A stretch of 62,542 nucleotides of DNA, filler included, from Alphaproteobacteria bacterium (GTDB taxonomy: Bacteria; Pseudomonadota; Alphaproteobacteria; Caedimonadales; UBA9215), in the NCBI GenBank assembly GCA_024280495.1. It is 4 parts of 4 records of this genome, joined end to end, with 100 filler letters (N's around TTAATTAATTAA, not from the genome) between each part and the next. Parts side by side here need not be neighbours in the genome. Positions count along the whole stretch, not along the records: positions 25,146 to 52,872 come from JAJRPZ010000041.1; 3 more parts are not named here. One strand, 5' to 3'. The stretch's first letter is position 1. Each line of letters begins with the position of its first letter. A program made the position numbers and the translations under genes. Shown here piece by piece: positions 1 through 62,542 of this stretch. Under the pieces are notes generated by a model. That model saw only the letters and a program-made list of their open reading frames with translations. It was not told the DNA's origin and ran no database searches.

Positions 1-210
1 AATATGGGGGCATGGACCTTTGTTGATCGTCGCCTTGAAGGTTCTATTTCCAAGGCTGGTCTGAAAAAAACAACCCGCCCTGAATATGTTGGTCGTGCGT
101 CTTCTGCTTCAACGGCTACTGGATTTATGAAAACCCACTTGCGTGAACAGGAAGCACTTTGTGAGAAAGCATTGGGCTATAAAATACAAAAGCCTCTTAA
201 AAAGTCTTAA
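1..210 (+). CDS. sucA: 2-oxoglutarate dehydrogenase E1, C-terminal fragment (5' truncated by window)
   Basis: NMGAWTFV...[18 protein letters not shown] is the SucA C-terminus; directly upstream of sucB. Confidence 0.93.
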
Positions 211-212
211 AA

Positions 213-239
213 TGTAAACGTAAAAATGAATCAACTATA
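213..239 (-). repeat. family A terminal fragment
   Basis: Reverse complement TATAGTTGATTCATTTTTACGTTTACA matches the A left end. Confidence 0.65.
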
Positions 240-272
240 AGAACTGAAACACTACAAAAAAACGAGGAAATC

Positions 273-1532
273 ATGTCCATAGAAATCAAAGTTCCCCCCT
301 TAGGTGAATCCGTTAGTGAAGCCACTGTGGCCTCTTGGTTGAAACAACCAGGTGATGCCGTTTCCATGGATGAAACCATCATTGAACTGGAAACAGATAA
401 AGTAACCCTTGAGGTTAATGCTCCCGTTTCTGGTGTTCTGGGTGCTTTCAAAGTGCAAGAGGGAGACTCCGTTGAAGTAGGCGATCTTATGGGAACTATT
501 GAGGAAGGGGCACTCGCTGTCTCTTCTATGCAAAAAGAACCCTCATCAGAAATATCGAAATCCGCCCAATCAACAGCGCCTATTCAATCAGAAGCCGTAA
601 GGACAAAGTCTGAAACAGCATCCCCAGCGGCTTTAAAAAATGCTGCTGATGCAGGTATTAACATAGCTTCAATATCTGGTTCAGGCCGTGATGGGCGTGT
701 TACAAAAGGTGATGTTCTTGAATTTTCAGCCCGTGGTCATTCGTCAAGTGCTCCTTCTATTCCCCAAATAGCCTTGGACCTTTCGAATGCTGTCGCTCCT
801 GCGTTGGCTCCCTCAAGCAAAGACTCTTCTCAACTAAGAGAAGAACGTGTGAAAATGACACGCTTACGGAAGACCATAGCTAGCCGTTTGAAAGAAGCAC
901 AAAATACAGCAGCTATGCTCACAACTTTTAACGAAGTTGATATGACTAATATCATGGCAGCACGTAAAAAATATCAAGATCAATTCATAAAAAAACATGA
1001 TGTGAAACTTGGTTTTATGTCATTTTTTGTCAAAGCAGCCATTGCGGCTTTGAAGGAAATTCCTGCGGTGAATTCTGAAATTGACGGTGAAGAATTGGTT
1101 TATAAAAATCATTATGATATTGGCATTGCCGTTTCAACGCCAACGGGCCTTGTGGTTCCCGTCGTGCGTGATGCGGATCAATTGGGATTTGCTGATGTTG
1201 AAAAATCGATTTCTGTCCTTGGAAAAAAAGGTCGTGATGGCAAGCTTTCCATGGGGGATTTAACGGGGGGAACCTTTACCATCACCAATGGGGGTACTTT
1301 TGGCTCATTAATGTCTACGCCTATTTTGAATCCCCCACAATCAGCTATTATGGGGATGCATAAAATTCAAGAACGCCCCATGGTAGTGAATGGAAAAATC
1401 GAGGTGTGCCCTATGATGTATTTAGCTTTAACTTATGACCATAGAATTATTGATGGCCGTGAAGCCGTGACGTTTTTGGTGCGTGTTAAAGAATGTATTG
1501 AAAATCCAGAGCGCATTCTTTTTGAAATTTAA
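273..1532 (+). CDS. sucB: dihydrolipoamide succinyltransferase (E2)
   Basis: Lipoyl domain ELETDKV, E3-binding [13 protein letters not shown], catalytic [12 protein letters not shown]. Confidence 0.97.
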
Positions 1533-1631
1533 AAGAGTGACTCTAAAAAAATATATATAAAAAAGTAGAGACGGTGATGCTTTTCAATGTGATCGCAAAA
1601 TCTACCCTTTAAAGAAAAACAGGTGAGTTAT

Positions 1632-3035
1632 ATGAGTAATAAATTCTACGATGTCGTTATTATTGGCGGAGGCCCTGGTGGTTATGTTTGTGCTATTAAG
1701 GCCGCGCAATTGGGAATGAACGTTGCGTGTGTAGATAAACGATCAACCCTTGGTGGAACATGTTTAAATGTAGGATGTATTCCCTCAAAGGCTTTGTTGC
1801 ATTCGTCCAATAAATTTGAAGAAGCTCAATTTTATTTAGAAGAGCACGGCGTCAACATAAAGGGGGTATCCCTTGACTTGAAAACTCTCCTTGCACGTAA
1901 AACAAAGGTCGTTTCCGACTTAACTCAAGGCATTGCCTATCTTTTTAAAAAAAATAAGATCGATTTTTTGGAGGGCGAAGCCTCCTTTGTTTCTGAGTCA
2001 TCTCTTAAAATAGAGGGAAAGGATGGTTGCACAATCCAATCTAAAAATTTTGTTATTGCAACGGGCTCCGAAGTTGTGCCTTTACCTGGCGTTGATATCG
2101 ATGAAAAACAAGTGGTGACCTCAACGGGCGCACTGGACTTTGAAAAAGTTCCAGAGCATCTGGTCGTTATTGGTGGGGGATATATTGGCCTTGAACTGGG
2201 CAGTGTATGGCGCCGTCTTGGGTCTAAAGTAACCGTTGTTGAATATGCTGATCGAATCGTGCCAGCAATGGATTTGGATGTGGGAAAAGCTCTTTATACA
2301 GAGCTTAAATCCCAAGGAATGGATTTTAAACTCTCCACTAAAGTTACCAAGGTTAAAAAATCAAAATCCAGCGTTACTGTTTCCGTTGAAAAGTCGTCTG
2401 GAGGCGCTGTTGAAGAAATTAATTGTGATGTTGTGCTGTCATGCGCAGGACGTCGCGCTTTTACGGAAAATTTGAACCTTGATGTGACAAAGGTTCAAAC
2501 CAATGACCAAGGCCAAATTAAGGTTAATGGTGCTTTTCAAACGGGGGCGACTAATATCTTTGCTATTGGGGATGTTATTGAAGGTCCCATGTTGGCCCAT
2601 AAGGCCGAAGAAGAGGGAATTGCAGTTGCAGAAATTTTGGCTGGTCAACACCCCCATATAAATTACAATGCTATTCCTGGCGTTGTGTACACCCATCCAG
2701 AGGTTGCTACCGTCGGTAAAACCGAAGAAGATCTCAAAAAAGAGGGGGTTGATTATGGTATTGGAAAATTCCCTTTCACCGCAAATTCTCGGGCAAAATC
2801 CACAGGAGAAACCAAAGGTTTTGTAAAAATTCTGACTCATAAAAAAAGCGATGAAATTCTTGGTGTTCATATCATTCATAATGAAGCAGGTACAATGATT
2901 GCAGAATGTGTTTTAGCCATGGAATATAAGGCATCTTCTGAAGATATTGCAAGAACGTGTCATGCCCACCCCACGGTAAATGAAGCCATAAAAGAAGCAG
3001 CTCTTGCGGCGCATTTTAAGGCTATACATGCTTAA
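1632..3035 (+). CDS. lpdA: dihydrolipoamide dehydrogenase
   Basis: GGGPGG FAD motif, GGTCLNVGCIPSK redox disulfide, C-terminal HAHPT..EA. Confidence 0.97.
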   Translation: MSNKFYDVVIIGGGPGGYVCAIKAAQLGMNVACVDKRSTLGGTCLNVGCIPSKALLHSSNKFEEAQFYLEEHGVNIKGVSLDLKTLLARKTKVVSDLTQGIAYLFKKNKIDFLEGEASFVSESSLKIEGKDGCTIQSKNFVIATGSEVVPLPGVDIDEKQVVTSTGALDFEKVPEHLVVIGGGYIGLELGSVWRRLGSKVTVVEYADRIVPAMDLDVGKALYTELKSQGMDFKLSTKVTKVKKSKSSVTVSVEKSSGGAVEEINCDVVLSCAGRRAFTENLNLDVTKVQTNDQGQIKVNGAFQTGATNIFAIGDVIEGPMLAHKAEEEGIAVAEILAGQHPHINYNAIPGVVYTHPEVATVGKTEEDLKKEGVDYGIGKFPFTANSRAKSTGETKGFVKILTHKKSDEILGVHIIHNEAGTMIAECVLAMEYKASSEDIARTCHAHPTVNEAIKEAALAAHFKAIHA

Positions 3036-3066
3036 AATTATTTTTTAAATTTGATTAATGACTGTA

Positions 3067-3729
3067 TTAAGGTGTGTTTCTGCCATAGATATTGTCAAGG
3101 AGAGCCTTTAAAAGTTCATAGGCCTCTTTGATATCTCTAAATTTATTAAGGGAGGTTTGGGACTGTTGGTTTAAATCAGGATGGTGGATTTTGGCTAATT
3201 TTTTGTAAGTGTCCTTGAGGTCCTTTTCCGTGAAAGGCCAAGAAAGTTTGAGGGTGACGAAGGCTTTGCCTTCTTTGGTTTTTGGGGAGAAATATTTAGG
3301 GGCACTTGACATATAAGAAGCGCGTGAACGCCTTGAAAACTCTTCTTCAGAATCTCCTATCACTCCATGGGGATCATTAATTTTATTTTGGAAATTAGCA
3401 GAGTTGCCATTTTTAAAGCCATGGGGAGTATGGCGGCTAAAGGCCGATTTAAAAGGGTTATGAGGCGCATCTGGGTCGTCTTCCGTTGGATCATAAGTGC
3501 CACCAGAACGTTTGACTTCATCTAGGTAGTCCCAGCCTGAGTTGTAGGCTTTGACATGTTCTAGACAAAATAAATATCGGGCTTGAGGATTTTGAATGTT
3601 TTTAGGCGCAGGGAAAAAGCCCTCTTGGTCACAGCCAAAATAGTCGCATTTTTTGATTTTGGCACTTTCTACTTCGAGGGTTTGCCAATCAAAATCCTTT
3701 AAATCAGTGTCTTTTTTTATATCGCTCAA
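3067..3729 (-). CDS. J-domain protein (N-terminal Cys/His motif, C-terminal DnaJ domain)
   Basis: CDYFGC...FCLEHVKAYN.GWDY N-terminus and HHPDLN J-domain motif near C-terminus, a typical alphaproteobacterial architecture. Confidence 0.85.
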   Translation of the reverse strand: MSDIKKDTDLKDFDWQTLEVESAKIKKCDYFGCDQEGFFPAPKNIQNPQARYLFCLEHVKAYNSGWDYLDEVKRSGGTYDPTEDDPDAPHNPFKSAFSRHTPHGFKNGNSANFQNKINDPHGVIGDSEEEFSRRSRASYMSSAPKYFSPKTKEGKAFVTLKLSWPFTEKDLKDTYKKLAKIHHPDLNQQSQTSLNKFRDIKEAYELLKALLDNIYGRNTP

Positions 3730-3848
3730 GAAAAAGTCCTATGCATCAAACTGATGTGACTATAGGGGATCACACCTAAAAATTCCATTTAAATTTTGGG
3801 GAAAAGTGATACCGTTGTTATTATAGAAGTCATAGTTAAAGGGAAAAA

Positions 3849-4547
3849 ATGTTAAAGCGCTTTATGCCTATTGCAATGCTCTTATTGCTATTTAGCTTTA
3901 TGTATTATTATGATGTTAATACTTATTTGACATTTGATACCCTCAGAGAAAATAGAACTTTTCTGCAAACCTATGTACTGGATCATTTTTATCTCTCAAT
4001 TCTTATTTTTATGGGCTTTTACATTTTAGCAGTGGCTTTATCATTACCTGGTGCTGCGGTTCTTAGTATCACAAGTGGATTCTTATTTGGTTCAATTCTT
4101 GGAACTGTCCTGGCGGTTATCTCTGCGACCGTTGGAGCAACTCTTGTCTTTTTCGTTGCAAAAACGGCCATTGGAAAGTCTTTACATAAACGAACAGGAT
4201 CACAAAAAGATTCAGAGTGGCTTGAGAAATTGCGCAATGGATTTCAAAAAAATTCTTTTTCTTACCTGTTGAGTTTGCGGTTAGTACCTCTATTTCCTTT
4301 TGTCGTTGTTAATCTTGCCTCTGCTCTTATGGGAGTTAAAATTCGTGATTTTATCTTGGCGACCTTCATCGGAATTATTCCTGGCAGTTTTGTTTATGTG
4401 AGTATTGGCACTGGTATAGGGAGTGTTTTTGAATCTGGAGGCATTTTTTCAATAAAATCTATTATGACTCCAGAAATAGCCATTGCTTTAACTGGGTTGG
4501 CGCTGTTATCTCTACTGCCAGTTTTAATTAAGAAAATTAGAAAATAA
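3849..4547 (+). CDS. TVP38/TMEM64 (VTT/DedA-like) membrane protein
   Basis: LSLPGAAVLSITSGFLFG, LRLVPLFPFVVVN, ATFIGIIPG motifs. Confidence 0.9.
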   Translation: MLKRFMPIAMLLLLFSFMYYYDVNTYLTFDTLRENRTFLQTYVLDHFYLSILIFMGFYILAVALSLPGAAVLSITSGFLFGSILGTVLAVISATVGATLVFFVAKTAIGKSLHKRTGSQKDSEWLEKLRNGFQKNSFSYLLSLRLVPLFPFVVVNLASALMGVKIRDFILATFIGIIPGSFVYVSIGTGIGSVFESGGIFSIKSIMTPEIAIALTGLALLSLLPVLIKKIRK

Positions 4548-4631
4548 GAGTTTTTTCAAAATATTCTTTTTGCAAAATATATGATACCCTATTCGCAAGA
4601 ATAATAATAATTTATAGGCGAGGTGCATATC

Positions 4632-7349
4632 ATGAAAGTGGGTCAAGACTCTTTAAAAACACAAAAAACCATGACCGTTGATGGGCAAGATTATCAGTAT
4701 TACTCTTTGAAAAAAGTAGAAAAAACCATTGGCAATATATCTAAGCTTCCGTTTTCATTGAAAATTTTGTTGGAAAATCTCCTCCGTTTTGAGGATGGAC
4801 ACTCCGTTGATGTCGAGGATATTAAGGCACTTGGCCAATGGCTTGAAACAAAACAATCTACAAAGGAAATAGCCTATCGCCCTGCACGTGTGCTGATGCA
4901 AGATTTTACAGGTGTGCCTGCTGTCGTTGATTTAGCTGCCATGCGGGGGGCTTTTCAAGAAATGGGAGGTGACCCTACTGCCATCAATCCTTTGGTTCCA
5001 GTAGATCTCGTCATTGATCATTCAGTTATGGTGGATAAGTTTGGTACTAAAGACGCCTTCAAGTTCAATGTGAAAAAAGAATATCAACGTAATAAAGAGC
5101 GTTATGAATTTTTGCGTTGGGGACAAAAAGCTTTTAATAATTTTCGTGTTGTTCCTCCTGGGGCAGGTATTTGTCATCAAGTAAATTTAGAATATTTGGC
5201 CAAAGGTATTTGGCATACGGAAGTCCTCGATCAAGAGGGTGACCTCAAAAAATTCGCTTATCCTGATACCCTTGTTGGAACGGACAGCCACACAACTATG
5301 GTAAATGCTCTTGGTGTTCTTGGTTGGGGCGTTGGAGGGATCGAAGCAGAAGCAGCGATGCTGGGGCAGCCTATTTCCATGTTGATCCCAAAGGTTGTTG
5401 GTTTTAGATTAATAGGCAAATTGCCAGAAGGCACAACGGCAACGGATCTTGTTTTAGCCGTCGTTCAATCTTTGCGCATTCAAGGTGTTGTTGGAAAGTT
5501 CGTAGAGTTTTATGGCCCAGGATTAGAGACTCTCTCATTGGCTGATCGTGCCACAATCGCAAATATGGCCCCTGAATATGGTGCGACCTGTGGCATATTC
5601 CCCATTGATAAAGAAACCGTACGTTATTTGAAATTTACGGGACGCCCTGAACATGAAGTGAATTTAGTCGAAGCCTATGCCAAAGAACAAGGTATGTGGC
5701 GTGATGAAAATACCGTTGATCCAGAATTTTCAGAAACCTTAAGCCTTGATATGGCGACCATTCAGCCAAGCCTTGCGGGGCCAAAACGTCCTCAGGATAA
5801 GGTTTTCTTATCAGATATGACTGATTCTGCGGATAATTCTATTGTGGCAGAAGGAAGCTCCGTTGATAAATCAGCCCCTGTTTTAGGTAAAGATTTTGAT
5901 ATTCATAACGGTGATGTTGTTATCGCAGCCATCACCAGTTGTACCAACACCTCTAACCCGAGTGTGATGTTGGGTGCTGGATTGGTGGCTCAAAAAGCCC
6001 TTGAAAAAGGTCTTTCCGTTAAACCATGGGTTAAAACAAGCTTAGCTCCTGGGTCACAGGTGGTGACTGATTACCTTAAAAAAGCAGGATTACAAGAGTC
6101 CTTAGATGCCCTTGGTTTTGACCTAGTTGGTTATGGGTGTACCACTTGTATTGGAAATTCAGGGCCTCTGGATGAGGCACTAACTCATGCCATCAAAGAT
6201 AATAATTTGGCTGTGGCTGGTGTTCTTTCTGGAAATCGAAATTTCGAAGGCCGTATTCATCCCCACGTGAAGTTGAACTATTTAGCCTCTCCTATGCTTG
6301 TTGTGGCCTATGCTTTGGCTGGGTCTTTGAAAATTGATATCAGTAATGAATCTTTGGGGAATGATGCCTATGGCAATCCTGTTTACCTTAAGGATATTTG
6401 GCCAACTAATGCTGAAATCCAAGAAGTCGTTGACCGTTGCGTCACTTCTGATATGTTCCGTGAGCGTTATGGTAAGGTTTTTGATGGTGATGCAGAATGG
6501 CAGGCTCTACCAGCCGTTTCTTCCCTCACTTATGATTGGCAGGATGAGAGTACCTATGTAAAATCACCAACATTTTTTGAAAATATCACTCCGCAAAAAT
6601 CAGCCCTTCAGGATATTAAGAATGCGCATATTCTGGCACTTCTTGGTGATAGCATCACAACGGATCATATTTCCCCTGCAGGGGCCATCAAGGAAAAAGG
6701 ACCTGCTGGTGATTATCTCAAGGAACATGGCGTTTCCTTATCTGACTTTAATTCCTTTGGATCTAGACGCGGAAACCATGAAGTTATGATGCGTGGTACT
6801 TTTGCCAATGTGCGTCTCAGCAATGAAATGCGCCCTGATATCAAAGGTGGATACACAAAACACATGCCTGAAGGCACGAATATGAGTATTTTTGAGGCGG
6901 CCATGGCTTATAAAAAGTCGAAAATACCCCTTGTGATTTTTGGTGGAAAAGAATATGGCACTGGGTCTTCTCGGGATTGGGCGGCAAAAGGAACGCGCTT
7001 ACTTGGAGTGCAGGCAGTGATTACAGAAAGTTTTGAACGCATTCACAGGTCTAACCTCATTGGTATGGGGGTCTTGCCCCTTGAATTTGTCAATGGTGAG
7101 ACTAGGAAAACTCTTGGATTAACTGGTGCAGAAATTGTCAATCTTGAGGGCATTTCAGAAGGACTTAAACCAGGGAAACTCATTTCATTAAGCATTCAAT
7201 ATCCCGATGGTGCCATAAGGAAGACAAAGGTGAAATGTCGTTTGGATACGGTGGATGAAGTCGAATATTTCGAAAACGATGGTATTTTACATTATGTTCT
7301 ACGTCGCATGAAATCCGATGATAATGGCGGTGATCAAAACGTTGCATAG
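4632..7349 (+). CDS. acnA: aconitate hydratase A
   Basis: RVLMQDFTGVPAVVDLA, AITSCTNTSNP, GCTTCIGNSG, TTDHISPAG, YGTGSSRDWAAKG. Confidence 0.98.
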   Translation: MKVGQDSLKTQKTMTVDGQDYQYYSLKKVEKTIGNISKLPFSLKILLENLLRFEDGHSVDVEDIKALGQWLETKQSTKEIAYRPARVLMQDFTGVPAVVDLAAMRGAFQEMGGDPTAINPLVPVDLVIDHSVMVDKFGTKDAFKFNVKKEYQRNKERYEFLRWGQKAFNNFRVVPPGAGICHQVNLEYLAKGIWHTEVLDQEGDLKKFAYPDTLVGTDSHTTMVNALGVLGWGVGGIEAEAAMLGQPISMLIPKVVGFRLIGKLPEGTTATDLVLAVVQSLRIQGVVGKFVEFYGPGLETLSLADRATIANMAPEYGATCGIFPIDKETVRYLKFTGRPEHEVNLVEAYAKEQGMWRDENTVDPEFSETLSLDMATIQPSLAGPKRPQDKVFLSDMTDSADNSIVAEGSSVDKSAPVLGKDFDIHNGDVVIAAITSCTNTSNPSVMLGAGLVAQKALEKGLSVKPWVKTSLAPGSQVVTDYLKKAGLQESLDALGFDLVGYGCTTCIGNSGPLDEALTHAIKDNNLAVAGVLSGNRNFEGRIHPHVKLNYLASPMLVVAYALAGSLKIDISNESLGNDAYGNPVYLKDIWPTNAEIQEVVDRCVTSDMFRERYGKVFDGDAEWQALPAVSSLTYDWQDESTYVKSPTFFENITPQKSALQDIKNAHILALLGDSITTDHISPAGAIKEKGPAGDYLKEHGVSLSDFNSFGSRRGNHEVMMRGTFANVRLSNEMRPDIKGGYTKHMPEGTNMSIFEAAMAYKKSKIPLVIFGGKEYGTGSSRDWAAKGTRLLGVQAVITESFERIHRSNLIGMGVLPLEFVNGETRKTLGLTGAEIVNLEGISEGLKPGKLISLSIQYPDGAIRKTKVKCRLDTVDEVEYFENDGILHYVLRRMKSDDNGGDQNVA

Positions 7350-7365
7350 GGGATAAGGAATAGAG

Positions 7366-7845
7366 ATGATCAGAAAAAATATAGTCATTCCAAAAACATC
7401 CCAGACGTCGCCAATCACTTACACGCCTATAAATTATAGGCGTTGGTCCATTATGTTTTTTTTAGTGGCTTTTTCTTTTTCGATTTTGAAAGCTCGTGAG
7501 CTTTCAGTGAATAATCAACTTTATGTTGAAATATCTGAAATGATTATTCCCATTGTACAGCGCCGTGATGTTGCAGGTTTCTTTTCCATTACCCTCGCCG
7601 TGGATTGCATTGATATGGCCGCGTCTGAAAAAGTTCAGAAATATCTTCCTATCATTCGAGACCGTTTTTTTTGGGACCTTTATGTTTTGTTGGGTGTGAT
7701 TTGGGATAAAGATTTCAGAACCGATGTTACGGAAATGAAAAAACGCCTCAAAAAGCGTATGGAGCAAATTATTGGTCCCGATCAAATAAATGATATTTTG
7801 GTTATTAGCTTTCAACAACATGAGAGGCGGAACGTTGAAAGATAA
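7366..7845 (+). CDS. FliL-like flagellar basal body-associated protein
   Basis: N-terminal hydrophobic segment, then YVEISEMIIPIV...LPIIRDRF...KKRLKK...IGPDQINDILV resembling FliL fold; abuts the flagellar operon; AGGA RBS. Confidence 0.55.
   Translation: MIRKNIVIPKTSQTSPITYTPINYRRWSIMFFLVAFSFSILKARELSVNNQLYVEISEMIIPIVQRRDVAGFFSITLAVDCIDMAASEKVQKYLPIIRDRFFWDLYVLLGVIWDKDFRTDVTEMKKRLKKRMEQIIGPDQINDILVISFQQHERRNVER
7380..7450 (+). repeat. palindromic element family B copy inside FliL-like ORF
   Basis: TATAGTCATTCC..ACGTCGCCAATCACT..ACGCCTATA-AAT-TATAGGCGTTGGTCC. Confidence 0.7.
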
Positions 7846-7852
7846 GACTATA

Positions 7853-7909
7853 ACTTTCGCATTTATAAAGGCGTTGGTCCGTCGCTCTTTAAAAAAGAGC
7901 AATCAGTAT
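7853..7909 (+). repeat. family B partial copy
   Basis: AGGCGTTGGTCCGTCGCTC identical to the copy at 21038. Confidence 0.75.
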
Positions 7910-7937
7910 TTTTTTAAGGATCTAATTTTTTCTGTTG

Positions 7938-8741
7938 TTAGGTTAACCTACTGGCAACATTTTTAACATCTTTTAAGGCATTGGAATTTGGATGTCTTGT
8001 TGCCAGTGCAGTTTGATGTCGAATGGCATCTTTGACATGGCTATCTCGGCGAATAACCCCCGCAAGTTTCGGCGTATATTTTAAAAACTTTTCACAGACA
8101 TTTTTGAAGCCTTGGTAGGTCAAGTCGCCTTGATGTATGCTTTCAGCTGTATTTACGAGAATTTTAATGTCCAAATGTGGATGATTTCGTCTAGTGACTT
8201 TGAGAAAGGCATAGGCATCGGTCAAGGAGGTTGGTTCATCATTGATCACTAGAATGCAGGTGGCTGCGGCTGGTGTTAGGCTTTTAACTATACCACCGAT
8301 TCCAGCACCAAGGTCAATGAGGACATAGTCATAGTTATTTGATTGGGCTTTTAGTTCTTCACGAATCAGGGTTAAACGTTCATGGGAAAGATCCGATAGT
8401 GTGCCACTGCCAGAGCGCCCTGCTAAAATATCGAATCCAGCCTGATGGTTGCCAGGGTTATAAGACATTATGGCATTTTTGAAATCACAACTGCCTTCCA
8501 TCACATGACCAAGGTCTTTTTCTGGTTGAAGTCCCAACTGAATATCGATATTGGCAAGTCCTATATCCCCATCAAAAACAAGGACTTTTTTATGAAGAGC
8601 AGCCAAGGTATGGGCAAGGCTAATGGAAAACCAAGTTTTCCCAACCCCACCTTTTCCCGAGGCTATTAAAATTATATTATCCGCTGGCATAGGCGCGGGG
8701 TTGAGAGGTGTTTTTAATTGATGAACTGATGCGTTATTCAT
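7938..8741 (-). CDS. flhG: MinD/ParA-family flagellar number regulator FlhG/FleN
   Basis: ASGKGGVGKT, DGDIGLANIDIQLG, EPTSLTDAYA; overlaps flhF stop. Confidence 0.88.
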   Translation of the reverse strand: MNNASVHQLKTPLNPAPMPADNIILIASGKGGVGKTWFSISLAHTLAALHKKVLVFDGDIGLANIDIQLGLQPEKDLGHVMEGSCDFKNAIMSYNPGNHQAGFDILAGRSGSGTLSDLSHERLTLIREELKAQSNNYDYVLIDLGAGIGGIVKSLTPAAATCILVINDEPTSLTDAYAFLKVTRRNHPHLDIKILVNTAESIHQGDLTYQGFKNVCEKFLKYTPKLAGVIRRDSHVKDAIRHQTALATRHPNSNALKDVKNVASRLT

Positions 8742-9850
8742 GCTTTTCGAGCCTCCATGACGCCTTTAATCCAAGCTGGTAATTCAGGTTCGGGTTTTAG
8801 CGTATTTGAAATTGGTTTATTTATTGGTGTCTTTATTGTGTTTGGATTTGGCGAAAGTGTTTGTTGTGGTTTTTGTGAAGATGAAGGACATATTGTATCT
8901 GGCAAATACTTATTTAAGGCCGTCACAAGATTTTCTGGGGTAGCACTTTTGAGGCGGTTCCCAATTTCTGGGCCGCAACTCATGGCAGAAAATTCAAGAC
9001 ATTCCTCATGAAGGACAGTTAAAAGACCCCCAAAACGCTTGGCTGCATCGAACCTTGTCATGATAAGTCTGGTACACCCAAGATCCTTGAAGGCAGAGGC
9101 AAGATCCCGCATTTCAAAGGGGTCAGTACCTGCTGAAAGAACGAGGTAAGGAGCTTGTTTAGCAGCCAGGATAAAATCTGTGAGCAGGGAAACTTCAATT
9201 TCATTCAAAGAATTAGTGCCAGGCGTATCAATAAGGTAAATCACACCTGGTAGTGATTTTTCTAATTTAGCTTCAAGTTCACTTGGGGTTTGAACAAAAG
9301 TTAGAGGAACCTCAAGGGCATTGGCATAGAGTTGAATCTGCTCTGCGGCACCAGCTTTTAGATAGTCTGCAGAAATAATTTCAACGGGTTTGTTCAGCAA
9401 TTTGTATTCCGAGGCTATTTTTGCAAGGGTTACGGTTTTTCCAACGCCAACGGGACCTGCAAGCATAATTTGTTGAGGAACCAAATCCGATGTTTTATAA
9501 GTCAAACTTTGAAAGGAAAATAATTTCTCAAAAAGAGATCCTATACCTTTTTTGAGAATTTTAGTATCCATTTGGCAGCTTTTAGAAATTAAGCTATCTC
9601 CAGTTTCTGCTGGGACTTGATGATAAGACAGCATATGGCATAAAGTGTTCTTTGTTTCCGATTCCGAATATACACGGGGCTCTGTTTTCTGTACTATAAT
9701 ATGATCATGTATGTTTTCGCAGGCTGCGGTAACCCGTATCATATCTCCCTCGTTTAAGGTCGAGATTATAACAGCATCTGGGCCAAGCTCCGAGCGAATG
9801 TTTTTGAGAGCTACCTCCATGGAAGGACACATATAGGTTTTAAGTTTCAT
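8738..9850 (-). CDS. flhF: flagellar biosynthesis SRP-type GTPase FlhF
   Basis: MKLKTY...M..AL..IR.ELG.DAVIIST N-terminus; GPVGVGKT, DTPG, TRFD motifs. Confidence 0.9.
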   Translation of the reverse strand: MKLKTYMCPSMEVALKNIRSELGPDAVIISTLNEGDMIRVTAACENIHDHIIVQKTEPRVYSESETKNTLCHMLSYHQVPAETGDSLISKSCQMDTKILKKGIGSLFEKLFSFQSLTYKTSDLVPQQIMLAGPVGVGKTVTLAKIASEYKLLNKPVEIISADYLKAGAAEQIQLYANALEVPLTFVQTPSELEAKLEKSLPGVIYLIDTPGTNSLNEIEVSLLTDFILAAKQAPYLVLSAGTDPFEMRDLASAFKDLGCTRLIMTRFDAAKRFGGLLTVLHEECLEFSAMSCGPEIGNRLKSATPENLVTALNKYLPDTICPSSSQKPQQTLSPNPNTIKTPINKPISNTLKPEPELPAWIKGVMEARKA

Positions 9851-9868
9851 GGCTTTTTTCCTTCCTTC

Positions 9869-11986
9869 CTATATCGTTGCAATTGTTTTAATTCGTGCTT
9901 TTGGATGGATTTCGTTATGGGACATGATCACTAGAGACGATCTGAAACGTTCAACAATGCTTCTAACGTGGGGGCGTACCTTTGCGCTTGTGAGGAGAAT
10001 AGGCGCATGACCAAGGGCGGCTTGTTGGTCGTAAACACTTTGAATTTTTTGACTTAAGTCTTGAAGTTTTGAGGGTTGCATGGAGAGATATTCGTGTTCA
10101 CCTTCACCGCTCAACGATGTTTGGAGCTCATTTTCCCATTCTGGTGATAAGGAAATAATGGGGACGACTCCAGATTCATCAGCATTTGCAGAACACATTT
10201 GGCGCGCAAGTCTCGTCCTAACATGTTCCGTTAAAAGAGTTACATTTTTAACGCTGTTTGAAACTTCAGAAATACTTTCGAGAATGGTGGAAAGATCCCG
10301 AATTGAAACCCGTTCTGATAAAAGGTTTTGTAAAATCCTTTGTAAATTCCCCATGCTCAATTGTGAGGGGACCATGTCTTTAAAGAGTTTTTGATGGCTT
10401 TTATCCAAGTCATCAACCAGACCTTGGGTTTCAGTAAAGCCAAGAAGCTCATTGGTGTTATCTTTAATGGTTTCACTGATGTGGGTTGTTATGACAGTCA
10501 ATGGGTCAACAATGGTGTAATCTTTGTCTTCTGCTTCTTGTTTTTGTGCATGGGTGATCCACATGGCGTCCAGGCCAAATGTTGGTTCAATTGTTGGCTC
10601 ACCAGGGATATCAATACTACCGCCAGAGGGATTCATGCAGAGAAGTTGATTGGGGCGCAACTCACCCTTGGCAACCTCTATATCTTTGATACGAATGGTA
10701 TAGGCATTTTGATTGAGTTGTAGGTTGTCTTGCATACGCATTGTTGGTAGTACAAAACCAATTTCTCGAGCCAATTGTGCACGCAGAGATTTGACCTGGT
10801 CCGTTAATTTTTGCCCTTGGCTCCCATTGATGAGAGGTAAAATACCATAGCCCACTTCCAAGCGAATGGGGTCAATATGAAGCGCTTCTTTGATGGGATC
10901 CACATGCTCAACGGGGGCATCAGCATCATCTAGTGAAAGTTGAGCCTTTTGTGCCTTCGCAGCTTTTTCGGCATCTTGTTTTTCAACCATTTTCCATGCT
11001 CCCGCACCAGCGGCAAAGGAAAGAGCTATAAAGGGAAGAAAAGGAATACCAGGTAAAAGGGACATGACACCCATGAGAAAAGAACTGATACCAAGGGTTG
11101 CAGGATAAGCGCTTAGTTGTGAAAATAGAGCCTTTTCTGCGGATCCCTCAACGCCAGCCTTGGAAACTAAAATACCAGCCGCCGTTGAAACGATCAAAGC
11201 AGGAATTTGAGAAACTAGACCATCGCCAACGGTCAATATTGTATAGGTTTGAACAGCGTCTCCAAGGGGAAGATCCATTTGAACGACACCAATAATAATA
11301 CCCCCAATGATATTGATAAAGGTGATGCAGAGGCCAGCAATGGCATCTCCCCGTACAAATTTCGCGGCACCATCCATGGAACCAAAAAAGTTTGACTCAT
11401 TTTCTAGGGTTTTACGACGTTCTTTGGCTTCATCCTCTTGAATCAGACCTGCGGATAAATCCGCATCAATGGCCATTTGTTTGCCAGGCATGGAATCCAA
11501 AGAAAAGCGAGCTGATACTTCAGCAATACGCCCTGAACCCTTTGTAATAACTACAAAATTTACGAGAACAAGAATGGCAAAAACGATTAAACCAATGACA
11601 AAGTTTCCTTGCATAATAAAGGCACCAAAAGCTCGAATGACTTCACCTGCGGCGCTTAAACCCTCATGTCCATGTCCTAAGATGAGGCGTGTTGAGGCAA
11701 CATTTAGGGAAAGTCGTAGCATGGTAGAAACCAGAAGAAGAGTCGGAAAAGAACTAAATTCAAGGGGTTTTTCAATGAATAAAGCTGTTGTGATCACTAA
11801 CATAGATATCATCAATGAAAGGGCAAGTGCCACATCCAAAAGAGCCTTTGGTATGGGAAGAATTAAAACCGTTAAGATGGCCATGATGCCAAAGGCAAAA
11901 ATCACTTCGGATTTTCGAGCGGCCTTTATCAGGCGATCAAGGCCAAAAGCGGGTCCTGTATTTCCAGTTGCTGTATTATTCGCCAT
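9869..11986 (-). CDS. flhA: flagellar export gate protein FlhA
   Basis: RIAEVSARFSLDSMPGKQMAIDADL, FFGSMDGAAKFVRGDAIAG signature. Confidence 0.97.
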   Translation of the reverse strand: MANNTATGNTGPAFGLDRLIKAARKSEVIFAFGIMAILTVLILPIPKALLDVALALSLMISMLVITTALFIEKPLEFSSFPTLLLVSTMLRLSLNVASTRLILGHGHEGLSAAGEVIRAFGAFIMQGNFVIGLIVFAILVLVNFVVITKGSGRIAEVSARFSLDSMPGKQMAIDADLSAGLIQEDEAKERRKTLENESNFFGSMDGAAKFVRGDAIAGLCITFINIIGGIIIGVVQMDLPLGDAVQTYTILTVGDGLVSQIPALIVSTAAGILVSKAGVEGSAEKALFSQLSAYPATLGISSFLMGVMSLLPGIPFLPFIALSFAAGAGAWKMVEKQDAEKAAKAQKAQLSLDDADAPVEHVDPIKEALHIDPIRLEVGYGILPLINGSQGQKLTDQVKSLRAQLAREIGFVLPTMRMQDNLQLNQNAYTIRIKDIEVAKGELRPNQLLCMNPSGGSIDIPGEPTIEPTFGLDAMWITHAQKQEAEDKDYTIVDPLTVITTHISETIKDNTNELLGFTETQGLVDDLDKSHQKLFKDMVPSQLSMGNLQRILQNLLSERVSIRDLSTILESISEVSNSVKNVTLLTEHVRTRLARQMCSANADESGVVPIISLSPEWENELQTSLSGEGEHEYLSMQPSKLQDLSQKIQSVYDQQAALGHAPILLTSAKVRPHVRSIVERFRSSLVIMSHNEIHPKARIKTIATI

Positions 11987-12012
11987 TATACTTTCCTATT
12001 ACATGATCAGCT

Positions 12013-12101
12013 CTATAGCTAATCATTTTTACCTTTACTCTTTGTTGCTTCACTCCTTGGCTATAGCCGTCGTCCATTACGCCTCCGTGTAAAAAACTAA
12101 T
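12013..12101 (+). repeat. palindromic element family A copy between flhA and flbD
   Basis: CTATAGCTAATCATTTTTAC..CTTTGTTGC..CTCCTTGGCTATAGCCGTCGTCC..GTGTAAAAAACTAAT. Confidence 0.82.
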
Positions 12102-12106
12102 GGGCT

Positions 12107-13561
12107 CTACATGGCTTGTTTCACATCTCTATGTCCGTGAGAGTCATTGATGTTGTTCCCATAAGATTTGGAATCTGTATTTGATGAAGAACCTTGAAGG
12201 GATATCCCTTTTTCAGAATATTGCTTAAGTTTATTGCGTAAAGTTCGAATGGAGATCCCAAGAATATTTGCGGCTTGCGTCCTATTTCCTAAACAATGAG
12301 AGACTGTACCAATAATCAAGTCTTGTTCGACATCAGATACCGTACGCCCTACCATGTGATTAGGGCTGGCAACAGAAGGTGCTGGCGTGTTTCCTTGAGG
12401 TAATGAAAAGGTGTGGAGTGTCGTATCTTCTCCCATTTTTTTACCTGCATCATTTTCCTTTTTGATACCAGAAAGAAGTAAAACATCTTCTTCAATTTTA
12501 TCACCTGAGGCCAGTAAAATAGCACGGTGCATTGTGTTTTCAAGTTCCCGTATATTGCCTTTCCATTGGTGTTGGCGCAAAACCATTTTTGATCGATCGG
12601 AAAGGGGACGCAAAGGAAGGGCATTAGCCTGTGTATATTTTGCAATAAAATGATTGGCCAATTTTTCAATATCCAAAGGGCGCATGCGTAAGGGGGGAAG
12701 GGCCAATGGCACAACATTTAACCTGAAATATAAATCTTCACGGAAGTCTTTGTTTTTGACGGCCTCTTCCATGTCACGGTTGCTCGTTGCGATGATACGA
12801 ATATCAATGGGGACAGGTTTAGTTCCTCCCAGGCGATCAATTTCCCGTTCTTGAATGGCACGCAAAAGTTTAGCTTGGAGAAGGGGATGCATTTCTGTCA
12901 CTTCATCCAGTAATAATGTACCGCCATGGGCTTCTTCAAATTTACCAATACGCCGTGCAACGGCACCAGTAAAGGCCCCTTTTTCGTGACCAAACAACTC
13001 TGATTCCAAGAGGTTTTCAGGGATAGCAGCGCAATTTATAGATATAAATTGTTTCTTGGCTCGTTTGCTATTGTTGTGGATAAAGCGAGCCATGACTTCT
13101 TTTCCTGTCCCTGATTCACCTGTGATGAGGACACTTGCATCGCTTGGTGCTATTTGCTTTGCTAAATTTGTGGTTTTTAGCATAGCAGGATCTGTATAAA
13201 TAAAAGTATCCTCTTCATGGGCGACGGCTTCAAGAACTGCTGAAATAAGTTCGGCATCAGGTGGCAACGGAAGATATTCACGGGCACCAGCTTTGATGGC
13301 CCTGACAGCAGGTTCTGCATCACTTTCAAGGCCACAAGCCACAACTGGAATGCAAAAATGTTCTGACTCCAATTGAGTTACAAGGGATTTGATATCAAGG
13401 TTGATGTCAGCCATGACAAGATCTGCCCCCTTGCCAGAACGTAATGAATCAAGGGCGAGGTCGATTTCATCAACTTGGTGAACTTTCGCACCTCGTGAGA
13501 CTGCAATACGACTTGCGGCGCCAATATGACCTTTTAATTTTCCGATAATTAGTAATCTCAT
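12107..13561 (-). CDS. flbD: sigma54-dependent flagellar activator FlbD
   Basis: Atypical receiver starting MRLLIIGKL, GESGTGKE, GAFTGA, HTH GNRTQAANILGISIRTLRNKL; position between fliN and flhA. Confidence 0.9.
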   Translation of the reverse strand: MRLLIIGKLKGHIGAASRIAVSRGAKVHQVDEIDLALDSLRSGKGADLVMADINLDIKSLVTQLESEHFCIPVVACGLESDAEPAVRAIKAGAREYLPLPPDAELISAVLEAVAHEEDTFIYTDPAMLKTTNLAKQIAPSDASVLITGESGTGKEVMARFIHNNSKRAKKQFISINCAAIPENLLESELFGHEKGAFTGAVARRIGKFEEAHGGTLLLDEVTEMHPLLQAKLLRAIQEREIDRLGGTKPVPIDIRIIATSNRDMEEAVKNKDFREDLYFRLNVVPLALPPLRMRPLDIEKLANHFIAKYTQANALPLRPLSDRSKMVLRQHQWKGNIRELENTMHRAILLASGDKIEEDVLLLSGIKKENDAGKKMGEDTTLHTFSLPQGNTPAPSVASPNHMVGRTVSDVEQDLIIGTVSHCLGNRTQAANILGISIRTLRNKLKQYSEKGISLQGSSSNTDSKSYGNNINDSHGHRDVKQAM

Positions 13562-13617
13562 ATTTTTCTCACTTATTTTTCATTGCGACGCTGTATCTCA
13601 AATACGGCTTATTTTTT

Positions 13618-13986
13618 TTAAGCTGTTTGATCTGATTTGATAATCTCCGTCATGGTAATGCCAAGGTGGTCATCAACCACCACCACTTCTCCTCGAGCAA
13701 CCAGGCGATTGTTTACATATATATCAATGGCCTCACCGACTTTTCTATCCAGTTCAATGACGGCACCACGACTTAATTTTAAAAGTTGGCTTACTTGCAT
13801 AGAAGAGCGCCCTAGAACGGCAGTGACATTGACAGGTACGTCGTGAATGGCAGAAATGTGCTGGCTAAGCTCTTCTGGGTCCAATGGTTTATCTTGTTCA
13901 CTGATACCGTTTTCTGGCTCATCAAATTCAGGCAGATTCACATCTTTACTTTCTGGAGTATCTGTATTTGTTTCATCTTCGGACAT
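13618..13986 (-). CDS. fliN: flagellar motor switch protein FliN
   Basis: DVPVNVTAVLG...LLKLSRGAVIELDRKVGEAIDIYVNNRLVARGEVVVVD SpoA domain. Confidence 0.95.
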   Translation of the reverse strand: MSEDETNTDTPESKDVNLPEFDEPENGISEQDKPLDPEELSQHISAIHDVPVNVTAVLGRSSMQVSQLLKLSRGAVIELDRKVGEAIDIYVNNRLVARGEVVVVDDHLGITMTEIIKSDQTA

Positions 13987-14019
13987 GGCCTAAATTTCCT
14001 TTTGCTTATCAATTTCTAT

Positions 14020-14690
14020 TTATTGTATATTTTCAATATCGAGTTCAAGGGGTTTTTTTGCAAGGCGCATGAGCATTTCATGTACTTGTTTTTTTGTGGT
14101 CTCAATATAGTGGTTGATACCAGCTCCCTCCCAAGTTATACGGCAATCGGTTTCTTGAAGAGTAGTATCCTCTTGAATTTTGTAAGATAAATTAGGGGAA
14201 ATGCTTTTTTCTTGAAGGTTTTTTATATGCCCCTCAATCACACTTTTTAATTTTGGATGAACATAAAAAATTACTTTTTTATCCATGGGTAGATTCTCAA
14301 TAACCTTATCCAAGAGCCCTTTTATTTCCATAGCAGCCCCTTGAGTTGCAATGACTGGTATTATTTTGGACGTTATCAAATCACATATTTGAGCGATTTG
14401 CCGATGGAAGGTATCCATGATTGTTTTTTCTGTCTCTATTAAGCTTTCTATTTTTGAGGTGATGACAAAAAGCTGATCGCCAGCCATGCGTTGAATACTT
14501 TCATTGGTTACCTTAATGCCGTTGTCATAACCTTCTTGATAGGCTTTTTTTTAGCTTCCCCTATGTCCAATTGATGCTTTTTAGGCGTAATAGATTGGAT
14601 ATCCTCTATGGTTTCGGAATAGTCAAATTCCGCATCAAATAAGTATTTTTGAGGTGTTTTAGCCTTAACCGATGAGCTGTTCACTGTCAT
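14020..14690 (-). CDS. fliH: flagellar assembly protein FliH, split by a 1-nt frameshift in an A8 run (14545-14552)
   Basis: Upstream frame gives KYLFDAEF...GEAKK; adding one A continues AYQEGYDNG...RMAGDQ into ORF 14020-14487; lies between fliG and fliN. Confidence 0.8.
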
Positions 14691-15726
14691 CACCTCCCTG
14701 CATAATTTCAATGTCACCTTTGTCCACAAGGTCTTTTGTTTGAGTCACAAGTATCATTTGCGCCTCATCAACATCCCGTAATTTCACCATGCCAAGGGAT
14801 TCCATATCTTCTTTTAGAAGTTTGGCGGCGCGTTCTGACATATTGGCGAAAAAAAGCTCTTTAATTTCGTCGTTAGCCCCTTTTAGTGCAAGGGCAAGTT
14901 TGCTCTTATCCGCAATGCGCATGAGAGTTTGAATCCCCGTTGCATCCAGCTTAATAAGGTCAGCAAAGGTAAACATGAGGGATCTAATGCGTTCTGCTGC
15001 TGCTTCATTATGTTTTTCAAGGGCCTCCATGAATTTACTTTCCGTAGGGCGGTCAAAAAAGTTAAAGACTTCGGCTAAACGTTCATGGGGGTCTTTTTTA
15101 TCTTGTTTTGCAAAATTTGCAATGAATTCAGATTTGAGGGTCTTTTCAATATTATTCAAGACCTCTCGTCCCACACTTTCCATTTTAATGGTTCGGTTCA
15201 TAATTTCGAGAGAAAGTTCATCGGGAAAAAGGGCAAAAACCTTGGCGGCATGTTCTGGTTTTATTTTTGAAAGAACAACAGCAATGGTTTGAGGATGTTC
15301 ACTTCGAAGAAAGCTAGCAAGGGCCTTTTCATCTACATTATTAAGTTTATCCCACATGGTTTTACCTGCAGGCCCGCGAATTTCTTCCATTATTGAGGAA
15401 ACTTTGTCGGAAGAAAATATTTTACCAAGGAGGTTTTCTGTGGAATATAATGTTCCAACAAGGGACGCGCTTGATCCTGATTTTTCTACAAATTCAAGGA
15501 AAAGACTTTCAACATTATCGGCCTTAACTTTACCGAGATTGGCCATGGCCTGCGATAGCTCCATGATTTCCATTTCATCTAGCTCTGAAAAGATTTTTTG
15601 CAAATGTGCTTCGGGAAGGGCTAACATAAAAGTTGCTGCTTTTTGAATGCCCGATAATGGTGCAAGGGTTTTGCTTTCAGACTCTTGTTCGGAGTTTTGT
15701 GTGGCGGAAACGATTTCAGCACTCAT
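14665..15726 (-). CDS. fliG: flagellar motor switch protein FliG
   Basis: LSGIQKAA, EHPQTIAVVLS, MFTFADL, LALALKGA, NMSERAA motifs. Confidence 0.97.
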   Translation of the reverse strand: MSAEIVSATQNSEQESESKTLAPLSGIQKAATFMLALPEAHLQKIFSELDEMEIMELSQAMANLGKVKADNVESLFLEFVEKSGSSASLVGTLYSTENLLGKIFSSDKVSSIMEEIRGPAGKTMWDKLNNVDEKALASFLRSEHPQTIAVVLSKIKPEHAAKVFALFPDELSLEIMNRTIKMESVGREVLNNIEKTLKSEFIANFAKQDKKDPHERLAEVFNFFDRPTESKFMEALEKHNEAAAERIRSLMFTFADLIKLDATGIQTLMRIADKSKLALALKGANDEIKELFFANMSERAAKLLKEDMESLGMVKLRDVDEAQMILVTQTKDLVDKGDIEIMQGGDDSEQLIG

Positions 15727-15738
15727 ATCAACTAATCC

Positions 15739-17439
15739 TTATTCTTCTTCATGCATCCACTCTCGAACGACTCCAACGGCATCCGATGGTTTTTCTTCGA
15801 TGAGGGTGCTAATTTTTTTTATGGAAGACTCGCGCACTTTTCCTTCAACTTGTTGCAGGTTTAACATGCGGTCCATGTCTTCTGAGGCAGGGGGGGCAAG
15901 GGCAGGCGTTTGATTTGCTGCGTTAAAATTCGAAGCGCCATTAGACGCTTGATCCGTTTGCCCAACAGGCACGGGAGAAGTGGATTGCTGAGAGGATTGT
16001 TGTAAAACGCCATTCACAACAGGAGCAGGGGGGAGGGGATCCGGTTTTGGTGCCCCCTCAAGCAAGCGAATTATAACGGGTTTTACAACCATAAGAAGCA
16101 TGAGTAAGCCCATGAGTCCAATAATGAAAGCTTCAACTAAGCGCACGATATCAGGTTGGGTTAAGGAAAAAGGAGAGGGGCTTTCGGCCAAAGTTCCAAC
16201 AGCTTCAATCTGGGCGAATTTCATATTAATGACTTCAACAGTATCGCCGCGCTTTTCGTTAAATCCAACTGCATTTTTAACAAGGGTTTTTATTTTATCT
16301 ATCTCTTCATCAGATCTAGGTTTGTAAGTGGGTTTTTCTCCTTCGGTGGTTGCTGGTATATAGGAACCATCTACCATAACGGCAACGGAGAGTTTTTGAA
16401 CGGCGCCGATTTCCCTCGTATGGTTTTTTATTTTTTTAGTAATTTCATAATTTACTGTTTCTTCAGTGCGGTCCGATGATGATTTTCCACTGCCCACAGC
16501 ACCAGCACCACCAGGAAGCTCTCCCTCTGTCGCAACATTTCCGTTTGCAGCTTCTGCGGAGGCTTCTTTTTCTGAAATTGTTTGAGTTGAGCGAATAACT
16601 TGACCTTCGGGATCATATTCTTCAGTTTGTTCTTGGATGCGATCAAAATTCATGTTTGCTGAAATTTCTGCTCTAACTTTTCCAGGACCAACATATTTTT
16701 CAACGAGACTCTCCACAATGCGAGAGAGGCGGTTTTCATAGGCAATACGCATTTCCTCAAGGTTTCCAGCGGATAAAATATCAGAGCTATTGTCACCCCT
16801 TGCCAATAAATTACCACGGTCGTCAACGATGGAAACTTTTTCAGGCACAAGGCCAGGAACGGCTGCAGCAACCATATGTTGGATTGCTTGTACGCGACTA
16901 TTATTTAGGCGTCCTGGACCATTAAGACTAAGAATAATAGAGGCGCTTGGATCTTGACGATCTCGGCTAAAAAGTTCTCGACGGGGTAAGACAAGGTGAA
17001 CACGGGCGTTTTGAACTTGGGCAATGGAACCAATACTGCGGGCAATTTCTCCTTCAAGGGCACGGAGTCTGTTAATATCTTGAACAAAGCTCGAGGTGCC
17101 AAGGGCTTCGTCTCGATCAAAAATTTCATACCCCAGAGATCCACCACGTGGTAAGCCAATTTCGGCCATTTCCATTCGAAGGCGGGCGACATTTCCAGCA
17201 GGGACATATACCTCTGTACCGCCGCCGCGAATCTCGGCATCAATCCCCATGCTTTCAATTTTTGAAACAATTTTCCCAGCATCAGCCAGGTCGAGGTTTG
17301 AATATAGGAGTGAAAGTTCTGGGTTCCCTGCACGTCCCGTTAAATAATGAAGCCCGCTTCCCACACCAAGGATAATAGCTGCAAAAATAGCAAGGCGCAC
17401 AACACCAAAATTCTTGAGGGTTTCTATTAGTTGATCCAC
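15739..17439 (-). CDS. fliF: flagellar MS-ring protein FliF
   Basis: GYEIFD, RALEGEIARSI, ARVHLVLP, ETVNYEI, LSVAVMVDG; GGGAG RBS before GTG. Confidence 0.97.
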   Translation of the reverse strand: MDQLIETLKNFGVVRLAIFAAIILGVGSGLHYLTGRAGNPELSLLYSNLDLADAGKIVSKIESMGIDAEIRGGGTEVYVPAGNVARLRMEMAEIGLPRGGSLGYEIFDRDEALGTSSFVQDINRLRALEGEIARSIGSIAQVQNARVHLVLPRRELFSRDRQDPSASIILSLNGPGRLNNSRVQAIQHMVAAAVPGLVPEKVSIVDDRGNLLARGDNSSDILSAGNLEEMRIAYENRLSRIVESLVEKYVGPGKVRAEISANMNFDRIQEQTEEYDPEGQVIRSTQTISEKEASAEAANGNVATEGELPGGAGAVGSGKSSSDRTEETVNYEITKKIKNHTREIGAVQKLSVAVMVDGSYIPATTEGEKPTYKPRSDEEIDKIKTLVKNAVGFNEKRGDTVEVINMKFAQIEAVGTLAESPSPFSLTQPDIVRLVEAFIIGLMGLLMLLMVVKPVIIRLLEGAPKPDPLPPAPVVNGVLQQSSQQSTSPVPVGQTDQASNGASNFNAANQTPALAPPASEDMDRMLNLQQVEGKVRESSIKKISTLIEEKPSDAVGVVREWMHEEE

Positions 17440-17554
17440 GTGGTTGCTCCCAATAAGATAAGCTGCTTTTAATCAAAATTCACCCGTCGATGGAGAAAGG
17501 AGAATAAACGAAATTATCTTTATTTTTAATTACATTTGTATTTATCACTTTATT

Positions 17555-17571
17555 GGTTAATAAATGGTAAA
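17555..17571 (-). promoter_or_regulatory. CtrA-box-like site upstream of fliF
   Basis: Minus strand TTTA-CCATTTA-TTAACC, one mismatch to TTAA-N7-TTAAC; CtrA controls class II fliF promoters in Caulobacter. Confidence 0.55.
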
Positions 17572-17585
17572 GTTTTTAGAAAATG

Positions 17586-17621
17586 CGGCAGTTTTTTCCC
17601 CAGGAAAGGCACAAAGTGCCG
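17586..17621. promoter_or_regulatory. tandem ftr-like (FlbD-binding) sites
   Basis: CGGCA-GTTTT-TTCC and GGCA-CAAAG-TGCCG (GGCA-N5-TGCC), centres 21 bp apart. Confidence 0.5.
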
Positions 17622-17674
17622 AGATGTTTTGATGGCATTAGAAAAATTTTTTGAAAAACTTGAGAAATAAACAC

Positions 17675-17703
17675 TTGACGATGAAGGGGGATTGGCGTAA
17701 AAA
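17675..17703 (+). promoter_or_regulatory. sigma70 promoter of tRNA-Asp
   Basis: TTGACG-N17-TAAAAA ending 15 bp before the tRNA. Confidence 0.6.
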
Positions 17704-17718
17704 AATATTATTCCGTTC

Positions 17719-17795
<77 letters not shown>

Positions 17796-17817
17796 CGGAT
17801 GATTTTTAAATCATCCG
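17796..17817 (+). terminator. hairpin directly after tRNA-Asp
   Basis: CGGATGATTT-TT-AAATCATCCG perfect inverted repeat; no clear U-tract. Confidence 0.45.
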
Positions 17818-17840
17818 CCTCCCGATCGGTATTCTTAAGC

Positions 17841-17948
17841 TATAGCTAGTTAGTTTTTTGTTTGCACGAGACCTAAGGGTAAGGGACGACGACTATATAG
17901 TCATTCCCAAAATATTTTAGTCTCGCAGCGAGGGAGTAATGCTTAATG
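17841..17948 (-). repeat. family A half copy fused at TATA to a family B half copy
   Basis: 17841-17897 is the reverse of the A 3' half; 17896-17948 aligns with the reverse complement of 21033-21086. Confidence 0.7.
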
Positions 17949-18739
17949 ATTCCAAAATGATCTCAAATATTCAAGTTAAGCTTTTGAATGCTTTCCAAGA
18001 TAATTATATTTTCCTTATTATTAATGAAGAAAACAGAGACGTTGTCGTTGTTGATCCTGGTGAATCCGAACCTGTTCTGACTTATTTAAAACAGCATAAC
18101 TTGACCCTGAAATCCATTTACTTAACCCACCACCATAAAGATCATATTGCCGGCGTTACAGAGTTGCAAAAAAAATATAATTGTGAGGTTGTTGGATTTT
18201 TTGGAGATATTCATCGTTTACCTCCTTTAACAAGAACGGTGAAAAATGAAGATTTGTTGTCTTTGTGGGGGTATTCTGTTGTTGTTCATCATACACCAGG
18301 GCATACTACTGGTCATATCATTTATTATATTCCAGACATGAAGGCTTGTTTTGTGGGAGATACTCTTTTTTCCATGGGCTGTGGTCGTTTGTTTGAAGGA
18401 ACGTCAAGGGAGATGCATCAAAGTTTGGCTTTTATTAGGGCCTTGCCTGGAGAAACCAGAATTTATTGTGCCCATGAATATACCCTTCATAATATTGAAT
18501 TTGCTAAAACCGTTGTAAAAAAGGGTCTTGATAGAGATGCGTTGTTGTCCTATGAACTTTCCATGAAGAAATTGCGTCAGGAAAACATTCCCACCATTCC
18601 TTTTATTTTGGAGGACCAATTGGAATTGAATCCTTTTTTTGCAGTGGCCTCAGAGAGTTATAGGCGTACCTGTGGCCCTGATTCACAAAGTGCCCTTGAT
18701 GCATTTTCTATCCTTCGCCAAAGGCGTGATCACTTTTAA
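17939..18739 (+). CDS. gloB: hydroxyacylglutathione hydrolase (glyoxalase II)
   Basis: DNY, THHHKDHIAG, TPGHTTGH, GDTLFSMGCGRLFEG, CAHEYT; start may be 17957. Confidence 0.95.
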   Translation: MLNDSKMISNIQVKLLNAFQDNYIFLIINEENRDVVVVDPGESEPVLTYLKQHNLTLKSIYLTHHHKDHIAGVTELQKKYNCEVVGFFGDIHRLPPLTRTVKNEDLLSLWGYSVVVHHTPGHTTGHIIYYIPDMKACFVGDTLFSMGCGRLFEGTSREMHQSLAFIRALPGETRIYCAHEYTLHNIEFAKTVVKKGLDRDALLSYELSMKKLRQENIPTIPFILEDQLELNPFFAVASESYRRTCGPDSQSALDAFSILRQRRDHF

Positions 18740-18742
18740 ATA

Positions 18743-18785
18743 TTATGGTTGCTTTTATGGCTGCTTTTATTGCTGCTTTTATTGG
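18743..18785. repeat. 12-bp tandem repeat (about 3.5 units) between gloB and ntrY
   Basis: TTATGGTTGCTT TTATGGCTGCTT TTATTGCTGCTT TTATTGG. Confidence 0.8.
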
Positions 18786-18834
18786 GAAGGCACGTTAAGA
18801 TAGCCCTATAAAATAAAATAACAGTATATTTATT

Positions 18835-21039
18835 ATGAGTTATGAATTTTGGGGGCGCGATAAAGCTTTTTTACGTGCCTTTACAGATTTTTCTACCAAA
18901 AATCGCTTGGGTCGTAAATTTACATATTTTGTGATATTTTTGGCCTTTTGCTCTGCAGTAGCTACTTATTACACTTTTTCTATTTCTGGTTTTGAAAATT
19001 CTGATTCAACATCATTGATATTGATGCTAAATATTGACCTTATTGTATTCCTCGTTCTCGCCCTTATTATAGCAAGAAAAATAGCCAAGGTTTGGGCAGC
19101 GCGACGTTCTGGTCGTGTGGCGGCAAAGCTTCACACACGTTTTGTTGTTTTATCCAGTCTTTTGACTATTACTCCAGCCATTGTCATGACAATTTTTTCA
19201 GCCCTGATGTTTAATATGGGATTGCAAAAGTGGTTTAGTGACCGTATTTCAACGGCCCTTGAGGAATCCACTAAGGTTGCAGAGGCTTATCTTGATGAGC
19301 ACAAAAAGGTGATCGTAGCCAGTGTTTATAATATGGCACGTGATATTGCACAGGATTATGACAAACTTTCAAAAAATCCTTCAAAATTTAATAGAGTCCT
19401 AAATCGCCATGCTGAAACACGAAATCTGGATGAAGCCCTTGTTTTTAATTCAGTACCAGAGGTGATTGCCCGTACTAAACTCAGTTTTTCTTTAGAATTT
19501 GAAGTTTTAAGCTTGGGAGAGCTTGAACAAGCAGCCCATGGCGTTGTCATTAAAACAACAGATCGAGGGGATCGTGTTCGGGCATTGGTTAAAATATCTC
19601 CTGGCATTGAGGGGTACTTATTGGTGGGGCGCATCGTAGATCCTACGGTAACCAAACGTATCCTGGAAGTTAAAAATGCTGTGAGCAATTATCACCAATT
19701 GGAAAAAGAACAAGGGCGCGTACATCTGTATTTTATGTTGATGTTCATGGCCGTTGCGCTGATGCTGCTTTTAGCTGCTATTTGGGTGGCACTTATTTTT
19801 GCAGGACGTATTGCAAAACCTATCGGAGATCTGATTGATGCATCTGAACGCGTGCGTCTGGGGGATTTGAGCGTGCGTGTGACACCAAGTAGTGATGAAG
19901 ATGAAATTGCCTACTTGATGCGTTCTTATAATCGGATGACGGCACAGTTAGATGAGCAACAAAAAAACCTTGTCTCTGCCAATGATATGATTGATACGAG
20001 AAGACGCTTCATTGAAGAAGTTTTGGAGGGTGTTACTTCTGGTGTTTTGAGCTTGGACGGGCGTTTTGTTATTCAGGTTGCCAATAAAACCGCTGCTTTA
20101 ATGTTGTCTCCTAAAAATAAAGAGCTTGTTGGCCACAAAGTTGATACTGTTTTTCCAGAGGTTCTTGAAATGTTGGATGAAGTATTTCTTCAAAAAACAA
20201 TAAAACTTTCACGAACTCTTAAAATTCCAAGGGCAGGGACCTTACATGCATTGCGTGTTACCCTTGTTTCGATGACCGATGATAATAATAACCAAAATGG
20301 CTTTATTATTACATTTGATGAAATTACAGAATTGTTATCTGCTCAACGAAAAGCTGCTTGGGCTGATGTTGCTCGCCGTATTGCCCATGAAATAAGGAAC
20401 CCCTTAACGCCAATCCAACTTTCAGCAGAGCGACTTAATCGTAAATATCTAAAACAAATTACGAAAGATGCTGATAAATTTGAGAGCTGTGTGGAAACTA
20501 TTATTCGTCAAGTTGCAAATATCGGTGATATGGTGAAAGAATTTTCAAATTTTGCGCGCATGCCAGATCCAAAATTGAAATCTGAAAATCTTATTAAATT
20601 ATTACAACAAAATTTGGAACAAAGAATTGAACTGGCGCCTTACATCACCTTTAAATTTAAGTCCAATGGGGTGCGTGAATTGTTATTTAACTGTGATGGG
20701 GCACAAATTAGCCAGGTCCTAACAAATCTTTTACAAAATGCACAGGATGCTGTGGTAGAAAAATTTGGTAAAAAAAAAGGAGGGCATATTTGTTTGGGTT
20801 TTGAACAATCTGATATCTCTCATTTTTCCATTACCATTGAGGATAATGGCCCAGGTTTTCCAGAAAAAGAACGAGATCAGCTGACGGAGCCCTACATTAC
20901 TAAGAAACAGCATGGGACTGGTCTTGGTCTTGCCATTGTGAAAAAAATTGTAGAAGACCATGGGGGTGTGCTATTCTTGGAGGATTCTAAGATGGGTGGT
21001 GCTGCCATTCGCCTTAAATTCTATATGGAAAAAATATAG
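18835..21039 (+). CDS. ntrY: sensor histidine kinase NtrY
   Basis: TM helices, HAMP, PAS-like region, AAWADVARRIAHEIRNPLTPIQLSAERL H-box, GTGLGLAIV. Confidence 0.93.
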   Translation: MSYEFWGRDKAFLRAFTDFSTKNRLGRKFTYFVIFLAFCSAVATYYTFSISGFENSDSTSLILMLNIDLIVFLVLALIIARKIAKVWAARRSGRVAAKLHTRFVVLSSLLTITPAIVMTIFSALMFNMGLQKWFSDRISTALEESTKVAEAYLDEHKKVIVASVYNMARDIAQDYDKLSKNPSKFNRVLNRHAETRNLDEALVFNSVPEVIARTKLSFSLEFEVLSLGELEQAAHGVVIKTTDRGDRVRALVKISPGIEGYLLVGRIVDPTVTKRILEVKNAVSNYHQLEKEQGRVHLYFMLMFMAVALMLLLAAIWVALIFAGRIAKPIGDLIDASERVRLGDLSVRVTPSSDEDEIAYLMRSYNRMTAQLDEQQKNLVSANDMIDTRRRFIEEVLEGVTSGVLSLDGRFVIQVANKTAALMLSPKNKELVGHKVDTVFPEVLEMLDEVFLQKTIKLSRTLKIPRAGTLHALRVTLVSMTDDNNNQNGFIITFDEITELLSAQRKAAWADVARRIAHEIRNPLTPIQLSAERLNRKYLKQITKDADKFESCVETIIRQVANIGDMVKEFSNFARMPDPKLKSENLIKLLQQNLEQRIELAPYITFKFKSNGVRELLFNCDGAQISQVLTNLLQNAQDAVVEKFGKKKGGHICLGFEQSDISHFSITIEDNGPGFPEKERDQLTEPYITKKQHGTGLGLAIVKKIVEDHGGVLFLEDSKMGGAAIRLKFYMEKI

Positions 21040-21086
21040 GCGTTGGTCCGTCGCTCCTAAGCTAGAACTTTTTAAAAATCACTATA
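21033..21086 (+). repeat. family B right half, containing the ntrY stop codon
   Basis: TATAGGCGTTGGTCCGTCGCTCC...AATCACTATA. Confidence 0.75.
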
Positions 21087-21096
21087 GGTTGAAAAT

Positions 21097-22497
21097 ATGG
21101 CCCTTGATATTTTAATTGTCGATGATGAAAAAGATATTTGCATTCTTATTGCAGATATTCTTGGAGACGAAGGTTATACTTGCCGTACGGCTCATTCTGG
21201 CCAGGAGGCTTTGGATCAGATTAAAAAACGCTTACCTCATTTGATTTTACAAGATATTTGGCTTGGTGAGAGTTCTTTTGACGGCTTGCGGGTTCTTGAA
21301 ACTGTCAAGGAAGCTCATGCTCATATTCCCGTTGTGATGATGAGTGGTCACGGAACCATTGAGACAGCAGTGAGTGCCCTTAAAAAAGGTGCTTATGACT
21401 TTATGGAGAAACCTTTTAATTCATCACGGCTTATTGTCATCGTTGAGAAAGCCCTTGAAAACGCTAGGCTTCTTTTAGAAAATAAAGACCTTAAAAATAG
21501 TGGAATCCCTAAAGACGAAGCCATTGTTGGAAATTCTGATAAAGCCCAAGCCTTGCGAGATATCATTGAAAAAATTGCCCCAGCAAATAGTAGGGTTCTT
21601 TTAAAGGGAGAGCAGGGCGTTGGTAAGGAAGTTTTGGCACGCCTCATTCATAAAAAATCCTTGCGTCATGAGGCACCTTTTGTTGTTTTAAATTGCTCTG
21701 GCCTATCACCTGATGAGTTGAATACACAGTTGTTTGGCCATGAATCTGGTGATATTTTTAAGGCAGGTGTTTTTGAACAAGCCCATAAAGGGACCCTTTT
21801 ATTACATTCAGTGGATGAAATGCCCCTTGAAACCCAAGGGTTGATGGTTAAGGCTCTTCACGCTCAGAAATTTAAACGTATTGGCGGTGATGAAAACGTC
21901 GATATTGATGTTCGTGTCATTTCCTCGACGACCTATGATCTAAAAGCCTTGATAGCGCACAAAAGTTTTCGTGAAGATTTGTATTACCGCTTGAATGTTG
22001 TTTTTTTGAATGTGCCACCGTTGCGGGAGCGCCGTGACGATTTTGAGGATCTCTTTAATTATTTTGCTAATTTTTTTTCAAATGATGACATTAATAGGAC
22101 TTATGAGATTCAACCAGATGCCCTTGTGGCTTTTAAAAAACAGCCTTGGCCAGGTAATATGCGTCAATTCCGCAATATGGTCGAGTGGGTTTTACTTATG
22201 AAGAAAGAAGATGATGAGACAGTATCTATGATTTTTTTATCTGATCTCCCATCTGATATATTGGCAACAAAGGCTGCTAATGCCAATGTTGAAAAATCCA
22301 CAGGGGCTTCAGTGTTATTGCCCCTTGTTTCCATGCCCCTAAAACAAGCACGGGAAGCCTTTGAAAAAGACTATCTTCAGGCTCAGATAGAACGTTTTGA
22401 TGGAAGTGTTGCTAAGGTTTCAGCGTTCATTGGCATGGAACGTTCTGCACTTCACCGTAAATTAAAAAGTTTATCCATTGATAAAGAAGCATTGTAG
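21097..22497 (+). CDS. ntrX: response regulator NtrX
   Basis: MALDILIVDDE..I, DIWL, SGHGTIETAV, C-terminal FIGMERSALHRKLK; no GAFTGA. Confidence 0.93.
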   Translation: MALDILIVDDEKDICILIADILGDEGYTCRTAHSGQEALDQIKKRLPHLILQDIWLGESSFDGLRVLETVKEAHAHIPVVMMSGHGTIETAVSALKKGAYDFMEKPFNSSRLIVIVEKALENARLLLENKDLKNSGIPKDEAIVGNSDKAQALRDIIEKIAPANSRVLLKGEQGVGKEVLARLIHKKSLRHEAPFVVLNCSGLSPDELNTQLFGHESGDIFKAGVFEQAHKGTLLLHSVDEMPLETQGLMVKALHAQKFKRIGGDENVDIDVRVISSTTYDLKALIAHKSFREDLYYRLNVVFLNVPPLRERRDDFEDLFNYFANFFSNDDINRTYEIQPDALVAFKKQPWPGNMRQFRNMVEWVLLMKKEDDETVSMIFLSDLPSDILATKAANANVEKSTGASVLLPLVSMPLKQAREAFEKDYLQAQIERFDGSVAKVSAFIGMERSALHRKLKSLSIDKEAL

Positions 22498-22528
22498 GTA
22501 TTTTTACAGATACTAAAAAAATATTTTC

Positions 22529-22554
22529 TTAGTATCTTGTTAATATTTATTAAC
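22529..22554 (+). promoter_or_regulatory. overlapping CtrA-box-like sites upstream of ctrA
   Basis: TTAG-N7-TTAA overlapping TTAA-N6-TTAAC, about 50 bp before the ATG. Confidence 0.5.
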
Positions 22555-22603
22555 GTATGATAATATATTACATAAGAATAAAAAAACAAACGGGAATGAT
22601 CAT

Positions 22604-23395
22604 ATGCGCGTGCTTGTAATTGAAGACGACCAGGCCACGGCAAAAACACTTCAGCTTTCGTTAAAGTCAGAAGGTTTTGTTTGTGATACCACTGCTATCG
22701 GTGAAGATGGTCTTGAAATCGCACGTCATTATGAATATGATCTTATTATTCTTGACTTGATGCTTCCTGATATTGATGGTTATGAAATATTACGACGTTT
22801 GCGTGCAGTTCGTGTTGAGACGCCTGTTTTGATTCTTTCTGGTCTTGCTGATATTGATGATAAAATCAAGGGGCTTGGCTTTGGTGCCGATGACTATATC
22901 ACGAAACCTTTCAATAAAGAAGAAGTCGTGGCGCGGGTTCGTGCTATTATTAGACGTTCTCAGGGACATTCAAATTCTCTTATTACCGTTGGAAAATTAA
23001 AAATTGATCTTAATACGAAAACTGTTGAGGCAAATGGTAAAACCGTTCGTTTGACAGGGCGTGAATATGCGATTCTTGAACTTTTAGCCATTCGCAAGGG
23101 GGCGACCCTTTCTAAGGAAATATTTTTGAATCATCTTTATGGAGGTATGGAAGAGCCTGAATTTAAAATTATCGACGTTTTTGTTTGTAAGCTTCGTAAA
23201 AAATTATCTGATTATCTAGAGGGTAAAAACTACATTGAAACCGTTTGGGGTAGGGGGTATGTTCTTCGTGAGCCAAAGAATGAAGATGAATTTGGTAATC
23301 CCATAGTGGAATCAAAAATTAAATCCTCTAAAGAAGATTCTGCATCAACTGAAAGTGACTCAATAAAAGATACTCCTGAGTCGAAGGCAGTTTGA
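22604..23395 (+). CDS. ctrA: cell-cycle master regulator CtrA
   Basis: [67 protein letters not shown]. Confidence 0.96.
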
Positions 23396-23647
23396 ATTTT
23401 TTTATTTTGTTTTTCAAATTTTTTTTCTAGAAAATTACCCCTTTTGCAGAGGTTTCTATATCCGCTCAAATTAGTCTCATTTCAAAAAAATCACAGGCGC
23501 TATTAATCACTCTCTTTCTCCGAGAATAGGGATTTTTTTTGGATGACTATTTTTTTACCGAAGGTAATTATGAACTTCTCCCTTGATTTTCACCTTTCTT
23601 TTCACTATTATGACGTGTTCTTCTTAATTACAATATAGAGATAATAA

Positions 23648-24859
23648 ATGAAACCTCTTAAAGCCTTCTCTCTGCCTAAAAGCATTTGGGCTATTGGCTT
23701 AATGACTTTGTTGATGAATGTATCAACTGTCATTATTTTTAGCCTGTCTCCACTTTATTTGACGAAAGTCTTGGGGGTGAGTGTCCTTGGTATTGGTTTG
23801 CTTGAGGGGGTCGTTGAGTTTATTTCCTGGGTGACGCGTATATTTTCTGGGGTTATAAGTGACGCCATGCGTAAGCGTAAGCCATTGCTCGTGATAGCCG
23901 TTGGATTGACCTGTCTTGCACGCCCTCTTTTTGCTGTGGCTACAACTATTACAAGTGTTTTTATTTCAAGGGCAACAGATCGTATTGCCAATGGCCTTCA
24001 AGCCCCTCCTCGTGATGCTTTGATTGGAGACTCTGCCCCTAAAAATATGCAGGGATCTGCCTTTGGTCTGCGTCAAAGCTTGGGAATGTTAGGCTCGACG
24101 GCTGGTGCTATTTTAGCATTTTTATGGCTTCAAAATGGAGATGGTAACTTTACGGACATGTTTTGGTTTGCAGCTATTTCTCCGTTTATTGCTCTTTTAT
24201 TTATTATTTTTCTCGTGAAAGACAACACAACCGTTGCTCGCCATGAACAGGTCCTCGTGGAAAATAAGTCTTCTCCTAAAAAAGTTCAACGTCTTAATTT
24301 GCGTCATATTAAAACATTACCTCGTGAATACTGGCATTTGCTCGTGGTTGCCTTTATTTTTTGCATGGCAACATACAGTGGCGCCTTTATGATCTTACGG
24401 GGGGAAGAAGTAACGAAAATAACGGCCATTGGACCAGCAGTAATGATTGCTCAAAATACCATGGCCATGCTGGTAGCTTATCCTTTGGGGCGCTTGTTCG
24501 ATGTTTTTGATTATCGTTGGTTGCTGGCCCTTGGGTTTGCCGTTGTTATTTTTGCCAATACTATTTTTAGTTTTGCTGACTCTGTTACCTGGATTATTGT
24601 TGGTGCGGGATTTTGGGGCGTGCAAATGGGAATTAATCAAAGTCTTTTAACGGCTTCGGTTTCAGTAATTACCAGTGAATCCAATCGGGCAACGGCCTTT
24701 GGCGTTTATTACATTACGGCGGGGACGGCAATTCTTGTTGCCAATACGGTTGTTGGTCGTATTGCCGATGAATATGGATTGGAAAATTCCTTTTATTACA
24801 GTACAGTCATGGCAATTATTGCCATGGCATGCTTGCCATTTTTGCGTAAAAGGCATTAA
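23648..24859 (+). CDS. MFS transporter
   Basis: About 12 hydrophobic segments; SDAMRKRKPL motif A, APPRDALI. Confidence 0.9.
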   Translation: MKPLKAFSLPKSIWAIGLMTLLMNVSTVIIFSLSPLYLTKVLGVSVLGIGLLEGVVEFISWVTRIFSGVISDAMRKRKPLLVIAVGLTCLARPLFAVATTITSVFISRATDRIANGLQAPPRDALIGDSAPKNMQGSAFGLRQSLGMLGSTAGAILAFLWLQNGDGNFTDMFWFAAISPFIALLFIIFLVKDNTTVARHEQVLVENKSSPKKVQRLNLRHIKTLPREYWHLLVVAFIFCMATYSGAFMILRGEEVTKITAIGPAVMIAQNTMAMLVAYPLGRLFDVFDYRWLLALGFAVVIFANTIFSFADSVTWIIVGAGFWGVQMGINQSLLTASVSVITSESNRATAFGVYYITAGTAILVANTVVGRIADEYGLENSFYYSTVMAIIAMACLPFLRKRH

Positions 24860-25045
<186 letters not shown>

Positions 25046-25145
25046 NNNNNNNNNNNNNNNNNNNNNNNNNNNNNNNNNNNNNNNNNNNNTTAATTAATTA
25101 ANNNNNNNNNNNNNNNNNNNNNNNNNNNNNNNNNNNNNNNNNNNN
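25046..25145. other. artificial contig linker
   Basis: N44-TTAATTAATTAA-N44 (stops in all frames); genes truncated on both sides. Confidence 0.97.
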
Positions 25146-25349
25146 AATCTGGTGGGGACGACGCTTATGAAAATCTGCGAGGATTTCTGTGCTCTTATCC
25201 TTACTGCCATCATTGGTAAAAATAATTTCAGAAGGTTTGTCCATCTTATCCAAGACGGCTGTTAAGCGTTTGTACATGGTTTCAAGGCATTCCTGTTCAT
25301 TATATACAGGGATAACGACGGAGAGATAAATATCAGATTTTGATGACAT
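25146..25349 (-). CDS. arnC: GT2 undecaprenyl-phosphate Ara4FN transferase, N-terminal part (truncated)
   Basis: LSVVIPVYNE...IIFTNDGSKD; follows arnB. Confidence 0.75.
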
Positions 25350-26584
25350 TATTTATCCTTTTTAAATATTTTTTTAAGGGCGAAAATAACCCGATCTTGT
25401 TGTTCATAAGTCATATGAGGGAACAAAGGCAAGCTCATAATACCATCGGAAACCGTTTCTGCCCTTGGAAAATCACCGCGCTTAAAGCCATAGGTACTCT
25501 TATAGTAAGGAAAAAGATGAATGGCAGGAAAGTGTAATCCAGTTCCGATATTTTCTTCTTTTAAGGCTTGCATGAGAGTATCTCGATTAAGACCAGAAGC
25601 ACCTTCATTCACCAGGATGGCATAAATATGAAAAGGATTTTCATTATCATAAGGGGCGTTACCTGGACGTTCAAATTCAGACCATCCTTTAAATGCCTCA
25701 TGATAGCGAGCGGCAAGCTCTTGGCGTTTAGCGTTGTAATTATCTAGTTTTTTTAGTTGAGGAATGCCAATGGAAGCCTGTAAATCTGACATGTTATATT
25801 TATAGCCAGGGGCGATCACATTAAGCGCTTGGTTGCCTTTTTTGCCATAGCGATCCCAAGCATCTTTATCAATGCCGTGAAAACGCATAACGCGCATTTT
25901 TTTCGCTGTTTCTTCGTCATGAACGGCCAAGGCCCCACCTTCAGCCGTGGTCATATTTTTGCATGGGTGAAAACTATAAATTTGAATATCGCCAAAACTA
26001 CCAATTTTTTTATTTTTATAGCTGGTACCAATGGCATGTGCTGCATCTTCGATAATGCGTAAATTATATTTTTTGGCTAACTCATATAAAGGATCAAGGT
26101 CAACGCTGAGTCCTGTCATATGAACGGGCATAATGGCCTTGGTCTTTGGGGTGATGGCTTTTTCGATTTTCGAAATGTTCATATTATAAGTAGTCTCTTC
26201 AAGGTCCACAAAAACTGGTGTGGCCCCTGCATGAACAATACTGTTGACCGTTGAGACAAAAGTCAAAGGTGTCGTGATAACCTCGTCTCCCTCTCCAATA
26301 TCACAGGACAAAAGAGCAAGGTGCAAGCCTGATGTTGCTGAATTCACTGCAATCACATGAGGCGCACCCGTGTAATTTTTGAGGTCAGATTCAAATTGCT
26401 GCACACGAGGGCCCGTTGCAATCCACCCAGATTTCAAACAGGCCATGGCACTATCCAAGACATCTTGATCCAAGCAAGGTGTTGTGAACGGTAAAAAATC
26501 GTCAGGGCCAATTTCAGGTGTGACGAAATTAATATTTGCGGAAATGGGGGTTTCAGGTGCTTCGTGTGACAAGGATAACTCCAA
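25349..26584 (-). CDS. arnB: DegT/DnrJ-family UDP-4-amino-4-deoxy-L-arabinose aminotransferase
   Basis: FLPF, SGWIATGP, IIEDAAHAIG, SFHPCKNMTTAEGG, PGYKYNMSD, IGTGLHF. Confidence 0.82.
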   Translation of the reverse strand: MELSLSHEAPETPISANINFVTPEIGPDDFLPFTTPCLDQDVLDSAMACLKSGWIATGPRVQQFESDLKNYTGAPHVIAVNSATSGLHLALLSCDIGEGDEVITTPLTFVSTVNSIVHAGATPVFVDLEETTYNMNISKIEKAITPKTKAIMPVHMTGLSVDLDPLYELAKKYNLRIIEDAAHAIGTSYKNKKIGSFGDIQIYSFHPCKNMTTAEGGALAVHDEETAKKMRVMRFHGIDKDAWDRYGKKGNQALNVIAPGYKYNMSDLQASIGIPQLKKLDNYNAKRQELAARYHEAFKGWSEFERPGNAPYDNENPFHIYAILVNEGASGLNRDTLMQALKEENIGTGLHFPAIHLFPYYKSTYGFKRGDFPRAETVSDGIMSLPLFPHMTYEQQDRVIFALKKIFKKDK

Positions 26585-26948
26585 TCATAATAATAATTAT
26601 ACCTATAATACGTGTTGGGCTTAGGGTTTCTTGTAGATAACAATACCCCATAAAAGCTGTGAATATATACCCAAGAGATGTCATGGGGTAGGCAACGCTG
26701 ACATCAACCCTGGAGAGAGTTAAGAGCCAAGCTCCCAAGGAAAAAACATAAAGAGAAATGCCACCAAGAAGGAAGGAATTTTGAATGATTTTAAAGAAAA
26801 TAGGTACGACATTTCCAAAGGTAAAGTCAAAGTGCCCAATGGTGAGCATTCCTTTTTTTATGAGGATTTGCGCAGCCGTATTCAGACTCACGGCAAATAA
26901 AATCAACGCCAGGGAAATTGGCGCCATGGAAAAGAAACCAGAAATCAT
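26553..26948 (-). CDS. SMR/EamA-type undecaprenyl-P-Ara4N flippase subunit (ArnE/ArnF-like)
   Basis: 4 TM, AAQILIKKG, LSRVDVSVAYPMTSLGY; between arnT and arnB. Confidence 0.82.
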   Translation of the reverse strand: MISGFFSMAPISLALILFAVSLNTAAQILIKKGMLTIGHFDFTFGNVVPIFFKIIQNSFLLGGISLYVFSLGAWLLTLSRVDVSVAYPMTSLGYIFTAFMGYCYLQETLSPTRIIGIIIIMIGVILVTRST

Positions 26949-26985
26949 ATTTCAACCTTTTTGATAAAGTCGTGACGTCCATGGG

Positions 26986-28686
26986 TCAAAAATCAAAGAC
27001 CTTGTTCGTTAATATAATATCTTTATCAGATTGAGCAAAAAGATGCAAACCGTTCAAGGAAGGGTAATGTTTGTAAAGATCTTCAAGGGACCATTTTCGC
27101 AAGATTAAATAATAGATTTTTTTGCTTTTAAGGCGTTTTTCAAATTGAGCATCTGTGATCATCCATTCTGAAACATCTTCTACTGTGGTGCCAAAGTGCA
27201 ATTCATTAAATCCTTCAACAACTGTGATACGGCGTCCCGTATAGGGGGGGAGATCTTGATAATAGGTATGCCATGAAATAATGTCATCTTGGGCCTCGAG
27301 AATTTTATTTAATTTTTGCGTAAGGGGGAAAATAGACCTTCCCTCAATATGAACCCATGCTTTATTAAGGGGCAAAAACATGCCCGTAGCCGTACAAAAA
27401 ATTATGACCAAGACGGCCCGCATATTTCCTTTTTTCTGAAAAATAAAGGAAAGAATGATACCAGAAACAAGAGCAATGGTTGTTAGTGCTGCATAGGGCA
27501 TAATATTCATATTGAGGTGTTGTCCCCTAATATAAAGGGCCGTTGGGAGCGCAATGGCAAAAAGAAGAGAAAATAGCTGAAAGAGTCTTATGGGCCAAAC
27601 GTTGTTATTAACACAATTTTCCTCCCAGGTTTTCGTAACACTGCGACCAATAAGAATAGAAAGGGCTGGAAAAATGGGGACTATATAGGGAATGAGTTTT
27701 GAATTTGAGGCTGAAAAAAATATAAAAATGAAGGCGCTCCAAATCAAAAGGAAGGAAAGCGTATGGTGGCGATCAATGCCAGATCTAATAAGTTTAAAAG
27801 CTTGGCTGCATCCTCTATAAAAGTAAGAAATCCAGGGAAAAAAGCCAAAAATCACAACGGGAATAAACATCCAAAAAGGTTGAACGCGACTGTGAGCTGT
27901 GGTGAGGAACCTTAAAATTTGTTCATGGATGATATAAAAATCGAAAAATTCTGGATTACGCAAGTGTGCTAAAACATGCCACGGTAGAGTCAGAGCGAAA
28001 AAAAGAACAATTCCCACGGGATTAAAAGCAAGCTTGAGCGCCGCCCATTTCTTATGGGTGATCGCCCAAATTAAAATAATTGTACCAGGAAGTGCAATTC
28101 CTATGAGCCCCTTGGTTAACAAAGCACCAGCTGCGAAAATAAAAAAACCCATCAAAAGAATGTATTTTTTAACTTTTTGAGCTTCAAAAACAGCCCCATG
28201 GAAAGAAAATAATGAACATGCAATAAGGGCACTGACGGGCATATCCAGAATCAAAATGCGGCTATGGGCGTAATAAAGAAAGGTGGAAGATAGAACGACA
28301 GAGCTTGCAATACCCACATTTCGACCATAAAAACGCCTAGCATATAAAAACGTTGCAAGGCTACCAAGAAGGGCAAAAAAAGCAGGCCAAAATCGCAAGG
28401 CCCATTCATTAATGCCAAAGGCCTTAATAGAAGTTGTTGTGAGCCACATAACGAGAGGAGGTTTTTCAAAGTATTTCACACCATTTAAGCGTGGTGTAAC
28501 ATAGTCGTCAGTCACAATCATTTGCCGCGGGAGCTCTGTATAACGCCCTTCGTCTGGTACGGAGAGAGGGCGCGTCCCAAGAAAAAAACCAAAGAATAAA
28601 GACGTTAAAATCGTCAACCAAAATAGGTCTTTTACCAGTCGCAGCTTTGTATCTGATTTTTTTTCAAATTGTTTGGTTTGATGCAT
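26986..28686 (-). CDS. arnT: GT83 lipid A 4-amino-4-deoxy-L-arabinose transferase
   Basis: PDEGRY.E, PRLNGVKYFEKPPL, LTKG, SKLIPYI; multi-TM. Confidence 0.88.
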   Translation of the reverse strand: MHQTKQFEKKSDTKLRLVKDLFWLTILTSLFFGFFLGTRPLSVPDEGRYTELPRQMIVTDDYVTPRLNGVKYFEKPPLVMWLTTTSIKAFGINEWALRFWPAFFALLGSLATFLYARRFYGRNVGIASSVVLSSTFLYYAHSRILILDMPVSALIACSLFSFHGAVFEAQKVKKYILLMGFFIFAAGALLTKGLIGIALPGTIILIWAITHKKWAALKLAFNPVGIVLFFALTLPWHVLAHLRNPEFFDFYIIHEQILRFLTTAHSRVQPFWMFIPVVIFGFFPWISYFYRGCSQAFKLIRSGIDRHHTLSFLLIWSAFIFIFFSASNSKLIPYIVPIFPALSILIGRSVTKTWEENCVNNNVWPIRLFQLFSLLFAIALPTALYIRGQHLNMNIMPYAALTTIALVSGIILSFIFQKKGNMRAVLVIIFCTATGMFLPLNKAWVHIEGRSIFPLTQKLNKILEAQDDIISWHTYYQDLPPYTGRRITVVEGFNELHFGTTVEDVSEWMITDAQFEKRLKSKKIYYLILRKWSLEDLYKHYPSLNGLHLFAQSDKDIILTNKVFDF

Positions 28687-28800
28687 ATTAGAAAGCGTTA
28701 AATATTTTTTACTATTAAGAGCATTATTACCTAATAAGTCCAGTGGAAATCACTTTCAAGAGATTATAGTTGATTAGAAACAAAGCCGTGAATGACTATA

Positions 28801-29769
28801 TTAACTTTCGTCACCCACTAATTCTTTTGTTGATTCTAATAACGCGCGACCAAGGTCTGTCATCTGACCATGTTTTTCCACAATGGCAAGACCATCATAA
28901 TACCGTCTTGTATAATTTTCTATTTGCCCCTCAGTAAATTCAGAAGTTAAATGGGTTTGTGCATTATGTGGATAATGAGCTGCTTTTTTGAAAAAATCAA
29001 TCAAGCGCGCCAAAACAAAAACCGCATGATAAATGCCTGATATTGGCCTAGGGTCTTTACGAAGAGGACTTGAAAAAAGTCCATCACCAGAAATAATTTC
29101 ATCATTTGCCATCAGATTGTAAAGATACTGATGTGCCGTTTCATGGATAAGGTAATCCATGGTCATGGGAATATCATGTTTATCGGCAAGGGTTACGAGC
29201 CCTAACAAAGAAAAACTTGAACCCGCGATGAAACGTTTTGAATTAAGAATCAAAACTGCTGAAACGAGAGCCTCACATTCCTTATAATAAACTGGGGAAA
29301 TCTTTTTGATGTCTTCGAATGCTTTCTGTACATAAGATTTCGCACGATCAAAGGCTTCTGGTGTTGACGATTGAACCGTTGATTTCTCTGGAAATTCAGA
29401 AACAAGAACGTTTTTACAAGAATTTTCAAGACTTTTTGGAATCACTCCATGGTTAAAGGAGAAAACTTCGAAAAGTGCGATGTTATCAGGTACTGAAAAC
29501 TGACAAAATAGATTTTTTACTTTTTGGTAATTTTCGTCTTCAATGGCCTTGATAAGCTCATCGTTTAAAAGGGAAAATAAAAAAAGTGTTTCAGGGTCTT
29601 TTTTAAGTTTTTGAAGGCTATCTATAAAATGCTCTTGCTCGACAACCGACAGCAGTTCTGATGCTGCTTCGAGAATATGAGATAAACCATCAAATAAGCA
29701 GTTCTGATTTTCTTCTACCAAAAAAAAAGCGCGATCCCCGCAGGGCCGCGCATTTGAATAAGAAAACAT
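28801..29769 (-). CDS. stand-alone HEXXH-motif (aKG-HExxH-type) peptide-modification enzyme
   Basis: GSSF, LIHETAHQYL, SSPLRKDPRPISGIYHAVFV match the HExxH...PxRxDxRP..G..HA pattern of this family. Confidence 0.85.
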   Translation of the reverse strand: MFSYSNARPCGDRAFFLVEENQNCLFDGLSHILEAASELLSVVEQEHFIDSLQKLKKDPETLFLFSLLNDELIKAIEDENYQKVKNLFCQFSVPDNIALFEVFSFNHGVIPKSLENSCKNVLVSEFPEKSTVQSSTPEAFDRAKSYVQKAFEDIKKISPVYYKECEALVSAVLILNSKRFIAGSSFSLLGLVTLADKHDIPMTMDYLIHETAHQYLYNLMANDEIISGDGLFSSPLRKDPRPISGIYHAVFVLARLIDFFKKAAHYPHNAQTHLTSEFTEGQIENYTRRYYDGLAIVEKHGQMTDLGRALLESTKELVGDES

Positions 29770-29771
29770 TA

Positions 29772-29837
29772 CTACACTACTGTTGTAGATAGATTGTTTT
29801 TATTTGAAAAAATATTAGAAAGAGAATTTTTTTTCAT
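29772..29837 (-). CDS. putative 21-aa peptide MKKNSLSNIFSNKNNLSTTVV (candidate precursor), not in ORF track
   Basis: GGAG RBS 8 nt before ATG; ends TAG TAA, with the TAA overlapping the HExxH ATG (TAATG). Confidence 0.5.
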   Translation of the reverse strand: MKKNSLSNIFSNKNNLSTTVV

Positions 29838-29863
29838 TTTTTTGTCTCCAATTATTTGTAAAC

Positions 29864-30754
29864 TTACAGGGTTATTTTTGTTTTTGTCAGAAAAATTTCT
29901 GATAAGGCATAAAATAAATCATTTATCATCTTTGCACCAGCATTTTTTTTAGATGCAAAGAAAAAAACATCTACAGACGGAGGAGGGAGATCTGGCAATA
30001 TAGTTACTAAGCCAGCGTCAAAAGAAAAATCTGCACCAGTTACTGAGATGCCATATCCCAAAACCGTTGCATAAAAGACACACATTGCTGAATTGACAAC
30101 CAAACTTGGCTCTAAAATTTGTCCCCCTGATTTTAAATGCCAATCTACATTGCCATTAAAATTATTTTTGGTCAAATAGAATCCTATAAGCTTATGATCT
30201 TTTAAATCCTCAAAGGATTTGGGAACACCATATTTCTCCAAATATTTTGGGCTTGCTAATAAACGCATTTCAAAACTATAAATCTTTTTCTTAACAACAA
30301 GACCAGGATCATCTATTGTTGGCAGCAATGCCACGTCTGCATCAGTCTTAGAAAGCGCGATACTCTTATTAGTGGTCTCAATGAGGATATTAACATCAGG
30401 ATATTTTTCAATAAAACCTCTCAAGCGTGGCATCAACCATAAGCTTGTCATTCCAGTTGTTGTAATAATCTTAATAGACTTTTTAATAGATTCTTTGTTA
30501 TGTTTTACACGACTCACTGCATTTTCAATGATCATATAAGAATCCACAATGGATTCATAAAGTTCACGCCCCACATCGGTGAGTTCAACACCGCTTTTAA
30601 GGCGTTTCATCAAAACCTTATTTAAATCATGTTCAAGGGCAGTTAAAGATTTAGTGACCGTCGACGTTGCAAGGCCTAATTTCTTGGCAGCTCTTGAAAA
30701 AGAGCCACATCTAATGACTTCAACAAAATACTGTAAAGGTTCCGAATAAATCAC
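29864..30754 (-). CDS. LysR-family transcriptional regulator
   Basis: YFVEVIRCGSFSRAAKKLGLATSTVTK...LE..L...LMKR....VELTDVG; ASPKYLEKYGVPK..EDLKDH. Confidence 0.93.
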   Translation of the reverse strand: MIYSEPLQYFVEVIRCGSFSRAAKKLGLATSTVTKSLTALEHDLNKVLMKRLKSGVELTDVGRELYESIVDSYMIIENAVSRVKHNKESIKKSIKIITTTGMTSLWLMPRLRGFIEKYPDVNILIETTNKSIALSKTDADVALLPTIDDPGLVVKKKIYSFEMRLLASPKYLEKYGVPKSFEDLKDHKLIGFYLTKNNFNGNVDWHLKSGGQILEPSLVVNSAMCVFYATVLGYGISVTGADFSFDAGLVTILPDLPPPSVDVFFFASKKNAGAKMINDLFYALSEIFLTKTKITL

Positions 30755-30832
30755 TTGGAAAATTTCCTTACCTAAAAATTACTGTTGATATCTACTATTC
30801 TATCGGGTTTGAACCTTTTGAACCAGCTCATT

Positions 30833-30897
30833 CGGCAATTTTTTTATAGTCAAGGAGTGCAGCAACAAAGTGTAACCGTAAAAATGATTAACTATAG
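30833..30897 (-). repeat. family A partial copy (reverse)
   Basis: Reverse complement CTATAGTTAATCATTTTTACGGTTACACTTTGTTGCTGCACTCCTTGACTATA. Confidence 0.8.
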
Positions 30898-30958
30898 AGG
30901 TAGTCACATCAAAGGTGACGCGATATAGTATGATTAGATTTTAAACTCTAAAAGATAC

Positions 30959-33661
30959 ATGTTTCATATGCCAATGCCTTCCCAAAAAAATATCCCGTGG
31001 ACCACCAATGAAATTCGTGAGGCTTTCATCAATTTTTTCAGAAAAGAGGGACATACCGTTGTAAAATCAGCTCCCCTTTTGCTCAGTGATGATCCAACTT
31101 TGATGTTTGTCAATGCTGGCATGGTTCCTTTTAAAGATGTTTTTATGGGCTTAGAAAAACGCCCTTACACCATGGCAACCTCTTCCCAAAAATGTGTGCG
31201 AGCTGGCGGTAAACATAATGACCTTGAAAATGTAGGCTATACGGCACGGCATCATACTTTTTTTGAAATGTTGGGAAATTTTTCTTTTGGAAATTATTTT
31301 AAAGAACATGCCATTAAAATGGCCTGGGATTTTCTAACAATGGAGCTCAAAATTGATCCCGAGCGTCTTTATGTCACCGTGTACCACACAGATAATGAAG
31401 CCGCTCACATCTGGGAAAAAGTGACTGGGTTTTCCCATGAAAAGATTATTCGTATTTCAACAAATGATAATTTCTGGTCCATGGGAAACACGGGACCTTG
31501 TGGACCTTGTTCTGAAATTTTTTATGATCATGGAGAGCATATTCAAGGGGGCCTTCCTGGAACGCCCCTGGAAGATGGCGATCGCTATGTTGAAATCTGG
31601 AACCTTGTTTTCATGCAATATAACCAGAACGCCGATGGCACACGTGTTGATCTTCCATCACCTTCCATTGATACGGGTGCTGGTCTTGAACGCCTTGCAG
31701 CAGTGATGCAGGGAACCCATAATAACTTTGAAACCGATCAATTTAAAAAAATTATTCAAAAATCTATTGAAGTCACAGGGGCATTTCAAGTAGAATATAT
31801 TACCTCCCATCGAATTATTGCTGATCATTTGCGTTCCAGCTGTTTTCTTGTGGCCGATGGCGTGCTGCCCTCCAATGAGGGACGAGGCTATGTTTTACGC
31901 CGTATTATGCGCCGCGCCATGCGCCATGCTTATATTTTAGGAACGACCGAACCTTTAATGTATCAATTGGTTCAAAGCCTTGTGGATGAAATGGGGGGGG
32001 CTTATTCTGAGTTGATTCGTGCTCAAGACCTTATGACTGAAACACTTAAACTTGAAGAAGACCGTTTTCGAAAAACCTTGGGACGTGGACTTAAACTATT
32101 GGACGAAGCTCTCGAACCGCTCCTTCCAGGAGAACCCCTTCATGGTGATATGGCTTTTAAGCTTTATGATACCTATGGCTTTCCCCTTGATTTAACGGAA
32201 GATATTCTCAGGTCTCAAAATCGTTCAGTAGATAGGGATGCTTTTAACAAGGCCATGGCCCTCCAAAAGGCGGAAGCACGAAAATCTTGGAGCGGATCTG
32301 GTGATATAAAAGATGAAGCTGTTTGGTTTGATCTAGCTCAAAAACTACCAGAAACAGTTTTTGTCGGATATGAAAACACAAGTTCTTCATCAACTGTCAT
32401 TGGTCTTGTGCAAGATGGAGAGTGCCGCAATACGGTTTCCAGCGGCAAAGCGTGGATTATTTTAGATCAAACACCTTTCTATGCAGAATCTGGTGGTCAA
32501 GCAGCTGATGTCGGTAGGCTTGCCAATGATCATTTTATTGGTTATGTGACCGATTGTTCTAAAAAAGTGGGTAAATTTTTTGCGCACCTTGTGGAAATTT
32601 CAGAGGATTCTGAACCTCTATCCCTTGGAATGCCCGTAGACGCTTTGGTTGATGATGACAAACGTCGCTTCACAAAAGCTAATCATTCTGCTACACACCT
32701 TTTACATGGGGCTCTTCGCAAAAACCTTGGCAATCAAGTAGCTCAAAAAGGGTCTCTTGTAAATGCCCAACGTCTGCGCTTTGATTTCAGCTTCAACCAA
32801 GCGGTGACAACTCAACAACTTCAAACCATTGAAGATGAAGTCAACGGTATTATTCGTCAAAATCAAAAAACAATAACGAAAATTATGATTCCCGATGAAG
32901 CCCTTAAAACAGGTGCGGTTGCTCTTTTTGGCGAAAAATATGGCGATGAAGTACGGGTGATTTCTATAGGCAGTTCACCAACTTCAGAAACATCTCCTTA
33001 TTCCATTGAATTTTGTGGTGGTACCCATGTGAATCGCACTGGTGATATCGGCTACTTTAAAATTATTTCTGAAACTGGGATTTCAGCTGGCGTACGACGC
33101 ATTGAAGCCTTAACGGGTCTTCGTGCCGAAGAGCACGCTCGCTCTTTTGAATGCACTATAAAGGATCTATCCACCCTTTTAAAAACACAACCCTTGAAAA
33201 TAAATGAAAAAATTTCAAGTATTATTGCTGATAAAAAACTTCTTGAAAAAGAAATTAAAAAATTAAAAGAGCAAGCTATCATTGGTGCAAACAATAAATC
33301 AGGAAAGCCAGATTTTCAAATTCTGACAACAAAGACCTTGGGTGACCTCCCTTATTTAGCAAAAACCCTGAAAAACAGCCCTCCTCAAGAACTGAAACCT
33401 GCCGTTGATGCCCTTAAAAAGCAATTAAAGTCTGGTATTATTGTTTTGGGGAGTGATTTTGGCGGCAAAGGATCCTTGGTTGTTGGCGTTACTTCAGATC
33501 TCTCGACTCATTTTAGCGCCGTTGATTTGGTTCGTAAGGGCTCTGAAAAAATCGGTGGTAAAGGTGGCGGTGGACGCCCTGATATGGCTCAAGCAGGTGG
33601 CCCTAATGCCGCTGACCTAGATAAAGCTTACAAAGCCATTGCAGATCTATTGATGCAATAA
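30959..33661 (+). CDS. alaS: alanyl-tRNA synthetase
   Basis: RAGGKHNDLENVGYTARHHTFFEMLGNFSFG, NHSATHLLH, EFCGGTHV, GGKGGGGRPDMAQAGG. Confidence 0.99.
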   Translation: MFHMPMPSQKNIPWTTNEIREAFINFFRKEGHTVVKSAPLLLSDDPTLMFVNAGMVPFKDVFMGLEKRPYTMATSSQKCVRAGGKHNDLENVGYTARHHTFFEMLGNFSFGNYFKEHAIKMAWDFLTMELKIDPERLYVTVYHTDNEAAHIWEKVTGFSHEKIIRISTNDNFWSMGNTGPCGPCSEIFYDHGEHIQGGLPGTPLEDGDRYVEIWNLVFMQYNQNADGTRVDLPSPSIDTGAGLERLAAVMQGTHNNFETDQFKKIIQKSIEVTGAFQVEYITSHRIIADHLRSSCFLVADGVLPSNEGRGYVLRRIMRRAMRHAYILGTTEPLMYQLVQSLVDEMGGAYSELIRAQDLMTETLKLEEDRFRKTLGRGLKLLDEALEPLLPGEPLHGDMAFKLYDTYGFPLDLTEDILRSQNRSVDRDAFNKAMALQKAEARKSWSGSGDIKDEAVWFDLAQKLPETVFVGYENTSSSSTVIGLVQDGECRNTVSSGKAWIILDQTPFYAESGGQAADVGRLANDHFIGYVTDCSKKVGKFFAHLVEISEDSEPLSLGMPVDALVDDDKRRFTKANHSATHLLHGALRKNLGNQVAQKGSLVNAQRLRFDFSFNQAVTTQQLQTIEDEVNGIIRQNQKTITKIMIPDEALKTGAVALFGEKYGDEVRVISIGSSPTSETSPYSIEFCGGTHVNRTGDIGYFKIISETGISAGVRRIEALTGLRAEEHARSFECTIKDLSTLLKTQPLKINEKISSIIADKKLLEKEIKKLKEQAIIGANNKSGKPDFQILTTKTLGDLPYLAKTLKNSPPQELKPAVDALKKQLKSGIIVLGSDFGGKGSLVVGVTSDLSTHFSAVDLVRKGSEKIGGKGGGGRPDMAQAGGPNAADLDKAYKAIADLLMQ

Positions 33662-33757
33662 GCTAATCATTAGTTTACACTTTGTTGTTGCGCTCCTTGG
33701 CTTAAGTATAGCCGTCCTTCCTTACGCCTTGTGTAAACAAAAAACTAATCAACTATA
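33659..33757 (+). repeat. palindromic element family A copy
   Basis: AGCTAATCAT..GTTTACACTTTGTTGTTGCGCTCCTTGGC..TATAGCCG..GTGTAAACAAAAAACTAATCAACTATA. Confidence 0.85.
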
Positions 33758-33856
33758 ACTTCATTTTCCTTTTCCCTTTTTATAAAACAGGATAAAATAA
33801 AATAGATTAATGAAAAAATATACTTTCAGGGTATTAAAAAAAACAGGGGGAGAGTT

Positions 33857-35353
33857 ATGTCTTCTGCGCCGAATCTTATCCAAAAACAGAGTCAAAAACA
33901 AACGCAAACCGTCGCGTTTACCCCTCAATTGTGCCAAGCCATTGGGATTCTTGAACTTTCGAACCTTGATCTCCAAACCCATGTAACTCAGCAAATTACA
34001 GATAATCCTTTTCTTGAGGGAGAAGATGACATTCTTTCAAAAAGTCAAAGCAACGATACCACTGAAACAAAAGACTCCATTCAAGACCCTCCCACTCAAG
34101 AAGAAAGAGAAAAAGAATATTTATACCAGGAAATGGACTCGGATAACTATGATAATGTGTGGAGCAGCGACAAACGTTTAACATCAAATTCCCATGGATC
34201 TTCGCAAAGTAGCCATCAAGGACTTACGGGCTCTTTTGATCATATTGCCAGCGATCGTTTTACGCTGAGAGACCATTTATTATCCCAAATTAATACGGAT
34301 ATCCCTCAAGAAAAGGAGCGTTTAATTGCTCAAATCCTGGTGGATCATCTGGATGAAACAGGATATTTTTCAACTTCTATTGACGAAGTTGCAGAAACTT
34401 TAGGGACTTCTGTTGTTACCGTTGAGACCATTCTTGTACGCCTCAAACAATGTGATCCTGCGGGTGTCTTTGCGGGGTCTCTTAAGGAGTGCATGACCCT
34501 GCAACTAAAAGATTTAGGCCAGTTAGATAAAAAAACAAAAGCCGTTTTAGAATATATTGACTTATTCGCCGAAGCAAAAGTCCAAGAGCTGTTAGCAAAA
34601 ACAGGCTGTACTCCAGCGGAGTTAAAAAAAATCATTGAGAAATTTAAACGCCTAGATCCCAAACCAGGTTTGAAATTCAACCATGAGTCCCTTCAATCCA
34701 TGGTTCCTGATGTCTTTATGAACAAGTCAAAAGAGGATGGATCTTGGACTATTCGTTTAAATAACGAAACTCTGCCTCGGGTTCTCGTATCCCAAGATTA
34801 TAAAATTCGAGCAAATCTTAACTTAAAAAAAGATAAGGATTTACGGAAATATTATCAAGAACGTATGGGAGAAGCAAATTGGTTGGTGCGCGCCCTTGAT
34901 CAGCGTGCACAAAATATTTTAAAGGTTGTTGAGGAAATTGTTCGTCAACAAGACGCTTTTTTTGAAAAAGGAATAACGGCTTTAAAGCCCATGACTCTTA
35001 AACAAGTTGCAGATGTCATTTCAGTTCATGAAAGTACAGTCAGTCGTATCACGCAAAACAAATACTTGGCTAGTCCACGGGGTGTTTTTGAATTGCGTTA
35101 TTTTTTTAGTGCATCCATCACTAACGCGTGGACAGGAGAGGATCAATCTGCCCTTCAAATTCAACATCAAATTCAGAAAATTGTCCAGGATGAAAATCCC
35201 AAAAAACCACTTTCTGATGGTGCCATTGTCTTAAAACTCAGTGATTATAACTTTGACGTAGCAAGACGCACTATTTCAAAATATCGTGAACTTTTAAAAA
35301 TCCCCTCATCATATGAACGTAAACGCCAATATTTAAGAAACCTCTCCTTATAA
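33857..35353 (+). CDS. rpoN: RNA polymerase sigma-54 factor
   Basis: Q-rich region I TPQL.QAI..L.L, HESTVSR, RpoN box VARRTISKYRE. Confidence 0.97.
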   Translation: MSSAPNLIQKQSQKQTQTVAFTPQLCQAIGILELSNLDLQTHVTQQITDNPFLEGEDDILSKSQSNDTTETKDSIQDPPTQEEREKEYLYQEMDSDNYDNVWSSDKRLTSNSHGSSQSSHQGLTGSFDHIASDRFTLRDHLLSQINTDIPQEKERLIAQILVDHLDETGYFSTSIDEVAETLGTSVVTVETILVRLKQCDPAGVFAGSLKECMTLQLKDLGQLDKKTKAVLEYIDLFAEAKVQELLAKTGCTPAELKKIIEKFKRLDPKPGLKFNHESLQSMVPDVFMNKSKEDGSWTIRLNNETLPRVLVSQDYKIRANLNLKKDKDLRKYYQERMGEANWLVRALDQRAQNILKVVEEIVRQQDAFFEKGITALKPMTLKQVADVISVHESTVSRITQNKYLASPRGVFELRYFFSASITNAWTGEDQSALQIQHQIQKIVQDENPKKPLSDGAIVLKLSDYNFDVARRTISKYRELLKIPSSYERKRQYLRNLSL

Positions 35354-35365
35354 AGTGCAAAAAAA

Positions 35366-36442
35366 CTAGCTACACCAAGCATGTTTGAGTATTTTTTTCA
35401 TTAGGGTTGGTAATGGGAAATTTTCAAGGTCTTTTTGAGCAACCCAAGATACATTTTTATTATTATATTTAAAATTTTTGTGCCCCAGCGTATAAATATC
35501 AAGATATAAATGGAAATGGGTAAAAGTGTGTTTAATACGCTGCTCTATGTCCGTCACCTGAGTTATATCAGAGTATTGTTCAAAGTTTTTAAGAGCCCCC
35601 TTAGGATCAGTATCCCAAGAAGTTGAGGGCACTTCCATCATGCTTGCAAGGAGGCCTTTGTTTGGGCGCTTTTGAAGAAGAATACGGTTTTGATCATCTA
35701 ATACAAGAAAGGCCTTACCGAACCGCAGGGGCTTTTTAGGTTTTGACAAACGGTGAGGCAGTTCATCTTGTGTGCCTTTTTTGTAAGCATCGCATGATTC
35801 TTGAAGAGGGCAGCTATGACAAAGGGGATTTTTAGGCTTGCAAATCACTGATCCTAAATCCATGAGGCCTTGAGCAAAATCCCCAGGTCGTTCTGAATAG
35901 GCATAGGCTCTCACTTTATTTTCAATGATCGCTTTTAAAGCAGGTAAAGGTGTTTCAAAATTATGTAAACGAGACATGACCCGAATAACATTACCATCCA
36001 CGGGGACGGTTTTTTTTTGAAAGGCAATACTTGCAATGGCTGCTGCTGAATAGGGGCCAATGCCAGGAAGGGTTAATAGAATTTTTTCATTCTGTGGGAA
36101 GGTTCCACTATGATCGAGAACAATGATTTTGGCACATTTAAGAAGATTTCGTGCCCTTGAATAATAGCCAAGGCCTTGCCAAGCTGTGAGGATATTATCT
36201 TCTGATGCTTGAGCCAGATCCGTAATATTAGGCCACTTTTTGATAAAATCTAGAAAGTAACTTTTGACGGTTATAACGGTTGTTTGTTGAAGCATAATTT
36301 CGCTGAGCCAGGTGTGATAGGGATTTCCTGTATCATTATGTCCATAACGCCAGGGAAAATCCCTAGCATTTTCATTATACCATGATAAAAGACTCCCATG
36401 GATGGTCCTTACTTTTGATGATTGAATTTTCATAGGTGACAT
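35366..36442 (-). CDS. mutY: A/G-specific adenine glycosylase
   Basis: WLSEIMLQQT, WQGLGYYSRARN, LPGIGPY, VDGNV, C-X6-C-X2-C-X5-C. Confidence 0.96.
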   Translation of the reverse strand: MSPMKIQSSKVRTIHGSLLSWYNENARDFPWRYGHNDTGNPYHTWLSEIMLQQTTVITVKSYFLDFIKKWPNITDLAQASEDNILTAWQGLGYYSRARNLLKCAKIIVLDHSGTFPQNEKILLTLPGIGPYSAAAIASIAFQKKTVPVDGNVIRVMSRLHNFETPLPALKAIIENKVRAYAYSERPGDFAQGLMDLGSVICKPKNPLCHSCPLQESCDAYKKGTQDELPHRLSKPKKPLRFGKAFLVLDDQNRILLQKRPNKGLLASMMEVPSTSWDTDPKGALKNFEQYSDITQVTDIEQRIKHTFTHFHLYLDIYTLGHKNFKYNNKNVSWVAQKDLENFPLPTLMKKILKHAWCS

Positions 36443-36485
36443 GCCATGCTAATTGTATGTTTTCTTTAAAGAATCTTATATTCAT

Positions 36486-36950
36486 ATGAAACCCATTAAA
36501 AATATTGTCAATCGCTTGATTGCTCCTGCCGCAAGAAAACGTGGGTTGGTAAATGGAAAAATTTTACTGGAATGGGACAAAATAGTGGGGGGAGAATTTG
36601 CTTCCTGGTGCATGCCCCTTAAAGTTCAATTTCAATACAAGAAGCGTAATAATGGTGTTTTACACCTTAAGGTAAACCCAAGCCACGCCCTCTTGATTAC
36701 CCATAGTAAAGATTTAGTGGTTGAAAAAGTTAACACTTATTTTGGATACAAGGCTATTCAGGATATCAAAATTTTTCAAATGCCCTTTACGCCACAAAAT
36801 AAAACAACCATGGTGAAAGTGAAAAAAAGAAAAGTTGATCACAATACTAAAGACTTAAATATAACTCCCCAAGAACGATTGCATAAGGCATTGATTGATC
36901 TTGAAACTTGTATCAAATTAGAAGAGAAAAAGAGGGGAAACACCAAGTGA
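36486..36950 (+). CDS. dciA: DUF721/DciA-family protein
   Basis: W.KIVG, GVLHLKV, EKVNTYFGYKAI.DIKI; divergent from mutY as is usual in Alphaproteobacteria. Confidence 0.8.
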   Translation: MKPIKNIVNRLIAPAARKRGLVNGKILLEWDKIVGGEFASWCMPLKVQFQYKKRNNGVLHLKVNPSHALLITHSKDLVVEKVNTYFGYKAIQDIKIFQMPFTPQNKTTMVKVKKRKVDHNTKDLNITPQERLHKALIDLETCIKLEEKKRGNTK

Positions 36951-37015
36951 AATTAACGTTTTTTTTACTTTTTCGAGAGAAACTTTTAAAGAAAGCATTA
37001 TAGTCGGAGAGTCCA

Positions 37016-38680
37016 TTGTCCTTATCCCCATCAAAAAACAAAGAAAACAGTCTGGACTCCTCATCTCAGAAAACAAAAAACACCATTTTACTTAAGGTTC
37101 TATCTCTAGCTATAGTGCCCTTTATTGGTTTAATCTTCATTTTATTTATTAGTCAGTCAGCCTTCAAAAAAATTGAAAAGCTCGATAAAGAGTCCCAAAT
37201 ACTTATTCGAAAAAATGCAGTTTATGATAAAATGGGAGAAACCGTAACGGCTCTAAAATACTATTTAAAAACTAAAGATTTCATTAATCCTGCCCCTTAT
37301 ATTTCACGTCTGAAACAAGGTATTAGGTCTTCTAATTCAACCCTAAACCCTCAATATGGGCAGTTGGCGACTGATTTTCTTGAAGTTCAGAACCAAACCC
37401 GTCTTCTTAAAACCCTTTCCAATAAGCACCTTGTCCTCTCGCAAAAAGATCCCCGTGATCAAGAGCGCCTGAATTGGGTCATTTCACAACAAAAAGAACA
37501 ACGTGATCGTCTTTTGAATGCTGTGAATCAACTTGAAAAAAGTAGGGTTATTGCCGAAACATATCAAAAAGATCTCAAGGAAGCAAAACGTATTGAATCT
37601 CAAAGTTTGGGGGCAAATACATTTTTTTTTCTTATTTTAGTGGCAACAATTATCATGGGGCTTGTGATATTTGCGCACCTTTTTATGGGACGTTTAATTT
37701 CAAAACCTCTGCGTGATATCAAAGAAAAAATGGCATCTTTGAATAAGGGGCAATTTTATGGAAATGAAACTGAAGTGCACCCAAATAATGAGTTTGGAGA
37801 TATAGCGAGACTGCTGGGAGATTTTAAAGAAAATGCACAAAATATTCGTCGCCTTCAAAATCATCTCAAAGAAACCATTCAAAATTCAACGCAATCCAGT
37901 AAAGCAAAGGCTAATATTTTAGCAAAAATGGGCCACGATATTAAGAGTCCTTTGAATAAAATGATGGGGGCGACGGAAAATATTTCCAATGGAATGAAGG
38001 GACCCACTGATAAAATTGATATTGAACAATTACGTGCGGACATTGATAGTATTTCCAATATGGGGCAGGGGTTAATTTCCATGGTCGATTCTGTCATTGA
38101 TCTCACCGAAGCTGAAGCTGACGACACCCTTCGAATTGAGTCATTTAATGTCCGCGAAGAAGTACAGCGCATGTTGCCAACCCTTGAATTAGACATATTG
38201 AAAAATAAAAACAAACTCAAAGTCCACTGCCCTGATGCAAGTTTACTCATGATGTCTGATCCCAAAAGGCTCATGGGTGTCTTAAAAAACCTCATTAAAA
38301 ATGCAGCGCAAGCAACCAGTGATGGGCAAATTACATTGGATATTCTTGGTGCCACCCTGGGTGATACGCAAGCGATTCAATTTAATGTACAGGATACGGG
38401 GGTTGGGCTTGATAGCGCACGCATTAAAGATTTAAACAATACGGCATTTCAAGATGAAGCTTCTATTTATAATATAGCTAATATTGGGGATAAAAATCGC
38501 GGTGCTGGATTGGGGCTTATCCTCGTTAAAAAAGGGTGTAAGGATTTGTTAGGTCAACTTTTCGCCAAAAAGAACGAGCGTAAAGGAACAAAAATTACTT
38601 TGACCTTACCCAGTGATTATAAATCTGCAAAAAACAAACAGGATAAAATGTCCCTTTCTCCCATTGCAGAGGCTGTTTAA
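37016..38680 (+). CDS. orphan membrane sensor histidine kinase (2 TM, HAMP, HisKA, HATPase)
   Basis: MGHDIKSPL H-box, NLIKNA, DTGVG, GAGLGL. Confidence 0.85.
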   Translation: MSLSPSKNKENSLDSSSQKTKNTILLKVLSLAIVPFIGLIFILFISQSAFKKIEKLDKESQILIRKNAVYDKMGETVTALKYYLKTKDFINPAPYISRLKQGIRSSNSTLNPQYGQLATDFLEVQNQTRLLKTLSNKHLVLSQKDPRDQERLNWVISQQKEQRDRLLNAVNQLEKSRVIAETYQKDLKEAKRIESQSLGANTFFFLILVATIIMGLVIFAHLFMGRLISKPLRDIKEKMASLNKGQFYGNETEVHPNNEFGDIARLLGDFKENAQNIRRLQNHLKETIQNSTQSSKAKANILAKMGHDIKSPLNKMMGATENISNGMKGPTDKIDIEQLRADIDSISNMGQGLISMVDSVIDLTEAEADDTLRIESFNVREEVQRMLPTLELDILKNKNKLKVHCPDASLLMMSDPKRLMGVLKNLIKNAAQATSDGQITLDILGATLGDTQAIQFNVQDTGVGLDSARIKDLNNTAFQDEASIYNIANIGDKNRGAGLGLILVKKGCKDLLGQLFAKKNERKGTKITLTLPSDYKSAKNKQDKMSLSPIAEAV

Positions 38681-38717
38681 AGGCAATTTACACAACGAGT
38701 TACTCTTGAATGTGGTT

Positions 38718-39500
38718 TTATAAAATTTTACTTAAAAATTTCTGAGCACGTTTTGTTTTTGGATTGGAAAAAAATATATCAGGTGCCGATTTTTCAATGA
38801 TTTTTCCTTGATCTAGGAACCAAATTTCGTCGGCAATTTCACGGGCAAATTGCATCTCATGGGTAACGATCATCATCGTCATTTTCTCTTCTACCTTGGA
38901 GTCACAGGAAAGATTTTTGATAACATCAAGGACCTCTTTCACCATTTCAGGGTCCAAGGCTGAGGTTGGCTCATCAAACAGCATGATTTTAGGATTCATT
39001 GCAAGGGACCTTGCAATAGCAACCCGTTGTTTTTGACCACCTGAAAGCCTTTCTGGGAAAGCGTTTTCTTTCTCCAACAAACCAACGCGTTCCAATAAAA
39101 GCAATGAAATATTTTTAGCTTCTCCTTTGGATAATCCCAGAACTTTTTCCAGGGAAAAAGAAATATTTTCAAGGACAGTCATATTAGGAAAAAGATGAAA
39201 ATGCTGAAATACCATGCCAATATTGCGGCGTAAAATTCTTAGACCTTTTGCACTCAGATCAGAGCCCATAATATTAACACCGCCGATACGAATAGATCCA
39301 ACCTCTGGTTTTTCCAACAAATTCATACAACGAAGTAATGTCGACTTTCCAGATCCAGAGGGCCCCAAAAGCACCGTAATTTTCCCCTGCTCAATAATGC
39401 CACTAACATCTTTTAAGACAGTATTATTTCCAAAGGATTTTGTAATATTATCAAAATTGATTGCCTGATCCATTACGGAGTCATTTTTTTTATGATCCAT
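38718..39500 (-). CDS. polar amino-acid ABC transporter ATP-binding protein
   Basis: GPSGSGKST, LSGGQKQRVAIAR, FDEPTSALDPEMV. Confidence 0.95.
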   Translation of the reverse strand: MDHKKNDSVMDQAINFDNITKSFGNNTVLKDVSGIIEQGKITVLLGPSGSGKSTLLRCMNLLEKPEVGSIRIGGVNIMGSDLSAKGLRILRRNIGMVFQHFHLFPNMTVLENISFSLEKVLGLSKGEAKNISLLLLERVGLLEKENAFPERLSGGQKQRVAIARSLAMNPKIMLFDEPTSALDPEMVKEVLDVIKNLSCDSKVEEKMTMMIVTHEMQFAREIADEIWFLDQGKIIEKSAPDIFFSNPKTKRAQKFLSKIL

Positions 39501-40152
39501 TAACATTCAACCTTTTTTCAAGAATCGAGGCTGCTTTTGACAACAAAGAGACCAATATATAGTAAATAAACGCTACAACCAATAATGGTTCAAAATACAA
39601 AAATGTCTGAGCAGATACAATATTGGCACGACGCAATAAATCCATCTCTCCGATGACGGAAATAACAGCTGATTCCTTTAAAAGGTTCACTGACTCGTTC
39701 ACCAATGCAGGTAAAATATTTTTAATAGCTTGAGGAATAATGATATACCCCATGGCCTTGGGATAAGAAATAGCGAGGCTTTGGGCAGCTTCAAATTGTC
39801 CTTTATCAACGGACTGTATACCAGCCCTAATAATTTCAGAAACATAAGCAGAAGAGTTAAGAGAAAAGGCAAGTAATCCTGCTTGAAGTGCCGTTATTTG
39901 ATACTCAAACAACTGTGGCGTCGCAAAATAAATTAATGAAAGCTGTACTAAAAGAGGAGTGCCCCGAAAAATTGAGATATAAGTTTTTGCCGTATACCTC
40001 AACAATCGATTGTCAGAGAGGACCATCAAAGATAACAATGTCCCCAAAACAAGTCCAACAGCAAGGGCAACAAAAGTGTACTGTAAGGTGACGAAAACCC
40101 CTTCAAGAATAAAAGGAATATGGTCACCCATACGATCAAAATGTAAGTTCAT
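39490..40152 (-). CDS. polar amino-acid ABC transporter permease
   Basis: FRGTPLLVQL, SAYVSEIIRAGIQSVDKGQFEAA. Confidence 0.95.
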   Translation of the reverse strand: MNLHFDRMGDHIPFILEGVFVTLQYTFVALAVGLVLGTLLSLMVLSDNRLLRYTAKTYISIFRGTPLLVQLSLIYFATPQLFEYQITALQAGLLAFSLNSSAYVSEIIRAGIQSVDKGQFEAAQSLAISYPKAMGYIIIPQAIKNILPALVNESVNLLKESAVISVIGEMDLLRRANIVSAQTFLYFEPLLVVAFIYYILVSLLSKAASILEKRLNVNGS

Positions 40153-40173
40153 TTTTATACCCTGATTGCTGAA

Positions 40174-40941
40174 CTAATTTGAGAACCATTTTTGACGAAT
40201 TTCTTCAAATCGACCAGCAATATGCAGTTTTTCAATGGAAGCGTTTACTTTTTCTTGCCATTTTGAATCCTTAGGAAAAGCAACGGCAAAGGAAACTGTA
40301 CGCTCATCCAAGGGAACCAGTTGTAAGTTTTCATTCATTTTTTGAAAAGATTTCGCGGTTTTTGTTTCCATGACAACAGCATCAACTCGCCCAATTTTAA
40401 GTTCTTGAATAAGTTCTGCTAGTTTATTTAAAGAATGGACGCTGATACTTTTATCCTTTGATGCCAAATCCTTTGCAAATTGTTCATGGGTAGATCCCAG
40501 TTGTACCCCAATTTTTTTTGACGCCAAATCAGCCACACTTTTAATAGAAACGTCGTCCCTAGTGATAACGACCAAGGGTAAAGTTAAATATGGTTTCGAA
40601 AAATCAATGACCTGGCGACGTTCTGGTGTTGGCGTCATGGAAGCAAGAACCATATCAACACGACCCGACTGTAATGCTGGTACCAATGCACTGAAATCCA
40701 TATCTCGCACAGCAAGTTTAATGCCAATTTCTACGGCAATTGCCTTTGCAACATCAATATCATAGCCTACAATATCACTACCCTTATAGAATTCAAAAGG
40801 TGGCATATCAGCAGAAGTACCCATCACAATTTGTATGTTTTGTTCGTCATTATTTGCACTATCATCACAACCAGAGCTCATAAAAACTGCGGCGAAAATA
40901 GCCAGCATCTTAATTGAAACTTTCAACATTTTCTTTTCCAT
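40174..40941 (-). CDS. polar amino-acid ABC transporter substrate-binding lipoprotein
   Basis: SSGC lipobox, GTSADMPPFEF, GYDIDVA, GVQLGST. Confidence 0.92.
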   Translation of the reverse strand: MEKKMLKVSIKMLAIFAAVFMSSGCDDSANNDEQNIQIVMGTSADMPPFEFYKGSDIVGYDIDVAKAIAVEIGIKLAVRDMDFSALVPALQSGRVDMVLASMTPTPERRQVIDFSKPYLTLPLVVITRDDVSIKSVADLASKKIGVQLGSTHEQFAKDLASKDKSISVHSLNKLAELIQELKIGRVDAVVMETKTAKSFQKMNENLQLVPLDERTVSFAVAFPKDSKWQEKVNASIEKLHIAGRFEEIRQKWFSN

Positions 40942-41057
40942 ATTTAAAGGTCATACTATTTTTAACACTAACATAAATGGCATATATCCCCACAATGTTT
41001 TTCATTTGCAATAAACTAAACACGTATCTCTTTCTAAAAACCATGGAGACTTTAGAT

Positions 41058-41888
41058 GTGGATTATTTAGAAATTAAAACAAAAAATCATCCAGATTCTT
41101 CTTTTAATATAAAAAGTCCGATTTTCAAGAACCAAATTCCAACACATCTTTGGATATCATCGGGCACGTCTCCCTCCCAAACTTTCCTATGGATATTGAT
41201 GGTGCTTATGGATATAAAAGCGCAGAATAACTGGTGTATTGAAACCCTAATTATACCTTATTTCCCTTTTTCAAGGGAGAAAAAATCAGCTACTGCACTT
41301 TGTAGCTTACTCAAAAAAAGTGGCCTTAAAACCATTGTGACATTGGATTATCATGCACCAGAAACACTTGAAAAAGCACCCTTGGATATCATAAATTTAT
41401 TGCCAACAAAAATTATATCCCAATGCATAAAGTCTCATTTCCCCATTGAAAACACCTTGCTACTTGCACCTGATCAAGGAAGCCATCACCGCTGTTCTCT
41501 TATTTCAAAAGAAACTGGAATCCCTTTTGTAACACTGGAAAAAAGAAGGGACTCAGTAACTAACCTTCCTCTTTTGCTTTCCACACCAGCGCAGCTAAGC
41601 TCCCTAAAAGGGAAAAAAATTCTTATTATTGATGATATTTTAGATTCAGGAGCCACATTAAATGAAACCGTTAAACTGGTTGAAAATGCTGGAGCTCAAG
41701 ATTGTCATGCCTTAATAACCCATGGTGTTTGTTCTCAACCTTATAAAAAACCACCTTTCCTCAAGACAATCCACATTGGAAATACTCTGAATAACCATAT
41801 AAAAAAGGAAGCCTTTATGGCTTCCCTTGATTTTTCAGCTGAATTTACCAGGTATTTTCAAAATTCTTATTTGGAAAAAAGGTCTTGA
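41058..41888 (+). CDS. divergent ribose-phosphate pyrophosphokinase-like protein
   Basis: IPYFPFSR, TLDYHA, APDQG, EKRR, IIDDILDSGATL, ITHGV; start uncertain (40977-41058). Confidence 0.7.
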   Translation: MDYLEIKTKNHPDSSFNIKSPIFKNQIPTHLWISSGTSPSQTFLWILMVLMDIKAQNNWCIETLIIPYFPFSREKKSATALCSLLKKSGLKTIVTLDYHAPETLEKAPLDIINLLPTKIISQCIKSHFPIENTLLLAPDQGSHHRCSLISKETGIPFVTLEKRRDSVTNLPLLLSTPAQLSSLKGKKILIIDDILDSGATLNETVKLVENAGAQDCHALITHGVCSQPYKKPPFLKTIHIGNTLNNHIKKEAFMASLDFSAEFTRYFQNSYLEKRS

Positions 41889-42175
41889 AGCTCATTTTCC
41901 TGCATCATTTCTTTAATAATATCAGCACCTCCAATAAATTCTCCCTTCACATAAAGCTGAGGAATTGTCGGCCAATTGGAAAAATCTTTAATGCCCTGGC
42001 GCATATCGGGATTTTCCAAAACATTAATGTCGGTGAAATCAACATTGAGGTTTTGTAAAACCTGAACCACGAATCCCGAAAAACCACATTGAGGAAAAGT
42101 TGAACTCCCTTTCATAAAAAGAACAACTTTATTATCAGTCACAATTTTTTTAATCTCATCTTGAATATCTGTCAT
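41867..42175 (-). CDS. grxD: monothiol glutaredoxin
   Basis: VVLFMKG, PQCGFS, WPTIPQLYVKGEFIGGADI. Confidence 0.96.
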   Translation of the reverse strand: MTDIQDEIKKIVTDNKVVLFMKGSSTFPQCGFSGFVVQVLQNLNVDFTDINVLENPDMRQGIKDFSNWPTIPQLYVKGEFIGGADIIKEMMQENELQDLFSK

Positions 42176-42176
42176 A

Positions 42177-42455
42177 TTAATCCCCTTTATTATTTTTATT
42201 TGTTTCTAAAATTTGTTGGTGTTCTTTTGGAGTTCTGGTCCTTATGGATAACGCGTGAAGCTCATTTCCCATAATAGGACCAAGTGCTGCATAAATTTTT
42301 TGGTGCCGTTGCACACGATTCAACCCTTCAAATATTTCAGACACAAGGGTCAATCCATAATGATCTGCATCCCCCAGCATGTCATCCAATTGTATATCAC
42401 TATGGGGAAATTCTGATAGAATCAGCATTTTTAACTTTTCTGGGGTAATGGCCAT
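42177..42455 (-). CDS. bolA: BolA-family protein
   Basis: GDADHY, FEGLNRVQRHQKIY, LHALSI; adjacent to grxD. Confidence 0.93.
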   Translation of the reverse strand: MAITPEKLKMLILSEFPHSDIQLDDMLGDADHYGLTLVSEIFEGLNRVQRHQKIYAALGPIMGNELHALSIRTRTPKEHQQILETNKNNKGD

Positions 42456-42585
42456 TTAAAAAATCTCACCTTAACTTTTCATTCACTCTTTTGTTGCCAT
42501 ATTTTACTATAAAAAGAAAATAAAAAATACTTTTGTTACCCTGGGAGATGAGTCAAGATAAAATTAAAAATAGGGAGAACAGCAG

Positions 42586-42918
42586 ATGCGTTCAGGAATC
42601 GCAGATCGTGAAAACGCCATCGAAAAAAAATTTCAGCATGACAGTGAACGCGCTTTTAAAATTATTGCCAAGCGCAATCGCCTTTTTGGGTTCTGGGCAG
42701 GTACTGAAATCGGCCTCGAGGGCACTGATCTTGAAAGTTTTTCTACACGCCTTGTTCTTTACGCTGTTAAAGCCCCAAAAGATAAAGAAATCATAGAGTC
42801 CGTTTACAATAGTTTTTGCGCACACAACGTAGCCTTTTCAAAGCATCAAATATCAAAACAACTTTCTTATTTTCATGGGGATGCGCAACGAGAGTTTGAA
42901 ATATCCATTGCATCTTAA
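42586..42918 (+). CDS. DUF1476 / F1Fo-ATPase inhibitor zeta subunit
   Basis: DRENAIEKKFQHDSE..FK..AKRNRLFG.WA matches the zeta N-terminus. Confidence 0.8.
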   Translation: MRSGIADRENAIEKKFQHDSERAFKIIAKRNRLFGFWAGTEIGLEGTDLESFSTRLVLYAVKAPKDKEIIESVYNSFCAHNVAFSKHQISKQLSYFHGDAQREFEISIAS

Positions 42919-43064
42919 AACAGTTGACTCGTTTTTTTAGATCACTGTAAAATATTTTTTCCTTTTTCCTTTGCTTAGTGATGAGGCTCGACCTATTCCC
43001 ATGGATATATTTCATAAAACAGGGTATTATAAGAAAATATACTTACAAAATAAAGGTATTATTC

Positions 43065-43370
43065 ATGAATGCACGTATCTATAAACCCAGCCGTCACACC
43101 ATGCAAGTTGGTCGTGCAAAAATGAAAAACTGGATATTGGATTATTGCCCTGACGGGTCACCAGAACATAAACGTCACATTGATCCTTTAATGTCTTGGA
43201 CGTCAACGACGCAAACTCATACACAAATACGCCTCAAATTTTCAACACAAAAAGAAGCTATTTCTTATGCAGAAAACAACGGCATCCCCTATACACTTAT
43301 TCCTGAACAACCACTCAATCAAACTATAAAAGCTTATGCTAATAATTTTTCCCATGATCGATTAACTTGA
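43065..43370 (+). CDS. ETC complex I accessory subunit (NDUFS4-like)
   Basis: ARIYKP...MQ.G, DPLM.WT, L.F.T.KEAISYAE..GIPY, K.YA.NF. Confidence 0.88.
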   Translation: MNARIYKPSRHTMQVGRAKMKNWILDYCPDGSPEHKRHIDPLMSWTSTTQTHTQIRLKFSTQKEAISYAENNGIPYTLIPEQPLNQTIKAYANNFSHDRLT

Positions 43371-43491
43371 TCCTGTTTAACCTTAAATTGCCTTAACGAA
43401 CTGCTTCTTAAATTGATTTAAAAAACAAAAAACCGCAGATGAACCCTCTCATATTTACGATTCATTAAACCTTTTTTGAAACAATATAAGT

Positions 43492-43596
43492 TATAGCTAA
43501 TTATTTTTACGTTTACACTTTCTTGCTGCGCTCCTTGGCTATAAATATAGCCGCCGTCCCTTGTGCCTCGTGTAAACAAAAAACTAACCAACTATA
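43492..43596 (+). repeat. palindromic element family A, most intact copy (105 bp)
   Basis: TATAGCTAATTA...TAACCAACTATA ends, GTTTACAC/GTGTAAAC inner arms, central GGCTATA-AA-TATAGCC hairpin. Confidence 0.85.
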
Positions 43597-43617
43597 GGGA
43601 AATGGGCTTTAAAAAAG

Positions 43618-45135
43618 ATGGCTGCGATTAAAAAAAATAAAAAAATAAAAAATACTAAAAAATGGGCTCAAAAACAACTGGACGCCCAAGTTAATCTCTT
43701 ACAGAAAAAAATGGCTGGAAATGAGTTTTTTCAGCTAGGGTTTATGGCTTTTCTTTTAATTCTAGGTCTTTTCCTTCTTTATGTACTATCTTTATTTTTG
43801 ACTGCCGATGAAAAAGGTATTGATTATGCGATCGCGCAAATAATTCATACGTTTATTACTATTTTTACGGCCTGGATTTCCATGCGTTTTTTTCGCATTG
43901 TCGCCGTGCAGTATTACAGCACAAAAACAAATAAATCTGTGCCACGCTATATAGTTACTTTTTTTAATTGGATAATGATCACTGGTACCATTATTTACAT
44001 AACTGTTTCCATCTTAGGGCAATCAGCTTGGAGCTTGGTCACTGCTGGTGGTATCATAGGAGCAGGACTTGCTTTTTCTTTGCAAGGTATTGTTTTAGAT
44101 ATGGTTTCAGGATTGATTCTGGATGTAGAGCGGACTTACCTTAAAGGAGATTCAATTCGCCTTGATGATGGAACCAGTGGAAAAGTAATGAAAACAACAT
44201 GGCGTCATGTTGAAATTTTAACAAATAGTCAAAGTTTAATTATTATCCCTAATCGTATGCTCACGTCTGGTAAGTTTGAGAATTTATCCTCATGTAATCA
44301 AATCCATGCTGAATTGATTGAGATTTCCATTAAGCACACCAACCAAGTTGAGCGCGCCGAACGTATTATGATGGGTGCCCTATTAAGCATTAAGGAAGTC
44401 GTAAATACGGGGGATTATGGTGTTTTTGCTAAAAAAATTAGTGAGGGTGGTGTTGTATTTCAAGTTCGTTTTGGCCTTAAGGGTTATGAAAACATCCCCC
44501 TTATCCGTCATAAAGTGATTAAAGCCATTATTTCTCACATGCATCGATCTGGTGTTTCTACCTCTAAAACCCTTGGTGAATATACTTTTTCTAAGTCTCA
44601 ACCTTTTGAATATGAGGAAGATCAACCCCTTGAGAAAATTTTAAAAAAAATTCTTTTGTTTAAAAATTTAACTGATAATGAACATATAAAACTAGCGAAA
44701 TGTGCTAAAAAAATTACCCTTAATACGGGAGAAGATCTTATTGTTGAAGGGGATCATGATAACTCTTTAATGGTTGTTGCCGAAGGTGCTCTCGACATTA
44801 TAGTGTCCATAAAAAAAGGAAAAACTATTGGTAGTCAAATAGTTAAATCCATTGTATCACCAAGTATGGTTGGGGATAAGGCCTTATTACTAGGTGAGAA
44901 AAGATCTGCAACGGTGAGAGCAAAAACGCCTATTCTTGCTTATGAAATCACCAAAGAAGATTTCGCCCCTATTTTAAATGAAAGGCCCGAACTTGTTGAA
45001 AAACTTTCCGAAATAATGATTGCTCATGATTTGGAAAATTCTCAAAATTTAAAATCATTAGGAACCAAAAAAAAGAAAAAAGAAACACTCAAAGCTGACC
45101 TAATAAAGGGTATTAAAAAATTCTTTTCTCTTTAG
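43618..45135 (+). CDS. MscS mechanosensitive channel fused to a cyclic-nucleotide-binding domain
   Basis: GIIGAGLAFSLQG..LDMVSGL, GD.IRL, IIPN; C-terminal GDKALLLGEKRSATVRA. Confidence 0.9.
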   Translation: MAAIKKNKKIKNTKKWAQKQLDAQVNLLQKKMAGNEFFQLGFMAFLLILGLFLLYVLSLFLTADEKGIDYAIAQIIHTFITIFTAWISMRFFRIVAVQYYSTKTNKSVPRYIVTFFNWIMITGTIIYITVSILGQSAWSLVTAGGIIGAGLAFSLQGIVLDMVSGLILDVERTYLKGDSIRLDDGTSGKVMKTTWRHVEILTNSQSLIIIPNRMLTSGKFENLSSCNQIHAELIEISIKHTNQVERAERIMMGALLSIKEVVNTGDYGVFAKKISEGGVVFQVRFGLKGYENIPLIRHKVIKAIISHMHRSGVSTSKTLGEYTFSKSQPFEYEEDQPLEKILKKILLFKNLTDNEHIKLAKCAKKITLNTGEDLIVEGDHDNSLMVVAEGALDIIVSIKKGKTIGSQIVKSIVSPSMVGDKALLLGEKRSATVRAKTPILAYEITKEDFAPILNERPELVEKLSEIMIAHDLENSQNLKSLGTKKKKKETLKADLIKGIKKFFSL

Positions 45136-45160
45136 GTAAACTAATACTCTTTCCTAATGC

Positions 45161-45203
45161 TCCCTAACGTCGTCAATCACTCTCGCACCCTATAATCGTT
45201 GGT
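45161..45203 (+). repeat. family B internal fragment
   Basis: ACGTCGTCAATCACTCTCGCACCCTATAATCGTTGGT resembles 7405-7448. Confidence 0.55.
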
Positions 45204-45703
45204 TATTTAATCAGTGGCGTTTTTTCTTTTGACGCTTCTTTTTCAGCTTTTTCTTCATTGCGCTCTTTGAGCCATTCTATGGCAAAAGCTTTGTGCTCAT
45301 CAGTCATCTTTTCAATTTCTTTTCCCTTTAAGTTGTACCTATGAGTGGCAGCAAGAACTGCATTCATATAGGAAAAAGAAAAAACATAATGACGCAGTGC
45401 TTTTTTGAGCATTTTTTTTGTAACTTCTGGTTTATCGCCAAGAAGGTTGAAAATATCTTTTTCAATACCACATTTAAGGGGTTTACTACGCTCCTTAAAG
45501 AAAAGATCTGGGTATGTTTTATAAAGCCATTTCACCGTGCGGCCAAGTTCGCTGATAGGTGGCTTATGCTTATTAAATCGATTAGAACCAGGTCTTGAAA
45601 AAGGTTTACGGATAGGCGTTAATTTCGGTTTTTTCATTTCTTCAAGTTGTGCGATCTTCTCACTGCTTAAGGCAACCTTAAGGGTGATTTTTTTCCGCTC
45701 CAT
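45203..45703 (-). CDS. ProQ/FinO-domain RNA chaperone
   Basis: YPDLF..KPLKCGI.KDI, L..ALRHYV....Y......RYNLKG......T.EHK.FA. Confidence 0.85.
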   Translation of the reverse strand: MERKKITLKVALSSEKIAQLEEMKKPKLTPIRKPFSRPGSNRFNKHKPPISELGRTVKWLYKTYPDLFFKERSKPLKCGIEKDIFNLLGDKPEVTKKMLKKALRHYVFSFSYMNAVLAATHRYNLKGKEIEKMTDEHKAFAIEWLKERNEEKAEKEASKEKTPLIK

Positions 45704-45990
45704 CGTATCGCCTTTTTAATAGGATTAAATTAAGTTAGTTACGTTTTTTTGTCATACTTTTTATGAAAAGTCCAGTTTTTTTGCTATCTTCTTTGCCACC
45801 CGACATACTGCTGAAAAGGTCTTTTTCAAAGGGCTCCATATAGATATGTATTTTCCACATAGTCATATTGCGTTAACTGCAATGGACTCTCTTGAAGAAG
45901 CACGTTATGGTAAAACAATCAGTTTTTAAAATTGGTTTGCAGATTTTATTTCTCTGTTACACACATTATGATATGTAAAACCTGTTATGT

Positions 45991-46025
45991 AAAAGCGAGT
46001 TTTGGAGAAATCTAACTCGTTTTTT
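45991..46025 (+). terminator. intrinsic-terminator-like hairpin between proQ and kps genes
   Basis: AAAAGCGAGTT...AACTCGT-TTTTT, potentially bidirectional. Confidence 0.5.
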
Positions 46026-46077
46026 GCATTTCTGATGTATCATTGCTCAATGAATTATTAGAAAATTAAAAAAATAT

Positions 46078-47193
46078 ATGAAAATAGAACATGCCTCTTT
46101 CCCCACCTTTCTTTATGTGATGAATTTCTCTCCATGGCGTCGCTGCATTTTGAAGCGGTTTTTAAAAGGAGTTGAAACTCATTTCACAAAAGACCCTTCG
46201 AAAGTTCCACATGGATCCACTGTTTTGGTTTGGGGACATAAAACGCCAAAAAAATTGACCTCATGTAATATTATTCATGTGGAAGACGGTTTTTTACGAT
46301 CCGTTGGGTTGGGTGCGCATTTTGCCCCCCCCCTCTCATGGGTTTTTGACCATCGTGGGATTTATTATGATCCTTCTACACCCTCTGACCTAGAATTTTT
46401 GTTGTTAAATACTCCTTTATCAATGGAAATTCTCGAACGTGCTGCCATATTGCGACAAAATATTATTGATCTGAAACTTAGTAAATATAACATGACAGGC
46501 AAACTTTGGCAGCGCCCGTCGAATTCAAAAAATAAGACTATTATTCTTGTGCCAGGACAGGTGGAATCCGATGCTTCCATTACCTGTGGTGCCGTTGATA
46601 TAAAAACCAATTTAGACCTTCTTCGGGCCGTTCGATCTCAAAACCCAAAAGCCTATATTATTTATAAACCCCATCCTGATGTGGTTGCGGGTGTGCGATC
46701 AAAGGGAAAAAATGAAAATTTAGCCGTAGACTATTGTGATGAAGTTATTCTGAATATTGATAGTATATCGATGATAGAGCAAGTGGATGAAATTCATACC
46801 ATAACCTCTCTTATGGGTTTTGAAGCCTTATTGCGCCATAAAAAAGTCACATGTTATGGTCAACCTTTTTATGCAGGATGGGGCTTAACACATGATGTTG
46901 TTGCTATTAAAAGACGGGAAAAAGGTAGATCCAAGCCCTTGAGCCTAGATCATCTAGTCGCGGGCGCATTAATATTGTATCCTTCATATGTACGCCCTCA
47001 TATGGATTTTGAGGATTGTTCAAATACTGATGCGTGCACAACTCCTGAAATTGTGTTAGATATTCTAGCGAAACAAAGAGAAAATTTACTTGGTAAAAAA
47101 GAAAATGTACGTAAAATACGGCATATTATCCTGAAATATGTTTTACAAATAATGAGGTTTTTCGGCCTTAAAAAGGAACAAAAACGTGACTGA
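46078..47193 (+). CDS. kpsC: KpsC/LipA-family beta-Kdo transferase, single-domain form
   Basis: VEDGFLRSVGLG, SKYN, PGQVESDASI, YKPHPDV, YGQPFYAGWGLT. Confidence 0.85.
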   Translation: MKIEHASFPTFLYVMNFSPWRRCILKRFLKGVETHFTKDPSKVPHGSTVLVWGHKTPKKLTSCNIIHVEDGFLRSVGLGAHFAPPLSWVFDHRGIYYDPSTPSDLEFLLLNTPLSMEILERAAILRQNIIDLKLSKYNMTGKLWQRPSNSKNKTIILVPGQVESDASITCGAVDIKTNLDLLRAVRSQNPKAYIIYKPHPDVVAGVRSKGKNENLAVDYCDEVILNIDSISMIEQVDEIHTITSLMGFEALLRHKKVTCYGQPFYAGWGLTHDVVAIKRREKGRSKPLSLDHLVAGALILYPSYVRPHMDFEDCSNTDACTTPEIVLDILAKQRENLLGKKENVRKIRHIILKYVLQIMRFFGLKKEQKRD

Positions 47194-48466
47194 AGAAAAA
47201 AGTAAAAAAAAACCAAAATCTTTACTTAATAAGGCAGTAAAACTATGGAACAAAGGAGGAGGCTTATTCCGAAGGCGATTTGGATATTTCGTTAAAAAAG
47301 CTTTGGCTGAAAAAGATTTATTCTCAGCATTGCGCCCTCAAAAACAACGCCGTTGGATTTTGAAATACTCCTTCATTTTAAGTGTGCTGCTACCATCCTT
47401 CTTTGGTGTTTTTTATTATACTTTTCTAGCTTCTGATCGTTATGTTTCTGGCTCAGGATTTGCCGTGCGTACCATGGGGCAGAGTGCTCAAATTGATGCA
47501 TTGGGAGCCTTAACAGGACTTGCAGGTGGCGGGTCGACAACTTCTGATGCACATATTATTTTGAAATATCTAAAAAGTCATGATGTGCTTCAAAAATTAG
47601 AAAAAGATTTTGATTTTCGAGGTAAATACGCCCATAAATCCGTTGATTTCCTTTCTCGATTAGATCAAAGAGCATCCATTGAAGAACTCGTTGATTATTG
47701 GCCTGATTTCATTGAAATTAATTTTGATAATACGTCAAGCCTTATCACTATAGAAGTTCAAGCTTTTAAAGCAAAAGATGCCCATAAATTAGCAACACTT
47801 TTACTTTCCTATTCCGAAGATCTTATTAATAAAATTTCTAAAAAAGCTCAGGAAGATACTGTTGTTTTTGTAAAAAATGAAGTCAACCGCGCAGAAAAAC
47901 GTTTAAAAGCAGCCCTTGAAAAATTACGGCTTTTTCGAGAAAAAGAGAATTTCATTGATCCTGGAAAAACCGCCGAGCAACAAGTTATTATTTTAGGTGG
48001 CCTTGAAAAAGAACTGCTTTCCCTCAAAGCTCGTATGTCGGCACTTTCTGGATCCATTGATGATGATTCTCCTAATATGCGATCCTTACGGCGTCAGGCC
48101 GATGCTTTGGAAAAACAAATCCTTGAAAAAAGTGTTACCCTTGGCTCTCGTTCTGGATATCAAAATAAAGGCGTGAAAAATAAAAAAACTCCTTTATCAA
48201 CACTGTTAGCAATTTATGAAACATTAGAAGCAGAGCATTTATTTGCACAAAAAACATATTTTTCTGCCATGGCCTCCCTTGAGGGGGCTCGTGTTGAAGC
48301 GGGACAACAGCAACGCTATTTGGCAGTTTATACACAACCAATTCTGCCAGAAGACCCCTTATACCCAAGGCGTTTATTATCCATATTTCTATTGTTTTCT
48401 ATTCTCGTGGGTGTTTGGATTATCGGCGTCTTAATTTCCTATTCTGTGCGCGATCATTTATCCTAA
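47186..48466 (+). CDS. kpsE: capsule export inner-membrane protein KpsE/RkpR
   Basis: YYTFLASDRYVS.S.F.VR, coiled coil, QQQRYL...P.LPE...YPRR and C-terminal TM. Confidence 0.9.
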   Translation: MTEEKSKKKPKSLLNKAVKLWNKGGGLFRRRFGYFVKKALAEKDLFSALRPQKQRRWILKYSFILSVLLPSFFGVFYYTFLASDRYVSGSGFAVRTMGQSAQIDALGALTGLAGGGSTTSDAHIILKYLKSHDVLQKLEKDFDFRGKYAHKSVDFLSRLDQRASIEELVDYWPDFIEINFDNTSSLITIEVQAFKAKDAHKLATLLLSYSEDLINKISKKAQEDTVVFVKNEVNRAEKRLKAALEKLRLFREKENFIDPGKTAEQQVIILGGLEKELLSLKARMSALSGSIDDDSPNMRSLRRQADALEKQILEKSVTLGSRSGYQNKGVKNKKTPLSTLLAIYETLEAEHLFAQKTYFSAMASLEGARVEAGQQQRYLAVYTQPILPEDPLYPRRLLSIFLLFSILVGVWIIGVLISYSVRDHLS

Positions 48467-48481
48467 GGGAGACTCATTATA

Positions 48482-49279
48482 GTGAAACTAACCACATTTT
48501 TATCTCCTGATATTACACGGGCTCTTAAATTACAGATGAGGGTCATATTTGCCCTTGTTCTCCGCGAAACAAGAACGACCTTTGGGACCTCTGCCCTTGG
48601 ATATTTATGGGCCATTTTAATTCCTGCCGCTAGTATTGGTATTTTAGTCCTTGTTTTTGGTGCTTTCGGCCGTTCAGCACCTTACGGTGAACATTTGGCC
48701 ATTTTCATAGCCCTTGGTTTATTAACCATGGAGTTTTACAAAAAATTAGAAGGATCATTGATGGTAGCTTTTAGAGCGAACAGAGCTCTATTGTCCTATC
48801 CACCCATTAAAGAAATTGACACCTTAATTGCACGTGCGATTCTTATTTCTGCGACATATATTATGATTTTCTCTGTTACCTTTATGGGTTTGTATATTTT
48901 TGATCTAGCCTCAATACCTGCACATGGAGATGTTTTATTTCAGGCATTTTTAGTAATTATTTTTTTTGGTTTTTCCATGGGGATTTTTAATGCTGTTGTC
49001 TCATCGCTTTGGGACTCTTGGACGCGCATTCACACTTTAATAAATAAACCTCTTTTTTTTGTATCGGCTATTTTTTATGTCCCCAGTTATTTGCCAACGG
49101 CAGCCATAGATGTTTTAAAATGGAATCCCGTTTTACATCTCGTGGAGTGGATGAGAGAGGGATACTATCCAGCGTATAATAGCACCATTTTGATGAAGCA
49201 ATACCCTTTGTCTTTTGCTCTTCTATTAATTGTATTTGGCCTTCTTGGAGAGCGCCTTTGGCGACGAAAAAGGATTTAA
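48482..49279 (+). CDS. kpsM: capsule ABC-2 permease
   Basis: RVIFALVLRETRTTFG..LGYLWA, WNPVLHLVE.MR. Confidence 0.92.
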   Translation: MKLTTFLSPDITRALKLQMRVIFALVLRETRTTFGTSALGYLWAILIPAASIGILVLVFGAFGRSAPYGEHLAIFIALGLLTMEFYKKLEGSLMVAFRANRALLSYPPIKEIDTLIARAILISATYIMIFSVTFMGLYIFDLASIPAHGDVLFQAFLVIIFFGFSMGIFNAVVSSLWDSWTRIHTLINKPLFFVSAIFYVPSYLPTAAIDVLKWNPVLHLVEWMREGYYPAYNSTILMKQYPLSFALLLIVFGLLGERLWRRKRI

Positions 49280-49281
49280 AT

Positions 49282-49929
49282 ATGTTTTCTTTGAAAAAAG
49301 TTGAAAAATCTTACACCTTAAAAGGGGTAACAAAGGTCATTCTTGAAAAAACATCCTTTGAATTTCCCCGAGATAAAAGCATTGCCATTATGGGGAAAAA
49401 TGGTGCGGGTAAATCAACCTTAATGCGTATGTTATCAGGCGCTGAACTCCCTGATAAAGGACGCATTATCAGGCATGGGAACGTATCATGGCCCCTTGGT
49501 TTTGCTGGTGGATTTAATGGCAGCATGACGGGAATAGAAAATATTCGTTTTATCTCCCGTGTGTATGGGCAAGATACTGAACACATCATTGATTATGTAC
49601 AGGATTTCTCTGAATTGGGAGATTCCTTGAAACTTCCTATTAGTGTTTATTCCAGTGGCATGAAGGCCCGTCTTGCTTTTGGTTTGAGTATGGCTATTCA
49701 CTTTGATTGTTACCTCATTGACGAAATTATGTCCGTTGGAGATAAAAATTTTAAGAAAAAAAGCCACAACGTTTTCAATGAAAAGTTACAAACGTCAAAA
49801 ATCATTATGATTTCACATGCAAATTCCATTATTAAAGAATATTGTGACTGTGGAATTATTTTGACTGATGGAAAAATAGCCTATTATGATGATGTTAATG
49901 AGATGTTAGAGGAATATGGAAAATCATAA
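49282..49929 (+). CDS. kpsT: capsule ABC ATP-binding protein
   Basis: GKNGAGKST, SWPLGFAGGF, YSSGMKARLAFGLSM, YLIDE. Confidence 0.95.
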   Translation: MFSLKKVEKSYTLKGVTKVILEKTSFEFPRDKSIAIMGKNGAGKSTLMRMLSGAELPDKGRIIRHGNVSWPLGFAGGFNGSMTGIENIRFISRVYGQDTEHIIDYVQDFSELGDSLKLPISVYSSGMKARLAFGLSMAIHFDCYLIDEIMSVGDKNFKKKSHNVFNEKLQTSKIIMISHANSIIKEYCDCGIILTDGKIAYYDDVNEMLEEYGKS

Positions 49930-49955
49930 ATACAACCTTTAAATCATATGGAAAA

Positions 49956-51230
49956 TTGGAAAAACCGTCTCAAAAACCGCGCATTCTGCTTTTGCAAGGT
50001 CCAGTGGGACCCTTTTTTAAATGCCTTCAAAAGTTTTTGAATGAAAATGAATATGATGCATGGCGTGTCTGCTTTAACCCTGGGGATACTCTTTTTTCCA
50101 ATAGAAAAAAACGAATCAATTTTTTAGGTAATCCCCTTGAATGGGAAACTTGGTTGCGGGATTTTCTATCCGTTGCAAAGTTTGACAAGATTGTCTTCTT
50201 TGGTGGGGAGCGCCCCCTTCATCGAGTGGCACGGCTTATTGCCTTAGACTTAAATATCCCTATTATTTCCCTTGAAGAAGGTTATGTGCGTCCTGGGTTT
50301 ATTACCGTTGAACACAATGGCAATAATGCAAGATCTCCCATTGCAGGTAAATCTCCTCCCAGAAATTATAAAAATGAGTCCCCCCTAACCACAAAGGATT
50401 ATCATAGTTTTGCTCCCGTTGCCTGGTCTGCGATTTTTTATTATGTGGTTCGAAATTTATTTGCATCTCGCCAACAAAGAAAACTTTTCCATCGTAAGGC
50501 TCATGTGGTTTCTGAAGCTTATTACTGGGTACGTAATTTTTGGCGCCGTACGTTATTGCAGCATAAAAATCTAAATCATATTGATCATCTTTGCCAAAAC
50601 TGCCACAAGAAATTTTTTATTATTCCTTTGCAGGTAGCCATAGATAGTCAACTGGGTATTGCAGCACACGGGTGGAATTCAGCGCGTTTGATTTCATCTG
50701 CGTTGACTTCTTTTGCGAAAAGCGCTCCAGAAGATTATCGATTGATTTTTAAAATCCACCCCTTGGAACGAGGCCACAGTAATGATTCTGAGCTTATTTA
50801 TCAAATGGCAGAAGCCTTTAATGTACGAGATCGTGTTGATGTGATTATTACTGGCCCCCTTGGCCCTTTGGTTAAGAATGCAGCTGGTATGGTGACCATT
50901 AATAGCACCTCAGGAATGTCTGCTATTTTCCATGGCGTCCCTTTATTGGTTATCGGAGATGCCTTTTACGCCATTGATAAAATTGCCACATGTGCCCATG
51001 GAGAGCCCGATTATGACAGTTTTTGGCATAATACATTTGTCGCGGATAAAAAAACACGTCATAACTACATAGAGTGGCTCAAAAAAGTAGCCTTAAAACC
51101 AGGTTGTTTTTATGCGTCTGCTGGTATTGATCTTGCATGTCAGGGCGTGATGGATAAAATCCAAGAAAGCCTTCAAAATAAAACAACTCCAAAAAAAATG
51201 AGGAAGAGACAACGTGAAGAATCGTTATAG
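49956..51230 (+). CDS. kpsS: KpsS/LipB-family beta-Kdo transferase
   Basis: LLLQGPVGPFF, EEGYVRP, PLQV..DSQ, KIHPLERG, VTINSTSG. Confidence 0.9.
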   Translation: MEKPSQKPRILLLQGPVGPFFKCLQKFLNENEYDAWRVCFNPGDTLFSNRKKRINFLGNPLEWETWLRDFLSVAKFDKIVFFGGERPLHRVARLIALDLNIPIISLEEGYVRPGFITVEHNGNNARSPIAGKSPPRNYKNESPLTTKDYHSFAPVAWSAIFYYVVRNLFASRQQRKLFHRKAHVVSEAYYWVRNFWRRTLLQHKNLNHIDHLCQNCHKKFFIIPLQVAIDSQLGIAAHGWNSARLISSALTSFAKSAPEDYRLIFKIHPLERGHSNDSELIYQMAEAFNVRDRVDVIITGPLGPLVKNAAGMVTINSTSGMSAIFHGVPLLVIGDAFYAIDKIATCAHGEPDYDSFWHNTFVADKKTRHNYIEWLKKVALKPGCFYASAGIDLACQGVMDKIQESLQNKTTPKKMRKRQREESL

Positions 51231-52497
51231 AATTTTTTTTAAAAACCCTGTTTTTTCGATATTCCCCTTACTTTGTGCAACCTTGGTTTTAAGCAACTGT
51301 AGTATTAACTCACGTCAAGGGCCATCTGCGCTTGACATTGATTTGATGTCAAAAAATCAATATAAAACAGATCAAACTTATGTGGTTTTTAATATAACCC
51401 CTGAACTTATTCAAGAGCTTGATCAAAATCGCACATCACCTTTTTTGAGCACCTTTGGCAAAGAAAATACATCCTATAATCCCATCACCCTTGGAGTAGA
51501 TGATATTCTAGAAGTTAATATTTGGGAAGCATCGGCATATGGTCTTTTTTCTACCAGGGAAGTTAAACAAACGTCAATTAAAACAGAAGTGGATGAAAAT
51601 GGAGAGATTTTTGTGCCGTACGTTGGCCGAGTGTCTGCATTTAATAAAACCGTTGAAGAGATTAGGAAAATCATAGAAAATGGCTTAAAAGGTAAAGCTG
51701 TTGAGCCCCAGGTTCAAGTGATTTTAGCCGTAAATAACAGTAATAATATTACCATTGTAGGAGATGTGAATAAGCCAGGTCAATACCCATTGCCCACACG
51801 TGGCCTTCGTTTGATGGAGGCTATCGCCATTGCGGGTGGCACCCCTCAACCTACTTTTGAATCCGAAGCAACAATATTGCGTAAAGTAATTGATACATCG
51901 CGGCAACAATCTCCTTCTCCCTTACAAGATACTGATATATCGAAAACTAACCTAGGGGCCAGATCAACAACAAAACAAGGTACCGTTCGATTAGATGAGA
52001 CCTTAAGTGATCCTCAAAATAATATTTGGCTTTCGTCCCATGATACCGTTCAAATCCTTAATCGCCCTCGTCGTTTTGCTGCTTTTGGTGCCGTTGAATC
52101 TAAAAATTTGGTGCCCTTTAAAACAGAAACGCTAACCTTGGCGGAAGCTCTTGCTATGGTTGGCGGATTGCGAGATGATTTAGCTGATTCAGGTGGGGTT
52201 TTTCTCTTTCGTTTCGAAGATTCTGAGCTTATTGAAACAGTTCAAAAGAGATTTAAAGGGACTTCAGACACTCTTTATACAGCATCCAATGAGCCAATGC
52301 GTATCACAGTCGAAGGTCGTCAAGCAACTGTTTACCGTTTAAACTTCAATAAACCTCAGGCATTTTTCATGGCTAGTAATTTCCTCATGCGTGATAAAGA
52401 CATTATTTATATCGCCAATGCACCAACGGCTGAATTTAATAAATTTATGACCAAAATTGTTGGACCCATTGTCTCTCTAGCAAAAAATGCACGCTAA
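51214..52497 (+). CDS. outer-membrane polysaccharide export lipoprotein (OPX; Wza/BexD-like)
   Basis: LSNC lipobox, GP, D.LEV.IWE, VDENGEIFVPYVG, GGLRD..AD..GVFLFR, MRDKDIIYIANA. Confidence 0.9.
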   Translation: MKNRYRIFFKNPVFSIFPLLCATLVLSNCSINSRQGPSALDIDLMSKNQYKTDQTYVVFNITPELIQELDQNRTSPFLSTFGKENTSYNPITLGVDDILEVNIWEASAYGLFSTREVKQTSIKTEVDENGEIFVPYVGRVSAFNKTVEEIRKIIENGLKGKAVEPQVQVILAVNNSNNITIVGDVNKPGQYPLPTRGLRLMEAIAIAGGTPQPTFESEATILRKVIDTSRQQSPSPLQDTDISKTNLGARSTTKQGTVRLDETLSDPQNNIWLSSHDTVQILNRPRRFAAFGAVESKNLVPFKTETLTLAEALAMVGGLRDDLADSGGVFLFRFEDSELIETVQKRFKGTSDTLYTASNEPMRITVEGRQATVYRLNFNKPQAFFMASNFLMRDKDIIYIANAPTAEFNKFMTKIVGPIVSLAKNAR

Positions 52498-52655
52498 GCT
52501 TAGAATGCACCCCTTTTCAGGGGGTGAAATTGACAAAATACCTTTATTTTACAGGGGTATGAGCGTTAACGATAATTTTGGTTCTTTCGCATCTGTTGAG
52601 TAAGGTTTGAAAAGGTACAAGAGCAAACAGGGAATCATCCGTCGATGGTGACAAC

Positions 52656-52872
52656 TAAGGTGGTCCTAGTTGTTAGGATAGGTTTGCAGCGATTTTAAGG
52701 TCACAGGGGTGATTTTTTCATTTTCTACGCTGCTTTTTGCACACAAGAAAGATCAAATCCTTCCTGATATGTAACACCATTATACACTTCACTTGGAGTG
52801 TGTCCATTGAAGGTTGAATGGGGACGTTTGTCGTTATAAAACTCAAAATATTCCCCAATTTCTTTCCGGGCT
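52656..52872 (-). mobile_element. right end of an IS3-family insertion sequence, truncated at contig end
   Basis: Minus-strand frame 52871-52725 reads ARKEIGEYFEFYNDKRPHSTFNGHTPSEVY...*, the IS3 integrase-core C-terminal motif; putative terminus ...GGACCACCTTA at 52656. Confidence 0.8.
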
Positions 52873-52972
52873 NNNNNNNNNNNNNNNNNNNNNNNNNNNN
52901 NNNNNNNNNNNNNNNNTTAATTAATTAANNNNNNNNNNNNNNNNNNNNNNNNNNNNNNNNNNNNNNNNNNNN
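52873..52972. other. artificial contig linker
   Basis: N44-TTAATTAATTAA-N44. Confidence 0.97.
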
Positions 52973-53227
52973 CATTAAGTCTGCAGAAAAAAGAAATCGT
53001 CAAAATGTTGTGCGTTACGCCCGTAACCACTCTCGTATTGTTCGTATTCGTACATTCATTCGTAACGTTGAAGAAGCTCTTGAAGCTGGCGTTAAGTCCA
53101 CAGCAGCGGAAGCTTTGAAAAGGCACAACCTGAAATTCAACGTGGTGTTACTAAAGGCGTTCTTCGCAAGAAAACGGCTTCTCGTAAGATTTCTCGTTTG
53201 GCAGCCCGTGTGAAAGCACTGGCATAA
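52973..53227 (+). CDS. rpsT: 30S ribosomal protein S20 (5' truncated; 1-nt frameshift at 53118-53121)
   Basis: [11 protein letters not shown]...RIRTFIR...AEALK / [27 protein letters not shown]; upstream of dnaA. Confidence 0.92.
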
Positions 53228-53288
53228 ATATATAAGCTTTAGTCGTTCAAAAAGGTTCCAGCCTAAAAACGACATTATTATAAGTAGG

Positions 53289-53313
53289 GGAGGGCATTGG
53301 CTCTCCTTTTTTT
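53289..53313 (+). terminator. intrinsic terminator after rpsT
   Basis: GGAGGGC-ATTG-GCTCTCC followed by T7. Confidence 0.7.
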
Positions 53314-53408
53314 ATATTTATATATTTTTCAGGTCGTGTTCCGTACACACTTTCGTTATAGTGGTGTTAATTTCCCAATAGATAATCAGTAAGAGTTCAG
53401 TTTACCCC

Positions 53409-54818
53409 ATGGTTAAAAGCGAATCCACACCGCACGTTATGAAAGTTGCTCAAACAAATGACACATCTTTTATTGAGATGTGGGAGTCGTTAAAATCGAC
53501 TTTTCCAAAATTTTTTGGGGAGGCGACTTATAAAAGTTGGCTTGCCCCTTTGGCATTTAAAGAATTTAATTCTGGTCGTTTTGTCATCTCGGCCCCGACG
53601 TCGTTTATGCGGGATTGGGTCATAGACAATTGTAAAACTCAAATTCTTAAATTTTTGCAGGAGCTCCATCCAACTGTTCTTTTATTGGATATAGTTGTTG
53701 ACAAGAATCTCGCTATAGAAAGTCAGCAACAAGCCCCAGCAATTATTGCGGAACAGCCTTCTTTGAAGGCTACCCATGCGGGTGAAATCGAGGTTATTGG
53801 ATCTAGGTTAGAGCCACGTTATGTTTTTGATAATTTTGTGGTGGCTCCCTCCAATGAGTTAGCCCATGCGGCAGCCCTTCGTGTGGCGGAATCTCCTAAA
53901 GTTCATTTTAATCCTCTTTTCATTTATGGAGGTGTTGGTCTTGGAAAAACCCATTTGATGCATGCTATCGCCTGGCACATTAATAAGCTTCACCCAAAGC
54001 GTAAGGTTGTTTATCTTTCCGCTGAAAAATTTATGTATCAATTCATTCGGGCCCTTCGCTTTAAGGATATGATGTCCTTTAAGGAAAAATTTCGTTCTGT
54101 TGATGTTTTGATGATTGATGATTTTCAGTTTATTAGCGGAAAAGAATCAACCCAAGAGGAGTTTTTTCATACTTTTAATGCTTTGGTAGACCAAAATCAT
54201 CAGGTAATTATTTCTGCTGATAAATCTCCCTCTGATTTGCCGGGTCTCGAAGAGCGTATGAGATCCCGATTAGGTTGGGGGCTTGTGGCTGATATTCATC
54301 CCACAACTTATGAATTGCGCCTTGGGATTCTACAATCCAAAACCGAACAATTAGGGGCGGAAGTTCCTATAAATGTTTTAGAGTTTTTAGCCCATAAAAT
54401 TGCCTCTAATGTGCGCGAGCTTGAGGGGGCCTTAAATCGTATCGTTGCTCATTCGACCCTTGTTGGGGGAGCAATCACTGTGGAGTCTACTCAGCAGGTC
54501 TTGAGGGATATCCTTCGTGCCAATGACCGTCGAGTGACCATTGATGAAATCCAGCGCCGTGTGGCCGAGCATTATAATATTAAAACCTCAGATATGCATT
54601 CTGCTAAACGAGTGCGTACAATCGCAAGACCAAGGCAGATTGCCATGTATCTCTCTAAAAAATTGACGGAAGCTTCTTTACCAGAAATTGGGCGTAAATT
54701 TGGAGGGCGAGATCATGCAACGGTCATGCATGCCGTGAAAAAAGTATCTGAGTTAATGCTTGAGGATCGCAGTATCAATGAAGACGTTGAATTGCTTTTG
54801 AAAATGCTTCAATGTTAG
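53409..54818 (+). CDS. dnaA: chromosomal replication initiator DnaA
   Basis: NPLFIYGGVGLGKTHL, QEEFFHTFN, NVRELEGAL, RQIAMYL, IGRKFGGRDHATVMHA. Confidence 0.99.
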   Translation: MVKSESTPHVMKVAQTNDTSFIEMWESLKSTFPKFFGEATYKSWLAPLAFKEFNSGRFVISAPTSFMRDWVIDNCKTQILKFLQELHPTVLLLDIVVDKNLAIESQQQAPAIIAEQPSLKATHAGEIEVIGSRLEPRYVFDNFVVAPSNELAHAAALRVAESPKVHFNPLFIYGGVGLGKTHLMHAIAWHINKLHPKRKVVYLSAEKFMYQFIRALRFKDMMSFKEKFRSVDVLMIDDFQFISGKESTQEEFFHTFNALVDQNHQVIISADKSPSDLPGLEERMRSRLGWGLVADIHPTTYELRLGILQSKTEQLGAEVPINVLEFLAHKIASNVRELEGALNRIVAHSTLVGGAITVESTQQVLRDILRANDRRVTIDEIQRRVAEHYNIKTSDMHSAKRVRTIARPRQIAMYLSKKLTEASLPEIGRKFGGRDHATVMHAVKKVSELMLEDRSINEDVELLLKMLQC

Positions 54819-54985
54819 GGAGATTTTAGAGTTTTTTTTTACGGGAAATATTATCTATAACACAAAAGAGGTGCAAAAAAAAAGCTTGTTTTTAAGGGAA
54901 GTTATCCCTACATATTCAGTAAGGTCTTTTCCGATGTGAAAAGACCAGATACTATGATGACGAAACAGCCTAAGGACCCTGCACA

Positions 54986-56341
54986 ATGGCTCAAGCTTCA
55001 CAAGACAAATTAAGTCAAAACTCTGCTCCACAAGAACAGGAAAATTTAAATATCATTGGATCGGCCAGGAGTCTTCCCAAAGGTGTTTGGGCCGTCAGTA
55101 TCGCCATGATGCTCATTGCTGTTTCCACCACCATGGTTTTTTCGATTTCTCCCTTTTTTATAACCCAGGTATTGGGGTTGAGCTTGGTCTCACTTGGCAT
55201 CATGGAAGGAATCTCGGAAGGGCTCTCGTACTTTTCTAAACTCGCCTCCGGTTTCGCAGGCGATTTTTTTAGGCGTAAAAAGCCCCCTTTGATTATTGGA
55301 GTGGCCATGGCAACAATTTCAAAACCTATTTTCATTTTTGCTGGTGGTGCCAGCATGATCATGCTGTCTAAAGTCATTGAGCGTATCTCAAACGGTATTA
55401 TGGCAACGCCTCGCGATGCTTATTGTGCCGAGGAAGTGGGTGCTTCTAGGCGCGGGGTGTCCCTTGGGTTGATGATGTCCCTTAAAACATTTGGATGTGC
55501 ACTTGGGTCCTTTATCATTGGTGGGCTTATTGTTTTCACCGATGACTATCGTCTGCTTCTTTGGATTGGTTTTTTGCCCTGTTTTTTATCCTTTATAGTT
55601 TTGCTTTTTTACATGAAAGAAAAACGTGTTGAAAAAGAACTCAATACCCCAAAGAAAAAAAATAGAAAACTGAAATTGGAAGATTTTAAATCTTTGAACA
55701 ATCGTTATTGGAGCTTGGTTGTGATCGCGACGCTCTTTATGTGCGCGCGTTTTAGTGATGGTTTTTTGGTCCTGCGCATGAATGAATTGGGGGCTCCCAT
55801 GTGGCTTAGTACGTCGACTATCGGCATTTTAAATTTGGTTTCAGCCTTTGCCTGCTTGCCCGTTGGTCGGATGTCTGATCGCATTGATCGCTCTCGTATG
55901 CTGTATTTTTCTTTTATTGCTCTCGTGCTATCCAATGTGTGTTTTATGCTTGAAGGTGGATTGCTTCTTGCCCTTGTGGGCGTTGTTATCTGGGGCGCCC
56001 AACGGGGAACATCGCAAATGCTTTTTGCCGCTATTATTGCCGATGAAGTGCCTGAGAAAATCATTGGAACGGCTTTGGGTATTTATTATCTTCTTTCTGG
56101 TGTTATTGCCGTTGCCGCTGGCTTTATGGCGGGGCATGTGGCAGATATTCAATTATATTATGCCTTTGTTTTTGGTCTGGTTGCCTCGAGCATTGCTCTC
56201 GTGGCTCTGATTGTGCGTAATGAATTTATGGGACATGGCACGCGACGAAAAACCAAGCCGCGGTGTTCCACTGAAGATAAGAAGAGGTTAGGGCAAGGGC
56301 AAGGGCAAGGGCAAGGGCAAGGGCAAGCAGCTGGTGCCTAA
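54986..56341 (+). CDS. MFS transporter (same family as 23648-24859)
   Basis: GDFFRRKKP, ATPRDAY, GRMSDRIDR; about 12 TM. Confidence 0.9.
   Translation: MAQASQDKLSQNSAPQEQENLNIIGSARSLPKGVWAVSIAMMLIAVSTTMVFSISPFFITQVLGLSLVSLGIMEGISEGLSYFSKLASGFAGDFFRRKKPPLIIGVAMATISKPIFIFAGGASMIMLSKVIERISNGIMATPRDAYCAEEVGASRRGVSLGLMMSLKTFGCALGSFIIGGLIVFTDDYRLLLWIGFLPCFLSFIVLLFYMKEKRVEKELNTPKKKNRKLKLEDFKSLNNRYWSLVVIATLFMCARFSDGFLVLRMNELGAPMWLSTSTIGILNLVSAFACLPVGRMSDRIDRSRMLYFSFIALVLSNVCFMLEGGLLLALVGVVIWGAQRGTSQMLFAAIIADEVPEKIIGTALGIYYLLSGVIAVAAGFMAGHVADIQLYYAFVFGLVASSIALVALIVRNEFMGHGTRRKTKPRCSTEDKKRLGQGQGQGQGQGQAAGA
56291..56326 (+). repeat. (GGGCAA)6 in-frame microsatellite encoding (GQ)6
   Basis: Six perfect hexamers near the MFS C-terminus. 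Confidence 0.95.
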
Positions 56342-56428
56342 AATTTAATTTTATGATAGAGATTTGATGGGTGGCGGTGTAAACTGCCAGTCTCCCTTTT
56401 AAAAAAAGTGACAGATTAAGGATTAAAA

Positions 56429-56911
56429 ATGACTTCTAAAACCGATAAGCCAGCACTAGATCTAAATCAAGACATGGTTCGTCAATTGGCTGAAATTTTG
56501 AATGAAACGAATTTGTCGGAAATCGAATACGAAGTTGGTAACAATCGTATTCGAGTGGCACGCCAACTTGTAACCTCACCTGTGACTACGGTTGCGGCGC
56601 CTTCTGTTCTGGCACCCGTTGCGGTTCCTGACCAAGGAATGCCTCAAGCCATAGTCCCCCAAGATCCAGCCGATCATCCAGGTGCAGTTAAGTCTCCCAT
56701 GGTTGGGAATGCCTATATGTCTTCTGCGCCAGGGGTTGCGGCCTTTGTTAAAGTCGGTGATTCTGTTAAAATCGGTGATAGCATTTTGATCATCGAAGCC
56801 ATGAAAGTCATGAATCAGATTAAAGCCAAAAAAGATGGCGTGGTCAAAGAAATACTGGTTCAAGATGGTGATCCCATTGAATTTGATGAAGTGTTGATGA
56901 TTATTGAATAA
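56429..56911 (+). CDS. accB: acetyl-CoA carboxylase biotin carboxyl carrier protein
   Basis: VKSPMVG, IIEAMKVMN biotinylation motif. Confidence 0.96.
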   Translation: MTSKTDKPALDLNQDMVRQLAEILNETNLSEIEYEVGNNRIRVARQLVTSPVTTVAAPSVLAPVAVPDQGMPQAIVPQDPADHPGAVKSPMVGNAYMSSAPGVAAFVKVGDSVKIGDSILIIEAMKVMNQIKAKKDGVVKEILVQDGDPIEFDEVLMIIE

Positions 56912-56970
56912 GAAAATTCTAATTTAATATGTTCCAATATATCTTTTAATTTTCCTGAAAAGGACTCTTT

Positions 56971-58320
56971 ATGATTAAGAAAATTCTAATTGCGAACCGT
57001 GGGGAAATCGCCCTGCGCATCCACCGTGCCTGTCATGAAATGGGTGTGAAAACCGTTGCAGTACACTCGACGGCCGATGCCGATGCCATGCATGTGCGCT
57101 TTGCCGATGAAAGTGTTTGTATTGGGCCTCCATCTTCTAGGGATAGTTACCTTAACATGCATGCCCTTATTTCAGCAGCAACCATCACGGGTGCAGATGC
57201 CGTTCATCCTGGTTACGGCTTTTTATCTGAGAATGCTGAATTTGCTGCCATGGTCGAAGAACATGGGTTTATTTTTATTGGCCCAACACCAGAACATATT
57301 CATGTCATGGGTGATAAAATTCTTGCCAAGGAAGCCATGATCAAAACGGGTATTCCCGTTGTACCTGGTTCCTCTGGTGCTGTTTTTCCTGGTCCAGAAG
57401 CCCATAAAATTTGTGAAGAAGTTGGCTATCCCGTTATCGTGAAAGCCTCTGGTGGTGGCGGTGGCAAAGGCATGCAAATTGTTCGTGATCCGAGCACCCT
57501 TGACCAAGCTATTCAAATTGCAAAATCAGAAGCCAAAGTGAATTTTGGGAATGATGAAGTTTTCGTGGAAAAATTTCTTGAAACACCACGTCACATTGAA
57601 ATTCAGGTTTTGGCCGATACCCATGGTCATGCCATTCATTTGGGAGAACGTGATTGCTCCTTGCAACGCCGTCATCAAAAAGTATGGGAGGAAGCCCCAA
57701 GTCCAGCCCTGAGCCAAGACCAACGTATGGCGTTGGGTGAGAGATGTGCCGAAGCGTGCCGTACTCTTGGATACCGAGGTGCGGGAACCTTTGAGTTTCT
57801 TTATGAAAGAGGCGACTTCTTTTTTATCGAAATGAATACCCGCGTACAGGTTGAACACCCTGTGACTGAGATGATTACGGGGGTTGATATTGTTCAAGAG
57901 CAAATTCGTATTGCTTCTGGAAAAAAACTTTCAAAGACTCAAGATCAAATTAATTTTGATGGTCATGCCATTGAGTGCCGTATTAATGCCGAACATCCAG
58001 AAACATTTGCCCCAAGCCCAGGTAAGGTTATTGATTATCATGCACCTGGCGGTCTTCGGGTGCGTGTGGATAGTGCCCTTTATTCGGGCTATAAAGTCCC
58101 GCCTCATTATGATTCTATGGTGGCAAAGCTTATCGTGCGTGGTGAAGATCGCCAAGAATGTTTGCGACGATTGCGTCGCGCCCTGGAAGAATTTGTCATC
58201 GATGGTATTAATACGATCATTCCTCTGCATCAGGCATTATCTTTGGAAGAAGATATAATTGCTGGTGAGTATGATATCCACTGGTTGGAAAAATATTTGG
58301 ATAAAAAAACAAACTCGTAG
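56971..58320 (+). CDS. accC: biotin carboxylase
   Basis: [54 protein letters not shown]. Confidence 0.98.
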
Positions 58321-58325
58321 GTTAA

Positions 58326-58710
58326 ATGATGCTGCATCATAAAAATAGAACTGTTTTCGAAATAAAGGGACCTGAGGCGGTCTCTTTTTTGCAGGGTGTT
58401 TTAACATCTGATGTAACAAAATTATCAACTCAAAAGATACAATATGCCGCTATGCTCACCCCCAAAGGGCGGTTTCATTTTGACTGCTTTTTGTATGACA
58501 GGGGGGATGACACAATTTTTCTTGAGACTGAAAAAGCCTTTGCTCAAGATTTTTTTAAGCGCCTCAAAATTTATAAGCTTCGTGCAGATGTTGCGTTAAG
58601 GGATATTTCAGATGACGTTTTTGTCATGACGTCCGATGTCTCTCAGGAAGGGTTTTTAAAGGATCCCCGCCATGTTGAGGCTGGTTGCCGAGGTATCTTT
58701 AAATCATTGC
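58326..58710 (+). CDS. ygfZ: YgfZ/GcvT-like folate-binding protein (3' truncated)
   Basis: I.GPEA.SFLQG..T.DV, LTPKGR..FD, L.IYKLRA.V, DPR. Confidence 0.85.
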
Positions 58711-58810
58711 NNNNNNNNNNNNNNNNNNNNNNNNNNNNNNNNNNNNNNNNNNNNTTAATTAATTAANNNNNNNNNNNNNNNNNNNNNNNNNNNNNNNNNN
58801 NNNNNNNNNN
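58711..58810. other. artificial contig linker
   Basis: N44-TTAATTAATTAA-N44. Confidence 0.97.
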
Positions 58811-60367
58811 CTTCATTAAGGAAGAGTGAGGTATTCCATCGATTTTTTCTGATTTTTCAACAAAAAAGTGACGATCGCCACAAGCAGCCACTTGTGGCGA
58901 ATGGGTAATGGCAAAAACCTGTTTAATTTGACCAAGACGTGCCATACGCTCACCAATGGCCGTCGCAACGGCACCCCCAACGCCACTATCAATTTCATCA
59001 AAAATTAAAATAGAAGCTTGAGTCGTGTGGGCTAAAACGACTTTAAGGGCCAACATAAAACGAGACCGCTCGCCACCCGATGCAATTTTAGAAATTGCGC
59101 CAAATGGCAAACCAGGGTTGGTTTGAACTTGAAATTCCACATGGTCAATGCCATGGGAAGACCATGATTCTGGCGGCAATTCCTGAGGTGAAATATCGAA
59201 TTTAGCTTTTTCAAGGCGCAGAGGTTTCAGCTCTCCCTCAACGGCCTTTGCCAACTTGAGACCAAATTCCCCACGTTTTTTTTGAAGATTTTTAGCTGCG
59301 TTATAGAAAGCTTCTTTCGCTAATTTGAGATCGGCGCGCACCTTATCTAGGGATTCAGATCCGCCTTTTAGCATCGCCAATTCCTTTGAAAACCTTTCAT
59401 AAAGAGTCGGAAGTTCTGGAATTAAGCACCCATGTTTTCTTGAAAGGGCACGGAGCTCATAAAGGCGGTCTTCAACCTGATCCAAAGAGTCGCCCCCTGC
59501 CCCCAATTGATCCTGAAAAGAATTTAAAAAAGCTTCGGCTTCAAGAACATCGCTATGGGCACGACCAAGGGCAGCAAGGGACTCGTCCAATTTTTCAGGG
59601 CAAAGTTTGGCGAGTTTTTCCAAAGTACTCAAGGTTGTTCCCAGGTGATCTAGAATACCACGGTCCCCATTAATCAAACGTAAAGTAGAGCTTGATCCTT
59701 TGGTTATTTTTTCTTGATTTTGTAATAAATTACGTTTTTCCGTAAGGTCGTTTTCCTCATGTTCTTGGGGTGAAATTTTTTCAAATTCCTCGACGGCTAC
59801 TGTCAGAAATTCCTGTTGGTTACGTTGGTCTTCAATGAATTTTTCAGAGGCCGCAAGTTCTTTTAATAAGCAATTATACGTTTTATAAGCATTGCGTGTA
59901 GCAGCGCACTCTTTATGGTACCCACCAAAACGATCCAAAATATCACGGTGGGTTGCTGGTTGGAGAATTTGATCAAATTGTCCGTGAATCTCAATGAGTT
60001 CTTTTGAAAGTGTTTTTAAAAAAGCAGCAGAAACAAGGTGATCATTAAGATAAGACTTTGATTTTCCTTCAGAGGTCACGACCCGACGCAAAATAAGCTC
60101 GCCAGAAAAATAATGGTCATTTTCCAATAATATGGCCGCAACTGGATGGTTTTTTGAGATTTCAAAAACCGCAGACACCATGGCTTGCTCACAACCTGGC
60201 CGTACCATTTTCGAAGACGCTCGCCCTCCAAGGGCTAATCCAAGAGCATCTAAAAGAATAGATTTACCAGCGCCCGTTTCCCCCGTTAAAATGCATAAAC
60301 CAGTAGAAAATTCAATTTCCAGTCGGTGGATCAGGATGACATTTTCAATGACAAGGGTTTGCAGCAT
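58811..60367 (-). CDS. recN: DNA repair protein RecN (3' truncated)
   Basis: LTGETGAGKSILLDAL, IHGQ, IASGGERSRFMLALK, FDEIDSGVGG, ITHSPQVAA. Confidence 0.97.
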
Positions 60368-60379
60368 AAAGGGGTGACC

Positions 60380-61333
60380 TTATTTTTCAGAAGCCTTCTC
60401 AGAAATATTTTCAGAAGCCATCTTACTATTTTTTCTGGCTCCCTTATTCCAATTTTTTAACCGTGACCAAAAACCTTCATCTTTCTCTGATTCAAGTCCA
60501 TGCTCCCCTTCAAAAACTTTGGGTTTTTGAACATTTAATTTTGCATTTGAATCTCCATTCAAAAGCTCATAAGAAGCTGCATACCAACTGCCACCTGGAA
60601 AATTATGTCCAAGAACAGCGGCGGTATTCACCGCTGGCTCTGTCAACCCCATCGCCACATAGCACTCGACAACGCGGTGTAAAGCTTCCTCAACATGACG
60701 TGTTGTTTGATAGCGATCGATAACTTCTTGGAAGCGCGTAATGGCAGCCTGATAAGCTTTTTTTTCCATATAGTAATGCCCTATTTTCATGGACTTACCA
60801 GCCATGGCATCTCTCAACAAAATAATTTTTGCCTTAGCATCCTTTGCATAAGGTGATCCCGAAAAACGAGAAACAAGTTCGTTAAAAGTTCGTGAAGCGT
60901 CTTGGGTATCTTGTTGGTCGCGCTTTGAAGGGCCAATTTGTTCATAATAAGAAAGCCCTGTTAGGTAAAGAGCATAAGGTACATCAGGGTGTGCTGGATG
61001 CAAACCAACAAAGGCTTCGAGAGACGCAATGACATTGTCATATTTTTGACCACGATACTGGGCATAAGCTTCCATGACCTGAGCTTTTATTGCCCATTTT
61101 GAATAAGGATGTTGTCGAGTTACCTCATCAAACAAAGTTGCGGCTTCTGTATACTCACCCTCTTCAAGCTTGTCCTGAGCAGTATTATAAAGCAATTCAA
61201 CACTTTGGTCCTCATAAGGAATTTCATCCTTAGAGCAAGCCGAGATAAAAAGAATCGCAGCAAAGGCTATGGATGCTTTAGATACAGCCACGGAAGTTTT
61301 AGATATAAAAGGTGAAACAACAGTTAAACGCAC
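60380..61333 (-). CDS. bamD: outer-membrane assembly lipoprotein BamD
   Basis: ISAC lipobox, TPR motifs QHPYSKWA, RDQ..T, AAVLGHNFP...WY..SY.LL; GTG start with AGAGG RBS. Confidence 0.92.
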   Translation of the reverse strand: MRLTVVSPFISKTSVAVSKASIAFAAILFISACSKDEIPYEDQSVELLYNTAQDKLEEGEYTEAATLFDEVTRQHPYSKWAIKAQVMEAYAQYRGQKYDNVIASLEAFVGLHPAHPDVPYALYLTGLSYYEQIGPSKRDQQDTQDASRTFNELVSRFSGSPYAKDAKAKIILLRDAMAGKSMKIGHYYMEKKAYQAAITRFQEVIDRYQTTRHVEEALHRVVECYVAMGLTEPAVNTAAVLGHNFPGGSWYAASYELLNGDSNAKLNVQKPKVFEGEHGLESEKDEGFWSRLKNWNKGARKNSKMASENISEKASEK

Positions 61334-61539
61334 GAAAACCTCTTTTATAGAAAATATATTTACTACCTTTTTAGCGCGGATACTCTCCCTTGCCAAGCCC
61401 TGAAGTCGGAATTTCCAATCTTTCACTCTCATGTTTCACGTTGACCTCATTCAAAAAAAAGAAAAAAGGTAGCATTCTTGCTGCGCTTTGATACACTTTA
61501 ACTATAAGGCTTTTATAAAATGCTTAACAGGGTGTAGTC

Positions 61540-62542
61540 GTGTCAGAAAAAAAGAACTCTAAGGTGGGAGGGACTAATCAAATTTCTTTGAAATCAGTGT
61601 TGTCTTTTTTCACCACTCCTTTTAAAGCTCTGCACCATGCCATCGAGAATAAACTCTCTTCAAAAATAGCGACAGAGAACATCAATGCAAAAAAATACAT
61701 TGCATATTCTTTTTACATTTGCGCTCTCCTCACGATTCTCATAACCCTTTCCCATATATTACGTTATAATGCTTATGAGAAAGAATTTACCAGGCAAGTC
61801 ACTTCTAAACTCAGCGCCCAATTTGATGAAACCATCCAACGTTATTTTTCTATGATGTACGGTGCGCGCGCTATTTTTTCTCTATCTCCTAATATCCCTC
61901 TGAGCCAATGGCGACCTTACGCAAAACAAATCATGTATCCAAAGAGATATCCAGGCATCAATACCATTGCTATTATTCGTGCCATCCACAAAAATGATTT
62001 GGAGTCATTCTTAGAAAGAGAACGCACCCTTAATAATAGAGAGCTCACCATAAAATCTCCAAAAAATTATACCCTTTCAGAATATGACATCATTCAATAC
62101 GCCATTTCAAAAAGAGGCGAAAATCCCGAAGGTCTTAATATCCGCCAATATGAAAATGCAAGAAAAACCCTTGATTTAGCCCGTGATGAAGATCGTTCAC
62201 AGGCCTTTTTTCTTGAAAAATTTCGGTCTCAAAACCTTGACGAATATGGCCCTGCTTTTATTATTTATACGCCTATTTACAAGCCATCTCTTCGCATTTC
62301 TGAGTCAGAAAGCAAAGAAGATAAAATATTAAAAAGGCGTCGTCATTTTTTCGGGTGGGTGGGCACTCCCTTTTTTATTCAAAGTTTTTTTCAAGAAGTT
62401 CTCAAAACTGATCCTGATTTTGACAAATTACGCGTCACCCTCGAATTGCCAAATAAGAAAAAAACCATTCTTATTCCTTATTTTCAAAATGAAAAATCAG
62501 AACAGGCAACACCTATTTTCCCCGTTAATACTTTGAAAAGCA
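61540..62542 (+). CDS. CHASE-domain membrane sensor, runs off window (absent from ORF track)
   Basis: Open frame from GTG: TM segment, then YGARAIFSLS..I...QW..Y......RYPGINTIAY...FIIYTPIY...FGWV. Confidence 0.72.
   Translation, partial: MSEKKNSKVGGTNQISLKSVLSFFTTPFKALHHAIENKLSSKIATENINAKKYIAYSFYICALLTILITLSHILRYNAYEKEFTRQVTSKLSAQFDETIQRYFSMMYGARAIFSLSPNIPLSQWRPYAKQIMYPKRYPGINTIAIIRAIHKNDLESFLERERTLNNRELTIKSPKNYTLSEYDIIQYAISKRGENPEGLNIRQYENARKTLDLARDEDRSQAFFLEKFRSQNLDEYGPAFIIYTPIYKPSLRISESESKEDKILKRRRHFFGWVGTPFFIQSFFQEVLKTDPDFDKLRVTLELPNKKKTILIPYFQNEKSEQATPIFPVNTLKS

Follow-up and report, generated by a model that had tools for sequence, protein, structure and literature searches.

A small open reading frame (ORF) of 21 codons lies between a LysR-type regulator gene and a gene coding for a stand-alone aKG-HExxH oxygenase in the window (the whole 62,542-nucleotide stretch of DNA that was analysed). 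By comparison with related loci it is a real gene, neither a chance ORF nor a frameshifted N-terminus of the enzyme, and its product is probably a precursor peptide of 21 residues on which the neighbouring Fe(II)/2-oxoglutarate HExxH oxygenase acts. The source is a metagenome-assembled genome of 1.14 Mb in 99 contigs, with 39.5% G+C and an estimated 89% completeness.

Organization of the locus

All of the features of the locus are on the minus strand, and are listed here with window coordinates.

30754..29864, minus strand: LysR gene, 296 amino acids, GTG start, recognised by its Pfam domains
29849-29846, minus strand: Shine-Dalgarno (SD) sequence GGAG, with a spacer of 8 nt to the peptide ATG (29837)
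29837-29772, minus strand: putative precursor-peptide gene, 21 codons, with the TAG at 29774-29772 included in the span
29771-29769, minus strand: in-frame second stop codon TAA, whose final base also opens the enzyme ATG (TAATG overlap); possible site of translational coupling
29769..28801, minus strand: aKG-HExxH oxygenase gene, 322 amino acids, stand-alone
29801-29797, minus strand: A5 run within the peptide ORF, where one more A would bring the ORF into frame with the enzyme
29751-29720, minus strand: RNA hairpin followed by T9, within codons 7-17 of the enzyme gene; could be an attenuator, a terminator or a stabiliser of the mRNA end

Re-reading of the sequence reproduces the arrangement described in an earlier, sequence-only reading of this DNA, with GGAG 8 nt upstream of a 21-codon ORF that ends TAG-TAA and whose TAA overlaps the enzyme ATG; as that reading also had it, the sequence before the enzyme ATG contains no GGAG-like site of its own. 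Among the homologous loci (designated here by L numbers) the TAATG junction is also present in the paralogous module L091, the gap between peptide stop and enzyme start is 2–24 nt in other loci, and in L007 and L089 the small ORF runs into the start of the enzyme gene. An SD-like site (GGAG, GAGG, AGGA or AAGG) is located to the 5′ side of the small ORF in the listed homolog loci. One public sequencing run (0.15 of words) gave contigs over 29003-29258 and 29844-30013 with no differences from the window; positions 29797-29801 lie outside both. A search for RNA sequencing runs containing the locus listed none.

The small ORF in related loci

An SD-preceded ORF of 16–50 codons abuts the enzyme start in 16 of the 21 distinct related loci with upstream sequence, a count that overstates independence because the 21 loci are kin, and all 16 of the encoded peptides have a threonine third from the C-terminus (position −3). 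As a baseline from the same genome, an SD-preceded ATG ORF of 16–30 codons abuts the start of just 2 of 676 long ORFs, the present one included. The residues M1, K3 and T19 are invariant in the peptide alignment (A4), the C-terminal T-x-V is conserved with a variable middle residue, the peptides end in V or I, and residues from about 2 to 14 form a leader-like N-terminal motif. The small ORF had been put forward as a gene, and its recurrence with a conserved peptide sequence in relatives substantiates this. An internal K-N-x-L-S duplication, also proposed at that time, is recognisable as K-x-x-L/F at positions 3–6 and 13–16 in the six genus-level peptides, but is absent from the subgroup of 22–23 residues. 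Codon-level counts among the six 21-residue peptides give more nonsynonymous than synonymous changes at the differing codons, and on these counts the peptide is evolving fast except at a few fixed positions. The peptide matches none of the Pfam or NCBIfam models.

Five of the 21 loci depart from the common pattern. No comparable ORF is present in L086 and L090, the ORF of L088 has 19 codons and a different C-terminus, and in L007 and L089 the ORF extends 8–11 codons beyond the T-x-V-like position; because these loci deviate, not every lineage seems to require the peptide.

Identity of the enzyme

The predicted enzyme matches TIGR04267 (aKG-HExxH-type peptide beta-hydroxylase; IPR026337) with 71 bits against a cutoff of 40, the match extending over enzyme residues 149–312 and profile positions 3–175 of 177, and its earlier assignment as a stand-alone aKG-HExxH protein is borne out; there is no match to Pfam. 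The HExxH motif is formed by H209-E210-x-x-H213, and in 62 sequences H209, E210, H213, R241, P242, H248, V252 and R255 are invariant, with R237 nearly so. In ChlH, the HExxH motif together with downstream His and Arg residues reportedly binds Fe and 2-oxoglutarate. A profile of the enzyme searched against the PDB aligns with ChlH (8s5f, E 2.5e-19), the invariant columns included, and an AF2 model of the enzyme (pLDDT 95.8) finds the same structure in Foldseek (8s5f_A, E 1.5e-11, TM 0.75/0.71, 353 columns), followed by SjiH (22ob, E 1.9e-07), with unrelated folds starting at E 0.056. The translation start at 29769 is right because the stretch ARPCGDRAFFL of the enzyme aligns with the N-termini of its homologs. 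Its identity as a stand-alone aKG-HExxH oxygenase is firm on both sequence and modelled structure, and Fe(II)/2-oxoglutarate-dependent oxidation of a peptide is predicted.

The sequence-only reading had taken such enzymes to be typically partnered with radical SAM enzymes, a generalisation at odds with the stand-alone PflC/PosC and BpmH (PMC12636437) and PesO (PMC13060819) already in print. According to the available text of these two papers, the published aKG-HExxH enzymes modify adjacent precursor peptides, some of them in a leader-dependent manner with recognition of a C-terminal motif (PMC12636437, PMC13060819). As target residues they name His, Asp, Phe, Gln and Pro (PMC13060819), with Asn added for a substrate carrying a Q-to-N change (PMC12636437); the same portions of text do not list Thr (PMC13060819, PMC12636437).

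A leader-like motif shared with a wider precursor family

A strict form of the N-terminal motif, L[DN]xxx[LM][LFVI]G, is found in a plus-strand frame within 1 kb 5′ of the enzyme gene at 44 of 80 genome loci, of which at least two include non-precursor rows (the sole row of L006 and one of two in L026), compared with 0/80 on the opposite strand and 2/80 downstream. At distant stand-alone HExxH genes the motif is carried by upstream peptides of 40–60 residues, and the upstream peptides in L032, L034 and L061, which have Rhodobacteraceae-type titles, start much like the window-type peptides. These wider precursor peptides, too, match no Pfam or NCBIfam model. A second HExxH paralog to the 5′ side of the enzyme in the distant loci was ruled out by tblastn.

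The N-terminal motif of the peptide thus resembles, at the sequence level, the leader motif of the distant stand-alone HExxH loci, and on this comparison the 21-residue peptide belongs, in shortened form, to a far larger precursor family that has no name as yet. A possible division into leader and core fits both the motif in common with the longer peptides and the model contacts described below; the peptide has just 21 residues, and a cleavage site is not evident.

A model of the peptide–enzyme complex

Modelling of the peptide together with the enzyme gave a score of 0.70, compared with 0.01 for the best control. A score this high was obtained for 116 of 157 solved complexes and for 2 of 215 mismatched pairs, counts that are rough guides here since custom alignments were used and the partner has fewer than 30 residues. 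Contact agreement between runs is at least 91%, and the pLDDT of the partner is at least 72. Peptide residues 1–2 and 4–21 all contact the enzyme in the model, with residue 10 near enzyme residues 24, 27 and 69, residue 18 along residues 183–187, and residue 19 against H213, H248 and G245. The model supports binding of the peptide by the enzyme, with Thr19 placed at the metal histidines.

These features suggest a scheme in which the peptide would be translated from its own strong SD and the enzyme by translational coupling at the TAATG overlap. The N-terminal K-I-D-L-x-K-x-F-type motif would act as a short leader docking on the N-terminal helical part of the enzyme, the C-terminal T-x-V tail would run along the strand of enzyme residues 183–187, and the invariant Thr19 would be presented to the iron centre formed by H209, H213 and H248. 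Either Thr19 or its immediate neighbour would then be oxidised, by side-chain hydroxylation or by an alpha-hydroxylation that cuts off a C-terminal piece, as in PflC/PosC. The LysR protein, encoded immediately upstream on the same strand, would be the regulator of the module, and the EamA-type small-molecule exporter attached to it in sister lineages (see below) suggests a small final product that leaves the cell.

A hairpin within the enzyme gene

The hairpin, a terminator-like hit, begins 18 nt past the enzyme ATG and has a GC-rich, 9-bp stem with one bulge, in which 29751-29743 pairs with 29738-29729, followed by T9 at 29728-29720; the U-run is weaker in L001, L002, L005 and L008. The native hairpin is more stable than permutations of the synonymous codons, equally stable structures arising in 15/500 permutations for the window, 1/500 for L001, 0/500 for L002, 2/500 for L003, 4/500 for L005, 1/500 for L091 and 30/500 for L008, but it does not stand out in this way in L011 (136/500), L006 (397/500) and L007 (267/500). 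An alignment of 12 sequences has 84% of its cells paired and four pairs with compensatory changes, and its covariation of 0.313 compares with 0.170 for shuffled alignments, none of 500 shuffles reaching 0.313. Among the loci compared, the hairpin is absent from genus g7 and from L006, and it is not general to the enzyme family, since among 14 distant loci just L051 (8/500) and L014 (34/500) beat the permutations. A simple terminator between LysR and the enzyme was also rejected, the hairpin being within the coding sequence of a conserved protein. From its sequence the hairpin is a candidate attenuator that would set the ratio of peptide to enzyme, and with its U-run just inside the enzyme ORF it probably reduces expression of the enzyme relative to that of the peptide.

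LysR and the gene neighbourhood

The regulator contains the Pfam domains HTH_1 (1.6e-16) and LysR_substrate (2.3e-17), and has no match above cutoff among the NCBIfam equivalogs, the best being YafC with 120 bits against a cutoff of 470. Orthologs of this LysR are located directly 5′ of the peptide gene and on the same strand in all nine of the nearest loci (phmmer, E 1e-107 to 1e-48), and phmmer searches of the locus neighbours in the other 71 loci found one LysR, an unrelated one; further orthologs are present in L090, L091, L096, L097, L101, L105 and L116. The proposal that LysR, peptide and enzyme belong together as a module is sustained by this orthologous, same-strand LysR upstream in the related loci examined. 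On these sequence comparisons, the peptide–enzyme pair with its dedicated LysR is a module conserved in a clade of Holosporales-like alphaproteobacteria and in a small number of further lineages of intracellular type. LysR regulators are typically, though not obligatorily, divergent from the gene they regulate, with a T-N11-A box in the shared promoter. Here the LysR gene is co-directional with the peptide gene rather than divergent and stops 26 nt short of its ATG; for L001, L004 and L096 the corresponding gap is 5–8 nt, while in the sister clade it is about 130–200 nt. The whole 1.14-Mb genome has two LysR genes only. In the literature collection searched, no paper links HExxH enzymes with LysR.

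A full-length EamA transporter gene is positioned directly 5′ of LysR in eight distinct sister loci, and a tblastn search of the window's genome (89% complete) found no ortholog of the sister-clade EamA. Neither a leader peptidase nor a dedicated exporter is encoded among the window neighbours, which on the downstream side comprise an ArnT-like transferase, a half-size EamA and a DegT aminotransferase, with a divergent alaS upstream; the downstream Arn-type genes were rejected as part of the module, as they are not conserved in L001-L004. The earlier description of a system with no radical SAM enzyme, protease or exporter therefore holds within the window, but not for the sister lineages, in which EamA belongs to the module.

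Alternative explanations

Two alternatives would take from the small ORF its standing as a gene. A chance ORF in an AT-rich spacer could be expected in a genome of 39.5% G+C with many 20–30-codon ORFs in the region, but we give this next to no credence, as comparable SD-preceded short ATG ORFs are so rare in this genome (2/676) and 16 distinct loci have the ORF with its conserved residues; the comparative data contradict chance. An assembly error, by which a true A6 at 29797-29801 would turn the ORF into an N-terminal extension of the enzyme, has in its favour that this is a homopolymer in a 99-contig metagenome-assembled genome, where one added base joins the frames. It is nonetheless very improbable. 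The sequence-only reading had pointed out that homologs might carry the peptide stretch as their N-terminus or lack an upstream small ORF, and neither is the case: the extension is present in 0/17 and 0/61 homologs in the two sets compared, whose N-termini align with M1 of the 322-residue ORF to within a few residues, and the homologs have small ORFs of their own that are closed by stop codons, in varying frames relative to the enzyme and at gaps of 2, 6, 8, 9 and 13 nt.

The other alternatives accept the ORF and differ over its function. It could be a regulatory uORF (leader peptide) that, with the hairpin and U-run, tunes read-through or translation of the enzyme gene, the true substrate being encoded elsewhere; the GC-rich hairpin and T9, conserved with compensatory changes, would suit such a role, as would an enzyme without its own SD whose ATG overlaps the second stop of the ORF, and the absence of exporter and protease from the window module. 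The hairpin does not discriminate between a substrate and a uORF, however, because hairpins 3′ of precursor genes are usual in peptide-modification operons. What makes a uORF unlikely is that the Thr at −3, the C-terminal V/I and the K-I-D-L-type motif are kept despite many nucleotide differences, that the motif is common to the 40–60-residue peptides upstream of distant family members, and that Thr19 is modelled at the metal site with a score of 0.70 against 0.01 for controls. Alternatively, the peptide might be made and not turned over, as a stable small subunit of the enzyme, as its inhibitor or as an unmodified ligand of LysR; the extensive contacts in the model would fit a tightly bound partner as well, and LysR co-occurs with the module. 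We consider this quite unlikely, given an invariant Thr modelled on the catalytic histidines and given that every studied family member modifies adjacent peptides, as far as the available text of PMC12636437 and PMC13060819 goes. The reading that we prefer, as the probable one, is that of a 21-residue precursor oxidised by its neighbouring oxygenase. Counting against it are the five deviating loci, the fast evolution of most peptide positions, the absence of Thr from the targets reported for the family, and the lack of a protease or exporter in the module of the window.

Implications

The aKG-HExxH oxygenases have been recognised recently, and characterised members are encoded in large multi-enzyme clusters. 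The present locus suggests that the family also forms two-gene peptide–enzyme units, with an unusually short precursor (16–23 residues), a fixed Thr position as the predicted target and a co-inherited LysR of its own, and this module is retained in a small genome with so few LysR genes. The locus further brings to light a large family of precursor peptides, so far unannotated, that are encoded next to stand-alone HExxH genes in many phyla. If the predicted chemistry at Thr is true, the family would gain a further substrate residue, or a second example of C-terminal cleavage by oxidation, and enzymology a very small substrate that is easy to synthesise. Through the link to LysR, the biological role of such products could be approached by experiment.

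We speculate, as a doubtful but possible extension, that the module is a self-contained signalling circuit in which the peptide, oxidised in an O2-, Fe(II)- and 2-oxoglutarate-dependent manner, or its C-terminal fragment, is the co-inducer of LysR and, through EamA where this is present, a cell-to-cell or symbiont-to-host signal. The variable middle residue of T-x-V would then make a released fragment lineage-specific. Such a circuit, if real, would amount to a sensor based on peptide hydroxylation, or to an autoinducer of a new chemical type, among intracellular bacteria with reduced genomes.

Comparison with known systems

The closest structural relative is ChlH, the HExxH domain of ChlBH (8s5f), which has the same fold and in which HExxH, R-x-x-x-R-P and G-x-x-H-A are aligned in the profile. 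According to the available text of PMC12636437, ChlH differs in being fused to a radical SAM cyclophane synthase and in hydroxylating Asp and His of a pre-cyclised peptide. The present enzyme stands alone, with no radical SAM gene nearby. TIGR04267 was first described with the FXSXX-COOH (FxsA/FxsB) systems; a system of that kind is improbable here, as there is no radical SAM gene and the peptide ends in T-x-V.

PesO of the nitrilobacillin cluster (PMC13060819) and BpmH of the biphenomycin clusters (PMC12636437) are alike in that, as the available text has it, hydroxylation affects one residue of a ribosomal precursor, close to a conserved motif at the C-terminal end. They belong to multi-enzyme clusters with MNIO enzymes, peptidases and transporters (PMC13060819, PMC12636437, same portions), whereas the present module is minimal and has its own regulator. 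The Pseudomonas PflC/PosC systems, likened here from their description in the available text of PMC12636437, also place a stand-alone HExxH oxygenase beside its precursor, depend on an N-terminal leader, recognise a short motif at the extreme C-terminus of the substrate, and have a structure model with the C-terminal motif at the iron. Their precursors differ, however, in being long and in having leaders of the nitrile-hydratase-like type, runs of Gln and a tail that reads ARMD, and their clusters also include an MNIO-nitroreductase, a GNAT protein and two transporters (PMC12636437, same text). In the present module the precursor has 21 residues with a T-x-V tail, LysR is the sole conserved partner (with EamA in sister lineages), and the predicted target is Thr or its neighbour.

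In the length of its precursor the module is reminiscent of PQQ (PqqA) and mycofactocin (MftA), which are derived from very short precursors of about 20–30 residues that are conserved at the C-terminus or close to it. Unlike these it has no conserved radical SAM enzyme, peptide chaperone or peptidase, and the comparison is an analogy only; by that analogy the product may be a small molecule, as PQQ and mycofactocin are, which would fit an exporter of the EamA type.

Organization of the module

The three genes of the module lie together on the minus strand of the window, with the following features.

30754..29864, minus: LysR ORF, containing both Pfam LysR domains; its stop is 26 nt before the small-ORF ATG (29837)
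29849-29846, minus: Shine-Dalgarno (SD) sequence GGAG, with a spacer of 8 nt to the small-ORF ATG
29837 (ATG) to 29774-29772 (TAG), minus: small ORF of 21 codons
29801-29797, minus: A5 run, a homopolymer within the small ORF
In-frame TAA following the TAG, its final base being the A of the enzyme ATG at 29769 (TAATG junction)
29769..28801, minus: enzyme ORF, 322 aa

The LysR protein falls below every NCBIfam equivalog cutoff. Within the window's own genome (1.14 Mb in 99 contigs, 39.5% G+C, 89% complete) an SD-preceded ATG ORF of 16–30 codons abuts the start of 2 of 676 long ORFs, the small ORF of the module being one of these two cases. A single contig (G000:C64) covers only positions 25146-52872 of the window and the remainder is N or other contigs; apparent neighbourhoods spanning these borders therefore carry no weight. 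Downstream of the module (25349-28686, minus strand) are an ArnT-like homolog of lipid A aminoarabinose transferases (206.9 bits, where the equivalog cutoff is 567), an EamA protein of half size (131 aa) and an aminotransferase of the DegT/ArnB type; these look like an Arn-type envelope-modification cluster, which does not adjoin the module in its relatives.

The small ORF and the HExxH oxygenase

Loci with relatives of the enzyme gene were drawn from genome contigs, an order-level genome search and metagenome contigs, with duplicates removed, giving a related set of 21 distinct loci that extend upstream of the enzyme (L102, whose contig begins inside the gene, was left out). At 16 of these (the window, L001, L002, L003, L004, L096, L091, L097, L099, L005, L008, L011, L101, L105, L116 and L006) there is an SD-preceded ORF of 16–50 codons that ends 2–24 nt before the enzyme start and has Thr third from its C-terminus. 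The C-terminal residue is V or I in 14 of the 16 peptides, and the L005 peptide finishes T-F-R. An alignment of nine peptides has M1, K3 and T19 invariant, with the consensus K-I-D-L-x-K-x-F-S-x-K-N at the N-terminus and T-T-x-V at the C-terminus. The other five loci do not fit: no similar ORF precedes the enzyme in L086 or L090, L088 has an ORF of 19 codons with a C-terminus unlike the others, and in L007 and L089 the ORF runs beyond the T-x-V-like position into the enzyme start. A second, paralogous copy of the module (L091) in genome G022 has a LysR of its own, a 21-codon ORF and an identical TAATG junction. Among six 21-aa peptides nonsynonymous codon differences exceed synonymous ones, so selection is focused on a few positions.

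An additional A in the A5 run would fuse the small ORF to the enzyme as its N-terminus. Two observations speak against this fusion: the frames of the two ORFs vary among loci, with gaps of 2, 6, 8, 9 and 13 nt, and none of the homologs aligned has an N-terminal extension resembling the small ORF. The enzyme N-terminus itself, including A-R-P-C-G-D-R-A-F-F-L, lines up with those of the homologs, so the predicted start at 29769 is, as judged from the alignment, correct. By these comparisons the small ORF is a gene in its own right, conserved and separate from the enzyme.

A Pfam search with the 322-aa protein gave no match; its score with TIGR04267 (aKG-HExxH-type peptide beta-hydroxylase) is 71 bits, above the cutoff of 40. 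A protein search found 21 relatives besides the window's own protein, one of them labelled Holosporales, and H209, E210, H213, R241, P242, H248, V252 and R255 are invariant in 62 sequences. The family profile finds ChlH (8s5f) with an E value of 2.5e-19 and the HExxH, R-x-x-x-R-P and G-x-x-H-A columns in register. An AlphaFold2 model of the enzyme (pLDDT 95.8) matches 8s5f along its whole length (TM 0.75/0.71, E 1.5e-11); the second structural match is SjiH (22ob), and from E 0.056 onward the folds are unrelated. Because score, motif and modelled fold agree, the protein is assigned to the aKG-HExxH family, with a predicted catalytic function. The sequence-only reading, which had proposed both this family and a small ORF distinct from the enzyme, is borne out on these two points. 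At L004:3986-4919 (the same DNA is present in L085, L092, L095 and L098) the HExxH gene is broken into two ORFs (147 and 205 aa) that overlap, through either a frameshift or an assembly error; LysR and the peptide ORF are intact there, and the enzyme is intact in the close relative L096.

LysR, EamA and distribution

With the window LysR as phmmer query, the upstream neighbour is matched at 9/9 nearest loci (E 1e-107 to 1e-48), and the remaining 71 loci give a single, unrelated LysR match. LysR genes are also found at L090 (E 5e-34), L091 (E 3e-35), L096, L097, L101, L105 and L116; a LysR-like C-terminus is readable (unscored) in translated frames upstream at L086, L088 and L089, and there is no LysR within the available 1 kb at L099. 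The LysR stop is 5–56 nt from the peptide start in the window's genus, so the three genes there look like one operon; the sister clade has a spacer of 130–200 nt. A full-length EamA transporter gene overlaps the LysR start at eight distinct loci (L005-L008, L011, L097, L105 and L116). No full-length EamA gene accompanies the module in the window's genus, and tblastn of the 89%-complete window genome found no ortholog. The three-gene module proposed from the sequence recurs as a gene arrangement, and the absence of an exporter from it holds for the window's genus but not for these eight related loci. The remaining neighbours differ by locus and include methyltransferase, photolyase, MutL and chemoreceptor genes.

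The enzyme gene is present in 10 of 23 genomes across the order, including 5/5 of the window's genus (G000, the window's own genome, included) and 4/4 of a second genus. In tblastn with the window LysR the whole G000 genome has only two LysR-type genes (window 29864-30754 and G000:C43:16177-17013); the module's predicted regulator is one of very few that this 1.14-Mb, 89%-complete genome has kept.

A hairpin within the enzyme gene

The beginning of the enzyme ORF contains two further features.

29751-29743 with 29738-29729, minus: G+C-rich 9-bp stem with one bulge, starting 18 nt after the enzyme ATG
29728-29720, minus: T9, directly after the hairpin stem

Equivalent hairpins, formed from A-L-P and x-R-A codons, occur at L001-L005, L008, L011, L091, L096, L105 and L116. 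Compared with 500 permutations of synonymous codons inside each gene, the hairpin is more stable in the window (15/500), L001 (1/500), L002 (0/500), L003 (2/500), L005 (4/500), L091 (1/500) and L008 (30/500), with no excess stability in L011 (136/500), L006 (397/500) or L007 (267/500); among 14 distant loci L051 (8/500) and L014 (34/500) alone stand out. When 12 sequences are placed in one register 84% of cells are paired, falling to at most 67% with partner columns slid; there are compensatory changes at 4 of 11 pairs, and the covariation score of 0.313 (0.170 when shuffled) is attained in 0/500 shuffles. Because the sequences are akin and the register of the L001 group is shifted by two, we regard this as supportive and not conclusive. 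Enzyme position 8 is Arg (CGG) in the window and Leu (CUU or CUC) in relatives, and the CGG pairs with an Arg codon, CGC, that the window has on the opposite arm, an amino-acid change that keeps the predicted pairing. The hairpin may act as an attenuator, or as an mRNA-end hairpin favouring expression of the peptide over the enzyme.

Docking model and a larger precursor family

Prediction of the complex from the enzyme and peptide alignments gave a score of 0.70 (best control, 0.01), a value attained by 116/157 solved complexes and 2/215 mismatched pairs, counts that are only rough for a model with its own alignments and a partner of <30 residues. Contact agreement between runs is at least 91% and partner pLDDT at least 72. 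Peptide residue 19 contacts H213, H248, G245 and 183-184, residue 18 contacts 183-187 and 121-122, residues 12-14 contact 220-221, and residue 10 contacts 24, 27 and 69. In the model the invariant Thr thus lies at the metal histidines and the leader motif against the N-terminal helices, an arrangement that supports binding.

The 80 genome loci are mostly distant stand-alone HExxH genes (Verrucomicrobia, Bradyrhizobium, Dongiaceae, Sphingomonadaceae and others). In the 1 kb preceding the enzyme gene, 44/80 loci have a strict motif, L[DN]xxx[LM][LFVI]G, in a plus-strand frame, compared to 0/80 on the opposite strand and 2/80 downstream; at least two of the 44 loci include rows that are not upstream precursors (L006, its sole row; L026, one of two). 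The motif-bearing ORFs of distant loci are 40–60 aa with K/G-rich tails, and the peptides of L034 (Aliisedimentitalea), L061 (Amylibacter) and L032 (Maritimibacter), with beginnings much like the window type, form an apparent bridge between the two kinds. Given the shared leader motif and the bridging peptides, the window peptide looks like a minimal member of a larger precursor family, consisting of the leader motif and a seven-residue tail. No Pfam or NCBIfam model matched any of 14 peptides at a meaningful score.

At several distant loci, precursor-like ORFs with an L-D-W-S-x-L-L-G-F type motif are repeated in tandem, two or three together, upstream of the enzyme; the tandem and double-motif loci are L014, L016, L023, L035, L036, L045, L060, L064, L068, L069, L074 and L077, with the motif twice within a single ORF in L060 and L064. 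A recurrent protein of ~320–350 aa is encoded divergently upstream of the precursor genes at distant loci (e.g. L012:2494-3453, L014:223-1182, L017:2607-3566 and L020:2616-3659, all minus strand). It matches nothing in Pfam or NCBIfam, forms a single-linkage cluster of 38 ORFs in 32/80 loci (at least one ORF being an antisense artefact), and is possibly an additional partner in the larger family. Directly 3′ of some distant HExxH genes are an adenylation-thiolation-thioesterase protein or ATP-grasp proteins (L013:4955-8371, L015:4649-8068, L038:4192-6222, and downstream in L028 and L030), which hints at extra tailoring of the K/G-rich precursors.

Proposed mechanism and comparison with known systems

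From the gene order, conservation and enzyme family seen in the sequences, and from the modelled docking, we propose that translation of the peptide would start from its own SD and that of the enzyme would be coupled to it at TAATG, that the leader motif would dock the peptide on the enzyme, and that oxidation would occur at Thr19 or a neighbouring residue. Hydroxylation by family members has been reported at His, Asp, Phe, Gln and Pro residues (PMC13060819) and at Asn in a Q-to-N substrate variant (PMC12636437), and PflC/PosC also alpha-hydroxylate a small residue of a C-terminal motif, leading to a backbone cut that leaves an amide (PMC12636437). The putative target keeps a constant spacing from the free C-terminus, which is compatible with side-chain hydroxylation and with PflC/PosC-type cleavage alike. 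Release of the tail, should it occur, would yield a small product, in keeping with the EamA exporter found in the sister lineages and with a LysR that binds small molecules.

In the open-access article texts searched, we found no literature joining HExxH enzymes with LysR, or on the present subfamily. The kind of enzyme is already known; what is new is a precursor class of 16–23 aa in which position -3 is Thr, the pairing of peptide and enzyme as a minimal unit, the fixed association of that unit with an orthologous LysR whether or not EamA is present, and the hairpin inside the enzyme gene.
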